From the IMG/VR virus record IMGVR_UViG_3300005095_000172, positions 64,001 to 80,143 of that record: 16,143 nt of DNA, one strand, 5' to 3'. Shown in pieces: positions 1 to 16,143 of this stretch (position 1 is the stretch's first letter; the number at the start of each line of letters is the position of its first letter). The position numbers and the translations under genes were made by a program. Under the pieces are notes generated by a model. The model made no database searches, had not been told where the DNA came from, and worked only from the letters and a program-made list of their open reading frames with translations. The DNA comes from a virus. Taxonomy: Duplodnaviria > Heunggongvirae > Uroviricota > Caudoviricetes.

Positions 1-218
1 CCATTCACGCACATATCTCTCTTTCCTGCTTCTCCAGGGATGATATAAGTACTAAATCTAGCACCATTATTCACATTTACAATGTCCACTTTTTGACCGA
101 CTCTCATGTTTGCCTTTTCTACAAGTTCTGTATCAATCGTGATTGAACCTACATAATTTAAGTTAGCGTCAGTCACCGTCGCCCTGTGGATTTTTCCTGT
201 TACCATTTCAATAGTCAT
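1..218 (-). CDS. panD: Aspartate 1-decarboxylase (pyruvoyl-dependent), N-terminal 72 codons; 3' end runs off the window; not in ORF track
   Basis: Manual translation from ATG at 218: [74 protein letters not shown]9, H11, the G24|S25 self-cleavage site, R54, T57 and Y58 all fall at canonical PanD positions. AGGAGA RBS at 223-228. Confidence 0.96.
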
Positions 219-241
219 AATTTCTCCTAATTTGTTTTGAG

Positions 242-778
242 TTATTTAACACCAAGGTCTTCTTTAATCATTTCATAAATTACATCCCATGTACAGTATG
301 GGTATTTATCACTTGGTGAGTTTAAGGAAGTTTTGATTTGAAAGACATTTACTCCTTCTTCGTACATTTCGTCACAATATCGCCTATAATCATCGACGAA
401 ATAATCACATTTCACGAACCGCTTATCAGCAGTAGAAATAAATCCTTCCATGTAAGGGAAATTTCTTCTAAGGAAGAATTTCTTAGAAGATTCGTGTTCG
501 GGCATACAAGCAGAAACAAATACTACTTTTACCCCTAAGTCATGAATTTTTTCAATGAAATACAATGCTGGCTCTAAAGCCATTAGATCGTCATAAAGTT
601 TAGGGTCTCTCCAAAATTTCAATGGGTCATCGTGTCTTTTCATAAGAGTTTCGAGATCATTATTCTCTGAGCTAATTTCCCCTATATCATGACCAGTAAG
701 TTTATGGTACCAATCTTTCCAAGGAGACACTGTATCAACTACTGTTAAATCGACATCTATCGCTATAATTTTTTCCAT
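242..778 (-). CDS. HAD-superfamily 5'(3')-deoxyribonucleotidase (NT5C-like)
   Basis: N-terminal [11 protein letters not shown] (DxDxT motif I), FVSA (motif II), K and FVDD (motifs III/IV); 178 aa; AAGGAA RBS upstream. Confidence 0.8.
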
Positions 779-796
779 TTAATTCCTTTTAAAAGA

Positions 797-828
797 ATTA
801 TACCCATTTAACCTTATACTTTCCTTAA
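797..828 (-). promoter_or_regulatory. Putative sigma70-type promoter for the HAD/panD unit
   Basis: Minus strand TTAAG-N6-ATAAG-N10-TATAAT, the same architecture as three other intergenic sites in the window. Confidence 0.65.
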
Positions 829-838
829 AACGGTAATG

Positions 839-876
839 GTTACGATTTTTCGTAACTATCACCTATAAATCGTAAC
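839..876. repeat. Inverted repeats: 10-bp perfect arms 839-848/867-876 and a nested 7-bp hairpin 839-845/850-856; possible terminator or operator
   Basis: GTTACGATTT (839-848) is the exact reverse complement of AAATCGTAAC (867-876). TTTTTCGTAACTATC occurs at 846-860 and again at 921-935. Confidence 0.6.
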
Positions 877-1532
877 TATTCGAAGAGCTTAGTATTATCC
901 TCATTACCATCTTCATCATATTTTTCGTAACTATCTTCACTTTCAGTGTAACCACCTTCCACTCTTTCGTGATTCAATTTATTCTTTTTCATATACAAAT
1001 CATACATTTCATTTGGCTCCATTTCCGCATAATGACAAAGTGCATTGATAAGGAACATAAACATATTCAAAGACTCTTCTTTTTCAGTTTGAAGTATAGA
1101 AAGAGCAAATACTGATGTAGAAGCAATCAAGTCAAAACTAACTCCGCCAGAAACTTCTTCGTTAATAATTTCTTCACCTGATTCTTTATAACTCGTAGAA
1201 CAAGCGTTATAGTCTGTCATCAAAGCATTTAAGTCTTTATTGTACTTCACTATCAATGAGCTTAATGTAAAGTGAATCATATCTACTGCTTCAACTTTAT
1301 TGTTATTTTCATCATTTTCAAGGTATGGTTTCCACCATTTCCAACCAGTTTCTGTGTCACCAGTTCTTGGGGAACTTTCTAGTAATTCCCCTAATTCGGC
1401 AAAAAACGCACTCAAAAGGTGAGATTGTGGAATTTTTTCAGCCCAATCTTCACCAGAATATTTTACATTAAGTTCAGCTTGAGCCTGAACAATCTCGTTA
1501 AAATCATCAATTTCCATTATCTTAAAACTCAT
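876..1532 (-). CDS. All-alpha dimeric dUTPase/dCTPase (dUTPase_2 family)
   Basis: AELGELLES, WKWWK, VEAVDMIHF and YMKKNKLNHER..GY motifs of dimeric all-alpha dUTPases. Start revised from 1580 to the ATG at 1532 (AGGAGA at 1537-1542), which removes the overlap with the upstream gene. Confidence 0.88.
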   Translation of the reverse strand: MSFKIMEIDDFNEIVQAQAELNVKYSGEDWAEKIPQSHLLSAFFAELGELLESSPRTGDTETGWKWWKPYLENDENNNKVEAVDMIHFTLSSLIVKYNKDLNALMTDYNACSTSYKESGEEIINEEVSGGVSFDLIASTSVFALSILQTEKEESLNMFMFLINALCHYAEMEPNEMYDLYMKKNKLNHERVEGGYTESEDSYEKYDEDGNEDNTKLFE

Positions 1533-1554
1533 TTGATCTCCTATTTTAATTATT

Positions 1555-2550
1555 TTATCCTTTATACCACTTTGGTTCATTACCTTCTAAAGGACTCCCA
1601 ACAAACATTTCGGTCATGTCCTCTACATTAGAAACATCCCATTTGGAAATATCTTTACTGAATGATGAACCATAGAACATATAACTCATGTCAATCACAT
1701 TAGAAACGTCCCACTTAGAAATATCTTTATTGAACTTCGATTCGCTAAACATTTCATTCATATCCTTTACATTAGAAACGTCCCACTTAGATATATCTCC
1801 GTTGAACTTCGATTTACTAAATGTATAAACCATGATCTCTACTTTAGATACATTCCATTTAGAAATATCTCCGTTGAATTCAGAGTTGTTGAACATTCCA
1901 CTTATATCTTTTACTTTAGATACATTCCATTTAGAAATATCTCCGTTGAATTCAGAGTTGTTGAACATATCAAACATCTTCTCTACTTTGGATACATTCC
2001 ATTTAGAAATATCTCCGTTGAAAGATGAGTCATAAAACATAAAGCTCATATCCTCTACATTAGAAACGTCCCATTTAGAAATATCTCCGTTGAACTTCGT
2101 TTCTCTAAACAAGCTATTCATATCCTTAACTTTAGAAACATCAATGTCATTCAAGTCTGCTTTATTCCCTCTTTCATCTATCAAATCTACGATAATAGAC
2201 ATAAGTTCTTTACTATTATTAGGAAAGTAACTATATACTTGAGCAGGCTTAAGTTTCTTAGGAGAAGATACTTTTCTACCTAAGAACTTTTGTACTCCTG
2301 TTCCTTTTAGTTCTTTAATGGAATTTAATTTCTTGTCTACTTCATAAAACTCTCCGTCTTCTTTAAATCCAATTAAATACCCTTCTCTATTCCATATCAA
2401 AGTAATGTTATCATATTCTACTTCTAGAATATCTCCATCTGTTACGATGTTCATTTTCTTGGAATTAAGAGATTTCTTTACCATTCTCAAGTGTTTGTTT
2501 GCTTGAGAACCATTCTTCACTTCATTTATTAATTCTCTAATACCTTTCAT
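1555..2550 (-). CDS. DUF285/BspA-like repeat protein with a distinct ~110-aa N-terminal region
   Basis: Seven 24-aa repeats of consensus FNGDISKW(D/N)VS(N/K)VxxMxxMFxxSx, preceded by the cap DLNDIDVSKVKDMNSLF; GGAGA RBS. Confidence 0.88.
   Translation of the reverse strand: MKGIRELINEVKNGSQANKHLRMVKKSLNSKKMNIVTDGDILEVEYDNITLIWNREGYLIGFKEDGEFYEVDKKLNSIKELKGTGVQKFLGRKVSSPKKLKPAQVYSYFPNNSKELMSIIVDLIDERGNKADLNDIDVSKVKDMNSLFRETKFNGDISKWDVSNVEDMSFMFYDSSFNGDISKWNVSKVEKMFDMFNNSEFNGDISKWNVSKVKDISGMFNNSEFNGDISKWNVSKVEIMVYTFSKSKFNGDISKWDVSNVKDMNEMFSESKFNKDISKWDVSNVIDMSYMFYGSSFSKDISKWDVSNVEDMTEMFVGSPLEGNEPKWYKG
1600..2140. repeat. 72-bp-period tandem coding repeat (about 7 units)
   Basis: A 57-bp block is identical at 1840-1896 and 1912-1968, with a near-identical partial copy from 1984. 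The motif ccatttagaaatatctccgttgaa recurs at 72-bp intervals. Confidence 0.92.
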
Positions 2551-2590
2551 TTAATTCTCCCATTTTATTATTTTTAGTATTTAATTGGAA

Positions 2591-3121
2591 TCACCCACAA
2601 GCACACATCGCTCCATCTAATCCGTTACAACTTCTACAACAAGTACAACCAGAACAAGACGAACAACTAACACAAGCACTACATCCTGAACAAGCGTTAC
2701 AACCAATACAAGCATTACAAGATGAACAAGAACCACTACACGCAGTGCAAGAAGTACAAGAGTGACAATCATCACAAGATGAACAAGAAGAGCAATCTGT
2801 GCAAGTACCTGAACTCACACAAGAACTACAAGCGACACAAGAACTTAACTCACTACAATTATCTTCACAAGAAACACAATTCCTACAAGAAAAACAATCG
2901 TGGCAATCATTACAAGACACACAATCAGCGCAATTTATACACCCTATACATGAATCGCAATTATCGCACCTATGGCAATTGAAACAATTAGTACAACCTT
3001 GTAAATCAACACTAGAAAGAGTTAAGTTATTCTCATCTAAAAATTGTTGAGTTACACCATTTTCTCCTGAAGAAGCGTTCTCTTTAAAATCATCATAATC
3101 TTCAAATAAACTTACTGACAT
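2591..3121 (-). CDS. Cys-rich CxxC-repeat protein with acidic N-terminal segment; function unknown
   Basis: About 42 Cys in 176 aa by hand count, mostly every third residue. First ~42 aa are Cys-free and acidic. AGGAGA RBS 5 nt before ATG. Confidence 0.85.
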   Translation of the reverse strand: MSVSLFEDYDDFKENASSGENGVTQQFLDENNLTLSSVDLQGCTNCFNCHRCDNCDSCIGCINCADCVSCNDCHDCFSCRNCVSCEDNCSELSSCVACSSCVSSGTCTDCSSCSSCDDCHSCTSCTACSGSCSSCNACIGCNACSGCSACVSCSSCSGCTCCRSCNGLDGAMCACG

Positions 3122-3129
3122 GAAATCTC

Positions 3130-3228
3130 CTATTGTTCGTATTTTCTTTCGTGGTTTTTCTTACTCCATAAAACCAATATGTATATCAACGCCACTCCAA
3201 TAGTGGCTATAATTTCTATTGTATTCAT
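3130..3228 (-). CDS. 32-aa single-pass membrane peptide; not in ORF track
   Basis: MNTIEIIATIGVALIYILVLWSKKNHERKYEQ*. GAGGA RBS upstream. It fills the gap between its neighbours and has a ~18-aa hydrophobic stretch followed by a basic tail. Confidence 0.7.
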   Translation of the reverse strand: MNTIEIIATIGVALIYILVLWSKKNHERKYEQ

Positions 3229-3237
3229 AAAATTCCT

Positions 3238-3627
3238 CTAAAATTCATCTTCTTTCAACCATCTAAATAAGACATAATTAAAGACAAAAAGTTCTTTTCC
3301 GAGTTTTTTGGCTATGTCCATAGAATGTTTTGTTCCGTTTGAATCTCCGTCCCAAATAGATAGAACAATATTTGAGTCTTCTACAATTTGTCTATTTCTG
3401 ATGAACGCTGCTGGTCTTCCGAATTTTTCCCAATTCGGTTTATGAATTATAGTTTGAATTCCCTTAACTTTAGCATAATGCTCAGCCATAGTATCCACAC
3501 CTTTAGCCCCTCCGGAAATAATTAAATCTATTTGCTTCCCAATAAGAAATTTACCCATGATTTCAGTAAATAACTCATAATCATCGAAACTTCTACTTCC
3601 AACAATAGCTAATTTATAACCATCCAT
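3238..3627 (-). CDS. SLOG-superfamily protein (DUF2493/YspA-related)
   Basis: LAIVGSRSF, IISGGAKGVDTMA, NW.KFG..A..IRN..IV and WDG.S.GT..S motifs. Confidence 0.85.
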   Translation of the reverse strand: MDGYKLAIVGSRSFDDYELFTEIMGKFLIGKQIDLIISGGAKGVDTMAEHYAKVKGIQTIIHKPNWEKFGRPAAFIRNRQIVEDSNIVLSIWDGDSNGTKHSMDIAKKLGKELFVFNYVLFRWLKEDEF

Positions 3628-3645
3628 GTCTTCTCTTTTTAGAAC

Positions 3646-4818
3646 TTATAGCCATTCACTAATAGAACACTCATTATCACAAACTTCAGGTTCTTCAGTC
3701 GGAACATATCTATTTCTTGGTCTTCCTGTACCACGTCTAGCTGAAGTATATTTACCAAGTTCACAGAAACTATTTTCACACATCATCACATTTAGACATC
3801 TATCATATTCTGGTAGATGGTCAAATAGTTCATTGAAATCAACGCTAAGTCCTCTTTTATCCCATTCTTTTTCAATGTTGTCTCTTACCCAGAATAGAGC
3901 TTCTTCATAATTCATACCATCTTTATCGTCAAATAATAGGTCAAGCCCTCTATCACATCCTGGTCCAGAAACAGTGAATTCGTTTTCACTAAACTTATAT
4001 TCTGGGATATAAGTTAAGTCCACGAAAACTTGATATGCTAAGAACTTAGAAAATCCAGGAATTTCCTTCAATATTTCGTATGCTTCTTCTTGAGAAGAAG
4101 TTGATGAGACTCTTTGATGGATATTATTATCTCTTGCCCATTTAACTAATTCGAGCATCCTCATTCTCATATCATATTCATAGTCCTTTATTTTCCAATC
4201 AGGATTTTCCTTAATGAATTCCTTTGCTTCTTTCAGTTTCATTTTCTTTATTTCTTCAGAATTATAAACTTCCACCTCTATTTCAGAACTGGTACACTCA
4301 TAGTATCGTTGTTTAGGGAAACACCAAGTTGCTCTGATACCTCCTGTATTGAATGCAGGAGTGAACCATACAAACTTAGGGTCTTTTTCATTTTCTTCCT
4401 TTATAATTTCTCTTATTTTTTCCATATCTTCTTTGGTAAAATTTAAGATATCAAAATCACCAGGAAAATTCAATTTCTCTAAAGTTTTCGATTTATTAAA
4501 GGTTCTAAATAAAATACTCCATAAAACCTTTTCTTCTAAAGTAAGATTAGGATTTTCACTAACATTCTTAATCAACCACTTAGACTCTCTGTCTAATTCT
4601 CTTCTAACATTCGTGAATCTGTAGTTTTTGAATACTTCATCTTCAGTCCATTCTTCTTGTGGGAGCTTATAAATCTCCTTTCTTTTATAGATATTATGTC
4701 TCTCGTATATATACTGCCTATGGTATCTAAGAACTTCTTCATTTAAAGTCGGATTCGCATTCTTTATCTTATCTTCATCAACACCACAATAAGGTATGTC
4801 ATCTGGTTTTGTTTTCAT
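3646..4818 (-). CDS. DNA base hypermodification protein, aGPT-Pplase1 / HMUDK_hel (5-hmdU DNA kinase helical domain) family
   Basis: YIYERHNIY..K.....EWTEDEVF..YRFTNVRRELDRES, LFRTFN, FLAYQVFVDLTY, GPGC.RGL and ENSFCE..KY match my recollection of this HhH-glycosylase-fold family. No Walker A motif visible. Confidence 0.8.
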   Translation of the reverse strand: MKTKPDDIPYCGVDEDKIKNANPTLNEEVLRYHRQYIYERHNIYKRKEIYKLPQEEWTEDEVFKNYRFTNVRRELDRESKWLIKNVSENPNLTLEEKVLWSILFRTFNKSKTLEKLNFPGDFDILNFTKEDMEKIREIIKEENEKDPKFVWFTPAFNTGGIRATWCFPKQRYYECTSSEIEVEVYNSEEIKKMKLKEAKEFIKENPDWKIKDYEYDMRMRMLELVKWARDNNIHQRVSSTSSQEEAYEILKEIPGFSKFLAYQVFVDLTYIPEYKFSENEFTVSGPGCDRGLDLLFDDKDGMNYEEALFWVRDNIEKEWDKRGLSVDFNELFDHLPEYDRCLNVMMCENSFCELGKYTSARRGTGRPRNRYVPTEEPEVCDNECSISEWL

Positions 4819-4819
4819 T

Positions 4820-5338
4820 TTATACCCCTAATAATCTAAATTTATTCAGTAATCTAATAAGAATTCTATCTTTTTGAGAGATGATGAAGCTTTCTAGTTC
4901 TTCTTTTAAAAGGAAGATTTCTTTCTCATCCTTTGTTTCAAGGTGATACCCATAATCTCTTTCTGAAATTTTACCGTTTCTGAGCAACTCTGCTGTCCTA
5001 TAAACCTTTTTCGGAATAACTACAGCGACACTTGTTCTGATTCCAGCTAATGTTTCATCGTCTTCCGTAAAATCAGCCCAAGGATAGTCACAAATTTCAT
5101 CTAAAGTTTCTACAATTTCTTGAAGACTTTTAGAATTTCCTCCGTCAAGAGCAATGTGCGTTTTATGGTCTCTTGTCCAATCAGATAACATTAGGAACTT
5201 CTTTACTTCTGAGATGGGAACTGATTCTGGTAGCTTCGGGTCTCCATACTTCACAAATAGTTCAGTAGTTGCGTGTCCTGATTGAATCCCCTTAGCAATA
5301 GGGGATAGCATCGTGTGAGTGAATGTATATAATCTCAT
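4820..5338 (-). CDS. Conserved phage protein, probable peptidyl-tRNA hydrolase II (PTH2)-like fold
   Basis: GIQSGHA (cf. AAQxxHA), W...HKTHIAL (cf. W...KIVL) and FTED....G..TSVAV resemble the PTH2-like pattern. ATGA overlap with fcl. Confidence 0.5.
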   Translation of the reverse strand: MRLYTFTHTMLSPIAKGIQSGHATTELFVKYGDPKLPESVPISEVKKFLMLSDWTRDHKTHIALDGGNSKSLQEIVETLDEICDYPWADFTEDDETLAGIRTSVAVVIPKKVYRTAELLRNGKISERDYGYHLETKDEKEIFLLKEELESFIISQKDRILIRLLNKFRLLGV

Positions 5339-6273
5339 CTATTTTCCTTGTATCTTACTTCATAAATTTTACTTATACCTGAATATAAGTCCGTTTTAGC
5401 TTCCCAACCAAGAGATTTCAATACTGAATAATCAGTTGTTTTAATAGGAGTCCCGTTAGGCTTACTTGTATCGAAAATGATATCTCCTTTATAATTAAAA
5501 ATCCCTTTAACCATTTCAGCCAACTCTTTAATTGAAATTGAGAATTTACTACCTACATTCATGAAAGACACCACTTGATTTCTATCAACTTCTTCCATAA
5601 CAAATAAACACGCTTCAGCTAAATCATCTACGAATAAAAATTCTCTTATTGGACTACCGTCTCCCCAAAGAGTTACTGAGTCTTGATTAAGTTTCTTAGC
5701 TAAATGAACCTTCTCCATGATCGCAGGTAACACATGAGAAGTTTCTAAATCAAAATTATCATTTAATCCGTATAGGTTAGTCGGCATAAGTGAAATGAAG
5801 TTGTCACCGAATTGTCTATATAATGAGTCACACATTTCTAACCCAGCTATTTTTGCAATGGCATATGGTTTATTTGTTTCTTCTAATTCTGAAGTGAGTA
5901 AATGTTCTTCCTTCATCGGTTGAGGAGAATATTTAGGGTATACACAAGTGCTCCCCAAAAATAGAAGTTTCTTAACAGAATTCTGATGGCTATAATTGAT
6001 CACATTACTTTCTATCATAAGATTTTCATAGATAAAATCATATGGGTAAGAATTGTTGGCCACTATACCGCCAACCTTAGCGGCAGCAAGGAATACATAT
6101 TCAGGTTTCTCTCTTTCAAAAAACTCTTGCACAGCTCTTTGGTCAGTTAAATCTAAATCTTCTCTATCTTTTAAGATTAAGTTATTATAACCATTTTTTA
6201 TTAAAGTTCGCTTAATAGCTTCTCCGACTAACCCGTTATGTCCTGCTACAAAAATTCTACTATCTTTTTTCAT
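5335..6273 (-). CDS. fcl: GDP-L-fucose synthase (GDP-4-keto-6-deoxy-D-mannose 3,5-epimerase/4-reductase)
   Basis: VAGHNGLVG, AAAKVGGI.AN, FLGSTCVYPK, PYAIAK (YxxxK), PTNLYG.NDNF, SHVLPA and WGDGSP.REFL.VDDLA motifs. Confidence 0.96.
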   Translation of the reverse strand: MKKDSRIFVAGHNGLVGEAIKRTLIKNGYNNLILKDREDLDLTDQRAVQEFFEREKPEYVFLAAAKVGGIVANNSYPYDFIYENLMIESNVINYSHQNSVKKLLFLGSTCVYPKYSPQPMKEEHLLTSELEETNKPYAIAKIAGLEMCDSLYRQFGDNFISLMPTNLYGLNDNFDLETSHVLPAIMEKVHLAKKLNQDSVTLWGDGSPIREFLFVDDLAEACLFVMEEVDRNQVVSFMNVGSKFSISIKELAEMVKGIFNYKGDIIFDTSKPNGTPIKTTDYSVLKSLGWEAKTDLYSGISKIYEVRYKENR

Positions 6274-7280
6274 AAATAATCCTTTAATACCATTTCACTG
6301 ACTAACTGTTTAAATGAAAATTCTGGTTTCCATCCTAATTCATTTCTAGCTTTCGTTGAATCCCCAAGAAGTTGTTCAACTTCAGTTGGTCTGAAATATT
6401 CCCTATTCACAGAAATGACCTTTCTTCCCACATCAAAATTTCTATCACTCGAAGATTTCACTACTCCAATTTCATCAACGCCACTTCCAGTAAATTCAAG
6501 TTCTATACCGATTACCCTAAATGCCTCTTGGATAAATTCCCTCACTGAATGAAATTCCCCTGAACTAGCCACATAATCATCTGGTTCATCTTGTTGTAAA
6601 ATCAACCACATCATTCTTATATAGTCTTTAGCGTGACCCCAGTCCCTTTTAGCATCCAAATTACCAAGTTCTAAAATAAAATTTTTATCATCCTTCATTC
6701 TTTTTATTCCTTTGGTAATTTTCCTAGTAACAAATTCTTCTCCCCTTTTTGGTGATTCATGGTTGAAAAGAATTCCATTACAAGCAAAAATCCCATAAGC
6801 TTCCCTAAAATTCACTACTGACCAAAATGCGTGTAGCTTAGAAACAGCATATGGGCTTCTTGGATAAAATGGTGTGGTTTCACTTTGAGGAATTTCTTGG
6901 ACTAATCCAAAAAGTTCTGAAGTCGACGCTTGGTAAAATTTACTATCCAATTCCAAGAACCTGATTGCCTCTAAGAAATGAACGACCGATTTAGCATTTG
7001 TATCTACCACCAAACTTGGGACAGAAAAACTATTCTTTACATTCGTGATGGCAGCTAAGTTATAGATTTCGTGTGGTCTTACTTCATTCAAGACTGAAAC
7101 AACAGACTGATAATCTGTAATATCCCCATAATGAAATTTAACATTAAATTCCTTGATGTCTCCCAAATCTCTTGGAGACATCCTTATAAATCCATGAACT
7201 TCATACCCTAATTTATAAAGGTATTCTGTTAAATAATAACCGTCCTGGCCAGTAATTCCTGTTATCAGTGCTCTTTTCAT
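6270..7280 (-). CDS. gmd: GDP-mannose 4,6-dehydratase
   Basis: ALITGITGQDGYYL, YQASTSELFG, FYPRSPYAVSK, GILFNHESP.RG..FVTRKIT and LGNLDAKRDWGHAKDY motifs. Confidence 0.97.
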   Translation of the reverse strand: MKRALITGITGQDGYYLTEYLYKLGYEVHGFIRMSPRDLGDIKEFNVKFHYGDITDYQSVVSVLNEVRPHEIYNLAAITNVKNSFSVPSLVVDTNAKSVVHFLEAIRFLELDSKFYQASTSELFGLVQEIPQSETTPFYPRSPYAVSKLHAFWSVVNFREAYGIFACNGILFNHESPKRGEEFVTRKITKGIKRMKDDKNFILELGNLDAKRDWGHAKDYIRMMWLILQQDEPDDYVASSGEFHSVREFIQEAFRVIGIELEFTGSGVDEIGVVKSSSDRNFDVGRKVISVNREYFRPTEVEQLLGDSTKARNELGWKPEFSFKQLVSEMVLKDYL

Positions 7281-8356
7281 CGAACTCTCCCATAAATGTC
7301 AGAATATCTAATAATGTCTTCTTCTATAAGCTTATCACCTATTTGAATTTCTACTATTTTCACTTCTTCGTTTGTTCTATTTTCAATTGAATGTTTTTCG
7401 TTAATTTCTATCAATACTTCCTCATTCTCTCTTACAGAGAAAGTTTTATTTCCCTTAGTCACAAAAACTTCTCCGTTAATGATAATCCAATATTCCTTCC
7501 TGAAATTATGAGACTGAAGTGAAAGTTTTCCATTTGGGTTTATGGTGATAAGTTTTATTTTAAATTTCTTACCAGAATCTAGTACTGAATAATTTCCCCA
7601 AGGTCTTTCAACAACATATTGACTGAGGTTATCTATGAATCTTCTCGTTTCTCCTATATCTTCCCAACTACATTCGAGGTGTTCCACACAAAGAGAAACT
7701 TCTCTTTTTTCGATGAAAGGAGAAATGTAGTTATCGAAACTTATATCCTTTATATCAGAATTGTCTAATAAGACTACTCCTTCTTCTAAATCAATCTCGT
7801 TTAATTCATAATCCAAAATAAGCTTTTCTTTTATTCTTCCTCTTATAGAATATATCCCAGAATTCCACAACCACCCATTTTGAATTAATTCACTTGCTAA
7901 TTCTACATTTGGTTTCTCCATGAATTCTTTTGTTTCTTTATTCAAATACCCGTATCCTGTATTCGGGAATAATGGTTCCACTCCATGTAAAGTTATATCA
8001 CAGTTAGAAATTTCTAACTTATTACAATCAACTAAATGGTCTGAAGGAAGAAAGTTTACTAAATCATAAGAAGCCTTAGAAAGTATATAAATGAATTGAG
8101 TAAGTGTATTTCTTTTGAATTTTTCTACTATAATCTTCTTTACATTAATGTCTAAATCACTAATCTGTTCCTTAACAATTTCTAGATATTTTTCATTCGT
8201 GAAGACAAAAATATCACCTGATGCTCTATTAAGAGCATTTTGGAATGTTGATAGTCCTTCAAAGCATCTTATGAATTGCTTAGGGTATTCTGGATCACCT
8301 ATATTCATTCTAGTTCCAGAACCACCAGCCATAATTACGGTTGCAACATTTTCCAC
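7277..8356 (-). CDS. manC: Mannose-1-phosphate guanylyltransferase / mannose-6-phosphate isomerase (compact, diverged)
   Basis: VIMAGGSGTR, PKQF, GYGY, FMEKP, WNSG and WEDIG, plus a C-terminal cupin (ERPWG, LSLQSH..R.E.W). GTG start with AGGAG RBS. Confidence 0.88.
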   Translation of the reverse strand: MENVATVIMAGGSGTRMNIGDPEYPKQFIRCFEGLSTFQNALNRASGDIFVFTNEKYLEIVKEQISDLDINVKKIIVEKFKRNTLTQFIYILSKASYDLVNFLPSDHLVDCNKLEISNCDITLHGVEPLFPNTGYGYLNKETKEFMEKPNVELASELIQNGWLWNSGIYSIRGRIKEKLILDYELNEIDLEEGVVLLDNSDIKDISFDNYISPFIEKREVSLCVEHLECSWEDIGETRRFIDNLSQYVVERPWGNYSVLDSGKKFKIKLITINPNGKLSLQSHNFRKEYWIIINGEVFVTKGNKTFSVRENEEVLIEINEKHSIENRTNEEVKIVEIQIGDKLIEEDIIRYSDIYGRVR

Positions 8357-10045
8357 CTAAATCTCCTGGATAGCTTCTTTAAACCAAAGTGGGAATAAAT
8401 CTTTATTTAACAACCGTTCAAAATTGGTATCTGGTATAAAGAATTCACACCAATCATCTTCATGTCTAACTCCACGACCGTAACTTTGGGTAAGTTTATT
8501 TGCCGCTTCCTTTACATACCATCTAGGATAAAGTTCAGCTTTCTTTCTTACATAGACATCTCCTAATGAAGCATATTGGACTTTAGTAAGTATTTGAAAT
8601 CTGGCTAAATCGTCTTTAAAATCATACCCTTCAAATACACTTGGGCTAAGTAACACATAATCTTCTTTAGAATTGATGAAGTCATCAATAGTAAAATCAT
8701 CCGTTGGGATTTTCAATCTTCCATTCCTGACCCTCTTAGCAATTTCATATGCGTAATGGTAACTTGATGTATGGATAATTCCCTTATTTCCTCTATTCTT
8801 GGAGAGAATTTCAGTAATGAAAGAAGATATAGTATCAAGTGAATTTTCTTGGTTGTTATATGAAAAGTTTACTAAAGGGATATAGTAAATTGGTCTATTT
8901 TCCTTCTTGAAAACTCCTTCTAAGGAAAGGACTTCGCATTCGTTTTCATCTAATCCCAATTCTTTCATATAGACTTTCATGTCACCAACAGTAGCCGACA
9001 TATGTAAGTGGAAATCTGCTTTCTTTAATAGGATATGATTAGCACTCGAACTCGCGAAAACAGGAGTTATTTTCACTACTCCGTCCTCATTTTCTTCAAA
9101 AACAAATTTGGAACCAATACAAGAATTAGTCACTGAATTGAATTTGTTATAGAGATTATTTAGATATTCTGTCAATCTATAAAAACTGTCTGGAATTTTC
9201 ACATTTGATTCATCTATTTCTATACCAAATTCTTTCATAGAAGAAAGTGATTTTTTTAACTTAGTTTCTTTCGCTTTATCTAAATTTTCTATTGCCAAAA
9301 ATAAACCAGAACTTATATTTTCACTTAAATCCATCAATTTATCGTTTAAAATAACAAGTTCATTTTCAACGGAAGCTTTCAAAGAAGACTTGAACTGAAG
9401 AATTTCTTCTATTAGAGATTTTATACTAAAATCTATCGGTAGTTCTTCTTTCACCTTTAAAAATGGAGATATGATGTTGTCTCTAATTTCTTTTGTGTCT
9501 AAGGTTAAAGTGCTTCTAGAAATAATTTCTTCTGAAATGTTATGACACTCATCTATCACTGTACAATCTGATTTGAATTCACCATCACAAACAAGTTCAT
9601 CACATTGGCACATAAATGAAAAGTTTGTCATCCTGATAGACGCAGATTCTTTCCAAACTTCTCTTCTCTGAACATAAGGACATTCTCCTTTTGGTCTACA
9701 CCACTTACTTTTTACAAAAACTTCACAAGCAGGTGAACCATAAACTACTCCTTCCCGTTTGATACAAGGATAATTCGTTTTACCTTTTAGGTCAAATACA
9801 TCTTTGAATTCTGAATTATATTGATCTTGAAGAGCTTTTGTCTTAGTGATAATTGTAGTTCGTTTACCATTTTCTTTAAGGTATCTAGCAAATGTGACTG
9901 CTATTCCTGACTTTCCTGTACCAGTAGGTGCTTCAAGGATAAAGTGCTTCTTCCCGTTATTATAAGCGTTTATAATTGCCTCTATTGCGACCTCTTGTTG
10001 AGGTCTTATTTCTGTGTATGGGAATAATTCTTTCCAATGTTTCAT
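8357..10045 (-). CDS. DinG/XPD(Rad3)-family SF2 helicase with a predicted 4Fe-4S cluster
   Basis: Q motif (RPQQ), EAPTGTGKS, C-x12-C-x8-C-x5-C after LKGKTNY, DECH, MSAT, EGYDF and QSYGRGVRH. The ATG at 10045 overlaps the gp43B stop (ATGA); the ORF track uses GTG 10054. Confidence 0.88.
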   Translation of the reverse strand: MKHWKELFPYTEIRPQQEVAIEAIINAYNNGKKHFILEAPTGTGKSGIAVTFARYLKENGKRTTIITKTKALQDQYNSEFKDVFDLKGKTNYPCIKREGVVYGSPACEVFVKSKWCRPKGECPYVQRREVWKESASIRMTNFSFMCQCDELVCDGEFKSDCTVIDECHNISEEIISRSTLTLDTKEIRDNIISPFLKVKEELPIDFSIKSLIEEILQFKSSLKASVENELVILNDKLMDLSENISSGLFLAIENLDKAKETKLKKSLSSMKEFGIEIDESNVKIPDSFYRLTEYLNNLYNKFNSVTNSCIGSKFVFEENEDGVVKITPVFASSSANHILLKKADFHLHMSATVGDMKVYMKELGLDENECEVLSLEGVFKKENRPIYYIPLVNFSYNNQENSLDTISSFITEILSKNRGNKGIIHTSSYHYAYEIAKRVRNGRLKIPTDDFTIDDFINSKEDYVLLSPSVFEGYDFKDDLARFQILTKVQYASLGDVYVRKKAELYPRWYVKEAANKLTQSYGRGVRHEDDWCEFFIPDTNFERLLNKDLFPLWFKEAIQEI

Positions 10046-11214
10046 ATCAACCACTCATCCATTTCAAAATTTTGATCCAATTCATAACCTACCGCTTCTA
10101 ACATAATCTTTAATGGTGAAATGAAGAAATCTTCCCACATTCTTTCTCTGTCTATAAATTTCATTAAACCAGAATCTTCTATGAATTGAGAATCTATAAA
10201 AGCAATCACATCATCGCCTAGAATATTCGGTTTCTTCAAGAAAATGTATTTTATCTTATCAGCATCAGTGATTTTAGGATACTTAGTCAAGCCAGTGTTC
10301 CCTATAAAGTTATTAAAGTTCATAGCGGCACGTACATTCATTGGAGCCGTAAGGGTCTTCCCGTTCTTGAAAGTGGTGTATCTACCAATTTCTCCTTCAT
10401 ACTCTAGAGAACCGATACCACTTACTCTTGCAATATCATCTATTGGTGCTTCCCAAAATAGTTCTTCTATCTCAGTCAATCTTTCAATCGTACTCTTTGC
10501 GTCGTTGTCAAGAATAACTTCTACCATATCCTTTAAGTACTTCCTACAAAATGAAGGTGTACTAGAACGGACAATTTCTAGTCCAGTAACAGCTAGTTTC
10601 GGTTTCTCTAGTAGAATAGAGCCTTCATCCCACACTGCTCTCAAAGCATATTTCTTTTTAGCAACAAATAACCCTTTATCAGCTATTTTTTCCAGTTTAG
10701 CCCCGATTGGATCTTTGTTAAAAGCATTAAATGTATCTGAATATTCTTCAATATATTCCTGTACCCAGACATCAAGATATCTCTTATCGAAATTTATGAG
10801 TTTATCTAGAATAACTTTTTTATCCTGTTCATTAAATTTTTCGACCAATTTCCCCAAAGTAAAATATACCGAATCAGTATCCCCATACACTACAAAGTCG
10901 AAGTTTTCAACCTTCAGTACTTTCTTAAGTTTATCGTTTATGAAGTTAGCTAACCCTTGAATAAAAATCCTTCCATTCCCAGTAATAGAAGCAGCAACAT
11001 CCCTATTAAAAAGGAGAAAATGTACATTGGCAAGTGCTCCATAAAGAGAGTTGATTGAAATTTTTAGAGCCATTTGGTATGTATTGTAATATGCAGAACG
11101 GCTTTCTATGTGAGATGTGTCGGAACCAGAAAGGTGAGAAAGGTCCATATTGTTTATTTCATCGATGGTCATAGAACCATCTTCTATTTTTTCGTAAATT
11201 TCTTCTAGTGTCAT
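10042..11214 (-). CDS. Family B DNA polymerase, C-terminal subunit (gp43B-like: second finger helix, palm, thumb)
   Basis: KISINSLYG (motif B), YGDTDS (motif C), KKKYA and GLEIVRSSTP. It has its own GGAG RBS and promoter. Confidence 0.95.
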   Translation of the reverse strand: MTLEEIYEKIEDGSMTIDEINNMDLSHLSGSDTSHIESRSAYYNTYQMALKISINSLYGALANVHFLLFNRDVAASITGNGRIFIQGLANFINDKLKKVLKVENFDFVVYGDTDSVYFTLGKLVEKFNEQDKKVILDKLINFDKRYLDVWVQEYIEEYSDTFNAFNKDPIGAKLEKIADKGLFVAKKKYALRAVWDEGSILLEKPKLAVTGLEIVRSSTPSFCRKYLKDMVEVILDNDAKSTIERLTEIEELFWEAPIDDIARVSGIGSLEYEGEIGRYTTFKNGKTLTAPMNVRAAMNFNNFIGNTGLTKYPKITDADKIKYIFLKKPNILGDDVIAFIDSQFIEDSGLMKFIDRERMWEDFFISPLKIMLEAVGYELDQNFEMDEWLI

Positions 11215-11239
11215 TGATTACTCCGAAATGGTATCATAT

Positions 11240-11271
11240 ATCATACCAAATGAACCTTAAGAGCGACTTAA
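11240..11271 (-). promoter_or_regulatory. Putative promoter for gp43B and the downstream operon
   Basis: Minus strand TTAAG-N6-TTAAG-N10-TATGAT, with a second TATGAT at 11233-11238. The TGGTAT/ATACCA inverted repeat (11229-11248) overlaps it. Confidence 0.65.
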
Positions 11272-11276
11272 CGATC

Positions 11277-11501
11277 TCATTCAAATGACTCTGAATCGTA
11301 TCCATCCCAATAAATTTCCCCGAAATATTCTCTTTCAAGTTTGTAAGTAATTTCTTTAAGTTTGTGCATCAAAGTGTCATAATCAATATATTCCACGTTT
11401 GGAATTCTTCCTATTTGATACAAGCCACTTCCACCGTTCATTCTTTCGATGAACGCTTCTTCTGCTACTGATTTCAGGATGTCTTCATATCTTTCAAGCA
11501 T
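11277..11501 (-). CDS. Hypothetical acidic protein (74 aa)
   Basis: Start revised to ATG 11501, 6 nt after AAGGA and overlapping the end of the upstream ORF. No family recognised. Confidence 0.65.
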   Translation of the reverse strand: MLERYEDILKSVAEEAFIERMNGGSGLYQIGRIPNVEYIDYDTLMHKLKEITYKLEREYFGEIYWDGYDSESFE

Positions 11502-11826
11502 TACCATTCCTTTTCTCAACCCAATAAGCTTCAGTTTCCTCTTTAGTCATCTCGACTTGCTCAAAGTAACAACCACTATAACCGTCTGCCGCAGCATTGT
11601 TTTTAGCGTTGTATAGATTACTCACTAAAGAATTAATTGTCTTAGGGGTTCTATTGATCCTTTTGTTGCCATTTTCGTGTTGCCAGCTTTGACCAACTTC
11701 AAGAGTATAACTATATACCCGAACCAACTCATGGAGAGTTCCTACTTGCTCATAAGTTCTTGTTTCACCACCGAAACGACCTGACTTGCTCATAACTACT
11801 TTGTAAACTTTTGGTGATCTTGCCAT
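11494..11826 (-). CDS. Hypothetical phage protein (110 aa)
   Basis: AGAAAGG RBS within the repeated cassette. The GTLHEL...YSYTLE.G.S......KRIN..PKTINSLV segment looks like a conserved phage hypothetical from memory (unverified). Confidence 0.8.
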   Translation of the reverse strand: MARSPKVYKVVMSKSGRFGGETRTYEQVGTLHELVRVYSYTLEVGQSWQHENGNKRINRTPKTINSLVSNLYNAKNNAAADGYSGCYFEQVEMTKEETEAYWVEKRNGNA

Positions 11827-11874
11827 TTTTAAGCCTTTCTAACTTTAGATATAATTCATTGTACTGTAACTTAG
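11824..11874 (-). repeat. Promoter/RBS/start-codon cassette, copy 1
   Basis: The 22 bp at 11824-11845 are identical to 12223-12244, and the 13 bp at 11862-11874 are identical to 12264-12276. It contains -10 TACAAT, the RBS and ATG. Confidence 0.88.
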
Positions 11875-11889
11875 TCTGATCTTTATTAA

Positions 11890-12225
11890 TTAAGCAAATA
11901 TTTTTGCGGTTTCTGAAACAAGCTCAGATACACCGTATTCAGCCCAAAGTTTTCTATACTTTTCATCTGACACATAAGAAACATTACTGAGACCAGCGTG
12001 TGCGTTTGCGGAGGCATAATCGAACCCAATTTCGTCTAAAGTCAAGAAAAGTTCCCAACCAGTAGTACCGAGTATCATAATTCTTTTATTTCCACCACCA
12101 TTAACCAAACCAACTGATGACTTAAACTTTATACCAGCAATTTCAACTACCGTAGTCAAATATAGTCCGTCCCATCTTGGGTCCATTTTTACAGTCACGC
12201 CTTGGATTTTATTCAAGTTTTTCAT
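11890..12225 (-). CDS. Hypothetical protein (111 aa)
   Basis: ORF with AGAAAGG RBS and promoter in cassette copy 2; no family recognised. Confidence 0.78.
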   Translation of the reverse strand: MKNLNKIQGVTVKMDPRWDGLYLTTVVEIAGIKFKSSVGLVNGGGNKRIMILGTTGWELFLTLDEIGFDYASANAHAGLSNVSYVSDEKYRKLWAEYGVSELVSETAKIFA

Positions 12226-12292
12226 TTTTAAGCCTTTCTAACTTAGTTTGATATACTATATCATACTGTAACTTAGCTTAAACATTGCTTAA
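12223..12292 (-). promoter_or_regulatory. Promoter/RBS/start-codon cassette, copy 2, with the full upstream periodic motif
   Basis: Minus strand TTAAG-N6-TTAAG-N11-TATGAT...AGAAAGGCTTAAAAATG. Confidence 0.8.
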
Positions 12293-12329
12293 ATTTAATT
12301 TCCTTAAAAATTCTCTTTCTCGGGAGAAA

Positions 12330-13844
12330 CTATTGGATTTTAGCCTTTAGTGCGTTATACATCAACATCTTTCGCTTTGCTTCCTTCCTTGTGCTATAAA
12401 TATCAGCAACAATAGAAGGGATAATCCCCTCGTGGTCTCTTTTAAAGAAAGCATTCATACCAAACGCTACATCATATTTCTGACACACTTCCTTAATTTC
12501 ATCCAAAGTTTCCTTTTCAAGGTACACAGATTCATCTTCATGGGTATGATACTTAGCTCTAAGGGTTTTGAGTTCCTCTGGGAGTTCATACTCATTGATA
12601 TAAGTTTCAGGTGACATATTGAATGCCCTCATTCCTAGAAGAGGATACATACTGTTTACGTCGATAGAAACTAACCAATCGTGTTTTCCTTTTTTAGGGT
12701 GTCTAACATAACCACCAACAATAGTTTTGTCTAGGTGAGACTTCCTATCAAAAGGCATAACCAACGTCTCTTCTAAAGCAAGGTTAGTTAGGTATTGTCC
12801 CCAAGGCTTAACTGTACCAAAAGTGTCTTCGAGGTTAATGCCCATCATTTCAGAAAGGATTTTCATAAGCTCTATAAGCTTGAGTTTTTCTTCAAGGTCT
12901 TTAAGAATGATAACGTCTTGAATAGAGTATTCTAAGAATTTATCTATATCCCCGTGATAGAAGTCTATGATATCATCAAATTCCCCGTAATCAACCTTTC
13001 CGCTCCCAACTCCAAGTTCTTCCTTAGCGATATTATCCAATGAATAAGATGCTTGTGGCGTAAAAATGAATTTCTTATAAGCCTTCATCATATCCACAAG
13101 ATATATTCCTTCCCAAGAATAGTTCAGTCCATCTTTTGTCTTAATTTCAGAAACCTTATGGATTGGAGACAATCTTCTGTAGTTCACCCCTTGAATTTGC
13201 ATAGCTCTATGTGTAATATAAGGAAAGTCGAAGTAATCACCGTTCCAAGCAGTAATTACAGTCGGTTTTAATCCTTCTAATAACTTAAAGAAATCTAAGA
13301 ATAAATCCTTTTCGGTCTCATAGTGTTTAAATACTAGATTATTGTATTTCTTGAACCTTTCTTCGTCTTTCATTTTATCCAAACTAAGTAAAATGACCTT
13401 TTTAGAGTAAGAATCATAAATTTGAATTTGAGAAACTGGCTTAGAAGCTACTTGTGGGTCTGGGAATGATTTATCATTCTGGTCTTGCCCCATAGTTTCT
13501 ATATCGAGAAACCAAATCCTAATATCTGAAGTCTTTCCTTTTTTAAAGAAGTGTTTTCTGATATGGTTATATTCTGGATTTTGCCCACCGAACACTTCCT
13601 TTCCTATGGAGTCCATTAGTCCTCTGTATTCCTTAGCTTGTTTAGAATTCGTAAAGGACTTCTTTGACAATTTCGTAGAAGGGTCAAGTATGAATGAAAA
13701 CTCCCCTTGTGGGTTCTTTTCGTAATATTCCCACTCAGGTTCAAATTTTTCTATTCTTACTTGGTTTGTTTCTATATTCCTTGTTCTACAAAAATATTCA
13801 TATCCACTTCTCCAAACCATTTCATATTGTTCATTCTCATACAT
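12330..13844 (-). CDS. Family B DNA polymerase, N-terminal subunit (gp43A-like: 3'-5' exonuclease, motif A, first finger helix)
   Basis: ExoI FLDIET, ExoII WNGDYFDFPY, ExoIII YSIQDV and motif A SIDVNSMYP. It ends GIIPSIVADIYSTRKEAKRKM...KIQ with a TAG stop. GGAGG RBS. Confidence 0.95.
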   Translation of the reverse strand: MYENEQYEMVWRSGYEYFCRTRNIETNQVRIEKFEPEWEYYEKNPQGEFSFILDPSTKLSKKSFTNSKQAKEYRGLMDSIGKEVFGGQNPEYNHIRKHFFKKGKTSDIRIWFLDIETMGQDQNDKSFPDPQVASKPVSQIQIYDSYSKKVILLSLDKMKDEERFKKYNNLVFKHYETEKDLFLDFFKLLEGLKPTVITAWNGDYFDFPYITHRAMQIQGVNYRRLSPIHKVSEIKTKDGLNYSWEGIYLVDMMKAYKKFIFTPQASYSLDNIAKEELGVGSGKVDYGEFDDIIDFYHGDIDKFLEYSIQDVIILKDLEEKLKLIELMKILSEMMGINLEDTFGTVKPWGQYLTNLALEETLVMPFDRKSHLDKTIVGGYVRHPKKGKHDWLVSIDVNSMYPLLGMRAFNMSPETYINEYELPEELKTLRAKYHTHEDESVYLEKETLDEIKEVCQKYDVAFGMNAFFKRDHEGIIPSIVADIYSTRKEAKRKMLMYNALKAKIQ

Positions 13845-14111
13845 TTATTTTCCTCCAAATAGCCTAATCAATCTAAGTTGATAATTTTGTCCTCTTCTAT
13901 TTTCATAATCTGTTGTTAAAACATAAATGAAACTAATAGGCATAGACAAGAATGGATGTTTTATCCAAACATCAAATTGTTTCTTAACTGAAAACTTCTC
14001 TGAAGCAATTTTTATGGTTTCAAGAGACTTTTTTAGTTTTAAGAAATTAAAAATCACATAAAGCCACCCAGCTCTTCTTGCTATTTTCCTGTAAAACATA
14101 AAAAGTTCCAT
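13845..14111 (-). CDS. Hypothetical basic, aromatic-rich protein (88 aa)
   Basis: Fills the gap between gp41 and gp43A and abuts the gp43A start. ATG 14111 is preferred because an AAGGAA RBS overlaps the helicase stop. Confidence 0.6.
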   Translation of the reverse strand: MELFMFYRKIARRAGWLYVIFNFLKLKKSLETIKIASEKFSVKKQFDVWIKHPFLSMPISFIYVLTTDYENRRGQNYQLRLIRLFGGK

Positions 14112-14121
14112 AATGAATTCC

Positions 14122-15492
14122 TTAATCAAAGTTTATGACAGCAGTATCAACTTCTTTTTCACTCGCTTGTTGAATAACTGAAGTATTAATGTTTGCGACA
14201 GCAGTATCTAAATTATCTTCATCGGCTAAATCAGTGAATCTTACAGTACTAAAATCGACTTCAACGAGATGTGAAGAAAGTCTTCCCGTATTCCTATTTT
14301 TCAAGAACTTAATCAGACTCTGATTCATTTCTCTTAACTGAGCATTTGAAAGTAAAGCTATAACATTATCGGCAGTTTGGATTACACCAAGTGAATCAGC
14401 AATGCTGTCCAACCCAGATTCTAGGTTGTCGTATGCCCCTCTATTCAACTGAGCTGCTGTAAATATGATGGTATCTTCCTTTTTAGAAAATCCATGAAGT
14501 TCTTCAGCAATGGATTTATAAAAAGCGTACCCACCAGCAGAACCAATAGTAGTTCTTACAGAAGACATCAACCCAATATAATCTATACAAATAAGGTCTG
14601 GCACAAATCCGTCTTTAGACTTAAGTTCTCCTAATAATGACTTCAAAAGAAGTACATTGAAAGTACCAGCAGGATAGTCTTTGATGACAAGTTTACCAGA
14701 AATCTTAGAAATTTCTTGAAGTTTTCTTTCAAATTCTTTCTTATCTAGCTTCCCTAAATCATTCGCTGGGTAATTCAATAAATTAGCATCAATTCTTCTT
14801 GCGATTTCCATATCCGTCATTTCTAGTGAAATGAATAATACATTTTTCTTCAATAAGTACGCTGTTGATGCCGCTGACATAAGTAATGCTGTTTTACCAC
14901 CGTGTGAAGGAGCAACCACCAAGTTCAACGTCTTTGTTCTTAAACCGCTTCCAAGAGCTTCATCAACCGACCTTAAACCCAAACTTAGACCAGAAATTCT
15001 TTGAGTATAGTAAGCGTATCTTTCTTCTAAAGAACTTTCTTCCCCAAAATTCATTCCAGTGTCAGAATCAAAAGAAACTCCTAGTGCCTTTTCTATCATT
15101 CCAATAATTGGTTCAAAAGGTTCATCATTAGCAATTAAGTCAGCTGATTTAAAGATAGCTTCTGACAATTCTTCTTTTTGAATATACTTTTCTGTTTGGT
15201 CCAAAAGAAAATCTTTATTTTCTACTGGGGGTTCCAACATAACATTTTTATATTGTTGGATGACTTTATCTTTCACTGTATCAGATACAGAACCGGAATT
15301 TTTAATAAATAATCCGAGTTCTTTAATATTAGGTGCTTCTTCGTATTTCTTTTGATATTCTCTAAGAGCTTTGAAAATCTCAGTGTTTTCTAAGTTACTG
15401 AAATGTTCTGGTTTAAGATGAGTGAAGACCTTCGCAAAATAATCTCCGTCGACAAGTAGATTCTTTAATATCACATTTTCCATATCTTCCAT
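14122..15492 (-). CDS. T4 gp41-like (DnaB-family) replicative helicase
   Basis: Walker A APSHGGKT, FISLEM, Walker B CIDYIGLM, TAAQLNR, IADSLG and KNR; 456 aa; AGGAG RBS. Confidence 0.93.
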   Translation of the reverse strand: MEDMENVILKNLLVDGDYFAKVFTHLKPEHFSNLENTEIFKALREYQKKYEEAPNIKELGLFIKNSGSVSDTVKDKVIQQYKNVMLEPPVENKDFLLDQTEKYIQKEELSEAIFKSADLIANDEPFEPIIGMIEKALGVSFDSDTGMNFGEESSLEERYAYYTQRISGLSLGLRSVDEALGSGLRTKTLNLVVAPSHGGKTALLMSAASTAYLLKKNVLFISLEMTDMEIARRIDANLLNYPANDLGKLDKKEFERKLQEISKISGKLVIKDYPAGTFNVLLLKSLLGELKSKDGFVPDLICIDYIGLMSSVRTTIGSAGGYAFYKSIAEELHGFSKKEDTIIFTAAQLNRGAYDNLESGLDSIADSLGVIQTADNVIALLSNAQLREMNQSLIKFLKNRNTGRLSSHLVEVDFSTVRFTDLADEDNLDTAVANINTSVIQQASEKEVDTAVINFD

Positions 15493-15509
15493 ATTTTCTC
15501 CTTAATGAC

Positions 15510-15541
15510 ATTATATAAAATAAAAATTAAAACGAACTTAA
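15510..15541 (-). promoter_or_regulatory. Putative promoter for the gp41-gp43A unit
   Basis: Minus strand TTAAG-N6-TTAAT-N10-TATAAT, followed by AGGAG and ATG. Confidence 0.6.
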
Positions 15542-16143
15542 GCTTCTTTATGTTCTTCTAAAATAGAGATTATACCTGAAATCAATTCAAGGTGGTCTTC
15601 ACTAGGCATATTCGGGTCGATAGTTATCCCAAAAGCGTGATTATGGCCTCCGGATGAAATCACCCAAGGGTTCCCATCCACAAAACTGATAATGCTTTCT
15701 TTGATGGTTTTCGCAACTTTATCATCAACTGAAGAATCTATCCTAATTGAAATATTTTTCTTACTTTGAAACGGGAGTACATAGAATTTATACTCTGGGT
15801 AATCCATTTGCCAAAATGATTTATGTAAATCATTAAAAGCAAGTAAAATAGAATTCTCTTCATCAAACACCACTAATCCTGAATCAATCGATTTCTGAAA
15901 TATTTTATCCTTTTCTTTAACAGTTTCTTTATACAATTCTTTAAAAAATTTAGGAATTTTAAACCCGTTCCTTCTAATATTAGACTTAAACCCTGACATT
16001 TTTATTTTCCAAAAAATTGTGTTCAGAAACCAACCCATTTTAAAATTTTCTGGGTCTTCATATTCTTTATAGATATCATACGCATCTATCCAATTCACTA
16101 ATTTTCTCAAATCTTCGTCATCACTTTTAATAAACTCAAAACA
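15538..16143 (-). CDS. DHH/DHHA1-family phosphoesterase (NrnB/NrnA-like), C-terminal part; 5' end off window
   Basis: The frame is open to the window edge (CFEFIKSDDEDLRKLV...), so TTG 16110 is not the true start. LVNWIDAYDI, SIRID and the GGHNHAFG DHHA1 motif are present. The DHH motif itself is not in the window. Confidence 0.7.
   Translation of the reverse strand, partial: CFEFIKSDDEDLRKLVNWIDAYDIYKEYEDPENFKMGWFLNTIFWKIKMSGFKSNIRRNGFKIPKFFKELYKETVKEKDKIFQKSIDSGLVVFDEENSILLAFNDLHKSFWQMDYPEYKFYVLPFQSKKNISIRIDSSVDDKVAKTIKESIISFVDGNPWVISSGGHNHAFGITIDPNMPSEDHLELISGIISILEEHKEA

Follow-up and report, generated by a model that had tools for sequence, protein, structure and literature searches.

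The window analysed here is a 16,143-nt stretch of a Caudoviricetes genome (positions 64,001 to 80,143 of IMG/VR record IMGVR_UViG_3300005095_000172), which carries on its minus strand a row of genes between positions 2591 and 11271 and, beyond it, genes of which the last runs past the window edge. The minus-strand gene calls were upheld by Pfam, PHROG and NCBIfam searches and comprise, in the direction of transcription, the following features.

11215..11276, minus: 62-nt spacer upstream of the polymerase gene, with a candidate promoter (TTAAGG-16-TATGAT)
10042..11214, minus: C-terminal (catalytic) half of DNA polymerase B, split gp43 (PolB-C; PF00136 3e-21, phrog_262 3e-91)
8357..10054, minus: DinG/XPD-like superfamily-2 helicase, likely start ATG 10045 (Helicase_C_2, ResIII, phrog_2488 7e-115)
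7277..8356, minus: manC-like mannose-1-phosphate guanylyltransferase (PF00483 NTP_transferase and PF01050 PMI-type cupin C-domain)
6270..7280, minus: gmd, GDP-mannose 4,6-dehydratase (PF16363 5e-126; TIGR01472 445.6 bits)
5335..6273, minus: fcl, GDP-L-fucose synthase (top match NF047922, 430 bits)
4820..5338, minus: PTH2-like (peptidyl-tRNA-hydrolase-2 fold) phage protein (phrog_3668 7e-27)
3646..4818, minus: HMUDK_hel protein, homologue of ViI gp160 (PF18723 3e-64, 217 bits)
3238..3627, minus: SLOG/YAcAr (DprA-like Rossmann) protein (PF10686 6e-13)
3130..3228, minus: predicted 32-aa ORF with one hydrophobic segment (ORF call)
2591..3121, minus: 176-aa Cys-rich protein with CxxC repeats (phrog_15341 3e-14)
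876..1580, minus: dUTPase_2-family all-alpha NTP pyrophosphatase (PF08761 6e-19)
242..778, minus: NT5C-type deoxynucleotide 5'-nucleotidase (PF06941)
1..218, minus: PanD-type aspartate decarboxylase, N-terminal part (whole ORF: PF02261 1.4e-47)

Profile searches and ORF coordinates bore out the gene content and junctions given for the row in a preliminary description. PolB-C and the helicase gene share an ATGA overlap, provided that the helicase starts at ATG 10045, 0 nt separate the helicase and manC-like genes, 4-nt overlaps join manC to gmd, gmd to fcl and fcl to the PTH2-like gene, and the gaps from there to the Cys-rich gene measure 1, 18, 9 and 8 nt. As had been described, no terminator-like site was found in the minus-strand intergenic gaps of 2591-11271. 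The promoter proposed at 11240-11271 was not borne out, agreeing with only 8 of 12 consensus positions, receiving no call in our scan and, as a 32-mer, having no second copy anywhere in the genome; the scan gave fewer promoter-like sites for the window (50) than for shuffled sequence (65). Nearly all genes of the 140-kb genome are co-directional and closely spaced, and the tight spacing of the row is no more than this genome-wide background; its shared strand and compactness are those of almost all genes of this T4-like phage. Of the coupled operon that had been proposed, the tight junctions remain, and its boundaries are arbitrary.

PolB-C is 73-80% identical to the copies of relatives. The DinG-like helicase, which has Cys97, 110, 119 and 125 between motifs I and II, is 31% identical to Vi01_106c of Salmonella phage ViI, and its gene is missing at the corresponding position in all five lineage relatives compared (L145, on the same contig as L005; L006, record G002; L146; L149; and L147, record G003). 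The Cys-rich gene has no counterpart in these relatives and is specific to the window phage.

Thymidine hypermodification and the gp160-like protein

The HMUDK_hel protein is 38% identical over its full length to ViI gp160 (5e-74), a paralogue of aG/PT-PPlase1 assigned to Pfam HMUDK_hel, PF18723 (Lee et al. 2018, PMC5889632); gp67, gp226, gp243 and gp247 were given functions in Table 1 of a 2021 paper, gp160 not being among them (PMC8989533). The protein matches 363 phage records, chiefly from enterobacteria and Vibrio phages, and its gene is conserved in the PolB-C neighbourhood of all five relatives. It has no P-loop/Walker A motif and is therefore not a kinase. Its structure model (pLDDT 84) has a helix-hairpin-helix, DNA-glycosylase-like helical predicted fold, with VIA Z values of 8.7 for a DUF2419 queuine-salvage enzyme, 8.1 for PaMx11 gp46 and 7.7-4.6 for DNA glycosylases. 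Like ViI gp160, it combines a missing P-loop and a predicted glycosylase-like helical fold with the presence, in the same phage, of a ThyA-like enzyme, a 5-HMUDK and an AADT; unlike in ViI, its gene comes right after that of the polymerase C-half, or after the inserted cassette, and the protein has an extra segment at residues ~164-226. Its assignment to the hypermodification machinery in the preliminary description is supported; it would be a gp160-type member of the thymidine pathway, not specific to fucose. The downstream SLOG/YAcAr protein, 26% identical to ViI gp176, is a conserved partner in most lineage relatives (not found in L146 and L149).

The dUTPase_2 and NT5C genes, present in all five relatives, belong to the conserved hmU/hypermodification core, and the ViI homologue of NT5C adjoins kinase gp243. 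The whole PanD ORF (genome 63844-64218) is the first gene of a tailoring cassette running past the window edge; beyond it lie GATase_6, AADT, HMUD2 kinase, Amidoligase_2 and an intein-bearing ThyA-like enzyme, and no PLP decarboxylase, radical-SAM or FAD enzyme was found in the hypermodification cluster. With the ThyA-like enzyme, HMUD2 kinase and AADT adjacent to the window, the preliminary description was right in predicting a hypermodified pyrimidine; judged from this canonical amino-acid-type gene set, thymidine, modified via 5-hmdU, is the supported candidate. In phages ViI, M6, PaMx11 and PhiW-14, 5-hmdU is converted to 5-PmdU and then to an amino-acid adduct that is tailored (PMC8989533, PMC11472151). 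The window phage shares the ThyA-like enzyme, HMUD2 kinase and AADT, and presumably the post-replicative chemistry, with these phages; it differs in its tailoring set (PanD, class-II GATase and Amidoligase_2) and in the GDP-fucose cassette embedded in its locus. The ThyA-like enzyme would make 5-hm-dUMP, with dUTPase_2 and NT5C shaping the nucleotide pool; after replication the kinase would phosphorylate 5-hmdU in DNA, AADT would exchange the phosphate for an amino acid, and GATase, amidoligase and PanD would tailor the product, the HMUDK_hel protein probably serving as the ViI gp160-type helix-hairpin-helix component.

PolB-C, the kinase, AADT and the gp160-like protein have a common C-terminal EW[LVI] tail. 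PolB-C ends in ...FEMDEWLI (DEWLI) and the gp160-like protein in ...SISEWL; the EW[LVI] terminus occurs in just 5 of 234 ORFs, namely the kinase, AADT, the gp160-like protein, an exonuclease and a protein of 85 aa. It is absent from all sugar enzymes, glycosyltransferases included, a weak argument since the amidoligase is also without it. The tail is probably a clamp-binding motif, the putative clamp being g92, and would tether DNA-acting enzymes to it. Since the tail is shared with the polymerase, hypermodification is probably tied to replication, as had been proposed for the modification pathway. ViI gp160 likewise has a C-terminal tail common to the polymerase, kinase and AADT of its own phage. 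A clamp-recruited DNA modifier has a precedent in T4 alpha-glucosyltransferase, which binds the gp45 sliding clamp (Sommer et al. 2004, confirmed in PMC13216743); the enzymes and the base are different here, and both the motif and its binding to g92 are our own prediction.

The GDP-fucose cassette and its distribution

Judged by family membership, the manC product would supply GDP-mannose, which gmd would dehydrate and fcl reduce to GDP-L-fucose. The gmd score exceeds the TIGR01472 cut-off of 415 bits; manC (TIGR01479, 182 bits) lies under the equivalog cut-off, and fcl falls short of the NF047922 cut-off of 500 and is 59-64% identical to many cellular proteins annotated as GDP-L-fucose synthase. 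Compared with the copies of cyanophages and other marine viruses, both gmd and fcl show 52-58% identity. The PTH2-like protein (TM 0.54-0.71 against PTH2 clusters in an Atlas structure comparison) has homologues in 163 phage records, some adjoining a tRNA nucleotidyltransferase, and in G002 its gene lies at another locus. Synechococcus phage S-SKS1 was found by homologue search to have gmd and fcl, and chlorovirus PBCV-1 has GMD/GMER genes. The set is canonical and accessory there as here, and differs here in its place, in an hmU phage, between half of the polymerase and the hypermodification genes; this phage also has a sulfotransferase and a PAPS-synthase-like fusion elsewhere in its genome.

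In four of the five relatives (L145, L006, L146 and L149) PolB-C and the gp160-like gene are direct neighbours without gmd/fcl. In the fifth, L147, gmd-fcl-PTH2 is found at precisely this site, of manC only the cupin part is left as an ORF, and the same type-A AADT/GATase/amidoligase set accompanies the cassette. A clade of the window phage and G003 is rejected by the core-gene tree (AU test, p = 0.003), so the two are not sisters, and the intervening genes of the two show no special similarity. The sister phage G002 (110 kb, 71% complete) has no gmd, fcl, manC, DinG or GT2 and lacks the type-A AADT cassette. Covariation of the fucose cassette with type-A AADT hints at a functional link with hypermodification, both independent contrasts being concordant (sign test p = 0.5, which cannot reach significance with two). 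G004 (62 kb, 100% complete) has an AADT of the same type (56% identity), a GATase and a kinase, and neither gmd nor GT2. The ViI genome has homologues of gp160, AADT, ThyA, NT5C, SLOG and the DinG-like gene and no manC/gmd/fcl. Conversely, no gene for a ThyA-like enzyme, the kinase, AADT or a gp160-like protein occurs around the nearest viral gmd/fcl homologues (122 loci, 1.7 Mb), one of these loci (L122) having fcl ~5 kb from PolB. The preliminary description had expected HMUDK_hel and gmd/fcl to co-occur in synteny and had named their separation as evidence against its pathway; separation is largely what these genomes show, in both directions.

Candidate uses of GDP-L-fucose

No glycosyltransferase gene was found in the window. 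At a distance of 35-45 kb, in a variable tRNA region, lie a GT32-like+GT2 fusion, a WcaE-like GT2, a third GT2 and a Stealth-like protein, beside a sulfotransferase and an APS-kinase/nucleotidyltransferase (PAPS-synthase-like) fusion. The genome thus holds three GT2 genes vs none in G002, from which the cluster is missing as is the fucose cassette. For GT2 g188, the top-scoring NCBIfam family is WcaE, a colanic-acid glycosyltransferase (72 bits, far under cut-off), and in record MT837289 a g188-like gene adjoins gmd. This cluster is the likelier user of GDP-fucose.

We therefore favour, with a probability of about 0.58, a mosaic row of at least three separate modules: replication, an accessory GDP-L-fucose cassette and amino-acid-type thymidine hypermodification. 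The cassette, missing from most relatives, sits in the interval from PolB-C to the gp160-like gene. The most likely consumers of its product would be the soluble glycosyltransferases that the phage itself encodes, the putative acceptor being a non-DNA glycoconjugate, either a virion protein or a glycan of the host envelope.

The proposal that the row makes a fucosylated base is not supported, given the retention of HMUDK_hel without gmd/fcl in four of five relatives and in ViI, whose chemically known base, 5-NeOmdU, is sugar-free (PMC8989533), and the lack of a window glycosyltransferase. A wider version, which we consider unlikely, has a phage glycosyltransferase or the gp160-like protein, as a non-canonical transferase, attaching fucose to the amino-acid-derived side chain at a hydroxyl or an amine, with the distant cluster possibly adding sugars or sulfate. 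The abutment of gmd-fcl-PTH2 on the gp160-like gene in two non-sister phages, its covariation with the type-A genes and the joint lack of cassette, GT2 and type-A genes in G002 would fit this. So would the glycosyltransferases, in which no membrane segments are predicted, making a soluble acceptor such as DNA conceivable, and ViI gp247, in whose enzyme class a hydroxyl can act as the nucleophile (PMC8989533). Oligosaccharide-bearing thymidines occur in Bacillus phage SP-15, Yersinia phage YerA41 and Cobetia phage Carin-5; in Carin-5 and YerA41 their proposed makers are genes for sugar nucleotides and glycosyltransferases that lie beside the polymerase gene (PMC12686479). The window phage resembles them in having sugar-nucleotide genes near the polymerase of a thymidine-modifying phage, and differs in having no glycosyltransferase there; their polymerases are of family A and have a UDG-like domain, their linker is a (di)hydroxypentyl group with phosphate, and neither a 5-HMUDK/AADT route nor fucose is reported for them (PMC12686479). 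Against fucosyl-thymidine stand the gp160-like genes kept without gmd/fcl in four relatives and in ViI, the 363 phage records that match the gp160-like protein, the type-A AADT of the complete G004 genome, the 122 viral loci, a hypermodification cluster and flanks devoid of glycosyltransferases, and glycosyltransferases that lie in a variable region and lack the EW[LVI] tail. On sequence comparison with relatives, a fucose-bearing DNA base has little support.

Nor do we think it probable that the cassette acts by itself as an auxiliary metabolic module, raising or redirecting the host GDP-fucose/GDP-mannose pool for LPS, capsule or exopolysaccharide with no tie to phage glycosyltransferases or DNA. 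The fully canonical appearance of fcl, the wide spread of gmd, often with fcl, among cyanophages and marine T4-like phages that have no phage-specific partner genes close to it, and G003, with gmd/fcl and no GT2 in 82 kb of a 53% complete record, are consistent with such a module; the sulfotransferase, the Stealth-like protein and the four or more glycosyltransferase domains of the window phage, which need activated sugars, the absence of these genes, like that of the cassette, from the sister phage and the WcaE-like GT2 argue against it. A functionless or decaying passenger in a permissive insertion site, which would explain the patchy distribution, the shrunken manC of L147 and the uptake of a DinG-like gene at the same place, is very improbable given a gmd above its curated equivalog cut-off, genome-like base composition and translationally coupled genes. 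Moreover, gmd and fcl are intact in both the window phage and L147 at 58-60% protein identity, so the cassette has long been under selection.

Gene row and genome setting

The source record (140,623 bp, 33% G+C) contains ~234 ORFs, nearly all on the minus strand, and represents an uncultured, T4-like phage with a split family-B polymerase (PolB), available as a metagenome record. Compared by megablast with 50,697 phage records, the 8.7-kb stretch had no match, and because the closest polymerase match, in the Vibrio phage Va1 group, is merely 35% identical, no named relative was usable. The genes listed for positions 2591-11271 in the preliminary description were borne out by Pfam, PHROG and NCBIfam searches:

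10042-11214, minus strand, C-terminal half of PolB (PolB-C; Pfam, PHROG and NCBIfam)
8357-10054, minus strand, DinG/XPD-like helicase, with four Cys between helicase motifs I and II
7277-8356, minus strand, manC-like (NTP_transferase PF00483 and PF01050)
6270-7280, minus strand, gmd (TIGR01472, 445.6 bits, cut-off 415)
5335-6273, minus strand, fcl (NF047922, 430.3 bits)
4820-5338, minus strand, PTH2-fold protein
3646-4818, minus strand, HMUDK_hel protein (PF18723)
3238-3627, minus strand, SLOG/YAcAr protein
3130-3228, minus strand, 32-aa ORF
2591-3121, minus strand, Cys-rich protein

The junctions were found as described, with an ATGA overlap between PolB-C and the helicase gene (if the latter starts at 10045), 0 nt between the helicase gene and manC, three 4-nt overlaps, and then gaps of 1, 18, 9 and 8 nt; consistent with the reported lack of a terminator, a scan detected no terminator-like site in the intergenic gaps on the minus strand of the row. 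The proposed promoter fared less well: it matches the consensus at 8 of 12 positions, was not called by the scan and is not repeated in the genome. As for a single operon, the tight co-directional row stands, but its limits are arbitrary, because the same tight co-directional packing runs on at both sides, and its spacing is ordinary for this genome. The row is real as an arrangement, but it is best read as a mosaic of three modules; where a phage genome is densely packed and coded on one strand, genes that adjoin and are translationally coupled need not belong to one pathway. We consider it somewhat more probable than its alternatives combined (roughly 0.58) that replication genes, an accessory GDP-L-fucose cassette and genes for amino-acid hypermodification of thymidine have been juxtaposed here, with the glycan destined for an acceptor other than DNA. 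Both this kind of GDP-L-fucose cassette and the amino-acid hypermodification route with a gp160-type protein are already known.

Between the split PolB halves (11277-12329) lie three small ORFs of 80, 110 and 111 aa without Pfam matches, and in a relative (L006:5235-8124) ~2.9 kb, far more than in the window, separate the PolB N-half match from the next shared ORF, g136 (g-numbers denote ORFs of the window phage's genome). From these gene orders, the split site seems to be an insertion hot spot. The Cys-rich protein (176 aa, phrog_15341) consists almost entirely of CxxC repeats, and a DUF285 protein is encoded at 1555-2550, inside the hypermodification locus; both are absent from all five lineage relatives and specific to the window phage.

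Thymidine hypermodification genes and a shared C-terminal tail

Downstream in transcription, the window includes genes for dUTPase_2 and NT5C and the beginning of that for PanD, past which follow a class-II GATase, an amino acid:DNA transferase (AADT; PF18724), the HMUD2 kinase (PF18747) and Amidoligase_2; the ThyA-like enzyme is interrupted by an HNH intein. The pathway trio of Lee et al. is present directly downstream of the window as the dUMP hydroxymethylase-like ThyA g116, the 5-hmdU kinase g119 and AADT g120, and, judged by gene content, the predicted pathway is a complete one of the amino-acid type. Pfam, PHROG and NCBIfam matched neither the window ORFs nor the neighbouring hypermodification cluster to a glycosyltransferase family.

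The HMUDK_hel protein scores 217 bits against PF18723 (cut-off 25) and is homologous over its full length to gp160 of Salmonella phage ViI (38% identity, 395 columns, 5e-74); such homologues occur in 363 phage records, mainly from phages of enterobacteria and Vibrio. A kinase role, as in the name 'HMUDK', was rejected for want of a P-loop: its 390 residues contain no Walker A motif (GxxxxGK[ST]) and match no kinase family, and the kinase of the phage is g119 (37 bits to HMUD2, cut-off 25). Lee et al. (2018) entered gp160 as the aG/PT-PPlase1 paralogue, its predicted fold being that of a DNA glycosylase, rather than as a kinase (PMC5889632), and Table 1 of the 2021 reconstitution, in which gp247 is the serine:DNA transferase, gives gp160 no function (PMC8989533). 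In VIA comparisons, a structure predicted for the gp160-like protein from nine homologues (pLDDT 84) matched a DUF2419 queuine-salvage enzyme (Z 8.7) and gp46, the glycine:DNA transferase of PaMx11 (Z 8.1; 215 residues at an rmsd of 4.6 Å), and the top 16 rows were all DUF2419, gp46 or HhH DNA glycosylases, with Z values (8.7-4.6) that are middling for helical proteins. Foldseek alone returned nothing at E ≤ 0.001, the best match being gp46 (E = 0.25). By hhalign, the gp160-like profile and the phage's AADT have the C-terminal tail alone in common (probability 0.3), with no similarity in the body; the gp160-like protein has an invariant Cys352-Glu353, at most a candidate counterpart of the catalytic Cys-Glu context of AADTs (Cys247 in gp46). 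Taken together, the fold matches, the homology to ViI gp160 and the missing Walker A motif identify the gp160-like protein, as modelled, as a predicted base-flipping-type helical component of the hypermodification machinery.

The tail in question, [DES]EW[LVI], ends 5 of the 234 ORFs, namely those for the HMUD2 kinase, the AADT, the gp160-like protein, the phrog_107 exonuclease and an 85-aa protein, against a chance expectation of ~0.05 endings (a rough estimate from amino-acid frequencies); PolB-C ends DEWLI. The sites are:

3646-3666, tail of the gp160-like protein
10042-10065, tail of PolB-C
genome ORFs g90, g119, g120 and g148, tails outside the row

The tails of PolB-C, the gp160-like protein, both AADT types and the kinase are conserved in relatives (L145, L146, L147 and record G002), and ViI has a counterpart motif on its polymerase, gp160, gp247 and gp243 (...VNLLSMM, ...VNLLDRL, ...VNLMSLL and ...VSLLGLM, respectively). 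The polymerases of T4 and RB69 attach to the gp45 clamp through their C-terminus. T4 alpha-glucosyltransferase binds gp45 too (PMC13216743). The shared tail probably binds the sliding clamp and thereby keeps the DNA-acting hypermodification enzymes at the replisome; the word 'clamp' does not appear in Lee et al. (2021). The clamp of the window phage is g92 (phrog_223), which a PF02916 search did not find; g147, which occupies the place of gp45 in T4, is helical and not a clamp. Complex prediction for g92 with the last 50 residues of the gp160-like protein lends weak support, with a score of 0.44 (best control, 0.00) on a scale where the pass mark admits 58 of the 80 solved complexes used for calibration, against 2 of the 110 mismatched pairs, and where scores ≤ 0.60 comprise 7 of the 80 solved complexes versus both passing mismatches; contact agreement between the runs is at least 9%, with a partner pLDDT of at least 37. 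That a lineage-specific tail is shared both here and, as another motif, in ViI suggests hypermodification enzymes that travel with the sliding clamp. Such tethering would account for post-replicative modification not falling behind replication, and the tail would be a sequence mark by which DNA-acting enzymes could be recognised.

One relative has an additional 259-aa ORF (L145:11151-11930) separating its gp160-like and SLOG genes; this ORF ends ...CSIDEWL like the gp160-like protein and may encode a further clamp-tethered protein or a duplicated tail, and a 28-residue remnant of that tail persists in L147 (12119-12202).

The fucose cassette in relatives and other phages

Gmd passes the TIGR01472 equivalog cut-off and PF16363 covers 1-332 of its 332 positions, whereas Fcl stays below the NF047922 cut-off of 500 bits, although this is its top match by >360 bits and it is 59-64% identical to many annotated GDP-L-fucose synthases. 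The manC-like protein has both domains (PF00483 at 6-244, PF01050 at 248-353) and scores 182 bits against TIGR01479 (cut-off 373), being ~110 residues shorter than the model. Homologues of gmd occur in 239 phage records, the largest groups being Escherichia (90) and Synechococcus (65) phages. The closest 310-residue Fcl homologues were rejected as lineage phages, since they are located in cellular-type polysaccharide loci. The PTH2-like protein found nothing among viral contigs, and neither it nor the gp160-like profile matched PDB sequences.

In four of the five lineage relatives (L145, on the same contig as L005; L006; L146; L149), the gp160-like gene comes straight after PolB-C, in L006 at the very next base, without gmd or fcl, and gmd, fcl, manC and a DinG-like gene are missing throughout the 110-kb record that includes L006 (G002, 71% complete). 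ViI likewise has homologues of the gp160-like protein, AADT, ThyA, NT5C, SLOG protein and DinG-like helicase, and manC, gmd and fcl were not found in its genome. Conversely, none of 122 loci (1.7 Mb) that surround the nearest gmd/fcl homologues of viruses includes a ThyA-like, kinase, AADT or gp160-like gene, not even L122, where fcl lies ~5 kb from PolB. Sugar-nucleotide genes, present in one relative of five, therefore do not travel with the base-modification genes. The preliminary description had proposed checking whether gmd/fcl and HMUDK_hel co-occur in synteny, and had held that relatives keeping one without the other would speak against it; as far as gene content tells, this is largely the pattern that emerged.

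In the exception, L147 (record G003), gmd, fcl, the PTH2-like gene and a manC reduced to its cupin part occupy exactly the same site without the helicase gene, for which reason the latter was rejected as a cassette member. This gene encodes an SF2 helicase with Helicase_C_2 and ResIII matches, a subthreshold DEAD_2 match (16 bits, cut-off 21) and Cys97, 110, 119 and 125 between GTGKS and DECH, which may hold a putative Fe-S cluster; ViI Vi01_106c is a 31%-identical homologue. This replication/repair gene, missing from the PolB-C site in all five relatives and from all of the 110-kb G002, is mobile in its own right and has entered the PolB-C junction that also received the fucose cassette.

Probable destination of the fucose and exchange of tailoring cassettes

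Glycosyltransferases are encoded elsewhere in the genome:

103913-111804 of the genome (L012:5913-13804), glycan cluster between two tRNA arrays (25 tRNAs)
116516-117286 of the genome (L012:18516-19286), third GT2

The cluster encodes a GT32-like+GT2 fusion (g181), a Stealth_CR2-like protein, a short-chain dehydrogenase, a Sulfotransfer_1 sulfotransferase, an APS-kinase/nucleotidyltransferase fusion, possibly a mini PAPS synthase, and a WcaE-like GT2 (g188), for which WcaE is the best NCBIfam match (72 bits, far under the cut-off). Its content suggests a phage-made sulfated, fucose-containing glycan. G002, the sister phage, lacks the whole cluster and any GT2, of which the window phage has three. 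Scans of viral contigs revealed no close relatives of the GT2 g188 or of g181, nor did tblastn of g181 against phage records; in record MT837289, a g188-like GT2 adjoins gmd. By a hydrophobicity scan, the glycosyltransferases are free of membrane segments and predicted to be soluble, a property that does not tell acceptors apart.

The comparative evidence (four of five relatives, ViI, the complete phage G004 and 0 of 122 loci) speaks against the fucosyl pyrimidine of the preliminary description. A distance of 30-45 kb separates the three GT2 genes from the hypermodification genes, and the cluster is the likelier user of GDP-fucose, its acceptor most likely being, we infer, a non-DNA glycan of the host envelope or virion. 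The clamp tail is absent from manC, gmd, fcl, the PTH2-like gene and all glycosyltransferases, which argues only weakly against a DNA acceptor because the amidoligase, GATase and PanD lack it as well. That fucose reaches DNA is accordingly unlikely in our estimate, and the probability left over falls to a cassette that is host-directed or idle.

What speaks for a DNA role is covariation with the tailoring genes. The type-A AADT of the window phage is 65% identical to that of L147, which also shares the GATase and amidoligase, whereas the other four relatives have type-B AADTs, 72-79% identical mutually and ~26% to type A. In a tree of seven core proteins, the window phage is sister to L006, not L147 (a window+L147 clade is rejected by the AU test, p = 0.003), and the genes between the fucose and type-A cassettes show no special similarity between the window phage and L147; therefore, the two cassettes changed together twice. 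These two concordant contrasts give p = 0.5 in a sign test, significance being out of reach at n = 2, and G004 (62 kb, 100% complete), a phage unrelated to the lineage, provides a counter-example, in which a type-A AADT (56-60% identical), a GATase and a kinase are accompanied by neither gmd nor GT2. It is similarly doubtful that in type-A phages L-fucose is attached to the amino-acid-derived side chain of the hypermodified thymidine. If so, the GT2/GT32/Stealth/sulfotransferase cluster might extend or sulfate the sugar, and the DNA role would be the reason why the cassette stays beside the gp160-like gene; the product, a glyco-amino-acid thymidine, would have no described counterpart so far in DNA of any kind. 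Fucose on DNA would constitute a new class of base modification, with a bearing on evasion of restriction and CRISPR and on sequencing-resistant phage DNA. The mosaic with a non-DNA glycan remains our preferred reading.

The type-A cassette comprises a 330-aa AADT, GATase and amidoligase, with PanD in the window phage only; in L147, the amidoligase is fused to the kinase in a 700-aa protein. Type B consists of a ~411-430-aa AADT and a 596-aa protein that joins an unknown N-terminal part to an HMUD1 kinase. The swapped regions are:

L147:14689-18415
L017:6444-9460
L158:10001-11593

By these comparisons, an uncultured T4-like lineage swaps its thymidine-tailoring cassettes, and the exchange of type A for type B offers natural contrasts for assigning functions.

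Follow-up and report, generated by a model that had tools for sequence, protein, structure and literature searches.

Previously, P-loop kinases were shown to activate 5-hmdU by making 5-PmdU (Lee et al., PMC8989533). Group transfer is the task of the clade 2 aGPT-Pplases, which rely on a Cys and on a metal site formed by Glu/Thr and proceed through an exocyclic methylene. Borohydride reduction of this methylene intermediate yields T (PMC8989533). [quoted passage not shown] ViI, M6, phiW-14 and SH-Ab 15599 are reported to have one hypermodified base each, which is accounted for by clade 2, and the product in SP10 is glutamyl-T. GATase and amidoligase genes were also noted in such clusters, with products that are not known (Lee et al., PMC8989533). 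Finally, studies of SP10 and phiW-14 from around 1979-1981, which we cite through PMC8989533, reported that hydroxymethyluracil is converted to T after replication. In the literature surveyed, no enzyme was assigned to this formation of T from hmU, although the idea may already be in print.

The second branch of the family, clade 1 (PF18723, HMUDK_hel), is represented by gp160 of the Ackermannviridae phage ViI (Vi01_130c, YP_004327501; named aG/PT-PPlase1), a stand-alone protein that has PF18723 only and no P-loop, and whose gene sits ~60 kb from the ViI kinase and transferase genes. M6 gp55 is likewise a stand-alone PF18723 protein without a P-loop, and SP10 gp186 is an HMUD1 kinase fused to a C-terminal PF18723 domain. 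Neither PMC5889632 nor PMC8989533 assigned a reaction to ViI gp160, and the literature surveyed offered none for the clade 1 proteins ViI gp160 and M6 gp55. The tailoring cassettes of the two phages consist of a serine transferase and a PLP decarboxylase in ViI (5-NeOmdU) and include radical SAM and PLP enzymes in M6. The nomenclature varies: in Table 3 of PMC5889632, M6 gp51 is named PPlase1 and gp55 is named PPlase2, Pfam assigns the reverse, and in PMC8989533, too, gp51 is placed in clade 2 (M6 loci L013:8406-9281 and 12261-13232).

We analyzed a clade 1 gene, hereafter the query, in a stretch of 16,143 nucleotides (the window), which corresponds to C1:64001-80143 of a linear virus record of 140,623 bp that is ~79% complete. 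The record is T4-like; its DNA polymerase is split, it encodes 25 tRNAs, and the best matches of its helicase are T4-like phages at ~35% identity. A promoter scan returned a number of sites that was not above chance. The features discussed below are collected in Table 1.

Table 1. Features of the window and of the genome adjoining its left edge (window position 1 is genome position 64001).
Feature	Window position	Genome position	Strand	Remarks
manC	7277-8356		-	GDP-fucose module
gmd	6270-7280		-	GDP-fucose module
fcl	5335-6273		-	GDP-fucose module
PTH2-like gene	4820-5338		-	weak, E 0.019, below cut-off
Query, aGPT-Pplase clade 1 / HMUDK_hel protein	3646-4818		-	intact ORF, 390 aa; ViI gp160 ortholog
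SLOG (YAcAr) protein	3238-3627		-	after query gene in several relatives
Cys-rich repeat protein	2591-3121			176 aa; phrog_15341 only
DUF285 repeat protein	1555-2550
dUTPase_2-fold enzyme	876-1580		-	likely dUTPase/dTTPase of the hmU nucleotide pool; putative dTTPase role
NT5C-type 5'-deoxynucleotidase	242-778		-	last constant gene before variable tailoring cassette
panD, aspartate 1-decarboxylase	1-218 (5' part)	63844-64218	-	TIGR00223, 158 bits, cut-off 106
Class II glutamine amidotransferase (GATase)		63208-63843	same as query
Amino acid:DNA transferase ADDT		62219-63211	same as query	E242-T243-x-x-C246
HMUD2 P-loop 5-hmdU DNA kinase		61529-62206	same as query
Amidoligase		60603-61538	same as query
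dUMP hydroxymethylase-type TS-fold gene		57312-59384 (L001:7313-9385)	same as query	with HNH intein
2OG-Fe(II) oxygenase-like gene		56230-57042 (L001:6231-7043)		no Tet_JBP match

The original prediction, made from the sequence alone, had placed the query in the aGPT-Pplase1/HMUDK_hel family and had noted that it lacks a P-loop, and both points were confirmed. A Pfam profile search matched PF18723 (profile positions 2-274 of 281) to residues 28-360 with an E value of 3.2e-64 and 217 bits, against a cut-off of 25. The protein is 38% identical to gp160 of Salmonella phage ViI over residues 1-370 (E 5e-76), and among proteins of cultured phages it is closest to those of Ackermannviridae (35-40% identity); homologs occur in 363 cultured-phage records, the top one being ~40% identical. 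M6 gp55 and the C-terminal domain of SP10 gp186 are much more distant in sequence. Family scans and structure comparison revealed no P-loop, no kinase family match and no kinase fold. The kinase profiles PF18748 and PF18747 left the query unmatched but did match M6 gp54, ViI gp243 and the HMUD2 gene of the same genome, and PF18724 (ADDT) gave no match to the query at E 0.1. From its sequence, the query is a stand-alone clade 1 aGPT-Pplase, and as such it is an ordinary gene of a known family. The missing P-loop, considered as an unusual trait, was rejected, as ViI gp160 and M6 gp55 also have none. A charged insertion had been proposed at about residues 170-215; residues 168-216 are indeed rich in D/E/K/R (47% versus 36% overall), but the segment is not special, since it is included in the alignment with ViI gp160 and varies from 6 to 65 aa in length across 64 homologs. 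It is modelled as a hairpin and a helix with a pLDDT of 85-97.

The AlphaFold model of the query (pLDDT 93) showed a helical, helix-hairpin-helix (HhH) glycosylase-like fold in structure comparison. The best 25 structural matches listed were DNA glycosylases and their relatives, with Z scores that are middling for a helical protein, yet coherent. The top match was DUF2419, an enzyme of queuine salvage (Z 9.0); the PaMx11 glycine:DNA transferase gp46 (PDB 8Z2M; Z 8.0, rmsd 4.6, 209 residues aligned) and the OGG/AlkA glycosylases (Z 6-8) were also recovered; a PDB sequence search and Foldseek at E 0.001 gave no match. An HhH-like fold is shared with the clade 2 enzymes (M6 gp51, PaMx11 gp46, ViI gp247 and the SH-Ab 15599 DADT), in which the Glu/Cys/Lys motif occupies the same place as in the query. 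This motif, E348-N349-x-x-C352-E353-x-x-K356, is nearly invariant among 64 homologs (E348 in 63, and N349, C352, E353 and K356 in all 64), and its C-E-x-x-K portion is common to ViI gp160, M6 gp55, the C-terminal domain of SP10 gp186 and SH-Ab 15599. In profile comparison it was the only stretch to align with E-T-x-x-C-x-x-K of the transferases, although weakly (probability 2.8%, E 0.016). The query differs from clade 2 in that Asn replaces Thr, the Cys is followed by an additional invariant Glu, and a GPG motif, G285-P286-G287-(C288), is present; this motif is invariant, as are N70, R73 and D76. The true clade 2 gene of this genome is the separate ADDT gene.

The original prediction had described the query as lacking its usual partners. 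This holds within the window only: the kinase, the transferase and the dUMP hydroxymethylase, for which a search of the genome had been recommended, were all found within 7 kb of the left edge of the window, 0.8-6.7 kb past it and on the same strand as the query, and the idea of missing partners was rejected as a window-edge artefact. The ADDT transferase model matches gp46 at an E value of 6e-4, and its E242, T243 and C246 are kept in 38/38 homologs. In the TS-fold gene, the HNH intein is placed just before the catalytic Cys. Because this gene has an active-site motif common to Ackermannviridae enzymes, and because the best matches of an intein-free ortholog are Ackermannviridae enzymes, we infer that it encodes a dUMP hydroxymethylase. 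The genes of the hmU pathway are all encoded, i.e., the dUMP hydroxymethylase, the dUTPase-fold enzyme, a dNMP kinase, the HMUD2 kinase and the transferase. Judging from this gene content, the phage very probably carries hypermodified thymine, in line with the modified pyrimidines predicted originally. A search of the genome record found no second kinase (PF18748), GNAT, GT10/GT11 fucosyltransferase, ThyX, PALP or radical SAM gene, but these negatives are weak, as the record is 79% complete, three of the families were searched without a positive control, and the intein-split gene escaped PF00303. The 2OG-Fe(II) oxygenase-like gene (Table 1) also comes after the hydroxymethylase in several relatives (L004, L007, L173 and L175).

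The cassette next to the kinase differs from that of ViI: it consists of PanD, a GATase, a transferase 25% identical to that of ViI, and an amidoligase. The panD gene, which heads the cassette, is intact and preserves the G|S cleavage motif. It was found in none of the other loci in a set of 165 related transferase loci, being unique to this genome, and it is higher in GC (38%); for both reasons it looks like a recent insertion. No viral relative of it was found, and the panD matches in cultured phages are mostly small unannotated records. The neighbors had been said originally to differ from the decarboxylase and radical SAM partners of characterized clusters; a radical SAM gene was not found in the 79%-complete record, and the PanD decarboxylase begins inside the window, at position 218.

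In relatives, the gene order is polymerase, query gene, (SLOG), dUTPase, NT5C, cassette, kinase and hydroxymethylase, with a cassette of one of two forms. The first has a ViI-like transferase and a PLP enzyme (L003, L004, L173, L175 and L176), and the second has a GATase, a divergent transferase, an amidoligase and often a GNAT (the query genome, L007, L009 and L012). L003 and L007 are sisters for the query gene (85% identical, support 100/99), and their hydroxymethylases are 97% identical over the available 101 residues, but their transferases are just 29% identical. The whole cassette has been exchanged at the same site (L003:14444-16716 versus L007:7354-11080), with a ViI-like transferase and a PLP enzyme in L003, and a GATase, a transferase and a GNAT-kinase-amidoligase fusion ORF in L007. 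Since sister phages with an 85%-identical query gene carry different tailoring cassettes, the query gene does not set the chemistry. The chemistry of the query genome probably does differ from that of ViI and M6, on account of its panD-GATase-transferase-amidoligase cassette and not of the query gene.

If clade 1 proteins make T, they should be found with the hydroxymethylase route and be missing where hmU persists or arises from T through a Tet/JBP dioxygenase, and the distribution of clade 1 fits this expectation. All six hypermodifying phages considered (SP10, M6, ViI, PaMx11, phiW-14 and SH-Ab 15599) have one copy, and SPO1, which keeps its hmU, has none. Among the 165 transferase loci, 82 have Tet_JBP and 10 have a hydroxymethylase; the clade 1 gene was present at 0/82 of the former and 5/10 of the latter, or in 0/32 versus 3/7 clusters at 80% identity, counts that overstate the independent evidence because the loci are interrelated and mostly fragments. 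A complete 162-kb Tet-route genome has neither a clade 1 gene nor a hydroxymethylase. Conversely, a TS-fold gene accompanies the clade 1 gene in 38 of 44 records, and Tet_JBP occurs in none of the 44. As exceptions, two linear contigs (G004 and G007) carry a hydroxymethylase and a transferase without a clade 1 gene.

Other homologs and modules were encountered in this survey. Clade 1 homologs exist in basidiomycete fungi and actinomycetes, and three cellular homologs lack the E-N-x-x-C-E-x-x-K motif. Further homologs lie on contigs, cellular or viral, that were binned as Woesearchaeota, Pacearchaeota, Nanoarchaeota and Methanosarcinales MAGs (L256-L264, L266-L267). Phages of ~50 kb (L181-L217, L236-L253) have a clade 1 protein at 35-45% identity and a divergent TS-fold gene; in these phages a clade 2 transferase often goes undetected. 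A widespread T4-like module (L021-L092, L120-L172) has the order Tet_JBP, GATase, amidoligase, GNAT, transferase and small kinase, and neither a hydroxymethylase nor a clade 1 gene lies in its vicinity. In L249, near 10001-11161, a 67%-identical homolog is present as two ORFs (186 and 204 aa), possibly through a frameshift or an assembly error.

We hypothesized, with moderate confidence and from its distribution across phages, that the clade 1 protein is the constant partner of the dUMP-hydroxymethylase route and converts 5-phosphomethyl-dU in DNA to thymidine. In this scheme, the phage DNA would be replicated with 5-hmdU replacing T, the P-loop kinase would phosphorylate 5-hmdU to 5-PmdU, and the clade 2 transferase would add a donor at some sites, three steps that are established for ViI, M6, phiW-14 and SP10 and for which genes are present here. 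The GATase/amidoligase cassette would tailor the attached donor, and the query protein would handle the sites left over. By analogy with clade 2, Cys352 would add to C6 of 5-PmdU and E348/N349 would hold a metal, so that the phosphate leaves and a C5 exocyclic methylene is formed. This methylene would be reduced instead of being captured by an amine, leaving ordinary thymidine in the DNA. The independence of the query from the cassette, as seen in the sisters L003 and L007, supports T formation. Against the proposal, neither the model nor family scans revealed a nucleotide-cofactor domain that could supply the hydride, and the second Cys (C288), present in 99/114 homologs, is not universal, its place being taken by Ala or Phe in both M6 gp55 and SH-Ab 15599. 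The two linear contigs without a clade 1 gene and the fungal and actinomycete homologs also count against it, as do SP10 and the records with no ADDT match that are discussed below. More tentatively, PF18723 as a whole may be a polymer-level 'thymidylate synthase' that acts through a Cys-bound methylene, here beside a PanD-GATase-transferase-amidoligase cassette that might install a beta-alanine-derived amide on thymine. The interest of the query lies in the reaction of its family, for which the phylogenetic profile names a candidate for polymer-level T formation. If the proposal is true, clade 1 would be an enzyme making thymine within DNA, the Pfam name of PF18723 would be corrected, and a tool to erase or map 5-hmU would be at hand. 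The candidate reaction is testable at once on ViI gp160 or M6 gp55 with an existing assay.

An alternative that we consider possible, albeit rather unlikely, is that the query is a second nucleophile:DNA transferase, with some other amino acid or amine as the group that it adds to 5-PmdU. Its catalytic motif is the same as that of clade 2 and the folds are related. Moreover, SP10 makes glutamyl-T without a clade 2 transferase, so that its only such domain, the clade 1 domain fused to the kinase, may be the transferase that attaches glutamate there. Many gut phages with a clade 1 gene also had no ADDT match (20 of 30 near-complete records, in a search that missed the known case G037). However, ViI, M6, phiW-14 and SH-Ab 15599 all carry clade 1, yet each is reported to have a single hypermodified base that clade 2 explains; the clade 1 gene is retained when the cassette is swapped; and Tet-route loci, which would have just as much use for a transferase, do not carry it.

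The original prediction had assigned the family a part in activating 5-hmdU, and the Pfam name HMUDK_hel, together with fusions to HMUD1 kinase in SP10 gp186, L234 and an Atlas cluster, could suggest that the query is itself a kinase, or that it assists the kinase by binding DNA. We regard this as improbable. Activation is the work of the P-loop kinases (M6 gp54, ViI gp67/gp243; PF18748, PF18747), which belong to the same pathway, but the query has no kinase domain, P-loop or kinase fold. Previous studies showed that the SP10 kinase domain is active without its HMUDK_hel half and that M6 gp55 is dispensable for glycyl-T (PMC8989533). In addition, a helper would not need the invariant Cys motif, and Tet-route loci have kinases without clade 1. 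The Pfam name is misleading, as the kinase activity published so far resides in P-loop proteins or domains and not in PF18723; to judge from SP10 gp186, it derives from fusion to 5-hmdU DNA kinases.

We likewise see little chance that the query has an editing role, acting on leftover 5-PmdU or 5-hmdU by excision or dephosphorylation, with repair synthesis restoring T. DUF2419 and the OGG/AlkA glycosylases are among its closest folds, and the same phylogenetic profile would be expected. On the other hand, depletion of dTTP in these phages (PMC8989533) would leave little for refilling, and the query motif matches the Michael-addition transferases.

The neighbors upstream and downstream of the query are as described originally, namely manC, gmd, fcl, a weak PTH2-like gene and the SLOG gene. 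The manC/gmd/fcl/PTH2-like module (4820-8356) sits between the polymerase region and the query. Different chemistry had been read from these sugar, PTH2-like and SLOG neighbors, a reading that fails: the module is present at 1/104 homolog loci, and a complete 155-kb relative has the query gene but no gmd. The GDP-fucose genes are incidental and not a conserved partner of the query. That the query transfers fucose from GDP-fucose to hmU in DNA is highly improbable, even though manC-gmd-fcl lies directly upstream, tightly packed on one strand and in the same order in one relative (L007), since, apart from the rarity of gmd and fcl and the complete relative without gmd, L003 lacks gmd/fcl at this place despite its 85% identity to L007 in the query gene, the query fold matches the HhH type and not a glycosyltransferase, and the genome offers a likelier GDP-fucose sink. 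A cluster at 103.9-117.3 kb (L002:3914-9548 and 15813-17287), lying among 25 tRNA genes, comprises three GT2 glycosyltransferases and a Stealth-like protein, as well as sulfotransferase-like genes and an APS-kinase/nucleotidyltransferase, and would be a more plausible consumer of GDP-fucose than the query. GT2 was not found in five relatives, so that no link between the cluster and gmd could be drawn. Elsewhere in the window, the Cys-rich repeat protein lies between the SLOG and DUF285 genes, and the DUF285 repeat protein lies just before the dUTPase.
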